DNA of 33,813 nt, taken from Alphaproteobacteria bacterium (lineage in GTDB: Bacteria > Pseudomonadota > Alphaproteobacteria > Holosporales > JBOFFI01). The notes under the pieces were generated by a model, which did not search any database, was not told the origin of the DNA, and worked only from the letters and a program-made list of their open reading frames with translations. Shown here piece by piece: positions 1-33,813 of the stretch. Location of the stretch: assembly GCA_051657225.1 (NCBI GenBank), contig JBOFKH010000134.1, forward strand, positions 1 through 33,813, read 5' to 3'. Each line of letters opens with the position of its first letter. Position 1 is the stretch's first letter. The position numbers were made by a program, and so were the translations under genes.

Positions 1-1240
1 GGGGATTTAGCACTCTTAGACACCTTGCAAAATACAAGACATCCAGTTACTTTCGGGCACGCTTAAAGATACCCCTAGAAGGCTAATCACATTAGCCGCG
101 TTGAAATCAGAATCACCATGCCAACCACAATGTCCACAAACATACTGCTTTCCATTCCGATAGGATTTCCCCTGTTCGGGATGGATGTGCAGACACTTAT
201 GGCAGGTCTGCGACGTGTAGCGCGGATCGATCAACAACACCTGCACACCTGCAATCAGGGCTTTGTACGCGGTGAATTGGCGCAACTGGTAAAAAGCCCA
301 ACTGTGATGCTGCCTGCGCTGAGTTTTTCTGACCTTGGTTCGATTCCGAATCCCAGTCAGATCCTCAAACGCAATAGATGCATCAATACGCTGCGCTTCA
401 TTGACCAGTTGACGACTGATGGTGTGGTTGATGTTTGTTTGGAATCTTCGTTCTCTCCCAGAGAGCCTTTTGAGGAGCTTCTTTGCTCCCCTGGTGCATT
501 TGGATTGAACGCTAGACCTGACTTTTTGAAAGTGATTGCGCACTTTCTGAACCTGTTCCCCCGACCAGGCTTTTCCTGTACTGGTATGGGCAATGTCTTT
601 TTGTCCTACATCAACACCCAAAACCCTAGGTGTTTGATTGGGAGGCTGAGTCGGCACCTCTACCTGTATCTGAATGTAGTAGGCACCATTCCGGCGCTTA
701 CACAATACAGCACTCGTAGGGGTCTGACCTTTCAACAAAGCCAACTGGTAGTTCCCAATGGAGAGAGGCAATTTAACCCGACCATTCAGCAGCGTCACAC
801 CCACAACCTGCTTAACTTCGTCGTAACTGAACGTCCTTACGTCCAGAGACATCGAAGTCGGCTTAAATTTGTGGATCTGTTTCTGCGCTGTAACCGCACC
901 CACTACCCGACGAATCGCCTGGCACACATGGTTTGCCTTCAAGCCTGTTTTGGCTCGGACATCGTAATAGGTGGCATGGTGCAACTTGGTCGTGTTCTTA
1001 ATCTTCTCTCGCTGAGAAACCTCCAATATCTGATTGCACCCGTCAGCAAAGCGCTGCAAGGTTTCGTCAATTTCTTGACGCACCTTTACAGGGACTTGAA
1101 GCTTGCAGGACACAGATATTATTTGGCTCATGGATATAGCATAACTCATCCAAGTACAATATGGATGACTGCGGCTAAAGCCGCTAGCTCGTTTTTCCTC
1201 CCAGGGCTGAAGCCGCTGGGTTTCCAAACATCAAGGTTTT
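1..1240 (-). mobile_element. IS200/IS605-family tnpB-only element, copy 1 (right end cut by window edge; left-end limit approximate)
   Basis: Contains a tnpB ORF. The region upstream of it on the minus strand has two hairpins: gcggc-taaa-gccgc at 1171-1184, and a bulged cccag/ctggg stem at 1200-1220. Bases 1-8 'ggggattt' parallel 'gtgggattc' (1458-1466) at the RE of copy 2. Confidence 0.7.
16..1131 (-). CDS. tnpB: TnpB-like RNA-guided endonuclease (IS605 OrfB family)
   Basis: 371 aa from the ATG at 1131; the track ORF extends to 1227 through upstream in-frame starts. RuvC-like motifs 'GVDVGQKD', 'AFEDLTG' and 'GDSDFNAANVI'. Zinc finger 'CHKC...CGHC'. Confidence 0.9.
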   Translation of the reverse strand: MSQIISVSCKLQVPVKVRQEIDETLQRFADGCNQILEVSQREKIKNTTKLHHATYYDVRAKTGLKANHVCQAIRRVVGAVTAQKQIHKFKPTSMSLDVRTFSYDEVKQVVGVTLLNGRVKLPLSIGNYQLALLKGQTPTSAVLCKRRNGAYYIQIQVEVPTQPPNQTPRVLGVDVGQKDIAHTSTGKAWSGEQVQKVRNHFQKVRSSVQSKCTRGAKKLLKRLSGRERRFQTNINHTISRQLVNEAQRIDASIAFEDLTGIRNRTKVRKTQRRQHHSWAFYQLRQFTAYKALIAGVQVLLIDPRYTSQTCHKCLHIHPEQGKSYRNGKQYVCGHCGWHGDSDFNAANVISLLGVSLSVPESNWMSCILQGV

Positions 1241-1433
1241 TCTATGAGGGGCAAGAAGGTATCGCTGTGCTTGCTCACAAGTTCGACAATTATCGTCAAC
1301 TTCCAGAGCATACGGGCGTGCCGTTGAAGGATCGTATGTGCATAAAATCGTGAAACTATGGAATAATTCGCCTTCTGTTCTGCTGTTGCAAAACAACAAC
1401 GACTCCATCCATTGAGATCCTCCTTCTGTTTTG

Positions 1434-1600
1434 ATCCACTCCCACGGCTAAAAGCACGTGGGATTCAGGACTCAAGCAGGGATTGCAGGCAAAGCCTGTC
1501 TGACATCCCCTAATCCTCGGGTTGAGACCCCAACCCTTTTGATATTCACCGCAGCGTTCTCATCGCGGTCATTCTCGGACTGACACGACGGACAACGCCA
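1434..1600 (-). ncRNA. Predicted omega RNA (reRNA) of tnpB copy 2; extent approximate
   Basis: Inferred from family biology: the guide RNA is transcribed from the tnpB 3' end through the RE hairpin (1441-1462). I cannot define the ends by eye. Confidence 0.35.
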
Positions 1601-2596
1601 GCGTCTCTCAGAGAGGTGCAAGGATTCCAACACATGACCACAGCCGGAGCACGTTTTAGAACTTGGATACCATTGGTCAATGAAGATGACTCGTTTATCC
1701 TTTTTCTGGGCAACCCATTCGAGAATCTGAAGAAACTCACCCAGCGCCAGGTCTGACATTTTGCGTCCCCAAAGTCGCTTCATCCCTTTAAGATTCAACG
1801 TCTCAAAGCACAGCACATCAAATTTATCCGTCAAATCATGCGCTAACTTCCAGAACCAATCCCGACGACGATTTGCCACATCCTCATGTTTGCGAGCCAG
1901 ATTCAGCCGGGAACGTTCCCGGTTGTTTGACCCCTTTTGCTTTTTGGAGTGCTGTTGGCTGGCTTTTTTAATGGCATTGAGCGATTGAGTGAGAAATAAG
2001 GGTGCTTCAATGTTGAAGCCCTCGGAGCAAGTGAGAAATGTTTTCAGACCAAAGTCAAATCCAGCAGTTTTACCCGTCTCGAATTTGATTGCTGGTTCTG
2101 AACCATCATCCACGACTATGACCAAAAACATCTCACCCAACGGCGTGCGTTTGATGGTCAAGGTTTTAACGGTTCCCTCTATCTCTCTAGAGTTCCAAAA
2201 CTGATACACTCGTTCGCCGATTTTGACTCGATTGCCACCGAGAAACTTGTAGCCAGCCTGCTTGAGAGTGAATGATTTATACTTCTTAACCTTCTTGAAA
2301 TTGGGGGGTCTGACTCCTTTTTTGTGGTGTTTGAAGAACAGTTGGTATGCCTTCTCAATGCGTTGACAGATATCCTGTACTGCTTGAGAACCAACCTGTT
2401 GCCAAAACGGATTTCGCTTCCGCAATTTGGCGATATGAGCCTGAAGTTGAGCACAGCTCAAATGCTGACCCCACATCCGGTAGTACCGTTTATGCAGGGC
2501 AATGCAATGGTTATAGATCACCCCAGCAGCGTTGATTGTTCGCTTCAGGTGTCTATTCCGTTTATGGCTGTAGAGCTTAAACTTTAGGGTTTTCAT
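1472..2596 (-). CDS. tnpB: TnpB-like RNA-guided endonuclease
   Basis: 374 aa. N-terminus 'KFKLYSHKRNRHL'. RuvC motifs 'FDFGLK', 'CFETLNLKGM' and 'DRDENAAVNI'. Zinc finger 'CSGCG...CPSC'. Confidence 0.92.
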   Translation of the reverse strand: MKTLKFKLYSHKRNRHLKRTINAAGVIYNHCIALHKRYYRMWGQHLSCAQLQAHIAKLRKRNPFWQQVGSQAVQDICQRIEKAYQLFFKHHKKGVRPPNFKKVKKYKSFTLKQAGYKFLGGNRVKIGERVYQFWNSREIEGTVKTLTIKRTPLGEMFLVIVVDDGSEPAIKFETGKTAGFDFGLKTFLTCSEGFNIEAPLFLTQSLNAIKKASQQHSKKQKGSNNRERSRLNLARKHEDVANRRRDWFWKLAHDLTDKFDVLCFETLNLKGMKRLWGRKMSDLALGEFLQILEWVAQKKDKRVIFIDQWYPSSKTCSGCGHVLESLHLSERRWRCPSCQSENDRDENAAVNIKRVGVSTRGLGDVRQALPAIPA

Positions 2597-2990
2597 GGTG
2601 GGATAATAGCATGATGCTACAAGAAAGTTGAAGGCGCTTAAAAGCGCTGCTCGCTACATCCCACGCTTGAAAGACGTGGGCTTTGCTTGTATTTTCTGTA
2701 ATTGCAAAACATCGTCCCCCTGCATAGATCTCTACTTCAGAAAGAAAAACTGGAGCAGGAACAAACCCATCAGGCATAGGGGAAGGGGTATAGAGCGCGA
2801 TCGCTGAGAAGGTAGGATGAACTTCACTGAGCATCACCCATTCTCCAAAAACTTTCGCAATTCTCAGGCTCAAACAGATTCATCACCGCCCGATCGCTCT
2901 TCCTTCCTTTTGCCCCCACATACCGCCAGCATTGGCTTGAGAGAGGGCAATCAGCTCGATCGCATCCTGCGTAATCATTTGGAAAAGATC

Positions 2991-3278
2991 TCACGACGCC
3001 AACTCCCGTTCAAAAATTCGATCGCTCATTGTTTCTACTCCATTTTCGATGAGCGATCTCTTCACCTCCCTCATCTCCGTCGGAGTAATATCCAAGTTGT
3101 ACCGCATTACTGGCTCCGTCCCATCATCAGACCCAGTAATCATCATCGTGTGCCGCGAAATTCTTTTCTGAGCAGAAAACGCCTTGAGATGGTTGGTGTA
3201 TGGCTGAGCATTACTGAAAGCGCCAAAGCCTTTGCCAGTATAGTATTTATTGTCCTTGTCGATTAAGTAGTAAATCAT
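2991..3278 (-). CDS. Hypothetical phage protein (95 aa)
   Basis: The ATG at 3278 forms an ATGA stop/start overlap with the upstream ORF (3275-3278). This supports 'MIYYLIDKD...' as the start. Confidence 0.6.
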   Translation of the reverse strand: MIYYLIDKDNKYYTGKGFGAFSNAQPYTNHLKAFSAQKRISRHTMMITGSDDGTEPVMRYNLDITPTEMREVKRSLIENGVETMSDRIFERELAS

Positions 3279-3517
3279 TTTCTGTCCTTCAATGTCATCA
3301 AAACTGCTTGTCCGATCGCCCATCCAATAACGCCGATCGTTACTCCCATTATCACCACTATTTTTGCTGCACGCAAGACGCGCAGGGGCTCAGAGCGGTC
3401 TACTGTTTTTCTCCAGACACAATTTATTGCTTCTATCTCGACGCAATAATCGTCCAGAGATGTATCCTCGTTGCCCATCGTTATAACGCATCCTTGTTGA
3501 TTTGATTTTGTCGCCAT
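3275..3517 (-). CDS. Hypothetical small protein with C-terminal TM helix
   Basis: 80-aa ORF with the hydrophobic segment 'IVVIMGVTIGVIGWAIGQAVL'. It is translationally coupled to the next gene. Confidence 0.5.
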   Translation of the reverse strand: MATKSNQQGCVITMGNEDTSLDDYCVEIEAINCVWRKTVDRSEPLRVLRAAKIVVIMGVTIGVIGWAIGQAVLMTLKDRK

Positions 3518-3626
3518 TGCCCGTAACTCGATCGCACCACAATGCTTGAATCCAAGCCAAGATTGGTTGTTTCGATGGTAAGAAGAAGTGCGATCGCCAA
3601 CATCAATACTTTCCCCACTCCGTAAA

Positions 3627-3842
3627 CTATGATTTCAGCGTTGCCCATCGCTCAATTCCCCCCACCATTGGATCTGCCGGGTCTAAGATTTCTTCCCATT
3701 TTACCGTTTTACTCCCTTCTCCGGGAAGTCTAACGCGGTAATTTGCCCCTTCCTTCCCCTGGAAGACTGCGATCGTATCTGCACCTCTATGGTATGTCCA
3801 GGGGGTGCCGTCTTTGTCGAGCCGGAAAAGCGATCGGTTCAT
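3627..3842 (-). CDS. Hypothetical protein (71 aa)
   Basis: ORF with a 4-nt overlap with the upstream gene (3839-3842). Confidence 0.5.
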   Translation of the reverse strand: MNRSLFRLDKDGTPWTYHRGADTIAVFQGKEGANYRVRLPGEGSKTVKWEEILDPADPMVGGIERWATLKS

Positions 3843-4165
3843 CCCACCACCCCCGCAAATACTTCAGCCATCTGTTGAAACCATTGCTTGAGTTGGGCTA
3901 GGGCTTGATCAATAGAGAGTCCAGATGATAAAGTCGCAAAAAGCTGAAGTCTCGACAGATCACCAATAGTCACTGATGCCATAGATATTTCATCGCACAG
4001 CACCACATCAACAATGATAGGAAATCCATGGCGATCGCTAGCGGCTGGGGGAACAGATATTCTTGATGTAAATCGCTGAATCTTTCCTTCTTGTCCATGA
4101 ACTTCCCACTTCAGAGAAGGGAAAATAGCTTTTATTTTCTCTTCTGGAGTTAATTTAATACCCAT
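3839..4165 (-). CDS. Hypothetical protein; distant paralog of 9166..9471
   Basis: 108 aa. Shares 'FPxLxW..G', 'P..IVV' and 'QAL...F.Q...AG..G' with the 101-aa ORF at 9166..9471. TAATG overlap with the RusA-like gene. Confidence 0.6.
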   Translation of the reverse strand: MGIKLTPEEKIKAIFPSLKWEVHGQEGKIQRFTSRISVPPAASDRHGFPIIVDVVLCDEISMASVTIGDLSRLQLFATLSSGLSIDQALAQLKQWFQQMAEVFAGVVG

Positions 4166-4545
4166 TATGAAATTTCTACCTCCACACGAGGATTAATTTG
4201 ATCGTAGTGCAAGGGCGGCTCCACCGCTCCTACGCAGTATTTATCGTTCACGAATAAAGCATCCTCGATCGCCTTCAGAACGTTAGAAGGGTCGGGGTGC
4301 GCTCTATTCTTAAAGAAAATGCGAATCACCAGAATAGTTTCCTGCCCCTGCGCAGTGGTCAATGGCTTTGGATGTCCCCAGTTCCCTGGCACCTGCGCTA
4401 GAAATGCGTTCACAGCGTCCGCTTTATAGTTTTGATACCGTTGGTACTTGTCGCACCACTTCGAGGCTTGGGTGGTGCGTGTGTAACCGATGGGGGTGAC
4501 GAGGATTGTGAATGCGATCGTGGGGGTGGCGAGGATGGGGGTCAT
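4165..4545 (-). CDS. rusA: RusA-like Holliday-junction resolvase
   Basis: 126 aa from the ATG at 4545, which forms an ATGA overlap with the RNase H gene. 'TRTTQASKW...YQRYQNYK' and 'PDPSNVLKAIEDALFVNDKY' resemble the RusA 'DxDNxxKxxxDAL...D' core. The second Asp position is Ser here. Confidence 0.55.
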   Translation of the reverse strand: MTPILATPTIAFTILVTPIGYTRTTQASKWCDKYQRYQNYKADAVNAFLAQVPGNWGHPKPLTTAQGQETILVIRIFFKNRAHPDPSNVLKAIEDALFVNDKYCVGAVEPPLHYDQINPRVEVEIS

Positions 4546-4943
4546 TTTTTGCGCCCAAAATCTGCTGGGATTTCGCCCCATCGTTTTGTCTCCCATTTTA
4601 GAACCTTAATCCCATGCCGATTGCTTCTCAGCCATTTCACAGCGCGATCGCACAGACTCAAAATCTCACCACCTGATTCTGGATCTAACGTTGAAGCATA
4701 AGCCTTCTTGTTTACCCAAATAATTGCAGTTTGCGAATCAGAATAAATAGGGATAGAAAGGTTGTTCTGAGAAAGATAAGCCAACCCATGAACGATCGCC
4801 AAAAACTCTCCTAAATTGTTAGTACCAAATCCTGCTCTACGCCTAAAAGCAATCTTCTTAGTCTCAACAAAAACACCTTGGTATTCGACAATCCCCGGAT
4901 TACCAACACAAGATGCATCTACAGCTAAAGACTCTGTTATCAT
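4542..4943 (-). CDS. RNase H (type 1-like)
   Basis: 133 aa. 'VDASCVGNPG', 'TNNLGEFLAIVHGL', 'IYSDSQ' and a C-terminal 'ADFGRK' match the DEDD RNase HI pattern. An AGGAG RBS lies upstream. Confidence 0.85.
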   Translation of the reverse strand: MITESLAVDASCVGNPGIVEYQGVFVETKKIAFRRRAGFGTNNLGEFLAIVHGLAYLSQNNLSIPIYSDSQTAIIWVNKKAYASTLDPESGGEILSLCDRAVKWLRSNRHGIKVLKWETKRWGEIPADFGRKK

Positions 4944-5064
4944 TATTTTGTGACTCCTGCTAGAACCAGGGTGTTACCGCTCCTGGGAATCGCCCATTGG
5001 TAGTGGGCCTCCACGAGGAGCATGATTCTTTTATCATACAGAAAATTGGAATAAAGAGCAATCA

Positions 5065-5421
5065 TTAAGATGCCTCCTTGAGTTTCAAGAATTGTTTTCT
5101 TCCTTTTTCGTTAAGCATTGCCCATGCTTTTCTCCTAGACTCTGGAGGTAAAGTAGCAGCCAATGCTTCAGCTACTGCATTGGCTGCATCAGGGTTGTCT
5201 ACTGCTTTTAATAGTTCCAATGCATCAATAACATCGTTATGATCCGGAATAGGAGGCTGGCAGGACTCTAATAAATATCGCTCTCCTTTTGAATGCAGAA
5301 AGCGATCGCCATTAGAGTTTTTTGTTTTTCTTTCAACTATCAAATAAAGTTCTTCGTAGTAGAAGCATTCTCCTACTTCTGGAGAAAAATCAGTCTTCAT
5401 ATTCATATCCATCCTCATCAA
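5065..5421 (-). CDS. Hypothetical protein (start uncertain: 5418, 5406 or 5400)
   Basis: ORF directly downstream of, and overlapping, the primase-helicase stop. No recognisable motifs. Confidence 0.45.
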   Translation of the reverse strand: MMRMDMNMKTDFSPEVGECFYYEELYLIVERKTKNSNGDRFLHSKGERYLLESCQPPIPDHNDVIDALELLKAVDNPDAANAVAEALAATLPPESRRKAWAMLNEKGRKQFLKLKEAS

Positions 5422-7552
5422 AGACTTTTTGCGTCAAAACACGTTTCAGGGGAGTAGCCGAAGCTTTTGAATCATGGAACTTTACGAGTTCTGGCTCAAA
5501 CAGTAATTTAGCCGTCCCTATCGGCCCATTTCTGTTTTTTGCAACGATCACTTCACAAGTCCCCCTGTCAATGGAATCAGGGTTGTAGTATTCATCGCGG
5601 TAAAGAAACACAACAATATCTGCATCCTGCTCAATTCCTCCACTATCTCTGAGATCAGAAAGCATTGGCCGTTTATCGTTTCGTTGCTCAACTGCTCTAC
5701 TCAATTGCGAAAGCACAACAACCGGAATATTGTATTTTTTGGCGATCGCCTTTAATCTACGTGTGATTTTTGCAATTCCAAAATTTCGATTATCATAGTC
5801 ACTTTCCATGATTTGAAGGTAATCAATAATAACCAATCCCAAGCTTGAACTTTCAAGCGCGAATTTGTCTATTTTCCGCTCAATATCCTCAATTGTAAGA
5901 GAGCAACCGTCATCAATCCCAATCCGAAGACCGGACAAGACGCCAATGGCAGAGGAAATTTTTTGAAACTCCCTACCCGAAATTTCTCCACGACGTAGAG
6001 AACCAGATGGGACTGAACTTTCAGTCGAGATCATTCGGTAATGCAATTGTTCTTTACTCATCTCTAGGCTGAAGAAAGAAACAGCTACATCATTAATCTC
6101 TGCTGCTTTTCTGGCGATATTAAGGACAAAAGCTGTTTTACCCATAGACGGGCGAGCTGCTACAACTATCAGGTCTCCAGGATTTAACCCATCTGTCAAG
6201 TCATCAAGAGATGGAAACCCTGTTCTTAATCCTGGCACCGTAGGAGATTTTGCCCTTGCCTCTAACTGCGCAAATACGTTGGCTCCAAGCTTATCCAGGT
6301 ATGTGAACTCAGATTCAAGCTTAGGAATTAAGGCATCTGTCAAGTCATCTAGTCTACGGCCTGAAACCTTATAGTTTTTAGAGAGAGAATTTTCTAGAAA
6401 CACTCGCTTAAAAGGATCTTCCTCTTGAGCAAGCATCTTAACTTCACATTTTAGCTTTTCAGTTTCAGAGTTTCCTCCTTCTATCAGGCTTTCTTTTGAT
6501 ATTTCCTCCTCAGAAGATGTCGTAGTATCAGCTTTTTGTCTCTCCCTGTTTTGACGTTGGAACCATCCTTTTATGCAGTTCTCCATGTACTCAGGACTGA
6601 GTATTGGGTCAGGATTTTTTTTGAATGCACTTCTCCAAATAGCCTCTGGCTGACCTTTTGGCACATCTATGTCAAGCCCAACAAAAGAACACCATTCAAA
6701 AAAAATCCTTTCGGGGTTTCCATCAAATGGTTGTCCGATTGAGCAAAGGTAATTTGACACCCCCAAAAGTTCAGAAGCTATATCAAATCCAGTATCGTTT
6801 CGCCCTTTTGTTAGCTTCCCTTCAAGAGCATTGCGAATTTCTACTGAACAACAAACAGTTAGAGGAATAGCGCCTGCAACCGTGGGAGTCTCAATAATTT
6901 CGCGCTCAACACGCGCAGGAATTAGCATTTGCTCAATCATCCACAAAGGCGCTTCAGCGATCGCCACGTCAGATGGATGATGACGCCACTCATACCCTTT
7001 AGTCATGGGATGGGCACCTAAGACAATAGACTGTGCTCCAGTCCAACGGAATTCGAGCATCTCTGGCTTACCATCATCCCCAGTTTCCCCAGTTTTCTTT
7101 TTAGTGGTCTTAATCTGACTCCAAAATATGTCTGGCACTTGATAGACCAACTGATATCGCCCTTTCCTTCCACTTGTCACTAAAGGAGTTTTAGGTAGAG
7201 CCTCCTTTAGTGAAACCCCACTAATTTCCTCAATAAAGCGATCGCAGCTTAAGCCATCATGATCAAGAAACAATAATCCACCAGACGGCACACCGCAATG
7301 AACTCCAATCGATTTGCACCACTCAAAAGGCGGGTTAAATTCCGGTTTTGTATCAGGACGAATTGTTAGTTTTTCAAATATTCCTGATTTCTTAGCATTA
7401 ACAAAATCACCTGAAGTTAATGGCGTTTTTTCCCATTCATTCCCAATCGGAACTTTATTCCCATTGCAAGCACAAAGAGACCATGATTCTGGCAAGTTCA
7501 ATACATCTTTAATCAAGGAAGATGTATGAACTAAATTTTTTAATTTTGACAT
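5390..7552 (-). CDS. Bifunctional PrimPol-type primase / DnaB-like replicative helicase fusion
   Basis: N-terminal 'KVPIGNEWEK', 'IGVHCGVPSGGLLFLDHDG' and 'GAHPMTKGYEW' give a prim-pol pattern. C-terminal Walker A 'ARPSMGKTAF', 'IIDYLQIM' and 'SQLSRAVEQRNDKRPMLSDLRDSGGIEQDADIV' give a DnaB C-domain pattern. The start at 7552 (MSKLKN) is preferred; 7627 is possible. Confidence 0.88.
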   Translation of the reverse strand: MSKLKNLVHTSSLIKDVLNLPESWSLCACNGNKVPIGNEWEKTPLTSGDFVNAKKSGIFEKLTIRPDTKPEFNPPFEWCKSIGVHCGVPSGGLLFLDHDGLSCDRFIEEISGVSLKEALPKTPLVTSGRKGRYQLVYQVPDIFWSQIKTTKKKTGETGDDGKPEMLEFRWTGAQSIVLGAHPMTKGYEWRHHPSDVAIAEAPLWMIEQMLIPARVEREIIETPTVAGAIPLTVCCSVEIRNALEGKLTKGRNDTGFDIASELLGVSNYLCSIGQPFDGNPERIFFEWCSFVGLDIDVPKGQPEAIWRSAFKKNPDPILSPEYMENCIKGWFQRQNRERQKADTTTSSEEEISKESLIEGGNSETEKLKCEVKMLAQEEDPFKRVFLENSLSKNYKVSGRRLDDLTDALIPKLESEFTYLDKLGANVFAQLEARAKSPTVPGLRTGFPSLDDLTDGLNPGDLIVVAARPSMGKTAFVLNIARKAAEINDVAVSFFSLEMSKEQLHYRMISTESSVPSGSLRRGEISGREFQKISSAIGVLSGLRIGIDDGCSLTIEDIERKIDKFALESSSLGLVIIDYLQIMESDYDNRNFGIAKITRRLKAIAKKYNIPVVVLSQLSRAVEQRNDKRPMLSDLRDSGGIEQDADIVVFLYRDEYYNPDSIDRGTCEVIVAKNRNGPIGTAKLLFEPELVKFHDSKASATPLKRVLTQKVFDEDGYEYED

Positions 7553-8529
7553 ACAAAACCTTGAACCGATTGAGCTTTTAACCAAGTTAAATATTCCTTG
7601 AGTTGTTCCGTTGTCAGGTCTCGACACATCAGAACCCCAAACCGCTCTTGAAACGATTGCGGCAACACGGCATTAAGCTTCAATCGCTTCATCTCTTGAA
7701 CCACTGCCTTCTCAATTGCTGAAGGCGATTCGCCTTCAGCACAGAACTCTTGCCACAAGTCTGTAATGCGTAGGTATAAATGCCGCCTTTCTTCAGAGCC
7801 TCTTATTTTGGCCGTGAAGGCGCGTATATACCCTTTCGCGTCTGCAACACTAGGCTTACGGTTTTCGTACGCCCCTCGCCCTTCTAGACTGCCCTGGATG
7901 AATTTAACGAATCCGTCGTCGATCGAGTTTGGATCTCCGTTTTTCAACCAAGGGGTGCGCTCGACCGTCCCAAAAGCCACTGAAAGCAAGACTTGGTTGT
8001 CATTTTCCTGTTTTTTGTGAGGGGGAGGGAGAGAATCTTGGCCGTTTCCCTCGCGTGCGTCAACAAAAGAATCTCTCTCTAGACCAGGATCTGTTTCTGG
8101 ATCTGTTTTCTGGATCTGTTTCTGATCTGGGGGCGTTTCATGTTGTTTCATTGAAACAACATGAAACGTTTCATCGCCGTTACATGTTGCATCCTTTTTT
8201 CTTTGTCTATGGGCTCTAACCCTCTCGGTGCTTGAGTCAGAAACGTACTGGTCTCTTTCCCAAGAGTTTATTTTGATACCTCCATTCAGATATTCAATAA
8301 AACCTTTTGCTCTTAGCTTTGCTTTGAATGTAAGCCAATCCTCCGTTTCAAGATCAAGCTCAAAAGCAAGACTTTCGTCGTCAAGCTTGATTTCCCCATC
8401 ACGTTTTTCAGAATGACTTGCCAGGTGATACAAGTGAATATAGTCACATTTTTCTGCTTTGCTTAATCTTTTGAAATGAGTATTGCTGTCAAAAAGATTG
8501 TGGTGAAAACGAAACCATGAATAAGGCAT
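7540..8529 (-). CDS. Replisome-organizer / replication-initiator-like protein
   Basis: The N-terminus 'YSWFRFHHNLFDS...LSKAEKCDYIHLYHLAS...GEIKLDDESLAFEL' resembles phage replisome-organizer / DUF1376-type domains. It sits just upstream of the primase-helicase. AGGAG RBS. It contains the ori-like block. Confidence 0.5.
   Translation of the reverse strand: MPYSWFRFHHNLFDSNTHFKRLSKAEKCDYIHLYHLASHSEKRDGEIKLDDESLAFELDLETEDWLTFKAKLRAKGFIEYLNGGIKINSWERDQYVSDSSTERVRAHRQRKKDATCNGDETFHVVSMKQHETPPDQKQIQKTDPETDPGLERDSFVDAREGNGQDSLPPPHKKQENDNQVLLSVAFGTVERTPWLKNGDPNSIDDGFVKFIQGSLEGRGAYENRKPSVADAKGYIRAFTAKIRGSEERRHLYLRITDLWQEFCAEGESPSAIEKAVVQEMKRLKLNAVLPQSFQERFGVLMCRDLTTEQLKEYLTWLKAQSVQGFVCQN
8087..8130. 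repeat. Three and a half tandem copies of GGATCTGTTT(T)CT (iteron-like)
   Basis: Read directly: ggatctgtttct (8087-8098), ggatctgttttct (8099-8111), ggatctgtttct (8112-8123), then gatctgg. Confidence 0.9.
8134..8168. promoter_or_regulatory. Perfect 17-bp inverted repeat (1-nt centre) inside the replication gene; candidate origin element
   Basis: cgtttcatgttgtttca-t-tgaaacaacatgaaacg. I checked the arms base by base and they are exact reverse complements. Confidence 0.6.
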
Positions 8530-8570
8530 TCTGTGATATACTCCTTAGAATTAGTACGTTTATTTTTCAG

Positions 8571-8620
8571 AAAAAGTAGCCCCAAGAGATAATCAGCCAT
8601 CTTTCTTGGGGCTACTTTTT
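8571..8620. terminator. Strong bidirectional rho-independent terminator
   Basis: 17-bp perfect stem aaaaagtagccccaaga / tcttggggctacttttt with a 16-nt loop and A/T runs on both sides. It lies 2 nt after the stop of 8623..8853. Confidence 0.8.
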
Positions 8621-8622
8621 AT

Positions 8623-8853
8623 TTATCCGGTTGTCTTCCGATCGCCTCCTCTCCCAAGAACAGGCGTCCCTTTTAACCCCTGACTGGCATCTGTATAAAG
8701 GCTGTAAAGCCAGAACAGATTGTCCATTGGGTAATCAAGTGCTCTCGCCAGATTCAATAAAGCCTCAGACTGCATTGCAATATTCGGTAATTCACGAATC
8801 GCCCGAAAATGCTGAAGAATGGCATCAATAACAGCATTGCGATCGCTATTCAT
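8623..8853 (-). CDS. Hypothetical helical protein (76 aa)
   Basis: The ORF start overlaps the end of the upstream RHH-like ORF by 8 nt, and a terminator follows it. Confidence 0.55.
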   Translation of the reverse strand: MNSDRNAVIDAILQHFRAIRELPNIAMQSEALLNLARALDYPMDNLFWLYSLYTDASQGLKGTPVLGRGGDRKTTG

Positions 8854-9022
8854 AGACGTTTCCCAGATCTACCTGCATATCAAGCTGCATAAGCTGCTGA
8901 AGGCGTGTTGAGAATTTCATTCCATTGGCCTGAAGCCATTTATCATAAGACTGGCTCAGGTCTGGCGGAACCGTAATAGTACGGCGATCGCAATGCTGTG
9001 ACCTATCTTTCTTTGCACCCAT
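8846..9022 (-). CDS. Ribbon-helix-helix-like small DNA-binding protein (58 aa; below ORF-track cutoff)
   Basis: Hand translation: MGAKKDRSQHCDRRTITVPPDLSQSYDKWLQANGMKFSTRLQQLMQLDMQVDLGNVYE. 'RRTITVPPDL' followed by helices is an RHH-like layout. Confidence 0.5.
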   Translation of the reverse strand: MGAKKDRSQHCDRRTITVPPDLSQSYDKWLQANGMKFSTRLQQLMQLDMQVDLGNVYE

Positions 9023-9097
9023 CTGTTTGCCCTAAAACTGCTAAATCAAGTATGTATTCAATTATTGATTTTGGCAACCGTGTTTTATGACTTTCTT

Positions 9098-9136
9098 GGG
9101 AGAAAAATGGCGTACTGAAGCAAGATCGCACTTCAG
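9098..9136 (-). terminator. Putative terminator after 9166..9471
   Basis: Hairpin ctgaag/cttcag (9115-9136). On the minus strand it is followed by 'tacgccattttt'. Confidence 0.4.
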
Positions 9137-9165
9137 CAGAAGAAGCCGAGAATTGCGAAAAAATA

Positions 9166-9471
9166 TTACTGGGTGATTGCACCAACGATCATCCCGGCGA
9201 AGCCCTGGAGAAACGATCGCACCTCTGATAAAGCTTGTGTGGCAGTTGTTCTAGGGCGTTTACTGCTCAGAAACAATTCAATGCCATCAATGCTGACCAA
9301 AGCATCGTGGGCAAGTCTTTGGGGATTATAGGAAACCACAATTTCAAGAGGAATGTCACCACCTCGTATTGTGGGGATGGTGGCGGTGCAGGTATTCCCA
9401 TCGCATTTCCAGTTTAGATTTGGGAACTGCGATCGCGCCTCGTGAAGCAATGGATCATCTTTTGGAACCAT
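9166..9471 (-). CDS. Hypothetical protein; distant paralog of 3839..4165
   Basis: 101 aa. See the shared motifs listed for 3839..4165. Confidence 0.6.
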   Translation of the reverse strand: MVPKDDPLLHEARSQFPNLNWKCDGNTCTATIPTIRGGDIPLEIVVSYNPQRLAHDALVSIDGIELFLSSKRPRTTATQALSEVRSFLQGFAGMIVGAITQ

Positions 9472-9474
9472 GAT

Positions 9475-9879
9475 CTACCTACTTATCAATATCCAGATGC
9501 ATCCAAAAGTGATCGCTAGGAGAAGATTTGCGATCGCAATCAATCTTGCAATTTCTTCTTTCACGAATAACCCTGTAATCCAATGCGACAGAGCCATTGA
9601 AAGATAGGTGAGGCTTGTTGAACTTAAAAAACTAGCAAAGGTCAATAATTCCATTTTTTGCAGCAGGACAAAGCAGAAAAATGCGGGAGTGTATAGCGTC
9701 AGAATGACGTATGTCCAGTCTTTTGGGCTCAGAGTCTTTAGCGATTTTTCGATGCGCTTAATCCAAGGTTGTTTCTTCCAGTCGGGGCAGATGCGATCGG
9801 GTCTACCATAGGGGTGAATGCCGCAGTGGACGTTCTGTTGCCCGTGATAGTAGGTGCAGTTACTGCATTTTTGTTTCAT
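9475..9879 (-). CDS. Cys-rich N-terminal knuckle plus multi-TM membrane protein
   Basis: 134 aa. 'CSNCTYYHGQQNVHCGIHPYGRPDRICPDW' is followed by about three hydrophobic helices. Confidence 0.55.
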   Translation of the reverse strand: MKQKCSNCTYYHGQQNVHCGIHPYGRPDRICPDWKKQPWIKRIEKSLKTLSPKDWTYVILTLYTPAFFCFVLLQKMELLTFASFLSSTSLTYLSMALSHWITGLFVKEEIARLIAIANLLLAITFGCIWILISR

Positions 9880-10087
9880 GTTCTTCTTCTATTCCCTGCA
9901 ATTCTTCCCATAGAACCTGAAAGGTTGCCCCTGGTTTTATATTTGGAACATCCTCTAAGATTTGAATAATTGGTTCCCCGGTTTTTCTGACATCCAAGAT
10001 CTTGGCGATCGCGCTAATTGTTGGGTTTTGTCCAAACCCTCCAGAAAATAATACTTTATCCCCTACCTTAAAGTTTGTTTGAAACAC
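9860..10087 (-). CDS. Hypothetical protein (75 aa, GTG start)
   Basis: The ORF has no internal Met. A GTG at 10087 overlaps the ASCH gene end. Confidence 0.4.
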   Translation of the reverse strand: MFQTNFKVGDKVLFSGGFGQNPTISAIAKILDVRKTGEPIIQILEDVPNIKPGATFQVLWEELQGIEEEHETKMQ

Positions 10088-10508
10088 GATCGCACCATCT
10101 CTTCCTCACCATAATCAGCAATTCATCGGATAAACTCCAAAGCCCCTGCTGCCCTTTTATCCCCCGGATGGGCGATATCGCTACAACATTTTTCAGCTTC
10201 CAACCCACTGGACCACAGAACCATGGGGAATCATCTTCAGTTGTATTGCCATCGAATTGGGCAATAGCAACGATCGCACCTGCTTCGCAATTGTCTTCGC
10301 CGGGATGGTCGAACAACTCACTGGCGTTCTGGTGCCGGATGAAAAGCTCCCCTTCCTTATCCCACTTCTGCCCATTGTGGATAGCAATGAAAGTCCCTAT
10401 TTGAAGAGGACAGTTCCAGGAGCGATTTTCGATGCGCTTATCCAAAATGGCAACAGCATATCCCCAAGGGCGATGCAAGGTTAGTCCTTTAATCTGCATT
10501 TTTGGCAT
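10068..10508 (-). CDS. ASCH-domain protein
   Basis: 'LTLHRPWGYAVAILDKRIENRSW....GTFIAIHNG' fits the phage ASCH pattern. The ATG at 10508 has a GGGGAGG RBS 5 nt upstream. Confidence 0.6.
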   Translation of the reverse strand: MPKMQIKGLTLHRPWGYAVAILDKRIENRSWNCPLQIGTFIAIHNGQKWDKEGELFIRHQNASELFDHPGEDNCEAGAIVAIAQFDGNTTEDDSPWFCGPVGWKLKNVVAISPIRGIKGQQGLWSLSDELLIMVRKRWCDRVSNKL

Positions 10509-10917
10509 TTTTGCCTCCCCAGCAGAAATTAGGGACATAGTCCAGAACCCAGAGATGCCGCATATTTGCAATGTTTACAACCAAGTTGTCCGGCGGGAAA
10601 ACCTCAACGGCACATTTATCCCCATAGCCTATATCCCGCTTGATTTGTTGCAGCTCATCCCAGGTTATGGAGCCTCCAAATTTCGGGGAATTATTGCTGA
10701 ACGACTTTAATGTTCGACTGTCTACCACACTGATGCGGATATATCCAGATTCTTCGTATTCCTGGACAAGGAAATAGCGCGATCGCCACACTCTAAGAGG
10801 CTCTCTTCCCCGTTCTAACTGAAGAGGCCACTCATCTTTGGGAACCAATTCCAGATGTCTTGTAGCTTCTGAATTTTTGGCTTTTAATTCGCGGCGTAGT
10901 TCGCTAATTTTTGACAT
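10489..10917 (-). CDS. Conserved phage protein of unknown function
   Basis: 142 aa from 'MSKISELRR'. 'VWRSRYFLVQEY...ITWDELQQIKRDIGYGDKCAVEVFPPDNLVVNIANMRHLW' matches a motif set I recognise from prophage hypothetical proteins. Confidence 0.55.
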   Translation of the reverse strand: MSKISELRRELKAKNSEATRHLELVPKDEWPLQLERGREPLRVWRSRYFLVQEYEESGYIRISVVDSRTLKSFSNNSPKFGGSITWDELQQIKRDIGYGDKCAVEVFPPDNLVVNIANMRHLWVLDYVPNFCWGGKNAKNAD

Positions 10918-10921
10918 CGAT

Positions 10922-11986
10922 CTACTCCAATCCTGGCGGCATTGTTGGCTCCGGCGCAAAATCCTGTTTCAGGCGATCGCACGCTTCCTCAACATTTTCA
11001 ACCGTCACGCCACCTGGATAATGCTTTGTAACCCATGCCGACACATCCGCAGGCTTGAGCTTCAATTGCTTAACCACCTCCCGCATAAACTCTTTCGGGT
11101 CAACCGCTCCCCCCTCATCAACCACTTCAACCTCAACGGCTTCTTCCGATTCCGATGCTGGCAGCGCCGGGGCAGAATGATGGGGCAGTTGCTTCATCTC
11201 TGGCGCGGGCAGAAGTTCCATATCCTTTCGGGTGAGAAAGAACTGTGCGCCGGATGAGAGGGTGCGATCGCTTGAATAAATACTGCGCATCAACTCAGCG
11301 TGATACTCAGGGGCAAAATCTAGTCCAACCATCCACTTGGTTTCCATTTTTCGCTTCCCAGGAAGCCGCTCAAATTTTCCATTTTGTTTAGCAAATGCCG
11401 GAACGGATATTTCGTCCTTGACGCGCCTGAGCACCAGCTGCACCCCGCGCATCGAATTGAGCCCTGCCGCCCGCACCAACGCCTCTATATTGTCGAGTGC
11501 GCCGCGCACTGCATTGAGGTCATTAGGGCTTTTGATCTCCAGGGTGACAGTCGATGTGTACCCTGCCAGGAAAAATTCTTTGATCGCAAAACTCAGTCGT
11601 CCCACCGCTTTGCATTCACAGGGGCTCTCTGCATTCCGGCGACAGGGCATCCGATTGAAGTTATAGGCCAGATCTTCCTCCCCATAGCTCTGGACAATCT
11701 CCTGCCCATTGCAGCGATAAACCAACCGCTGCCCGTCAGCCCATTGTTCATACCAATCATCAAAATTATCTTCGATCGTGTGCCCCAGGAGCCAGATGTT
11801 GACCTCCCGTGGCTCCTCACCGTAAAACTCTTTGAATATCCTGTCCAAGAATGGGTAGCGATCGTCTGGGGCAAATCGCCAGTGGTCAAGATCTTTCAAT
11901 TGTCCCTTCGGCGCACCCTTCTTTAGCTTCCCGAGGGAAGGCGGGCGACGAGTTAATGCCCCTGTTGTTTTATCTTGAATGATCAT
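10922..11986 (-). CDS. phiC31 gp3-like (recombination-directionality-factor-like) protein
   Basis: 354 aa. 'GKLKKGAPKG..LDHWRF', 'WYEQWADGQRLVYRCNG', 'CECKAVGRLSF' and 'TLEIKSPND' follow the gp3-like RDF family pattern as I recall it. The C-terminal third is acidic and low-complexity. Confidence 0.5.
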   Translation of the reverse strand: MIIQDKTTGALTRRPPSLGKLKKGAPKGQLKDLDHWRFAPDDRYPFLDRIFKEFYGEEPREVNIWLLGHTIEDNFDDWYEQWADGQRLVYRCNGQEIVQSYGEEDLAYNFNRMPCRRNAESPCECKAVGRLSFAIKEFFLAGYTSTVTLEIKSPNDLNAVRGALDNIEALVRAAGLNSMRGVQLVLRRVKDEISVPAFAKQNGKFERLPGKRKMETKWMVGLDFAPEYHAELMRSIYSSDRTLSSGAQFFLTRKDMELLPAPEMKQLPHHSAPALPASESEEAVEVEVVDEGGAVDPKEFMREVVKQLKLKPADVSAWVTKHYPGGVTVENVEEACDRLKQDFAPEPTMPPGLE

Positions 11987-12039
11987 GCTAATCTCCTATT
12001 AGAACTTGACTTTGGATACTCTAACCGGACTTCCAATGC

Positions 12040-12085
12040 AAAGCGATCGCCAATGGAAATCAACTCCCCGCATGGCGATCGCTTT
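12040..12085. terminator. HIP1-based hairpin, terminator-like
   Basis: 13-bp stem aaagcgatcgcca / tggcgatcgcttt directly after the stop of 12086..12388. The T-run is good only on the plus strand. Confidence 0.35.
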
Positions 12086-12388
12086 TTATTGCCCAGGCAA
12101 TAATTGATTAAACCTAATGCCAAAAAACATTCCGATGTGCCATTTAACCATAGACACATGGGTTTTGTATCTCACCGCAACACCTTGGAGTGCTTCTTCT
12201 CTTGAAGCTAACGTTTCAAGATGATAAGCATTAAAACAGTCAATTAGATACTCGACATCTGTTGGATCAACGTTGTATCGAAAGGCGATCGCACCGATCG
12301 CCTTTCTTTTAAACGCAGAACCAGGTGAGAGTCTTTTTTCAATACTGTGACAAATTTCGATTTCTGTTGCCAGTTGAGATGACAGCAT
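12086..12388 (-). CDS. Hypothetical protein (100 aa)
   Basis: ORF within the co-directional gene string. No motifs recognised. Confidence 0.5.
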   Translation of the reverse strand: MLSSQLATEIEICHSIEKRLSPGSAFKRKAIGAIAFRYNVDPTDVEYLIDCFNAYHLETLASREEALQGVAVRYKTHVSMVKWHIGMFFGIRFNQLLPGQ

Positions 12389-12389
12389 C

Positions 12390-12548
12390 TTAATCTCCTT
12401 TCCTACTCACGGAAACACAATCTGACTCAGGAATGAGCCTTGGTTTATCAAAAATCATGCATTTAAGATAAATTCCTTCGCGTCCTACTACTCTCCAGAC
12501 GCGATCGCCTTCCCCTTTTACCTGCACATATCTTGAAGATACTGCCAT
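12390..12548 (-). CDS. Hypothetical small protein (52 aa; longer 79-aa form possible)
   Basis: The ATG at 12548 has GGAG 11 nt upstream and avoids a 74-nt overlap with the upstream gene. Confidence 0.4.
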   Translation of the reverse strand: MAVSSRYVQVKGEGDRVWRVVGREGIYLKCMIFDKPRLIPESDCVSVSRKGD

Positions 12549-12555
12549 CGTTGTG

Positions 12556-12807
12556 TTACTCCAGGTTCCCGTTTCTTTTGGCATAATATTTTTTGAGTGA
12601 ATAGCATTGTGAACAAAGTCCTTTCGCATAATGAGTGCGATCGGGATGACATGTGGCGTACACCCACGGTCTACTCACAAAAGGAATACTCGTAACTTCT
12701 TTAACCCCGCAATTCTTGCACCTAACTCGGTGAAAACCTTTAACGCAACCCGCCCTGACGCGATCGCACCCCCCGCACTTTGGACACCGACCAAAATCTT
12801 CAGCCAT
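12556..12807 (-). CDS. Zinc-ribbon protein
   Basis: 83 aa. 'CPKCGGC...CKNCG' and 'CHPDRTHYAKGLCSQCY'. Confidence 0.55.
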   Translation of the reverse strand: MAEDFGRCPKCGGCDRVRAGCVKGFHRVRCKNCGVKEVTSIPFVSRPWVYATCHPDRTHYAKGLCSQCYSLKKYYAKRNGNLE

Positions 12808-13294
12808 TTTTTTGATTGCGCAATTCTATAATCGCATCAATGTTGTACTCATACGTGACCCGCAGAGCATCCTTAGAGCAAGAATCAGCGATCCGGTAGT
12901 GGATGCCTTCTTTGTACTCCCCAGACTCTCTGCGTCTCTTAATGGAGACTGTACTGAGCTTGAGATGGTATGCAGCCTCTGGCGATCGCACCCATCCTAT
13001 TCTTTTTTTGGTTTTCATCGATTTTGTTTGTGAACATTCCTGATTGTTCCTAATGATAACCTCAGGAGATGACGATTGACAAGCTCTTCCTTCTCCTTCT
13101 TTATTCTTTTTTCGGGAAATAATCCATTTTTGGATGGTATGCTGCGGAACGCCAAGCGTTTCTGCGGCTTTTTCTAAGGTTTTACCGCTCGGGCGACTGG
13201 ATCCTGTGAAATATTCACTCCAGCGGTTCTTGTTTATTCCCGTCTTTTTTTCAAGGCGATCGAGGGACGCCTGAAGAAACGCTTGGCGCTGCAT
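12800..13294 (-). CDS. Two-HTH regulator (Cro/antirepressor-like N-terminus, excisionase/AlpA-like C-terminus)
   Basis: 164 aa. The 'SGKTLEKAAETLGVPQHTIQKWI' HTH and the 'SPEAAYHLKLSTVSIKRRRESGEYKEGIHY' excisionase-type HTH are both present. It is divergent from the repressor-like gene. Confidence 0.6.
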   Translation of the reverse strand: MQRQAFLQASLDRLEKKTGINKNRWSEYFTGSSRPSGKTLEKAAETLGVPQHTIQKWIISRKKNKEGEGRACQSSSPEVIIRNNQECSQTKSMKTKKRIGWVRSPEAAYHLKLSTVSIKRRRESGEYKEGIHYRIADSCSKDALRVTYEYNIDAIIELRNQKNG

Positions 13295-13377
13295 TTGGGA
13301 GGTACTGTGTAATGTTTGATACTTCTAATTATCTAAAATTTCCCCGAAAAAGTAAATTTATTTGTATCGACAGGAAA

Positions 13378-13403
13378 TTATTTCCCGTAATTGCGGGAAA
13401 TAA
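13378..13403. promoter_or_regulatory. Operator-like inverted repeat in the divergent switch region
   Basis: ttatttcccg-taattg-cgggaaataa has 10-bp perfect arms. A related half-site 'atttccccg' lies near 13339-13347. Confidence 0.55.
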
Positions 13404-13461
13404 TAAATGGATGTATTCTTTATCTATAAGCAGTTTCAAGGCGGATGGCCTGTACAAAAGT

Positions 13462-13842
13462 ATGGCTAATAATAGAGAGAGTTCAGAGCACAGGTTTGGA
13501 GCCGCACTGGCCAAAGTCATTCATCAATATCGGATGCGGCAAGATCATCTGGCTCAGAAAGCAGGGATGACTAAATCTCGGTTGTCCAACATAAAAAATC
13601 AGCGGGGGGGGATGCGCATTGAGAATGCCCTAAAGCTGATAGATTGCTTGCCAGACAAGGCAAAAATGAAGCTTTACTCAGAGTTATTTGGGATGCCCGA
13701 AATAGAAATCTTGGGGACAAAATGCCGTGAGCGCGGTCACAATACCGAAATGAGCCTCAAGGATTTTGTTGAAACAATCCCTGACGGTGAATGTTTCATA
13801 ATCCGTAAGGTGCCTCGAAAAACCCCGAAACGATCGCGCTAA
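13462..13842 (+). CDS. XRE-family HTH repressor (cI-like)
   Basis: 126 aa from 'MANNRESSEH'. 'YRMRQDHLAQKAGMTKSRLSNIKNQ' is a classic XRE HTH. It is followed by an 8-bp hairpin at 13845-13865. Confidence 0.7.
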   Translation: MANNRESSEHRFGAALAKVIHQYRMRQDHLAQKAGMTKSRLSNIKNQRGGMRIENALKLIDCLPDKAKMKLYSELFGMPEIEILGTKCRERGHNTEMSLKDFVETIPDGECFIIRKVPRKTPKRSR

Positions 13843-13964
13843 TCCTTCGGATGCTATATCCGAAGACCCAAGTATGGGAATTTATTTCCCCAGAGGATAG
13901 TCAAACACAGGGCGATCGCCTAGAATATTCAGAAACATTCGCAAACGTTCCAGAATAATCACAA

Positions 13965-14819
13965 ATGGAAAGCGTTAAATTGTTGCAGAATATAAACGAT
14001 CGCCCCGTTGAGGTGGGGTACTGGTTGGATCGTCTGGGGGAGAAAGTGCGATCGCGGGCATCAGAGATCACCTGGAAAAAGGATTATTACTATGCCCTGT
14101 ATCACTTGCCGCAGAAAGCCCCATTGACGATTGACTTGTTATATGGGGCGATCATGGCTACTGCCCCTCACAGCAAGCCCCGGCGACGGCTGGTAAATGC
14201 ATCCAAGGCGATCGCCAAGTTAGCTGGCCTGGACATTACTGCCTTGGAGGGGTTGGGGGGCAGCTATGGAATTAACCATGTGACTCCTCGGGACTTGCCT
14301 GGGGAAGGGAAAATTTTGGAATGCTGGGGTGCGATCGCCAATCAAAAGGGGCGCTGGGCGTATGGGATGATGGCGACCTTTGGGGTGCGCCCGCATGAAG
14401 TTTTCCAGTGCGATCGGGATGAATTCTTGAGGAATCCTGAGTATCTCTATATTTACAAAGACACCAAAACTGGACGAAAAACGGGCGGCAGAACAACCCG
14501 CGCAATTCATCCAGAATGGGTGAAGGAATTTAGTCTAATGGATATTCCTGATGGGTTTGGGTCTAGGGCGTCGGACAATAGCGGGAAAGGCCATAATGTT
14601 AGCCGATGGTTTCGGCTTTCAAGCGTGCCGTTTGAGCCTTATAATCTGCGGCACGCTTGGGCGGTGCGGTGTTTGTTGCTGGGTATTCCTGATGTGGTGG
14701 CTGCACAAATGATGGGACACTCGATCGCCCATCACCAGCAGATTTACTTGCACTGGATCCGGCAGCGGGATATTAATCGGGTTGTGGATGAGGCTTTGGC
14801 TCGGCGGGTGGAGTGTTGA
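13965..14819 (+). CDS. int: Tyrosine site-specific recombinase (phage integrase)
   Basis: 284 aa. 'LRHAWAVR' (HxxR) and 'GHSIAHHQQIYLHW' (catalytic Tyr region). Confidence 0.85.
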   Translation: MESVKLLQNINDRPVEVGYWLDRLGEKVRSRASEITWKKDYYYALYHLPQKAPLTIDLLYGAIMATAPHSKPRRRLVNASKAIAKLAGLDITALEGLGGSYGINHVTPRDLPGEGKILECWGAIANQKGRWAYGMMATFGVRPHEVFQCDRDEFLRNPEYLYIYKDTKTGRKTGGRTTRAIHPEWVKEFSLMDIPDGFGSRASDNSGKGHNVSRWFRLSSVPFEPYNLRHAWAVRCLLLGIPDVVAAQMMGHSIAHHQQIYLHWIRQRDINRVVDEALARRVEC

Positions 14820-14829
14820 GTTCGACACG

Positions 14830-15000
14830 AGCTTGCTCATATGAACTACCCCCTGTCACCTTGAGGCGACAGGGGGTTTCTGACGTTTCACTTGGGACAG
14901 TTGCTTGAATCCTCCAGTATTGACTGGGGAAGAAAGTAGAGCTGACCCATCGACGCCTGTAGAGGACAGTTCCTGCCCCCTTGCCCAAATCAAATTGACT
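14830..15000 (-). ncRNA. Predicted omega RNA of tnpB copy 3; extent approximate
   Basis: Inferred from family biology, supported by the hairpin at 14849-14876. Confidence 0.3.
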
Positions 15001-16121
15001 TGAGCAGCATTTACATCCCTGTCTTCATTGTGTCCACAAGCGGTATTGCTGCATTGATGGATACGGTCAGATAGAGTTTTCGGAGTCAATTCCCAACACA
15101 CCGCACACCGCTGGGTGGGCTTGAGTGTTCGAGTCGGTGATTCCACATAAAAACCACCAGCTTCAGCAGCTTTATAGGCAAACATTTTAGAGAGACTGGA
15201 CATTCCCACTTCCAGGATGGAGCGGTTCAGTCCAGTCTTTTGACGTTTGCGTTTAGAGCCTTTTTTGGCTTTACGTGTCATGTTTTTGACTGATAGTTTC
15301 TCGCCAGAGATCAGGCTATTACGGCTCACTGTATCACTGGCTAATTTGTGCATCCAATCTAGTCTCTGTCTGCCCACCTTCCGGCGAAGCTTAGAGATCT
15401 GACGCTGCACTTTTTTGAATCGCCTGGATGCCTTGATTTTATTGTTCCGGTTCGGTGCCCGTTTCCGGCGTAATTGCTTAGAAGCAAGTTTGACCGCACG
15501 TTCCCCTTCGGAGATAAAAACAGGTTTAGAAACCTGCAATCCATCCGAGAACGTCACCGCTTCCTTGCACCCAAGGTCTAGACCAATGGCTCCTTCACCA
15601 GTCGTCCGAGCGGGAATACATTGAACAGTAATAGAGGCATACCACTTACCATGACGATAAACAATCGTACAGGTTGTAGGCGTTCCCCAGGTTCGAGCTT
15701 CGCCGCGCATTTGAATGCGTCCCACATTGGACAATTGCAAAGACCCGTTCTTGCCTGCGGTTTCCACCTTCCAGCCTGATGAAGCAGGATAGGTCCATCC
15801 AGAATAATTCCGAATAGACTTGAAACGCGGATAACCCCGCAAGCCCTTGAAGAAGGACGAAAAAGCAAGGTCTACCCGTTTGAGAGTAGCTTGCAATGCC
15901 TGAGAACCCAGACCAACAAACTCAGGCCATACCTTCTTGAACTCAGGCAGCCTGTTTTGTTGGTCAAAGTACCCAATCGATTTACCCAACTTCTGATAAC
16001 TATCCTTGCGGTCTGCCACTGCACTGTTATAAAGCGTGCAATGTAACCGTCTCATCTCAAAAAGCTTGGCTGCTTGAGACTTATTAGGATAGAGCCGAAA
16101 GGTAATACGTCGTGTTAGCAT
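14856..16121 (-). CDS. tnpB: TnpB-like RNA-guided endonuclease
   Basis: 421 aa from 'MLTRRITFRLYPNKSQ'. 'GLDLGCKEAVT', 'GEKLSVKNM', 'CAVC...CSNTACGH' and 'EDRDVNAAQVN'. Confidence 0.9.
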   Translation of the reverse strand: MLTRRITFRLYPNKSQAAKLFEMRRLHCTLYNSAVADRKDSYQKLGKSIGYFDQQNRLPEFKKVWPEFVGLGSQALQATLKRVDLAFSSFFKGLRGYPRFKSIRNYSGWTYPASSGWKVETAGKNGSLQLSNVGRIQMRGEARTWGTPTTCTIVYRHGKWYASITVQCIPARTTGEGAIGLDLGCKEAVTFSDGLQVSKPVFISEGERAVKLASKQLRRKRAPNRNNKIKASRRFKKVQRQISKLRRKVGRQRLDWMHKLASDTVSRNSLISGEKLSVKNMTRKAKKGSKRKRQKTGLNRSILEVGMSSLSKMFAYKAAEAGGFYVESPTRTLKPTQRCAVCWELTPKTLSDRIHQCSNTACGHNEDRDVNAAQVNLIWARGQELSSTGVDGSALLSSPVNTGGFKQLSQVKRQKPPVASR

Positions 16122-16149
16122 GGTCTCATTATAGCTCACCTGCACAAAT

Positions 16150-16578
16150 ATGCAATACCCATTACATAAAGCCAATCATTCTGTATATGCTATCCACCTA
16201 CATGTCTACTTAGTGACTAAATATAGACGTAAGTTTTTGAGCGAACCGATTGCGAAGAGAGTCCATGAACTTTGCCAAGGAATCTGTCAAGGGAAAAAGT
16301 GTGAAATACTGGAGTCAGGATGCGAGTTAGACCACATTCACTTTTTGATAGATCTTCATCCAGACAATAATATTTCGATATTGATCAAGAGCATGAAGTC
16401 AGTTACAGCACAAATGATTCTGAAAGAGTTCCCAACTGAATTTAGAAAGACTTATAAAGGTGGTACTTCACTTTGGGGCAGACAAAAGGGCATTATTTCC
16501 TGTGGTGGTGCCCCGCTTGAAACTGTCAAAAAATATATTGCAGGACATTCGGATTCTCTTTCATCCCCCAGTGTCTAA
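16150..16578 (+). CDS. tnpA: IS200/IS605 Y1 (HUH) transposase TnpA
   Basis: 142 aa. 'LVTKYRRKFL', HUH 'DHIHFLI' and 'SCGGAPLETVKKYI'. The Tyr in the C-terminal helix is retained. Confidence 0.85.
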   Translation: MQYPLHKANHSVYAIHLHVYLVTKYRRKFLSEPIAKRVHELCQGICQGKKCEILESGCELDHIHFLIDLHPDNNISILIKSMKSVTAQMILKEFPTEFRKTYKGGTSLWGRQKGIISCGGAPLETVKKYIAGHSDSLSSPSV

Positions 16579-16600
16579 GGCCACATGGGGGATTTCCCGC

Positions 16601-16798
16601 TCAGTTGGTTAAATCTGGCTCTCTCAATACAAGGTCAGGAATTACCCTTGCATGGACTCCGTTCAGAATAGAATCCACAGGATCGCGCGACTCAAACTCG
16701 CCACAGTTTCCACAATCGCCAGTTGGATTAACCGTGCATTGAAGATGTGGCGATCGGGCATTGAAGCGACAGTTTACGTTTCCGATGTAATTAGGCAT
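16601..16798 (-). CDS. Small Cys-rich protein
   Basis: 65 aa. 'CRFNARSPHLQCTVNPTGDCGNCGEF' is a motif type common in cyanobacterial small proteins. Its 3' end abuts the IS605 left end. Confidence 0.5.
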   Translation of the reverse strand: MPNYIGNVNCRFNARSPHLQCTVNPTGDCGNCGEFESRDPVDSILNGVHARVIPDLVLREPDLTN

Positions 16799-17033
16799 TA
16801 TTTTTACTCCTGAACAAAATTTTTTTTGTTGTAGCTAGGCAAGCATCTTCAAAGGAGTAATCAAGCTCTATATATGACCTAAACATATTCTCGGCGGCAT
16901 TAATTGAGGTTTTATTTGCCAAAGATGAGTCGAGAGTTGCATGCAGAAGGTCGATCCAAACTTGTTCTGTTCCTTGCCCAGAGTTGATCTTGTCTGTTAA
17001 TTTTTGAATGTCGGGATTGATATTCATAACCAT
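16791..17033 (-). CDS. Hypothetical protein (80 aa)
   Basis: ORF overlapping the next gene by 8 nt. Confidence 0.45.
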   Translation of the reverse strand: MVMNINPDIQKLTDKINSGQGTEQVWIDLLHATLDSSLANKTSINAAENMFRSYIELDYSFEDACLATTKKILFRSKNNA

Positions 17034-17051
17034 TGTTAAAACCTCCAGAAA

Positions 17052-17762
17052 CTACAATTCAGCGCCCCAACTTGTCCATCTATCCCGATCGCGTCTTGCA
17101 AATAACTCAATGCGATCGCCCCCCAATGCATCCCCAATCCGCTCCGCCCGCGCATAGAATTCCTTAGGCTTCACCGAATGCGGCCCCAGAGGAGATGGAA
17201 ACGATGTCGGAATGTCACACAGCCCCATTGCGGTAAAACTTGGAGCTTTTCCCCTGCGACAGACCAGAAAGTGCTCTGTGCAGTTTCGCCCATAATGCCC
17301 CACCCCATACCTGATTTTATCGCCTGCCTTGGTCATCTTTACCCAAGTGTGCAGAGATTTGTACTCAAACCCCCATGCTTTGACCACATCGAAGGCCACA
17401 GGCAGATGGTTGTTTGTTGTCCAGAGCAGCAGATACGCATCTTTTGCCGCGATCGCCTCCACCCCCATATCCATGATCTCCTGGTTACTCATAGGCGGGT
17501 ATGGGCAACGTCCCCGATGAGTGCGATCGCTTTCCCTCAGGTGATAACTCCAGGGTGGATCCGCAACGATCAGCGAGAATTTGCCAGTGGGCAGAGGAGG
17601 GAGGTTGGGGATGATAGAAGAAGCGATCGCAGCTTTGGTTTGGCCGCGATCGTCCTCTGAATGATAGTCAATCAATGGACACCCCTCTAACTCTTTGCCC
17701 AACCATTGGGCGAGGCATTCCGCCAAACCACTCACCTTCCTCGTAGCCTTTCTCTTCAGCAT
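17052..17762 (-). CDS. MT-A70-family N6-adenine DNA methyltransferase
   Basis: 236 aa with the 'LIVADPPWSY' catalytic motif. The start is uncertain (see finding). Confidence 0.8.
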   Translation of the reverse strand: MLKRKATRKVSGLAECLAQWLGKELEGCPLIDYHSEDDRGQTKAAIASSIIPNLPPLPTGKFSLIVADPPWSYHLRESDRTHRGRCPYPPMSNQEIMDMGVEAIAAKDAYLLLWTTNNHLPVAFDVVKAWGFEYKSLHTWVKMTKAGDKIRYGVGHYGRNCTEHFLVCRRGKAPSFTAMGLCDIPTSFPSPLGPHSVKPKEFYARAERIGDALGGDRIELFARRDRDRWTSWGAEL

Positions 17763-17847
17763 CCTCTCGATGCTTAAGGTCTAAGGCCAGAAACTGATGG
17801 CGGATGACATCTGGGACACCATTAACTTGATGAAGAACTTCAGCCAT

Positions 17848-17937
17848 TTAGCGCCCTACCTGCATCGCCCAAATTAACATATAAACCGAGAATGCCCAGA
17901 GGGCAAAACCAAAAGCACCGTACCTTGCAAGATGCAT
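17848..17937 (-). CDS. 29-aa hydrophobic peptide
   Basis: MHLARYGAFGFALWAFSVYMLIWAMQVGR. A GGAGG RBS lies 6 nt upstream of the ATG at 17937. Confidence 0.5.
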   Translation of the reverse strand: MHLARYGAFGFALWAFSVYMLIWAMQVGR

Positions 17938-17950
17938 CGCAAACCTCCAA

Positions 17951-18088
17951 TCAATACGGTTGAACAATACTGTTATCCTGTTCGATACTTCCGCAAGCGA
18001 TCGCGTCTTCGATCGCCATTCCAGCAACAATCAAACAGAATCCAAGCATCAATCCCAGATTGAAATAGCCCAAAAATCTTGAAGTCAT
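17951..18088 (-). CDS. 45-aa single-TM peptide
   Basis: Hand translation: MTSRFLGYFNLGLMLGFCLIVAGMAIEDAIACGSIEQDNSIVQPY. A GAGAGG RBS lies 5 nt upstream. Confidence 0.5.
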   Translation of the reverse strand: MTSRFLGYFNLGLMLGFCLIVAGMAIEDAIACGSIEQDNSIVQPY

Positions 18089-18143
18089 ACAAACCTCTCA
18101 GTTGCTTGATACGATAAATATATATCGTCAGGCGATATATTGT

Positions 18144-18164
18144 CAATGTGTTGCGCAATGTGTT
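18144..18164. promoter_or_regulatory. Direct repeat caatgtgtt-gcg-caatgtgtt in divergent promoter region
   Basis: Read directly. It lies between the peptide/methylase operon and the HTH gene, next to acgata/tatcgt inverted hexamers. Confidence 0.4.
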
Positions 18165-18175
18165 ATAAATTGTTC

Positions 18176-18415
18176 ATGAAAATCGTTAAAGTTGTTGAAG
18201 TCAAAGGGTTGGGCGATCGTATTGCCAATGCTCGTTTTGCCAAATGCCGGGCAGAAGGGGTCACGCTGGAGAGCCTGTTCATCGCGGCTGAAGTGTCCCG
18301 TCCGACTTGGAATCGAGTGGAAAGGGAGGCTGAAAGCGTCCCTTTGGAAACCTTGAAGAGGATTGTCGGTGTTTTGGGGGATAAGAAATTGATTGCCCTG
18401 GTGGACCGACTATAA
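18176..18415 (+). CDS. Small XRE-type HTH regulator
   Basis: 79 aa from 'MKIVKVVEVKGLGDRIANAR'. 'GVTLESLFIAAEVSRPTWNRVE' is HTH-like. Confidence 0.6.
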   Translation: MKIVKVVEVKGLGDRIANARFAKCRAEGVTLESLFIAAEVSRPTWNRVEREAESVPLETLKRIVGVLGDKKLIALVDRL

Positions 18416-18490
18416 GTTTGCGATCGCATCTCTTGCAAACCCTACCAAAAGCGGGTTTCTGGGAATATTTGGGCGATCGCTTTTCTAATG

Positions 18491-18521
18491 AAAAAGGACG
18501 GTATTTCTACCGTCCTTTTTT
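18491..18521. terminator. Bidirectional rho-independent terminator
   Basis: aaaa-aggacggta-tttc-taccgtcct-ttttt, between convergent genes. Confidence 0.8.
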
Positions 18522-18538
18522 CTGCCCGATTGCAAACG

Positions 18539-19654
18539 CTACCAATATCGTAGCGCATTCAATAACTCAGAAATCCATTGATTAGTGGTTGGGTTGTAAG
18601 CTCCAAAGCCTTTATGGGCTTCCCAGTAAGCCCAGCCAATTCCCCGCGCTTCTGCCGCTTTGCGGACATGAGATGTCCATCGACTACGAGCACCGACATT
18701 CCCACAGATTCCATATGTTCCGAACTCACCTTGAAATAGTGGGACTTGGCGCTGATTCGCCCATGTCACCGCCGTATCGAGCTTTGCATTAATCGCGTTC
18801 TTCTCGGCTACGGTTCCCGCCCAGTTTGTACTACAAGGAGGCACCGGAGAGGTCCACGTCGCGCCACGATGACTAAAATCGAACGGATCGTAAAAATGAT
18901 ACGCTACGGCTAGATTCGTATCGTTTGGTAGGGTCAGATTGACCAACTGGTTGATATTTCCCCAGCGCACTGGAGTAGTCATAATCAATCGACTGGGGTT
19001 GGTTTTACGAATCTCCGCGATCGCCTTACTCTGCATCTGATTCCAGAGTCCAGGATTGGCATTAAACTCCCCTTTTGGTTCATTTAAGACCTCAAATATT
19101 AGATCGGATGGCTCATTGCGATATGCAGTAGCAATCTGTTTCCAAATTGCCAAGAAACGCGCCTCTTGCCCCGATGGGTCAGTCATAATCTCTTCGTAGG
19201 CATGGACATTGATGATGACCTTGAACCCACGCTTACGAGCTTCTGAGATCACCCAGTTAATCTTTCCCCAGGTCAGGGTGGGATTGATTGTGTAGGGTGC
19301 AGTCGTCCCGGCATGCTTATCCCAGTCGATTGGCAGGCGAACGGCATTAAACCCTTCTGCTTTATATCGATCGAATACCTCGCGCACTAATGCACCGTCT
19401 TCAGCAAAGGTAGGAGTCTCGAAATAGCTGAAATTGAAGCCTTTGATACCAGCCAAGACTGCTTGATTACGTGCCTTGCGCAGCGATCGCAGTTTCAATC
19501 GTTTGACTGGCTTTTGATTCCGGGGAACCATTGTCCCGCGTGGAGCAATCTCTCGGAAATCGGATTGCGATCGCTTGGGACGAGCATCAGTGGGGAAAGA
19601 AAACCCTCCTATAGCGATTGTGGCAAGGAGGGCAGAAATAAATCGGTTTGACAT
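18539..19654 (-). CDS. Secreted glycoside hydrolase family 5 (cellulase-type)
   Basis: 371 aa with an N-terminal signal-like segment. 'FNAVRLPIDW', 'INVHAYEE', 'FEVLNEP', 'YHFYDPFDFSH' and 'FQGEFG' are GH5 hallmarks. Confidence 0.85.
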   Translation of the reverse strand: MSNRFISALLATIAIGGFSFPTDARPKRSQSDFREIAPRGTMVPRNQKPVKRLKLRSLRKARNQAVLAGIKGFNFSYFETPTFAEDGALVREVFDRYKAEGFNAVRLPIDWDKHAGTTAPYTINPTLTWGKINWVISEARKRGFKVIINVHAYEEIMTDPSGQEARFLAIWKQIATAYRNEPSDLIFEVLNEPKGEFNANPGLWNQMQSKAIAEIRKTNPSRLIMTTPVRWGNINQLVNLTLPNDTNLAVAYHFYDPFDFSHRGATWTSPVPPCSTNWAGTVAEKNAINAKLDTAVTWANQRQVPLFQGEFGTYGICGNVGARSRWTSHVRKAAEARGIGWAYWEAHKGFGAYNPTTNQWISELLNALRYW

Positions 19655-19658
19655 GTTT

Positions 19659-20315
19659 TTACCAAAGAGCAGGGACAGGAACTTGAGGATTCAATAATGA
19701 TTGCGGCGGTGGCGGCGGCGGTTGAATTTGTGGTTGCGGAGCAGGAGTCATCTCAGTTTTTGCAGCCATCATAATATCCTGACAGAACGTCAGGCGAGCA
19801 ATCTCAACACCTTTATGGGCTAATTCTGCGCAATTTTTTGCACGCTCCATTTCGGTCTGAAGCTTTTTCTGCTTCGCATTTTCCTCAGCCGCTTCAGTTA
19901 GCGCCAACACGTAGCGTTTGTGGATTTTACCAACACGACCGCCCAATGGGATGCTGACTGTAGCCGTACCGCCAAACGTCCCATACCCATTAAAATCTGT
20001 ACCACCCCAAGTACTGACGTTAATCGTGGGAACAGGTGCTGCGATCCCTTGGCCAAAACCATAATATGAGTCGTTTTGGTTGTTTACCTGTACGTTCGAC
20101 ATTGTTGAACCGTACTGGGACTGTTGCAGGCTGTTAGACTGCTCAACCGTGCCATTATTAGACAAATCGGTTGAGCTATTTGAATACGATGCCCCTGGTT
20201 GAATGGGTTGTGGAGATTGAATTGGTGTTTCAGGAGGGACAGGTGCAGGAGATGCGATCGCAGCAGTCCCAACAAAAACCGATCCAAATCCAATGGATAA
20301 TAGTGCAAGTCTCAT
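19659..20315 (-). CDS. Secreted low-complexity protein with coiled middle and Pro-rich tail
   Basis: 218 aa. Signal peptide '...GTAAIASP', N/Q/S/G-rich regions, and the C-terminus 'QPPPPPPQSLLNPQVPVPALW'. Confidence 0.6.
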   Translation of the reverse strand: MRLALLSIGFGSVFVGTAAIASPAPVPPETPIQSPQPIQPGASYSNSSTDLSNNGTVEQSNSLQQSQYGSTMSNVQVNNQNDSYYGFGQGIAAPVPTINVSTWGGTDFNGYGTFGGTATVSIPLGGRVGKIHKRYVLALTEAAEENAKQKKLQTEMERAKNCAELAHKGVEIARLTFCQDIMMAAKTEMTPAPQPQIQPPPPPPQSLLNPQVPVPALW

Positions 20316-20381
20316 GATATTTATGTGGATACTAGTTGAAGGAACAAGGGAGGGGGTGGTCGCTCCACCCCCCGACTCTAT

Positions 20382-20807
20382 CTACTGGTTGCCAGCAAAC
20401 AGAGAATAGGTTGTTGTGGTTGTGTTCTGGTCGTATGCAAAGCTGCCAGTCTGGCTGGTTGTTGCACTATAGGTCGATTTATCAACCGTTACATTGCTTC
20501 CCACCGCTACCCATGGGTCTGGATTGGTCGGGTTGTTGGTTGCAAAGCCACCACCGCTGAATTGACCATGGGTATTAACGTTTGCCGAAGCAGTTGCAGA
20601 GGGGCCAAAAGCATCAATTTTCAAGGTCTTGCTGATAGATAGAACTTGACCATTTTCATGCTTGACGTAACTGGAGTTTACCTGACCGTGACCTTTAACG
20701 TGGTCAACAGAAAATTGATTGGTTACAACCGATTGACCAGCGAACGCGGAAGAAGTAGCAGCAGAAAGAGCGATCGCTGCACCAAAAACAATTTGACCTA
20801 CTTTCAT
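20382..20807 (-). CDS. Secreted Thr/Asn/Gly/Ser-rich protein
   Basis: 141 aa from 'MKVGQIVFGAAIALSAATSSAFA'. An AAGGAA RBS lies upstream of the ATG at 20807. Confidence 0.6.
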   Translation of the reverse strand: MKVGQIVFGAAIALSAATSSAFAGQSVVTNQFSVDHVKGHGQVNSSYVKHENGQVLSISKTLKIDAFGPSATASANVNTHGQFSGGGFATNNPTNPDPWVAVGSNVTVDKSTYSATTSQTGSFAYDQNTTTTTYSLFAGNQ

Positions 20808-21013
20808 TTTGAGATTTTCCTTTTTGGATGACATTTGAGTGTTGATTGGACTGCCACCCTTTTTATACCCACAAATCAGTTCTAACCTACCTAAATGCGA
20901 TCGTCAAGAGTATCTACCAAAAAAATAAATTACAAAAATGTATAATTAAGGTGATCAATCCGCCATGTGAGATGGGCATACTAAAAATATCAAGAATTTC
21001 ACCCAAAACAAAT

Positions 21014-21178
21014 ATGATTACTACAATTTGCGTTGCTTACGTTGCGATCGCTTCTGTTTTCTTTGTTGGTTCATTCATTGAACTGGAAGGGAAGGGAGAT
21101 AAAAATAGCCTTTCAAAGGCTACTGGGAATGGGATTCTTTGGCCTGTAATGCTGATAGCAGTCAAGTGCGCCAAATAG
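21014..21178 (+). CDS. Small membrane protein (54 aa)
   Basis: 'MITTICVAYVAIASVFFVGSFI...ILWPVMLIAV' has two hydrophobic segments and is followed by a terminator. Confidence 0.4.
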   Translation: MITTICVAYVAIASVFFVGSFIELEGKGDKNSLSKATGNGILWPVMLIAVKCAK

Positions 21179-21184
21179 TTCCAC

Positions 21185-21220
21185 AAAACCCCCTGGATAT
21201 TAAATCCAGGGGTTTTTGTT
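21185..21220. terminator. Bidirectional rho-independent terminator
   Basis: aaaa-cccctgga-tattaaa-tccagggg-ttttt, between convergent small genes. Confidence 0.8.
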
Positions 21221-21347
21221 ATATTTTTTTAAATCCTTCCTTCCCTTCATCCCCGATCGGGAACAGGACATCCCCGAAGCTTGCCAGAAATGCGATCGCA
21301 CTGATCGGCACTCCCAGCACCCAAAAAGCAACCCAGAATATTGGCAT
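21219..21347 (-). CDS. 42-aa membrane peptide
   Basis: Hand translation: MPIFWVAFWVLGVPISAIAFLASFGDVLFPIGDEGKEGFKKI. AGGAGG RBS. TAATG overlap with the upstream ORF. Confidence 0.55.
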   Translation of the reverse strand: MPIFWVAFWVLGVPISAIAFLASFGDVLFPIGDEGKEGFKKI

Positions 21348-21655
21348 TACGATCGTCCTCCTTTGTCTGGCACAATGATTTCAGAACACTTCATTTCAAC
21401 CCGATCGCCCCTTCGATCAAAGCTCCTAACACAGAAGCAACCTTGCCGGGGACAGGTTTCCTCATCCAGAATAAACTGCTGCTTGGCTTTGTCCTTCAGA
21501 TGGACAAGAGTCCCCATCCCTCCTTTTACCACTTGTTTAGACTTGGGATCTGGCTGAACAGGAGCCGCCTGAGTAAGCAGCGGCGGCGCTACAGTCACCC
21601 CAGTTAATGCGGCACACCCGATCGCCACATTAACGATTTTCCTGACCTTCTTCAC
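21347..21655 (-). CDS. Small secreted protein (102 aa)
   Basis: Signal-like 'MKKVRKIVNVAIGCAALTGVTVA'. Confidence 0.55.
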   Translation of the reverse strand: MKKVRKIVNVAIGCAALTGVTVAPPLLTQAAPVQPDPKSKQVVKGGMGTLVHLKDKAKQQFILDEETCPRQGCFCVRSFDRRGDRVEMKCSEIIVPDKGGRS

Positions 21656-21872
21656 GACTCAACTCCTTCAGAAAAGTTTGGTACACAGCCCGAACCTTGG
21701 GACTGACTTCTTTGTCTATGGTTCGCTCAGCAACTGAGAGCTGTTTTGCAATGGCTTCACAGCGATCGCGTTTCTCACTCCAGTCCTGTCGACTAACAAT
21801 AACGTTGCCAGAATTCAGAAACATAAATGCAGCGCCCCCGCCAATAATCGCCCCTAGCAATAGTTTAAACAT
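21630..21872 (-). CDS. Single-TM small protein (80 aa)
   Basis: Starts 'MFKLLLGAIIGGGAAFMFL' at 21872, overlapping the nblA stop by 8 nt. Confidence 0.5.
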   Translation of the reverse strand: MFKLLLGAIIGGGAAFMFLNSGNVIVSRQDWSEKRDRCEAIAKQLSVAERTIDKEVSPKVRAVYQTFLKELSREEGQENR

Positions 21873-22050
21873 CCTTACAGATCCCCCATTCTTGCTGGAG
21901 CAGGCTTTTGTAGAGCGCTTCTTTGACGACCCATTGTTCAAACATTTTGCCAAGGAACCCGATCGCCTGCTCTCTGCTTAGTCCCTTGATGCTTTCCTTG
22001 AAAGCTCGAACCTGAAACTCTTGCTCCATGGTTAATTGCGTCTCACTCAT
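21865..22050 (-). CDS. nblA: NblA (phycobilisome degradation protein) homolog
   Basis: 61 aa. 'LTMEQEFQVRAFKESIKGLSREQAIGFLGKMFEQWVVKEALYKSLLQQEWG' tracks the NblA consensus ('LSLEQQF..RSF...V..MS..QA..FL..LYEQMVVRE..Y..LL...WG'). A GGGAGG RBS lies 6 nt upstream. Confidence 0.8.
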   Translation of the reverse strand: MSETQLTMEQEFQVRAFKESIKGLSREQAIGFLGKMFEQWVVKEALYKSLLQQEWGICKDV

Positions 22051-22201
22051 CACAAACCTCCCAGCCTGCGAGCATGTACCCTGGATATTTCCGACCTATA
22101 TAACTTTGGAGCTTTGCATCAATAGCTCCGTCATCCTCCATGTCTAGGCCATTTATTTCAACACGATCGCCAATCCCTTTTTCCGCGATCGCCATGACCA
22201 T
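22043..22201 (-). CDS. Hypothetical acidic protein (52 aa; below track cutoff)
   Basis: Hand translation: MVMAIAEKGIGDRVEINGLDMEDDGAIDAKLQSYIGRKYPGYMLAGWEVCDE. TAATG overlap upstream and an 8-nt overlap with nblA. Confidence 0.45.
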   Translation of the reverse strand: MVMAIAEKGIGDRVEINGLDMEDDGAIDAKLQSYIGRKYPGYMLAGWEVCDE

Positions 22202-22440
22202 TACTCTTGACATACTCGCGCACTCCGAATGGATCGAAGCTGCCGGAATAGCGACTTTTCAATATTGCCGATCGCATCTCTAACCACAAAATCTTCTAAA
22301 TCTTCTGGTGATAAGGAATTTAGCTCGGATTGTAGTTCAGCGATCGCACTTAGAGAGGACTGAATTTTCTGAGACACCACTTCCGGCGTATTTTCTTCGT
22401 CCGAGCCGGAAAGTGTCGCCCACATTAATGAAGTGACCAT
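22201..22440 (-). CDS. Hypothetical acidic protein (79 aa)
   Basis: An AGGAGG RBS lies 7 nt upstream of the ATG at 22440. Confidence 0.55.
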   Translation of the reverse strand: MVTSLMWATLSGSDEENTPEVVSQKIQSSLSAIAELQSELNSLSPEDLEDFVVRDAIGNIEKSLFRQLRSIRSARVCQE

Positions 22441-22601
22441 TGCTGACCCTCCTGCGCCATCTGCGCGGCAACACGCTTTCTTTGAATCTGAAGTTGAAGT
22501 CTGTTATTTTGAGCTATGTGTTGCTCAATGATGTCCCTTGCGGTGCGGATACCTACAAGCTCTTCATCCGAAAAATATTCTCTGCCTCGTGGTAAAATCA
22601 T
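22425..22601 (-). CDS. Hypothetical coiled small protein (58 aa; below track cutoff)
   Basis: Hand translation: MILPRGREYFSDEELVGIRTARDIIEQHIAQNNRLQLQIQRKRVAAQMAQEGQQWSLH. It is the first ORF of the micro-operon. Confidence 0.4.
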   Translation of the reverse strand: MILPRGREYFSDEELVGIRTARDIIEQHIAQNNRLQLQIQRKRVAAQMAQEGQQWSLH

Positions 22602-22625
22602 ACTCGTCCCGTGATTAGGTTTCGC

Positions 22626-22662
22626 GGCGATCGCATCATTCTAGAGGTTGGATGCGATCGCC
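22626..22662. promoter_or_regulatory. 12-bp perfect HIP1-containing hairpin in the leader/promoter region
   Basis: ggcgatcgcatc-(13 nt)-gatgcgatcgcc, followed on the plus strand by ttttacttt. Confidence 0.4.
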
Positions 22663-22750
22663 TTTTACTTTGCTCACTATAGCTTTGATTATAGAATTGC
22701 GCAAGTGATATTACAAAATATAGCGCAAATTATATTGATATGATATTGTA

Positions 22751-23020
22751 TTGGTGTCGGGAGATAGGTTTAGCTATGTCAGGTTACAGAAAGCAGGCAT
22801 ATTGGTGGCAGGGCTGCTTCTTGTAGGGGCTGGAGGTTTCATTTTGAAAGACTCCATGGAATGGTTTGCCTATACAGGTGTTCCACTTATGCATGGCGAA
22901 TCGCAGCCAAAGGTAAAAGCGTTCAACCCTGTTCATTTTGCGATCGGGGTAGGTGTATTTGTGGCGGGAGAGGTGTTCGTGTTAAGTACTTTCAATCAAA
23001 AAGAAGAAGATAAAAGATGA
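22751..23020 (+). CDS. Two-TM small membrane protein (holin-like topology; start uncertain, TTG/GTG)
   Basis: 89 aa. 'AGILVAGLLLVGAGGFIL' and 'FAIGVGVFVAGEVFVLSTF' are followed by the charged tail 'NQKEEDKR'. Confidence 0.45.
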   Translation: MVSGDRFSYVRLQKAGILVAGLLLVGAGGFILKDSMEWFAYTGVPLMHGESQPKVKAFNPVHFAIGVGVFVAGEVFVLSTFNQKEEDKR

Positions 23021-23433
23021 TTGCGCGAAAAGCTTTTATTGATTACTCAAAAGGATACCTACTTTTGCTGTGCGCCATGAGTGCTTACCCAGCCGCGTCC
23101 TTCATGTGGCTAGTTCAGCATGGGGATAGTGCGATACAAATCTGGGGTCAAAATATTGATAACCCAAAGCTTGTATGGGATGCAGTGCAAGGGATGAGAG
23201 ATAACCCTTTTAACTCTGAGTATTTTGTAGAATCGGAATTTTTACTATTGAGTTTTGTCGCAACAAATTCAACTCTCTTGGCATTAGGGTTTGAGGTTGT
23301 TGTGGTATTAATTCAACTGCTCTCCGCGATCGCGTTTGGATCGTTGATCGTTTTTGCAGCATTTGTGGATGGAGGAATCAATGCTGCTTTAGGGTGTGTC
23401 TATGATGTTTTCAAAAAGGAGTGCGATCGCTAG
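23017..23433 (+). CDS. Multi-TM membrane protein
   Basis: 138 aa. ATGA overlap with the upstream ORF, and several hydrophobic helices. Confidence 0.55.
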   Translation: MIARKAFIDYSKGYLLLLCAMSAYPAASFMWLVQHGDSAIQIWGQNIDNPKLVWDAVQGMRDNPFNSEYFVESEFLLLSFVATNSTLLALGFEVVVVLIQLLSAIAFGSLIVFAAFVDGGINAALGCVYDVFKKECDR

Positions 23434-23778
23434 ATGTCGAAAGAGACGTTTCAGGATTTAATGGAGCGTGTTAAGTCCAGGGCGAGGGGTAACGTTACCC
23501 CATACGATATCGCTTACGCCATAAGAGATTTTGGCGGAAAGACCCAGGCTTCATCCATTTATACCTGGATGAAAGGGGAGCATCTTCCACGGCTGCATCC
23601 TCGGGATTTTATTGCCCTGCTAAAAGCATTAGAGCTGCCAGTCACAGAAGCGTCGATCCTTCGGCTGACAGAGGCTTGTGAGGAGTCTCAGCGTTTATAC
23701 AAGGAGGGGGTGGAGAAGGCGAGTAAAAAGGCGATCGTGCCCAAAAAACGTGTGCCAAAATCCAGGAGAGGGAATTAA
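23434..23778 (+). CDS. Putative HTH DNA-binding protein with basic tail
   Basis: 114 aa. 'TPYDIAYAIRDFGGKTQASSIYTWMKG' is HTH-like. The C-terminus is 'KKAIVPKKRVPKSRRGN'. Confidence 0.45.
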   Translation: MSKETFQDLMERVKSRARGNVTPYDIAYAIRDFGGKTQASSIYTWMKGEHLPRLHPRDFIALLKALELPVTEASILRLTEACEESQRLYKEGVEKASKKAIVPKKRVPKSRRGN

Positions 23779-23780
23779 CG

Positions 23781-24104
23781 ATGCCAGACACACGGCACAG
23801 CGACATACTAAAGCGTCGTCATAAAATCGACCAACAGCGCCGAGAAAAGCAACGTGAATTGATGGAGCAGTACGATAAAGAAGTTGCTCAGCCTGCTAGA
23901 GAAGCTTTGCAAGCTGAATGTGAAGCGATCGGGCATGTTTTCAGGTGGATATCAAATGATGTTTGTGGTTCGTTAAAATTTTGTCGATACTGCGACAAAG
24001 GAGAGTTCGAGCCTTGGAACGATGCAAATATCCAGGATGCACCAACTACAGCCGCAGTGGATGGTGCCGAACACACCGACATGCCGACCCAAAACGAAAG
24101 CTAG
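23781..24104 (+). CDS. Hypothetical coiled / Cys-containing protein
   Basis: 107 aa. GGAGAGGGA RBS. 'CGSLKFCRYC'. The 3' part overlaps the next ORF in another frame. Confidence 0.45.
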   Translation: MPDTRHSDILKRRHKIDQQRREKQRELMEQYDKEVAQPAREALQAECEAIGHVFRWISNDVCGSLKFCRYCDKGEFEPWNDANIQDAPTTAAVDGAEHTDMPTQNES

Positions 24105-24265
24105 CGGTGCATCGATATCGGGGAAAGGCTGTCCCTTGGGACGATCGCTACTGGGAATTAGCCTGGGTGCGCGATCGCTGGATCAAGACCATGCGGACGG
24201 ATTTGGCTCAATGGTGGATAGAAGAAGTGCCGTTTTATCTGCGGCAACGGGCAAAAAAGAAGTAG
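24014..24265 (+). CDS. Zinc-binding small protein (TTG start proposed; track ORF starts at 23963)
   Basis: 'CKYPGCTNYSRSGWCRTHRH' motif. AAGGAG lies 10 nt upstream of the TTG at 24014. Confidence 0.45.
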   Translation: MERCKYPGCTNYSRSGWCRTHRHADPKRKLAVHRYRGKAVPWDDRYWELAWVRDRWIKTMRTDLAQWWIEEVPFYLRQRAKKK

Positions 24266-24275
24266 AGGAAAACCA

Positions 24276-24599
24276 ATGTCTGAACGTAAAATTATCAAAG
24301 AAATCAGATTAGCAGGAAGCAAGCCAAACCCAAATAATCCAGAAGAATCTCCCTGGAAGTATGACGCTGTTTGTGTTATTCGATCGAATTGCTATGGCAG
24401 CAGCCTAAGTACATTTTTGGAATATTTGGCGATCGCTCAGGAAACTTACCCGACACTCCGCCCCGAGGATGTGCGTGTTGTTCATTTTGGTGGACAGCGC
24501 TATAAAAGAACATTTGGGATTGAGTTTAAGCCTCCAACGGGTGGGGGGTTTGTCCCCGATGGATGGGGGGAAATTGGTGAAGTTGAATTGACAATTTGA
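24276..24599 (+). CDS. Hypothetical protein (107 aa)
   Basis: Last ORF of the plus-strand operon. It ends 2 nt from the convergent Mu F-like gene. Confidence 0.5.
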   Translation: MSERKIIKEIRLAGSKPNPNNPEESPWKYDAVCVIRSNCYGSSLSTFLEYLAIAQETYPTLRPEDVRVVHFGGQRYKRTFGIEFKPPTGGGFVPDGWGEIGEVELTI

Positions 24600-24601
24600 C
24601 A

Positions 24602-25324
24602 CTACACCCACTCCTGTCCCTTGACAGGAGTCCAGACCCTGTTCCCTTTGTAATAGACCTTCCGGCACAGACAGGCCATCTTGCAGTCCCGATCGCCTCG
24701 TTTAGGGGGTGGAATCTTGCCAATCTCAACTTTCCCCATGGCAGCATACCGGAGACACCCTTCGCAATGTTCAGCCAAGGACAGGACATTTTTCTCCATG
24801 GTACAGCCAGCTTCGATCGCAGCTGCCTCTAATCCTGCCCAATAAGACGATCGCGCCGACTCACTATAGAGGGACGATCGGTACAAAATCTGAGCCTCAG
24901 ACTGTTTCCCTTTGGCAATGTCCAGGGCAAATTGTCTGAGGTATTTGTATTGCTTGGTCATCTCGCGCCCGACCGCCAGATAATCAGCGTCGGTCATCTT
25001 ATCGATGCCACCTTTGCCCACGATATAACTCTGGAGATGCTGGAGTTTAATATTCTGGGCAAAATCACGCTGGAATTTCTTGAGGTCTTTACCATCCAGG
25101 TATGTGTGCGCTATGCCCCTTAAATCGCCCCTCAAATCCTCGACATAGGATTTGGTGATATTCAGTATCGCTTGGCGTGGTGCGCGGCGTTTTGTGTCTT
25201 TCCAGCGGAACCAGTTGATTGAGCGATCGTGATAGAAGTCAGGATGCGCGGTGCCCCCTGCATCCTCTCGGAATATGGGGAGGATGAGGTCGGAGATATT
25301 TTGGGACAGGGTTGCAGTGGGCAT
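24602..25324 (-). CDS. Head morphogenesis / minor capsid protein (Mu F / SPP1 gp7-like)
   Basis: 240 aa from 'MPTATLSQN', with a TAATG overlap at 25324. The C-terminal 'EHCEGCLRYAAMGKVEIGKIPPPKRGDRDCKMACLCRKVY' resembles the Mu F-type C-terminal metal/Cys motif. Confidence 0.45.
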   Translation of the reverse strand: MPTATLSQNISDLILPIFREDAGGTAHPDFYHDRSINWFRWKDTKRRAPRQAILNITKSYVEDLRGDLRGIAHTYLDGKDLKKFQRDFAQNIKLQHLQSYIVGKGGIDKMTDADYLAVGREMTKQYKYLRQFALDIAKGKQSEAQILYRSSLYSESARSSYWAGLEAAAIEAGCTMEKNVLSLAEHCEGCLRYAAMGKVEIGKIPPPKRGDRDCKMACLCRKVYYKGNRVWTPVKGQEWV

Positions 25325-25557
25325 TATTGCGATCGCACCTTCAGCACATACCGGTACGCATTCTCGTAGCAATCCTGGCACCAATCTCCACCCTCTCCAG
25401 CATACTCCGACCATCCCAAAATCGCTGAGTACGGATGTTCCACGCTCAGGACAGGTTCTTCGCAATCACACTGGCAGCAGGTTCCCGCCTGGACAGTGCT
25501 GTATGCATGGGAAAAGGAGCCTCGATCGCCCGGATCCGAAATCAAACTTTTGAGCAT
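25324..25557 (-). CDS. Cys-rich small protein
   Basis: 'CCQCDC...CQDCY'. The start is taken at 'MLKSLISD'. Confidence 0.4.
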   Translation of the reverse strand: MLKSLISDPGDRGSFSHAYSTVQAGTCCQCDCEEPVLSVEHPYSAILGWSEYAGEGGDWCQDCYENAYRYVLKVRSQ

Positions 25558-25898
25558 TCCACACCACCCACAACACTTAAGGGCTGCTGTCGCCAAAACA
25601 CAGTATTGATCTGCCCGATCGCCCCCTTAATCGCCAACTCCGGCTTATTTTGGAACAACCAATCATTCACTGAGCAGAATGCCTGCACAGTTGTTCCAGA
25701 TGACAATCGCTTATTGACCATGAAGGCATGGGTAAAGTCTTGCACGGACTCCCAGGATGACACTTCCAGATAGATACCTTCAGCACAGCATTCCTGGATG
25801 GCACGCTGAAGAACATCACGGCGCTCAAAATATCCCATCCGGCGCAACCGTCTGGGGGTGATTTTTAGTTTCTGAAAAAGGATTTTTAAGTCTGACAT
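25542..25898 (-). CDS. Hypothetical protein (118 aa)
   Basis: ORF at the head of this minus-strand gene string. Confidence 0.5.
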   Translation of the reverse strand: MSDLKILFQKLKITPRRLRRMGYFERRDVLQRAIQECCAEGIYLEVSSWESVQDFTHAFMVNKRLSSGTTVQAFCSVNDWLFQNKPELAIKGAIGQINTVFWRQQPLSVVGGVECSKV

Positions 25899-26383
25899 AG
25901 GATTATGGTTTTCTGCAATTCTATCACTCTGGTGCGACGAAATCCAGTGTTTATGAGGTGTATAGCATCTTTGGGGATGAGTATTTTGAGGACGATATTT
26001 CCGATCGCAGCTTTGTTTTTGAAAAGACTAGCCAGGGTAATTTGAATGGGGACAAGGGGCGATCGCACCCGCACCAAGATCCACACCCCTGGATAGAAAC
26101 CCGCTTTACATCAGGGACGAGCCCCCTAGTAAAGAAAGAATAGAGATAAAGCTTTAAAGAATACTAATCTGTCAAGATACTATACGCCCCATAAACAAAG
26201 GGTTTCAGACAGCATCAAAAACAAACCCCGAGTTATCCTTTACGACAATCGGGGGAAGTGTTATATTCGATTTTGTGATTTCTATGGCATCGCAATCAAT
26301 CAATATTTGCAGTATTGAAAGTTGCAGTTCAGATGCCGTTAGAGTCCCGTAAATGCTTTCAAACCGAGAACGGAACAATCTAA

Positions 26384-27292
26384 GTGTATCTATCCCCCAG
26401 TCAAAACGCAACCCCTAACCCCGAAAAACTGCGATCGCTCATTATTGAAATAGAGCAGATCTTTGAGGGTTACACAGGTTTAGACGGCGAATACCATAGC
26501 CCCTGGACGAGAGACAGGCTTATTGGGATGATGTCCGTCGTTTCAAACATAATTGACGGGATAGCGCGTCAGAACAAGATTTATGATTCTCGGACAACCG
26601 AAAAATATTTAGGTTTTGGGGCACAAATTCGAGAAAAAATCACGATCGCACGTCATAAAGTCAAGGCGGCAGTGTGTGGCGTGGCCAAGAAACTGCGGTT
26701 GGATCGTGAGAAGGGCGGCTCCGGTTGTGTCTCTGAACCTTTTGTAAGGAATTGTTTTGATTTCCTGGAAAGTCAGGGCTTGCTGACCAGGAAATGGCGG
26801 GATTACAAGGGACCGATCTATGACGAAGACGGGGGTATCCATTGGGACATTTGCGCAACATTCCAAGGCTGTAACGTTGCAGAACTGCTCTGCGTGTTTA
26901 AGGCTGCTTGGAACGTGTTTCATGCGCGGCAGCGGCGGATAGAGGATGATCTTATATCGACCGATCGCACCAAGCGGCATAATGCCCGGATAGCAAAACC
27001 GATGGCATTGCCAAGCCATTATTTTATGTCTGTCCAGAAGCTGTACGAGGCGACCTTTGGAGTGACACTGAACCAATCGATCGATAACTGGGTTGAGGAG
27101 CCTGGAGAGGATACTGGGGCTGTGGTTCATAGGGAAAGGTGCGATCGCCTCCATGCCAAACAACGCCAAATCTCAGCTCATATTGATCAACTTCTGAATA
27201 TTGGCGCAGAAGTTGCAGATGCGCTCTGGGATGAACTTCGCAGGATCGATCTATCCATCAAAGGGAGTTTTGTTGTGGAAAATATAGCGTAA
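26384..27292 (+). CDS. Hypothetical protein with winged-helix-like segment (GTG start; may start later)
   Basis: 302 aa. '[23 protein letters not shown]' is wHTH-like. There is no ATG before codon 49. Confidence 0.5.
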
Positions 27293-27339
27293 AATATATT
27301 TCTGTGATATTGTTGTGAATGTTGATAGGAGGAGCGATC

Positions 27340-27921
27340 GTGGACAAATTAGAAATTAAAAAAATCGTTGAGCAGAGTCGTCTTTTCCAAGTTACTGGCG
27401 GGACAGAAGGAGCGATCGCTGACCTGAGTGAGGCTAACCTGCGTGGGGCTGACCTGAGTGAGGCTAACCTGCGTGGGGCTAACCTGCGTGAGGCTAACCT
27501 GCGTGGGGCTGACCTGAGTGGGGCTGACCTGAGTGAGGCTGACCTGAGTGGGGCTGACCTGAGTGGGGCTGACCTGAGTGGGGCTGACCTGAGTGGGGCA
27601 ATCGGATGGCAAGGCACAGAATGGGCGCGTCAAGCCAAGCAACAGCTTCGATATATTTTGTTCTATTGTCGTCCAGAGATCCCTGGGTTGATTTCAAAAA
27701 TAAAAGCTGGGCAAATAGACGGGACTCAATACGAGGGAGAATGTGTTTGCTTGATTGGATCTCTCGGGAACGATGAAGCCGTGGAGCACATTCCTGATTA
27801 TGCAAAAGGGTTGCATAATCATTCAGAGCAGCTGTTTTGGCAAATAAAAGAAGGGGATACATCCGAAAATTCTGAGTTTGCCAAAATGGCTTTGGAAATT
27901 TGCCAAGAATTTTGCAAATAA
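27340..27921 (+). CDS. Pentapeptide-repeat protein with Cys-containing C-terminal domain
   Basis: The GTG at 27340 has AGGAGG 7 nt upstream (the track ORF starts at the ATG at 27319). Twelve A(D/N)L(S/R)(G/E) pentapeptides are followed by '...[18 protein letters not shown]...'. Confidence 0.8.
27421..27600 (+). repeat. 12 tandem 15-bp units (gacctgagtg[a/g]ggct / aacctgcgtg[a/g]ggct)
   Basis: Read directly. The units differ at no more than 4 of 15 positions and are in phase over 180 bp. Confidence 0.95.
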
Positions 27922-28016
27922 AGAAGAAGGAGCGATCGCAATGATTAATGACCAAGACATCCGAAAGTACATCCGGGATAAATATCCAGATTTTCCATTC
28001 TCAGGAGCCAGGAAAG

Positions 28017-30554
28017 CTAATCCTCCCCAGTCCCCCAATCAACGAGAGGATCGATCGCATCCAGTGGCAGATCATCCAACATCTGAGCATAATCCTGCTC
28101 ACTGAGCACATCATCCTCAGCATCCGATCGCGGCAGGTCTGGAATATCCCCCGTAACTGGAGTCTTCACCATCCAGGGCTGGGGTTGATAACTGGGAATC
28201 ATCTCCATGGGAATCTCCTCGATGCCCCCAAAGTGCTCAGGGGTCATAATGGCCTGGTAAAGTTTAGCAATTTCCTCAGGGGTACGATCGCAGCCTACAA
28301 AGAATTTCACTTCATCAAATTCACCAGTCTTGCGATCGAGTTGAGTGATAGCAAACACCCGACGCGACGATAGGTCTGGCCCCACATAGACATCGATGTT
28401 CATCGCATCGTGTTCAGAGATGATGCCCAGGAACTCCCCATATCCAACGGGGAGGATTTTCCCATGGCGTTCATCCATGGGTTGGTATTGGAGGCCAATC
28501 TGGTAATTGTGGAATGCGATCGCTTTTTTGATAGGGGTGTCGTCGTCGGCACGCGGAGCTTCTTCCGAATCAACAACGATCGGATCTTTAATGCTTACAT
28601 TATCAGGTGAGGGAATGCTTGCACTGTCTAACTGTTCGATCTCCTTCACCATCTGTTCAACCCAGACTTGCCCCGCTGCCCCCCCACGGCATAGATAGGC
28701 AATGAATTCATAGGATGGATGCTTAGGATTATCCCCATCCGGCGGAATCCTCATCAGGTCATTCTGCTGCTTGATGAAAAATACAGCATTGCGCGGGATT
28801 TGTTGCCCATAGGCCATGTGTCGGGCAAAGAACACCGACTGCATGATATTGGGTTTCCCAGGGGAGCCATATTGCTTGAAGAGGTCGAGTCCTTTCCGGG
28901 CGATCGCCTGCACCTGTAATGGAGGCCAGAACCCTTCTGTTTTAGGAGTAAACGGATCATCCGAGTCCGTCACCTCTTTAGCTCCTGGCAATGCCTTCTT
29001 AGGTTGCTGCCCTGGCAGAGCCCTTTGTTTTGGTTGTCCAGGGAGTAAAGGCTGCTCCATTCCCGGCAATAATCCCATCTGGATTGCTAATTTATCCGCC
29101 TCCGCCTGTTGCTTCTCCTGTTCCGCCTTAAGCTTCTCGCGTTCCTTCCAATTGATCGTAATCTCAGGGTTATACTCTGACCCCGAGTAATGGGACTTGG
29201 CCGCTTCCTCTCCGGTGTAGGCTCCGATCGAAGAATTGATCTGGTCGATTTGCGATCGCATTAATTCCAGCTCAGCCTGCTCAACCGGCGTAACCGGATA
29301 AAGCTCCTGCCATTTCCATTCCCATTTGTCCGGCTCTTTTCCCTGGGTTGGCCCATCCTTGCAGGCAAAGACCAGCTTGAGGAAATCGTACATATTGGAA
29401 TCTAGCTTAGATTCCTGGTACATCCGGGTGCGGTTATTTGCATTCTCCTGTTCAACCTTATCTGTAGCAGAAAGCCCTTTGGACATCTCATTGAATAGTT
29501 CTGACTTAGTGAGATCAGTATTGGCCTGGAGGTCAAGGACGAGGCGATCGAGCAATGAATCATACCCACTTACATTCCGGGTGCTGTGGACGATATCCTC
29601 ATCCTCAAGGTCAATAAGCATCGATCGCCAGATAGAGCGGCAGATATTGTTGATCTGCGCGCGTTCCATCATCTTTTGTTGATATTGTCCTGACGGATCG
29701 TTATCTATTCTGGCAAGTAGTCCCGAAACCTTGTGCACAACCACGTCAAAATCAACAATCATCCGCCCTGCACCACGGATGGCCTGGAAATATTCCTGGA
29801 ATGATTGCTGAATCCCCTGGAGCACTGAGTCATCGCAGCCTTCGTTTTCTAGAAGAGTGCGATCGCTCAACTCCTCACCCCGAAACCAGAGAACCCGCGA
29901 TCGATGGATGCGAATCCGTCCTAAATCTCCACCGCGCAACTGGATGATTTTGTTAAACCGGGAATCATTGAGCCAGAAATACTCAGCCATTTCCAGGTTG
30001 GCATAGATGCCACTGATGTCCGGTTGGATTGACCAGCGATCGGCTAGAAATAACCCCTCAATAGACCTGAGATTATTGGAGTTGATAGGGCGATCGAAAT
30101 TCTGCCCATCCTTGGCCAGGATAACAAGTGCTGCATTCCCGGTCTGGAAAGCCATTTTAATGGCCTGATTAAACGCCCGCTTCAATCCCTTGTATCGATT
30201 CACCAGGGATTTTGTGTTGAGGTTATCCAGCCAGGTATGCACATCATTGATGATGTCGGGGGCACCATCATCCCCGCCGAGAGTGAGGTTGCCCCAGCGG
30301 TAAGTCATCTGGTTGGGGATAGTCTCGATGATTTTGCGGATGAATTTATGACTCCGCATCAATCGGTCTTGTTGCCCGCGATCGAGGGGTATCACTCCCG
30401 TCCCCATATCCGCGTGCCGGGATGGGTCGTACATGGGCATTCCCATCCCCGTGGCATAGTTCATTGCCCCGATTGTTCCACCTGCCGCCAGAGTTCTCAA
30501 TGCAGCTAAATCATCGGTGCGGGTGGTATTGGAGGGGAGAATCAGGTCTGTCAT
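28017..30554 (-). CDS. Phage portal protein fused to two C-terminal accessory domains
   Basis: 845 aa. The N-terminal roughly 480 aa look portal-like (DUF1073-type, 'DRWSIQPD...IRIHRSRVLWFRGEEL'). A Pro/Gln linker follows. Next comes an 'ARKGLDLFKQYG...FFARH...YLCRGGAAGQVW' domain. Last is a pyrophosphatase-like 'YGEFLGIISEHDAMNIDVYVGPD...FAITQLDRKTGEFDEVKFFVGC' domain. Confidence 0.75.
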   Translation of the reverse strand: MTDLILPSNTTRTDDLAALRTLAAGGTIGAMNYATGMGMPMYDPSRHADMGTGVIPLDRGQQDRLMRSHKFIRKIIETIPNQMTYRWGNLTLGGDDGAPDIINDVHTWLDNLNTKSLVNRYKGLKRAFNQAIKMAFQTGNAALVILAKDGQNFDRPINSNNLRSIEGLFLADRWSIQPDISGIYANLEMAEYFWLNDSRFNKIIQLRGGDLGRIRIHRSRVLWFRGEELSDRTLLENEGCDDSVLQGIQQSFQEYFQAIRGAGRMIVDFDVVVHKVSGLLARIDNDPSGQYQQKMMERAQINNICRSIWRSMLIDLEDEDIVHSTRNVSGYDSLLDRLVLDLQANTDLTKSELFNEMSKGLSATDKVEQENANNRTRMYQESKLDSNMYDFLKLVFACKDGPTQGKEPDKWEWKWQELYPVTPVEQAELELMRSQIDQINSSIGAYTGEEAAKSHYSGSEYNPEITINWKEREKLKAEQEKQQAEADKLAIQMGLLPGMEQPLLPGQPKQRALPGQQPKKALPGAKEVTDSDDPFTPKTEGFWPPLQVQAIARKGLDLFKQYGSPGKPNIMQSVFFARHMAYGQQIPRNAVFFIKQQNDLMRIPPDGDNPKHPSYEFIAYLCRGGAAGQVWVEQMVKEIEQLDSASIPSPDNVSIKDPIVVDSEEAPRADDDTPIKKAIAFHNYQIGLQYQPMDERHGKILPVGYGEFLGIISEHDAMNIDVYVGPDLSSRRVFAITQLDRKTGEFDEVKFFVGCDRTPEEIAKLYQAIMTPEHFGGIEEIPMEMIPSYQPQPWMVKTPVTGDIPDLPRSDAEDDVLSEQDYAQMLDDLPLDAIDPLVDWGTGED

Positions 30555-30674
30555 TTGGCGATCGCAGGTGACGTGCCCCGATTATACGGTTAAAATCTAG
30601 TGGATTGTCATTTTTGGTAATTGAGCGATCGCGTCTTAATAGGCTTCGCACACTAATACGCCGGAGTTACAGGT

Positions 30675-31088
30675 ATGTCAACGAAAGAAATCCAAACAAA
30701 TCACAGGACAGTCACTGACCACAAGATTGGAGGAATTGATAATTCCCTAGACGTTACAGTCTTGGATGAACCTGGGGCAGGCGGTGCGTGCCATGAGTAT
30801 GTTATTTCCTATCTCTCAGACCCCGATGAGCACGGCAATTGCTTTGGGATGCAATTATGCAAAATCAGTTTTCAGAATGGGCCAGTCAAGGAACATGGAG
30901 TCAATGGAATCACCCAGGAATCGCTAATCGCAATCTGCATTGATCGATTGCGCTGTTTTCAAGCAGGTGAATATGCTTGCGAGGACAATCAAGCCGCATT
31001 AATGAATTTAGAATTGGCCTTGGAATTGTTGCAGAAACGAACCCGCGATCGCCTATCCAGAGGGGTTGAAGGAACGTCTGCCCATTGA
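30675..31088 (+). CDS. Conserved phage protein of unknown function
   Basis: 137 aa. 'ISFQNGPVKEHGVNGITQESLIAICIDRLRCFQAGEYACEDNQAALMNLELALELLQKRTRDRLSRGVEGT' is a motif set I recognise from many phage hypothetical proteins. Confidence 0.6.
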   Translation: MSTKEIQTNHRTVTDHKIGGIDNSLDVTVLDEPGAGGACHEYVISYLSDPDEHGNCFGMQLCKISFQNGPVKEHGVNGITQESLIAICIDRLRCFQAGEYACEDNQAALMNLELALELLQKRTRDRLSRGVEGTSAH

Positions 31089-31125
31089 CATCCTCCCCGG
31101 CGTAAACGCACGGGGATTCTAAGAA

Positions 31126-31203
31126 TCACTTCCTAGACCTTTCTGCTTCTTCGCAACTGCCATCAGACTTATGTCTATCCGGTCTTACGTTCGCTCCAAG
31201 ACG
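31126..31203 (-). pseudogene. tnpB: tnpB 3'-terminal fragment
   Basis: The frame reads 'RLGANVRPDRHKSDGSCEEAERSRK*'. The stop at 31126-31128 lies 10 nt from the hairpin. 'TGAttcttaGAATCCCCGTGC' parallels copy 2 'TGAgtcctGAATCCCACGTGC'. Confidence 0.5.
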
Positions 31204-31237
31204 CTATAATATCAAGATAGCACTTTGGAGCTTTTTG

Positions 31238-31717
31238 ATGAAAAAAATTTACACAGCAAAAGGAGAGTCAATTGATGTTGACGATGATTTGTACGAAAGT
31301 CTTAATAAGTTTAAATGGCACATTCATCAAGGGTATGCGTGTCGATCTGCTAAAGTTGAAAATGGCAGCAGAAAAATCAGAATGCATAGAGAGGTTCTTG
31401 GCCTAGGCTGGGGGAAGCAAGGAAGTAACGCTAAAGTCGTTGACCATATTGACAGAAACAAGCTCAACAACACTAGGGAAAATCTCAGGATCGTCACTAA
31501 GCAAGAAAATGAATGGAACCGGCATGCATATTCAAGCAGCACAACAGGGTATCCTGGAGTGCGCTTTAGAAAAGATTCGCCTGATAACCCTTTTCAATCT
31601 GTTATCAAGGTTAACGGGGTTGATAAATGCTTAGGATCTTTCCCAAGTGCGGAGAAAGCATACATTGCCTATCTGGAAGCAAAGATTTTTTACCACTTGA
31701 AAAGATTGGTAAATTAA
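31238..31717 (+). CDS. HNH endonuclease with AP2 DNA-binding domain (free-standing homing endonuclease type)
   Basis: 159 aa. 'VDHIDRNKLNNTRENLRIVTKQEN' (HNH_3) is followed by 'YPGVRFRKDSPDNPFQSVIKVNGVDKCLGSFPSAEKAYIAY' (AP2). A GGAG RBS and TATAAT at 31205-31210 lie upstream. Confidence 0.85.
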   Translation: MKKIYTAKGESIDVDDDLYESLNKFKWHIHQGYACRSAKVENGSRKIRMHREVLGLGWGKQGSNAKVVDHIDRNKLNNTRENLRIVTKQENEWNRHAYSSSTTGYPGVRFRKDSPDNPFQSVIKVNGVDKCLGSFPSAEKAYIAYLEAKIFYHLKRLVN

Positions 31718-31800
31718 CGAGTGCAGCCCATCGTCCGTCTCAGCAAGGTTTCTTGCTCAGGCGTGGGATAGAAGCGGTACTTGAAAGATTTCTGCGTCAT
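31714..31800 (-). pseudogene. tnpB: tnpB 5'-terminal fragment (28 codons)
   Basis: Hand translation MTQKSFKYRFYPTPEQETLLRRTMGCTR* is the canonical TnpB N-terminus. It is preceded by 'gctataatgtgagac', as in copy 3. Confidence 0.65.
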
Positions 31801-31889
31801 GTCTCACATTATAGCACTTATTTTGTGAGTCGCGTTTATTTCGATGTAAAGCCGTCCTAAAAGGACGGGGTTTCCACCCACAATTTCCG

Positions 31890-32429
31890 ATGACCAACAT
31901 CCGCGACTTACTTACCGATCCAGAGATAGGCTTGCTGCCCTATCTGGAAAACATCCTGGAACAAAACTTTCATCGTTTCCAACTGCGCCGCTATTTCCCT
32001 GGAGAAAGGCCAGAGCCCACAGCGGAAGAACTCGAAGAAATGATTCGGGCAGATTCTGTTCCGAGATACGAAACAGCAGGTTTCCGCCTGCGCGATGGGA
32101 AGACCAAAAATCTAGACAACTCTCTTAAAATTTCCTCGATTATTACGATCGGTAAAGTTCTGACCGTTAAAGACCAGGTGGAGAGTCAGATTATTGGGGA
32201 AGAGATTCGGGTTTGCATCGACCAGGCGATCGCGGAATGGTCGCGGTGTGTGGGGCCAGTGGATATTGTTGAGGACATTGATGGGGCTCCATATATCGAG
32301 CAAGATCCGAATCAGGATTCCGGGAATGAAGGAGCCTGGTCAATCTATATTGTTCGGGAATTCACTTTGACCTACGATCGGGGTCATCACGAAGGGTTTC
32401 CGAATTATGATGTTGTGGGCGTGACCTGA
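31890..32429 (+). CDS. Hypothetical structural-module protein (179 aa)
   Basis: ORF coupled (ATGA-type overlap at 32429) to the next gene. Confidence 0.5.
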   Translation: MTNIRDLLTDPEIGLLPYLENILEQNFHRFQLRRYFPGERPEPTAEELEEMIRADSVPRYETAGFRLRDGKTKNLDNSLKISSIITIGKVLTVKDQVESQIIGEEIRVCIDQAIAEWSRCVGPVDIVEDIDGAPYIEQDPNQDSGNEGAWSIYIVREFTLTYDRGHHEGFPNYDVVGVT

Positions 32430-32938
32430 TGGCTCCCTCTAACCTTCCCATCCCCATCAGCTCAAGCCTCTACTTCGGACTTCAGGTCGAAAGCTCAGAC
32501 CTCGATCGCCTCGACCAAGCTATCACCCGCATTCGCACCACTGGAGCACCGATCGCTTATAAACGCTTCTATCAGGACTTTAGGGAGACGATAGCCGATC
32601 GCTATCGACAAGCATCCAGAGAAACTCAATACGCTCCCAGTTGGGTTGGCACAAAACAACGCGTTTCAGGACGAATCAGAGGGCGCAATAGTTTGTACGG
32701 AATCGATAGTGGTGCATTATTCTCTCAGATTGTGAATAATGTCCGAATCGATCGGAATGGGTTGATGGTCTATAGCGATCTGAACTATGCCAAGTTCATA
32801 ATGGATCGCTTTGCCCAGAAAGGCCCATTCGCCCCTAGACCTCCCATCTTCATGAATGAGGATGATATCCAGGGGCTAGGGACGATTATCGCGGATGTGA
32901 TGCAGAAGATTATTGCTGATGAGTTGGCGAAGGGGTGA
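32429..32938 (+). CDS. Putative virion morphogenesis / head-tail joining protein (Mu G / HK97 gp10-like)
   Basis: 169 aa. 'LYGIDSGALFSQIVNNVRIDRNGLMVYSDLNYAKF' loosely fits that family pattern. Confidence 0.3.
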   Translation: MAPSNLPIPISSSLYFGLQVESSDLDRLDQAITRIRTTGAPIAYKRFYQDFRETIADRYRQASRETQYAPSWVGTKQRVSGRIRGRNSLYGIDSGALFSQIVNNVRIDRNGLMVYSDLNYAKFIMDRFAQKGPFAPRPPIFMNEDDIQGLGTIIADVMQKIIADELAKG

Positions 32939-33103
32939 CCAGCTCCTCACCATCAATAATTTTTTGAAGCGTCTCCATCGTAAATCTCTGGGGTACCCCC
33001 ACCTCGGAACAGGTGGGGGGTATTGACTGGCTTCCAGAATTTGGATAATGACTGGAAGAAATTCTGACGTTGTATTCAACCCTAACTCTATTGTTTCAGC
33101 CAT
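32876..33103 (-). CDS. Hypothetical protein (75 aa)
   Basis: The ATG at 33103 overlaps the upstream stop by 8 nt. The 3' end overlaps the convergent plus-strand gene by 63 nt, so the extent is uncertain. Confidence 0.3.
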   Translation of the reverse strand: MAETIELGLNTTSEFLPVIIQILEASQYPPPVPRWGYPRDLRWRRFKKLLMVRSWSPLRQLISNNLLHHIRDNRP

Positions 33104-33407
33104 CACAAACCTCCACTCGTTTCTGCAACAATCTCATCAACAAATCGATCGCCTCACGATCGCCAGCATAAGCCTTCCGAAACAATTCTAAAGCTTGACT
33201 GTAGTCATCCACTGGCTTAGAAATCTGCGGTTGTGGAGCAACTCCAATCTTGTTGAGGAGAGATAGGATCGTAGCGCGGCGATCGCATCCCTCTGGCAAC
33301 ACCTTGAACGGCTCCAGAGTTAACTCATCCATCGAACAAATTTCTTCTTCGCAGGCGGGACACATCCAGGTTTCCATATCGTAATCTTCATTCCAGGAGA
33401 ACTTCAC
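33096..33407 (-). CDS. Hypothetical protein with CxxC (103 aa, GTG start)
   Basis: A GGAGG RBS lies 7 nt upstream of the GTG at 33407. 'CPACEEEIC'. Confidence 0.5.
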   Translation of the reverse strand: MKFSWNEDYDMETWMCPACEEEICSMDELTLEPFKVLPEGCDRRATILSLLNKIGVAPQPQISKPVDDYSQALELFRKAYAGDREAIDLLMRLLQKRVEVCDG

Positions 33408-33419
33408 CGAGAACCTCCG

Positions 33420-33813
33420 AGAAGCCCCGTAGCTTCAGGGCGGGGAGGGATAGGAGCGTCGGATTAGGGAGTCGATACCCCGCAGTTCGACACTCTTTTG
33501 TATAGTATTGCACATTTTCTCACTTAGTGACATACTATGTTCATGGAACAAACTCTTACTATAGTTGTCAAGCTTCAACCAACCCCTGAACAGTCTCTTA
33601 AAATTGAGGAGACGCTTCAAGGGTTTGGGAAAGCTTGCAACCATGTAAATCAAAAGGTTGACCCAAAAATAACCAACAAGAATACGATTCAAACTCTTGT
33701 CTATCAAGAAATTCGTGCGTTGTTTGGTCTGAGTGCCAATCTTGCTGTTCGTGTTTGTGCCAGAGTTGCTGCAAATCGTAAAGTGGCAAAGTTGAAAAAG
33801 AAGTCTGTTAAAA
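33420..33813 (+). mobile_element. IS200/IS605-family tnpB element, copy 4 (left end and 5' part only)
   Basis: The LE hairpin ccccg-tagcttcaggg-cgggg (about 33425-33445) is near-identical in design to the copy 1 LE (cccag-cggcttcagcc-ctggg on the minus strand). Confidence 0.65.
33537..33813 (+). CDS. tnpB: TnpB-like protein, N-terminal 92 codons (runs off window; absent from ORF track)
   Basis: Hand translation MFMEQTLTIVVKLQPTPEQSLKIEETLQGFGKACNHVNQKVDPKITNKNTIQTLVYQEIRALFGLSANLAVRVCARVAANRKVAKLKKKSVK aligns with the copy 1 N-terminus (MSQIISVSCKLQVPVKVRQEIDETLQRFADGCNQI...). Confidence 0.75.
   Translation, partial: MFMEQTLTIVVKLQPTPEQSLKIEETLQGFGKACNHVNQKVDPKITNKNTIQTLVYQEIRALFGLSANLAVRVCARVAANRKVAKLKKKSVK

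Follow-up and report, generated by a model that had tools for sequence, protein, structure and literature searches.

An IS200/IS605-type element in which an HNH nuclease cassette stands in place of the tnpB body

An IS1341-type shell without its tnpB interior

The window, that is, the whole 33,813-nt stretch of DNA under analysis (contig JBOFKH010000134.1), carries an 805-bp composite element between two phage genes (30675-31088 and 31890-32429), within what is a cyanophage-like genome. Its parts and immediate surroundings are as follows.

31085..31889, minus strand: whole composite element, 805 bp, an IS200/IS605 (IS1341-type) shell reading RE to LE plus the HNH cassette
31890..31893, minus strand: TAM/target tetranucleotide TCAT (ATGA on the plus strand); T[C/T]AT precedes the LE of intact members and HNH units
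31801..31889, minus strand: left end (LE) with linker CGGAAATTGTGGGTG, hairpin and a tnpB -10-like box, part of the L088-like block
31852-31868, minus strand: LE hairpin CCGTCC-TTTTA-GGACGG, matching the family consensus
31808-31813, minus strand: tnpB -10-like box TATAAT, inside the LE
31714..31800, minus strand: tnpB 5' stub MTQKSFKYRFYPTPEQETLLRRTMGCTR, 28 codons plus stop
31203..31717, plus strand: HNH cassette, 513 bp, in place of 1010 bp of tnpB
31205-31210, plus strand: TATAAT, -10 box of the cassette, conserved in relatives
31227-31230, plus strand: GGAG RBS, within the cassette
31238-31717, plus strand: HNH ORF, 159 aa, HNH_3 plus AP2-like domain
31085..31202, minus strand: tnpB tail and right end (RE), 118 nt, omega-RNA-type/RE module, 95% identical to L088
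31126-31200, minus strand: 24 tnpB codons including the stop, in the retained tail
31095-31115, minus strand: RE bulged hairpin, the family's conserved hairpin
31065..31084, minus strand: flank 3' of the RE, TGGGCAGACGTTCCTTCAAC, placed from the element boundary and overlapping the end of phage gene 30675-31088

Both sides of the HNH gene align with an intact 1.3-kb element of Microcoleus sp. herbarium19 (L088). The LE and the tnpB 5' stub (31893..31716) are 94.9% identical over 178 nt to L088 1312-1488 (E=1e-75), and the tail plus RE (31202..31085) 95.0% identical over 119 nt to L088 2499-2617 (E=6e-48). The spacing between these two blocks is 1010 bp in L088 but 513 bp in the window, which bears out the original prediction that an opposite-strand HNH-AP2 ORF replaces ~1 kb of the interior of a minus-oriented tnpB element whose two ends are still present here, and fixes the junctions to within a few bases. 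The 28-codon ORF at 31714-31800 (minus strand), read beforehand as a TnpB N-terminus, indeed matches Pfam HTH_OrfB_IS605 (PF12323; E=2.8e-13, 49.6 bits against a cut-off of 21); it differs from L088 by 2 mismatches in 85 nt before homology stops at tnpB nt +85, and its stop codon overlaps that of the HNH gene (TTAA). At the opposite end, the anticipated TnpB-like tail ending at 31126 has the peptide LGANVRPDRHKSDGSCEEAERSRK before its stop (31126-31128), corresponding to the termini of intact 390-aa TnpBs (..VKVCGANVRPDRHKSDGSCYEAERSRK, then stop). The shell retains 28 N-terminal and 24 C-terminal tnpB codons, with codons 29 to ~365 gone, and encodes no full TnpB with its RuvC nuclease. The LE and RE hairpins, likewise foreseen, are those conserved in the family, as evidenced for the LE by a consensus built on ~45 intact elements.

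Alignments with 80 cyanobacterial loci and six other HNH units begin and end at positions 31085 and 31889, beyond which the flanks are unrelated. The insertion has not duplicated its flanks, GCCCA and ATGACC, in keeping with entry 3' of a TAM without target duplication or terminal inverted repeats. The TCAT target lies in what would have been an ATGA stop/start overlap of two phage genes: the ATG within ATGA is the start codon of the downstream gene 31890-32429, and the TGA stop (31086-31088) of gene 30675-31088 comes from the RE terminus TTGA. The empty site as reconstructed reads ..ACGTCTGCCCAATGACCAAC.., the circle junction predicted for the excised unit ..GATGTCAA/CGGAAATT.. (also written GATGTCAA/CGGAAATTGTGG), and the sealed donor predicted after excision GCCCA/ATGACC. 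No HIP1 site occurs between 31053 and 32225, in keeping with the prediction, against 64 across the window.

Altogether, segment 31085-31889 is an IS200/IS605 element of the IS1341 type (tnpB-only) with its tnpB body replaced. With the intact cyanobacterial family of this type (TnpB N-terminus MTQKAFKYRFYPTPEQETLLRRTMGC...; for instance L088, at 95% identity in LE and RE), it has in common homologous ends, the T[C/T]AT target, the terminus ..GATGTCAA, the subterminal hairpins and the 3' RNA-type block; it differs in lacking 1010 bp of tnpB, RuvC nuclease included, and in carrying an unrelated nuclease gene on the opposite strand. No tnpA is found in the window unit or in intact family members, nor any Y1 TnpA with matching ends in the window, where the Y1_Tnp gene at 16150-16578 (E=1.9e-31) is part of another IS with different ends. 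The composite also resembles palindrome-associated transposable elements (PATEs), gene-less IS200/IS605 derivatives, in having an LE and an RE and neither transposase nor TnpB, with only cis-acting ends and a 3' RNA module present, and would need mobilisation in trans; PATEs, however, are non-coding, whereas the window unit has a 159-aa ORF that is conserved and selected and comes with a promoter element of its own.

Two other sources were rejected. Parallels initially drawn with tnpB copies 1-3 of the window proved generic, these copies belonging to other tnpB families, to which nucleotide similarity is not significant; derivation from any window copy (16-1227, 1472-2596, 14856-16175, 33543-end) was discarded on matches of 11-16 nt at chance level and unrelated N-termini. 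Candidate 'mini-TnpB' fusions of N- and C-terminal parts (94% query coverage) were truncated N-termini spuriously aligned to a chimeric query, with a true tail match in P0026 only.

The HNH cassette and its recurrence in unrelated contexts

The ORF at 31238-31717 (plus strand) matches HNH_3 (PF13392; E=4e-10) in Pfam and the phrog_99 HNH endonuclease (E=4e-31) in PHROG. Residues D69, H70, N77, N78, N82, N91 and N94 are invariant in the alignment of its clade, throughout which the catalytic motif VVDHIDxNKLNN..NLR is unchanging. A profile of the protein retrieved I-HmuI from the PDB (1u3e; E=7e-4) and, over residues 98-155, the AP2 domain of WRI1 (E=0.028), while Foldseek with the AF2 model recovered I-HmuI and the AtERF1 AP2 domain, the latter at probability 1.0 and 1.6 A rmsd over 51 columns. 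The HNH half of the predicted HNH-AP2 identity is therefore called directly, whereas Pfam does not call AP2 on the window protein; relatives at 33-44% identity carry PF13392 and, in most cases, PF00847, and a C-terminal AP2-type domain is supported by the modelled fold together with these relatives. Free-standing homing endonucleases of phages and bacteria, with I-HmuI as the structural reference, are of the same two-domain type; in the present clade, by contrast, the gene lies within IS200/IS605 ends in the seven lineages with usable flanks.

The TATAAT at 31205-31210, proposed earlier as the promoter element of the ORF, is kept in 6/6 units with a known upstream region (five relatives and the window). 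The GGAG RBS proposed along with it is present in the window but not conserved among the relatives. A scan for sigma-70 promoters and terminators was uninformative, since neither TATAAT passed the -35 criterion and no terminator was called. As for selection, dN/dS was 0.115 for L168-L176, the sole HNH pair with unsaturated dS, the other pairs combining saturated dS with dN of 0.15-0.47; these substitution rates indicate that the gene is under purifying selection.

The HNH clade comprises 10 protein clusters scoring 278-311 bits, the next one falling to 159 bits. Shell remnants accompany clade members at 55-82% amino acid identity (L168, L176, L169/170, L177/178, L171-175 and L179), so the search for further LE-HNH-RE units with different flanks returned six other lineages. 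In this sample of seven lineages, most of them on short contigs, 7/7 with usable flanks (window included) sit in a tnpB shell and in non-homologous contexts. The units come from independent assemblies of JGI and of Logan (SRA-run) data, and at least two of the six other contexts, all metagenomic contigs, are clearly phage-like. The RE arm starts at the equivalent of 31085 in 5/5 relatives with an upstream region; the LE hairpin and the ..A[T/A][G/A]A boundary were located in the window unit, in L168, L176, L169 and L171 and, by eye, in L177. The tail junction GTCTTGGAGC, or a one-base variant, is present in 6/6 units with a tail, and GTCTGTGGAGC in 57/61 intact elements. A junction signature of HNH units can be written GCTCCAAGAC(N0-2)TATAAT. 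The window neighbours (the portal gene, g30675, g31890 and others) have no match in the related HNH loci.

Seven lineages on unrelated flanks thus have the composite with a common tail junction, and its presence in at least six contexts besides the window makes it look like a small mobile-element family rather than a one-off wreck. The former framing as a decayed copy missed that this is a family. The same recurrence makes it hardly credible that a free-standing phage homing endonuclease gene simply landed in an already dead tnpB copy. Such HNH-AP2 genes are common in phages, with distant homologues in 561 phage records, but a single accident is refuted by a composite and tail junction occurring in six other lineages, on unrelated flanks and in independent assemblies. 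It is also very improbable that the protein is an accessory nuclease of phage DNA packaging that merely lies near portal and terminase genes. The portal gene is 0.5 kb from the window unit and terminase genes adjoin the L169 unit, but the protein belongs to the homing endonucleases of HNH_3/AP2 type, its gene is enclosed by IS ends, and RecT or small ORFs stand alongside it at other loci, so that linkage to packaging genes is not conserved. Both readings were rejected on context and recurrence.

Remnants of tnpB are absent from the HNH outgroups (44% and 38% identity) and from ~160 more distant loci, and the HNH gene occurs in 0/80 cyanobacterial genome loci. Because its back-translated patterns were generic, a metagenome scan for more units gave only relatives at 45% identity or less; none of these had tnpB remnants. 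A junction-specific DNA pattern had no match in IMG/VR. Intact family members do occur on viral contigs (L262, 82% aa; L263, 70%), which makes them potential recipients in phage gene pools. No relative of the host phage was recovered by blastn against 50,697 phage records, and exact-protein look-ups returned no element-free relative; g30675 has homologues but without synteny, and g31890 and the portal gene have no relatives in IMG/VR. Full-text literature searches turned up no prior description of such composites.

Separate histories of cassette and arms, and the retained tail

Tail peptides of the HNH units fall into three tnpB subfamilies. Each tail is 82-99% identical to some intact element, against 73-81% to any other unit. 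In neighbour-joining trees, which rest on alignments of ~115 nt and have low fine-scale support, 99 of 100 bootstraps unite the window unit with clade A, and none of the 100 recovers a clade of all units. L168 and L176 are sisters by HNH protein (82% aa), yet their tails come from different subfamilies, with a breakpoint inside the invariant block that adjoins the junction; they have the LE in common but not the RE. The window stub is 2/85 nt from L088, whereas synonymous sites of the HNH genes are saturated, and the 5' junction varies among lineages (tnpB nt -41, -9, +51, +85, about +119 to +128, and +160). The arms thus belong to different intact tnpB subfamilies, which gives them a history apart from that of the cassette, and they are far younger than the divergence of the HNH lineages. 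The claim that a homing endonuclease gene had invaded tnpB is accordingly right in part, the cassette being joined to the arms of at least three tnpB subfamilies, a pattern like that of invasion or conversion.

The alternative claim, IS ends now carrying an HNH cargo, also holds in part: LE-HNH-RE units are bounded exactly by IS ends and reappear in unrelated contexts. Taken as a full account, it would have the HNH gene captured once by a tnpB-deleted shell, that is, a PATE with a passenger, spread only by TnpA in trans, with the nuclease playing no role in element spread, as a passenger or as something useful to the phage, and with the polyphyletic-looking arms resulting from ordinary gene conversion with resident IS copies. 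We regard this as possible but rather unlikely. Exact IS boundaries and a TAM wherever locatable agree with it, a tail junction common to all units fits a single capture, L168 and L176 are alike in LE and cassette while differing in the RE arm, and the window does contain a Y1 transposase, though of another IS. Against it, swapping an arm without the flank would take two exchanges within ~120 nt, including one at the very tip of the element; moreover, the HNH protein is strongly conserved across a divergence that saturates synonymous sites, and its clade includes no member outside the shell, a restriction that a neutral passenger would not be expected to show.

The retained tail invites a different emphasis. 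Its start coincides with the collapse of third-codon-position entropy in intact elements, and its 118 nt make up their whole nucleotide-constrained (omega-RNA/RE) block, with a middle hairpin and the terminal GGAGGATGTCAA in addition to the RE hairpin; covariation was evident in the alignment for both tail hairpins, that of the RE included. Rfam gave no match at gathering thresholds; on the tail strand the HgcC model (RF00062) reached 22.9 bits, its gathering score being 50. PATE-derived RNAs of HgcC type have been described, and HgcC has been linked to 3' RNAs of IS1341 tnpB (PMC4615843). An orphan omega-RNA-like module transcribed from the retained tail is therefore plausible on sequence grounds, and by analogy with the published IS605 TnpB mechanism its guide would come from the position of TGGGCAGACGTTCCTTCAAC; an OMEGA system encodes its own RuvC-containing TnpB effector, which the window unit does not.

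The 118-nt scaffold might even be the key function, a same-family TnpB of the host loading the RNA transcribed from the shell and homing the unit restoratively, with the HNH gene a mere add-on. We consider this doubtful. Beyond the coincidence of the cassette junction with the start of the constrained block and the HgcC match on the right strand, hairpins are kept by compensatory changes even in diverged units such as L168, and L169 has a 14-nt copy of the RE flank directly after the TAM, the scar expected of an empty site cut ~15 nt from the TAM and repaired from the occupied allele via AATGGG microhomology. However, this scar is a single case, and conservation of the constrained block could be explained without an RNA role, since the block also contains the RE needed for transposition. 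In addition, L176, L169 and L177 have lost the tnpB promoter region, the window contains no cognate tnpB, and the Rfam score is below its threshold.

A proposed mode of spread and its implications

We favor, with a probability of roughly 55%, a composite IS shell mobilised in trans by TnpA and bearing an HNH homing cassette that converts intact tnpB copies. Intact LE and RE hairpins and exact boundaries suggest such mobilisation: the unit, not self-mobile, would be moved by a Y1 TnpA through single-strand peel-and-paste at T[C/T]AT sites. The HNH protein would introduce a site-specific nick or break, upon which the cassette would be copied by recombinational repair, as in free-standing phage homing endonuclease genes. 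Its likeliest substrate would be tnpB in an intact element of the same IS family, with the cut falling at or close to the invariant block that marks the cassette position and the IS arms providing homology during copying, which would explain a cassette in the arms of several subfamilies. The tail would be kept as the RE and possibly as a guide-RNA scaffold for a host-encoded TnpB. Two observations sit less comfortably with this homing model: the donor junction should be carried over in simple two-sided homing, so that the differing 5' junctions oblige us to invoke secondary deletions or one-sided repair, and the common LE but different RE of L168 and L176 is not predicted by plain homing.

More tentatively, and as a reading we hold to be on the improbable side, the cassette may be a transposon hyperparasite, a protein-only homing endonuclease with tnpB as its 'host gene'. 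It would cut intact IS copies where the omega-RNA scaffold begins and copy itself in via the arms, with loss of the RNA-guided nuclease but not of the ends or, perhaps, of the guide-RNA scaffold; the converted element would thereby remain open to movement by TnpA and to homing by a host TnpB. If so, a phage-borne copy would cut all matching IS copies of a host chromosome.

The current view of TnpB is that it serves its own transposon as an RNA-guided homing nuclease. Protein-only homing endonucleases have been described in a 2026 review as almost impossible partners for transposons, given that they are not retargeted after each hop (PMC13565253, section 6.3); an HNH protein whose target is itself mobile and multicopy would escape this retargeting problem. 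KolobokP, cited in that review, is a DNA transposon with a gene for a His-Me finger endonuclease, and so likewise joins a transposon to a protein-only beta-beta-alpha-metal nuclease, but it is eukaryotic, has its own DDE transposase, and its nuclease does not substitute for an RNA-guided one. IStrons, which are fusions of a group I intron with a tnpB element of the IS200/IS605 or IS607 family (e.g., CdISt1; PMC4227781; bioRxiv 10.1101/2023.11.20.567912), are similarly chimeras of an IS605-family shell and a second kind of selfish element; they keep tnpB, however, whereas in the present element it is replaced and no intron RNA is present, Rfam intron families giving no match in the element at gathering thresholds or at E<=10.

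The units described here form a natural lineage in which an IS605-family shell has had its RNA-guided nuclease swapped for a protein-only HNH-AP2 enzyme, a swap that, judging from substitution patterns, has persisted under selection through a divergence saturating synonymous sites while the nuclease cassette re-associated with the arms of several tnpB subfamilies. They also flag tnpB 'pseudogenes' that annotation pipelines now split into an 'HTH domain protein, partial' and an 'HNH endonuclease'. At ~800 bp, the element is a cloneable system that bears on what a nuclease contributes to the persistence of IS200/IS605 elements, on whether nuclease genes of selfish elements are parasitised by other such elements, and on whether an omega-RNA scaffold may work in trans without its tnpB.

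Anatomy of the HNH-carrying tnpB shell

Features of the element and its surroundings
31085-31889, minus strand: whole element, its ends set by flank comparison across loci
31890-31893, minus strand: target-adjacent tetranucleotide (TAM) TCAT, adjoining the left end (LE)
31238-31717, plus strand: HNH ORF of 159 aa, in an 800-bp gap between two plus-strand ORFs
30675-31088, plus strand: upstream flanking ORF, phrog_2428, unknown function
31890-32429, plus strand: downstream flanking ORF
28017-30554: portal gene, 0.5 kb from the element region

The ORF at 31238-31717 matched Pfam HNH_3 (E=4e-10) and the PHROG family phrog_99 'HNH endonuclease' (E=4e-31). On the opposite strand, the 28-codon ORF at 31714-31800 (MTQKSFKYRFYPTPEQETLLRRTMGCTR), which the original prediction had taken for the TnpB N-terminus, scored 49.6 bits with Pfam HTH_OrfB_IS605 (E=2.8e-13) against a cut-off of 21, a profile match that identifies it as a genuine N-terminus and no look-alike. 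A further minus-strand frame, LGANVRPDRHKSDGSCEEAERSRK*, terminates at the stop codon 31126-31128. The −10 boxes of tnpB (31808-31813, minus strand) and HNH (31205-31210, plus strand) point towards each other, and transcription started at the former would run wholly antisense to HNH ahead of the tail/right end (RE) block.

Intact loci were obtained by scanning two peptide fragments against one genome per GTDB species, which yielded 80 cyanobacterial loci (Microcoleus, Nostoc, Pseudanabaena, Tychonema, Phormidesmis and others), most of them with a TnpB of 376-415 aa; the closest ones terminate in ..VKVCGANVRPDRHKSDGSCYEAERSRK*. Blastn of the window minus strand against these loci revealed two matching blocks; in L088, the locus of a ~1.3-kb tnpB element of Microcoleus sp. 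herbarium19, they pair 31893..31716 with L088 1312-1488 (94.9% over 178 nt, E=1e-75) and 31202..31085 with L088 2499-2617 (95.0% over 119 nt, E=6e-48), separated by 1010 bp in the intact element but by 513 bp in the window. The break points were identical against every locus and map to tnpB nt +85 and nt 1095/1096, counted from the ATG. Flank comparison across loci also fixed both element ends: on the tnpB strand, the LE reads T[C/T]AT, then C[A/G][A/G]AAA..TGGGT..GAAACCCCGTCC-TTTTA-GGACGG, and the RE terminates in ..GGAGGATGTCAA, beyond which loci share no related sequence. The alignment thus confirmed what had been proposed by eye, that is, an HNH gene replacing the interior of a tnpB element with both ends present. 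The HNH was absent from all 80 genomic tnpB loci. Intact family members were found on viral contigs (L262, 82% aa identity; L263, 70%). A Phormidesmis MAG holds a decayed member (L093, 2907-2934 and 3001-3906) with a 57-aa ORF, a tail ~300 bp nearer the ATG than that of intact elements, and an RE-type hairpin immediately upstream of the LE, a possible sign of tandem or nested elements.

Recurrence of the unit and separate histories of its parts

A search of 5.8 billion proteins retrieved nine further clusters at 57-75% identity to the window protein; in a profile search, the ten clusters form a discrete clade (278-311 bits, next match 159 bits), whose members share 55-82% aa identity. The clade alignment has invariant D69, H70, N77, N78, N82, N91 and N94 and a conserved C-terminal segment (GYxGV...NPYQA.IK..G....LG.F.T.E.A..AYLEAK). 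The clade profile matched I-HmuI (PDB 1u3e) over residues 40-97 (E=7e-4) and the WRI1 AP2 domain (7wq5) over residues 98-155 (E=0.028). Similarly, Foldseek matched an AlphaFold2 model (mean pLDDT 77) to I-HmuI with probability 0.99, and its C-terminal part to the AP2 domain of AtERF1 (probability 1.0; TM 0.65 on target; rmsd 1.6 A across 51 columns). Although Pfam made no AP2 call on the window protein itself, these matches, and the presence of both PF13392 and PF00847 in most relatives at 33-44% identity, justify the predicted name HNH-AP2. The closest pair, from metagenomic contigs L168 and L176, yielded a dN/dS of 0.115, and synonymous sites were saturated in all other HNH pairs (dN 0.15-0.47), a substitution pattern indicating that HNH is functional and its lineages old.

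Contigs were examined for six of the nine other clusters (L168, L169, L171, L176, L177 and L179), and all six contain remnants of the same architecture, so that LE-HNH-RE units with different flanks, which the original prediction had proposed to look for, do exist. Their order is RE/tail arm, TATAAT, HNH ORF, and then tnpB 5' sequence of variable extent. In the five contigs with the upstream region, similarity of this arm to the window starts exactly at the equivalent of 31085 (TTGAC..), and TATAAT lies 0-2 nt from the tail junction in these and in the window, with 8 extra nt in L171; L179, which starts 35 nt upstream of the HNH gene, shows an N-terminal stub and LE-like sequence only. The 5' junction falls at tnpB nt ~+160 in L171, ~+119 to +128 in L168, +85 in the window and +51 in L179, and inside the LE in L169 and L176 (-9, -41); L177 gave no LE match against the intact loci. 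In the window, L168, L176, L169 and L171, the LE hairpin could be placed together with the ..A[T/A][G/A]A boundary; in L177 both were read by eye. L176, L169 and L177 have lost the tnpB promoter region. The units lie among terminase/portal genes (L169), RecT (L168) or small ORFs, and the window's neighbouring proteins had no match in the related HNH loci. No tnpB remnants were detected in the nearest outgroups, P0054 (44% identity) and Microcystis phage MaeS (38%), or in ~160 more distant HNH loci from IMG/VR and metagenomes. LE-HNH-RE therefore forms a distinct unit that recurs in several phage-like contexts, and we set the probability of a recurrent composite element at roughly 90%.

The unit tnpB tails represent three of the types found among intact elements: GANVRPDRHKSDGSC.EAERSRK in the window, GANIRPDR...GQLRKT..KKQK in L168, and GATVRPE[EQ]SKS.KAGA.KQK in L176, L169, L177 and L171. 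The tail/RE of each unit shares 82-99% identity with some intact element versus 73-81% with any of the other units carrying HNH. Neighbour-joining of 56 tails placed the window with clade A in 99/100 bootstraps and never recovered the HNH units as monophyletic (0/100). The HNH tree is incongruent with these tails. Indeed, L168 and L176 are sisters (82% aa) yet have tails from different subfamilies, and their alignment, at 75-91% identity in the cassette and ~70-80% in the LE, falls to ~45% right after the invariant block at the tail start. Only 2/85 nt separate the window's non-functional tnpB stub from L088, although synonymous sites of its HNH are saturated against every known relative, a disparity indicating that the arms are much younger than the cassette lineages. 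Despite the mixed tail subfamilies, all units have a common tail junction (GTCTTGGAGC or a one-base variant; GTCTGTGGAGC in 57/61 intact elements), which points to a junction of common origin and repeated arm exchange with resident tnpB elements.

Insertion site, genomic context and retained 3' block

Seen from the plus strand, the TAM is ATGA, its ATG being the start codon of the downstream gene, and the RE terminus TTGA (31085-31088) gives the upstream gene its TGA stop; the rebuilt empty site, ..GCC CAA TGA CC.., would be a classical ATGA stop/start overlap. Because the TAM is TCAT and the RE end TCAA, insertion at such an overlap leaves both phage ORFs untruncated. The same arrangement occurs in L177 (489-492 and ~1199-1202), and the TAM ATG is again a start codon in L171 (1080-1083).

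Other genes of the window
16150-16578, plus strand: Y1_Tnp (IS200-like transposase) gene, Pfam E=1.9e-31; part of an IS with different ends
13965-14819: weak, sub-cut-off phage-integrase match
17052-17762: MT-A70 methyltransferase
18539-19654: GH5 cellulase
10922-11986: RDF-like Gp3 protein

HIP1 (GCGATCGC) occurs 64 times in the window versus 0.46 expected, and the three longest HIP1-free stretches (1-2796, 14339-17111 and 31053-32225), the last of which bears out the predicted absence of HIP1 from the region, are the IS element positions; this motif distribution marks the IS elements as newcomers to a genome rich in HIP1, of cyanobacterial type. A further tnpB-like gene, by eye resembling tnpB copy 1 (16-1227), seems to begin at 33543 on the plus strand (MEQTLTIVVKLQPTPEQSLKIEETLQGFGKACNHV..) and to run past the window end; its 90-aa fragment had no Pfam match, and an LE-type hairpin (GAAGCCCCGTAGCTTCAGGGCGGGGAGG) lies at 33420-33448. 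Should this gene be a tnpB, the window would contain four tnpB genes in addition to the HNH shell. The phage-integrase match is weak and sub-cut-off (Pfam E=5e-4, 20.3 bits versus 27.1), and the window may derive from a prophage or temperate phage and not from a strictly lytic one.

Across 53 intact elements, third-codon-position entropy is high until the ..AAGLAV codons and about zero from GTCTGTGGAGCGAACGTAAGACC on. This collapse coincides exactly with the cassette junction; the units therefore retain the complete 118-nt nucleotide-constrained block. The 3' sense-overlapping RNAs of IS1341-type tnpB are now named omega RNAs. In an RNAalifold analysis of 26 sequences, two hairpins were supported, with compensatory changes: the RE hairpin and a middle one. 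Rfam returned no match at gathering thresholds; the sole sensible match at E-value thresholds, on the correct strand, was HgcC (RF00062), with 22.9 bits at window 31178..31072 and 28 bits at L088 2482-2630 against a gathering score of 50, in an alignment pairing CCCCG.GCGUUUACGCCGGGGAGGAUGUCA with the HgcC consensus. Gomes-Filho et al. (PMC4615843) tied HgcC to a PATE-derived RNA as well as to the RNAs that overlap the 3' end of IS1341-type tnpB in sense orientation. These features of the 118-nt block are suggestive of an omega-RNA-type role but no proof of it, because the same block includes the RE needed for transposition. In these sub-threshold matches, the archaeal family HgcC has the RE hairpin and GAGGAGGUCA terminus in common with the cyanobacterial tnpB family; a model capturing the omega-type RNAs of this family seems to be missing from Rfam.

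Proposed mechanism and relation to known systems

We give slightly better than even odds to a mechanism that combines TnpA in trans, HNH nicking and copying, and intact tnpB as substrate. With intact ends but no transposase gene of its own, the unit would probably move via Y1 TnpA supplied in trans. The Y1 gene of the window is divergent to and adjoins tnpB copy 3 (14856-16175, minus strand), forming a complete IS605-type element whose end hairpin (~14850-14880) is unlike those of the HNH shell. By analogy with free-standing phage homing endonuclease genes (HEGs) and with I-HmuI, the HNH-AP2 enzyme would nick or break a specific site and stimulate recombinational copying. Intact tnpB copies would be the favoured substrate, with the IS arms as homology, because the cassette sits at the family's most conserved sequence and in arms of several subfamilies. 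The model is weakest on the variability of the 5' junction and on the L168/L176 pair, which has a common LE but different REs; both would call for secondary deletions, for repair on one side, or for a nested insertion and later deletion between conserved blocks.

In L169 (JGI contig Ga0556224_001149), the 17-nt LE linker opens with TGGGGCATAATGGG, an exact copy of the 14 nt after the RE (4516-4533 and 3837-3850, tnpB strand); directly after the TAM, it takes the place of 8 nt from the canonical linker (CAGAAAAAATGGG..). This junction may be a homing scar, that is, a recombinant of empty and occupied alleles at AATGGG ~14 nt from the TAM: the empty site TCAT/TGGGGCATAATGGG/GG.., broken ~15 nt from the TAM, would prime repair on the occupied allele via AATGGG microhomology. 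As cleavage by IS605 TnpB falls 15-21 nt from the TAM in the ISDra2 system, such a scar would fit a trans-acting TnpB using the unit's own RNA, a lead from a single case with a locally repetitive flank.

Full-text literature searches returned no description of an IS200/IS605 shell with an HNH HEG replacing tnpB. The closest known systems are IS1341-type elements, PATEs, IStrons and free-standing HNH-AP2 HEGs; unlike all four, the window unit joins an IS1341-type element to a free-standing HNH-AP2 HEG. Collectively, these data support and extend the interpretation originally proposed. Many cyanobacterial assemblies contain 31-90-aa ORFs annotated as 'helix-turn-helix domain-containing protein, partial' (P0001-P0025), which are truncated N-termini of the same tnpB family, and some of them could conceal more cassettes or deletions like that of the window. 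The only transposon that a 2026 OMEGA review cites as having a relative of protein-type homing endonucleases is eukaryotic KolobokP, and section 6.3 of the review raises a retargeting problem for protein-only homing endonucleases in transposons (PMC13565253); intact tnpB as substrate, if true, would avoid this problem.
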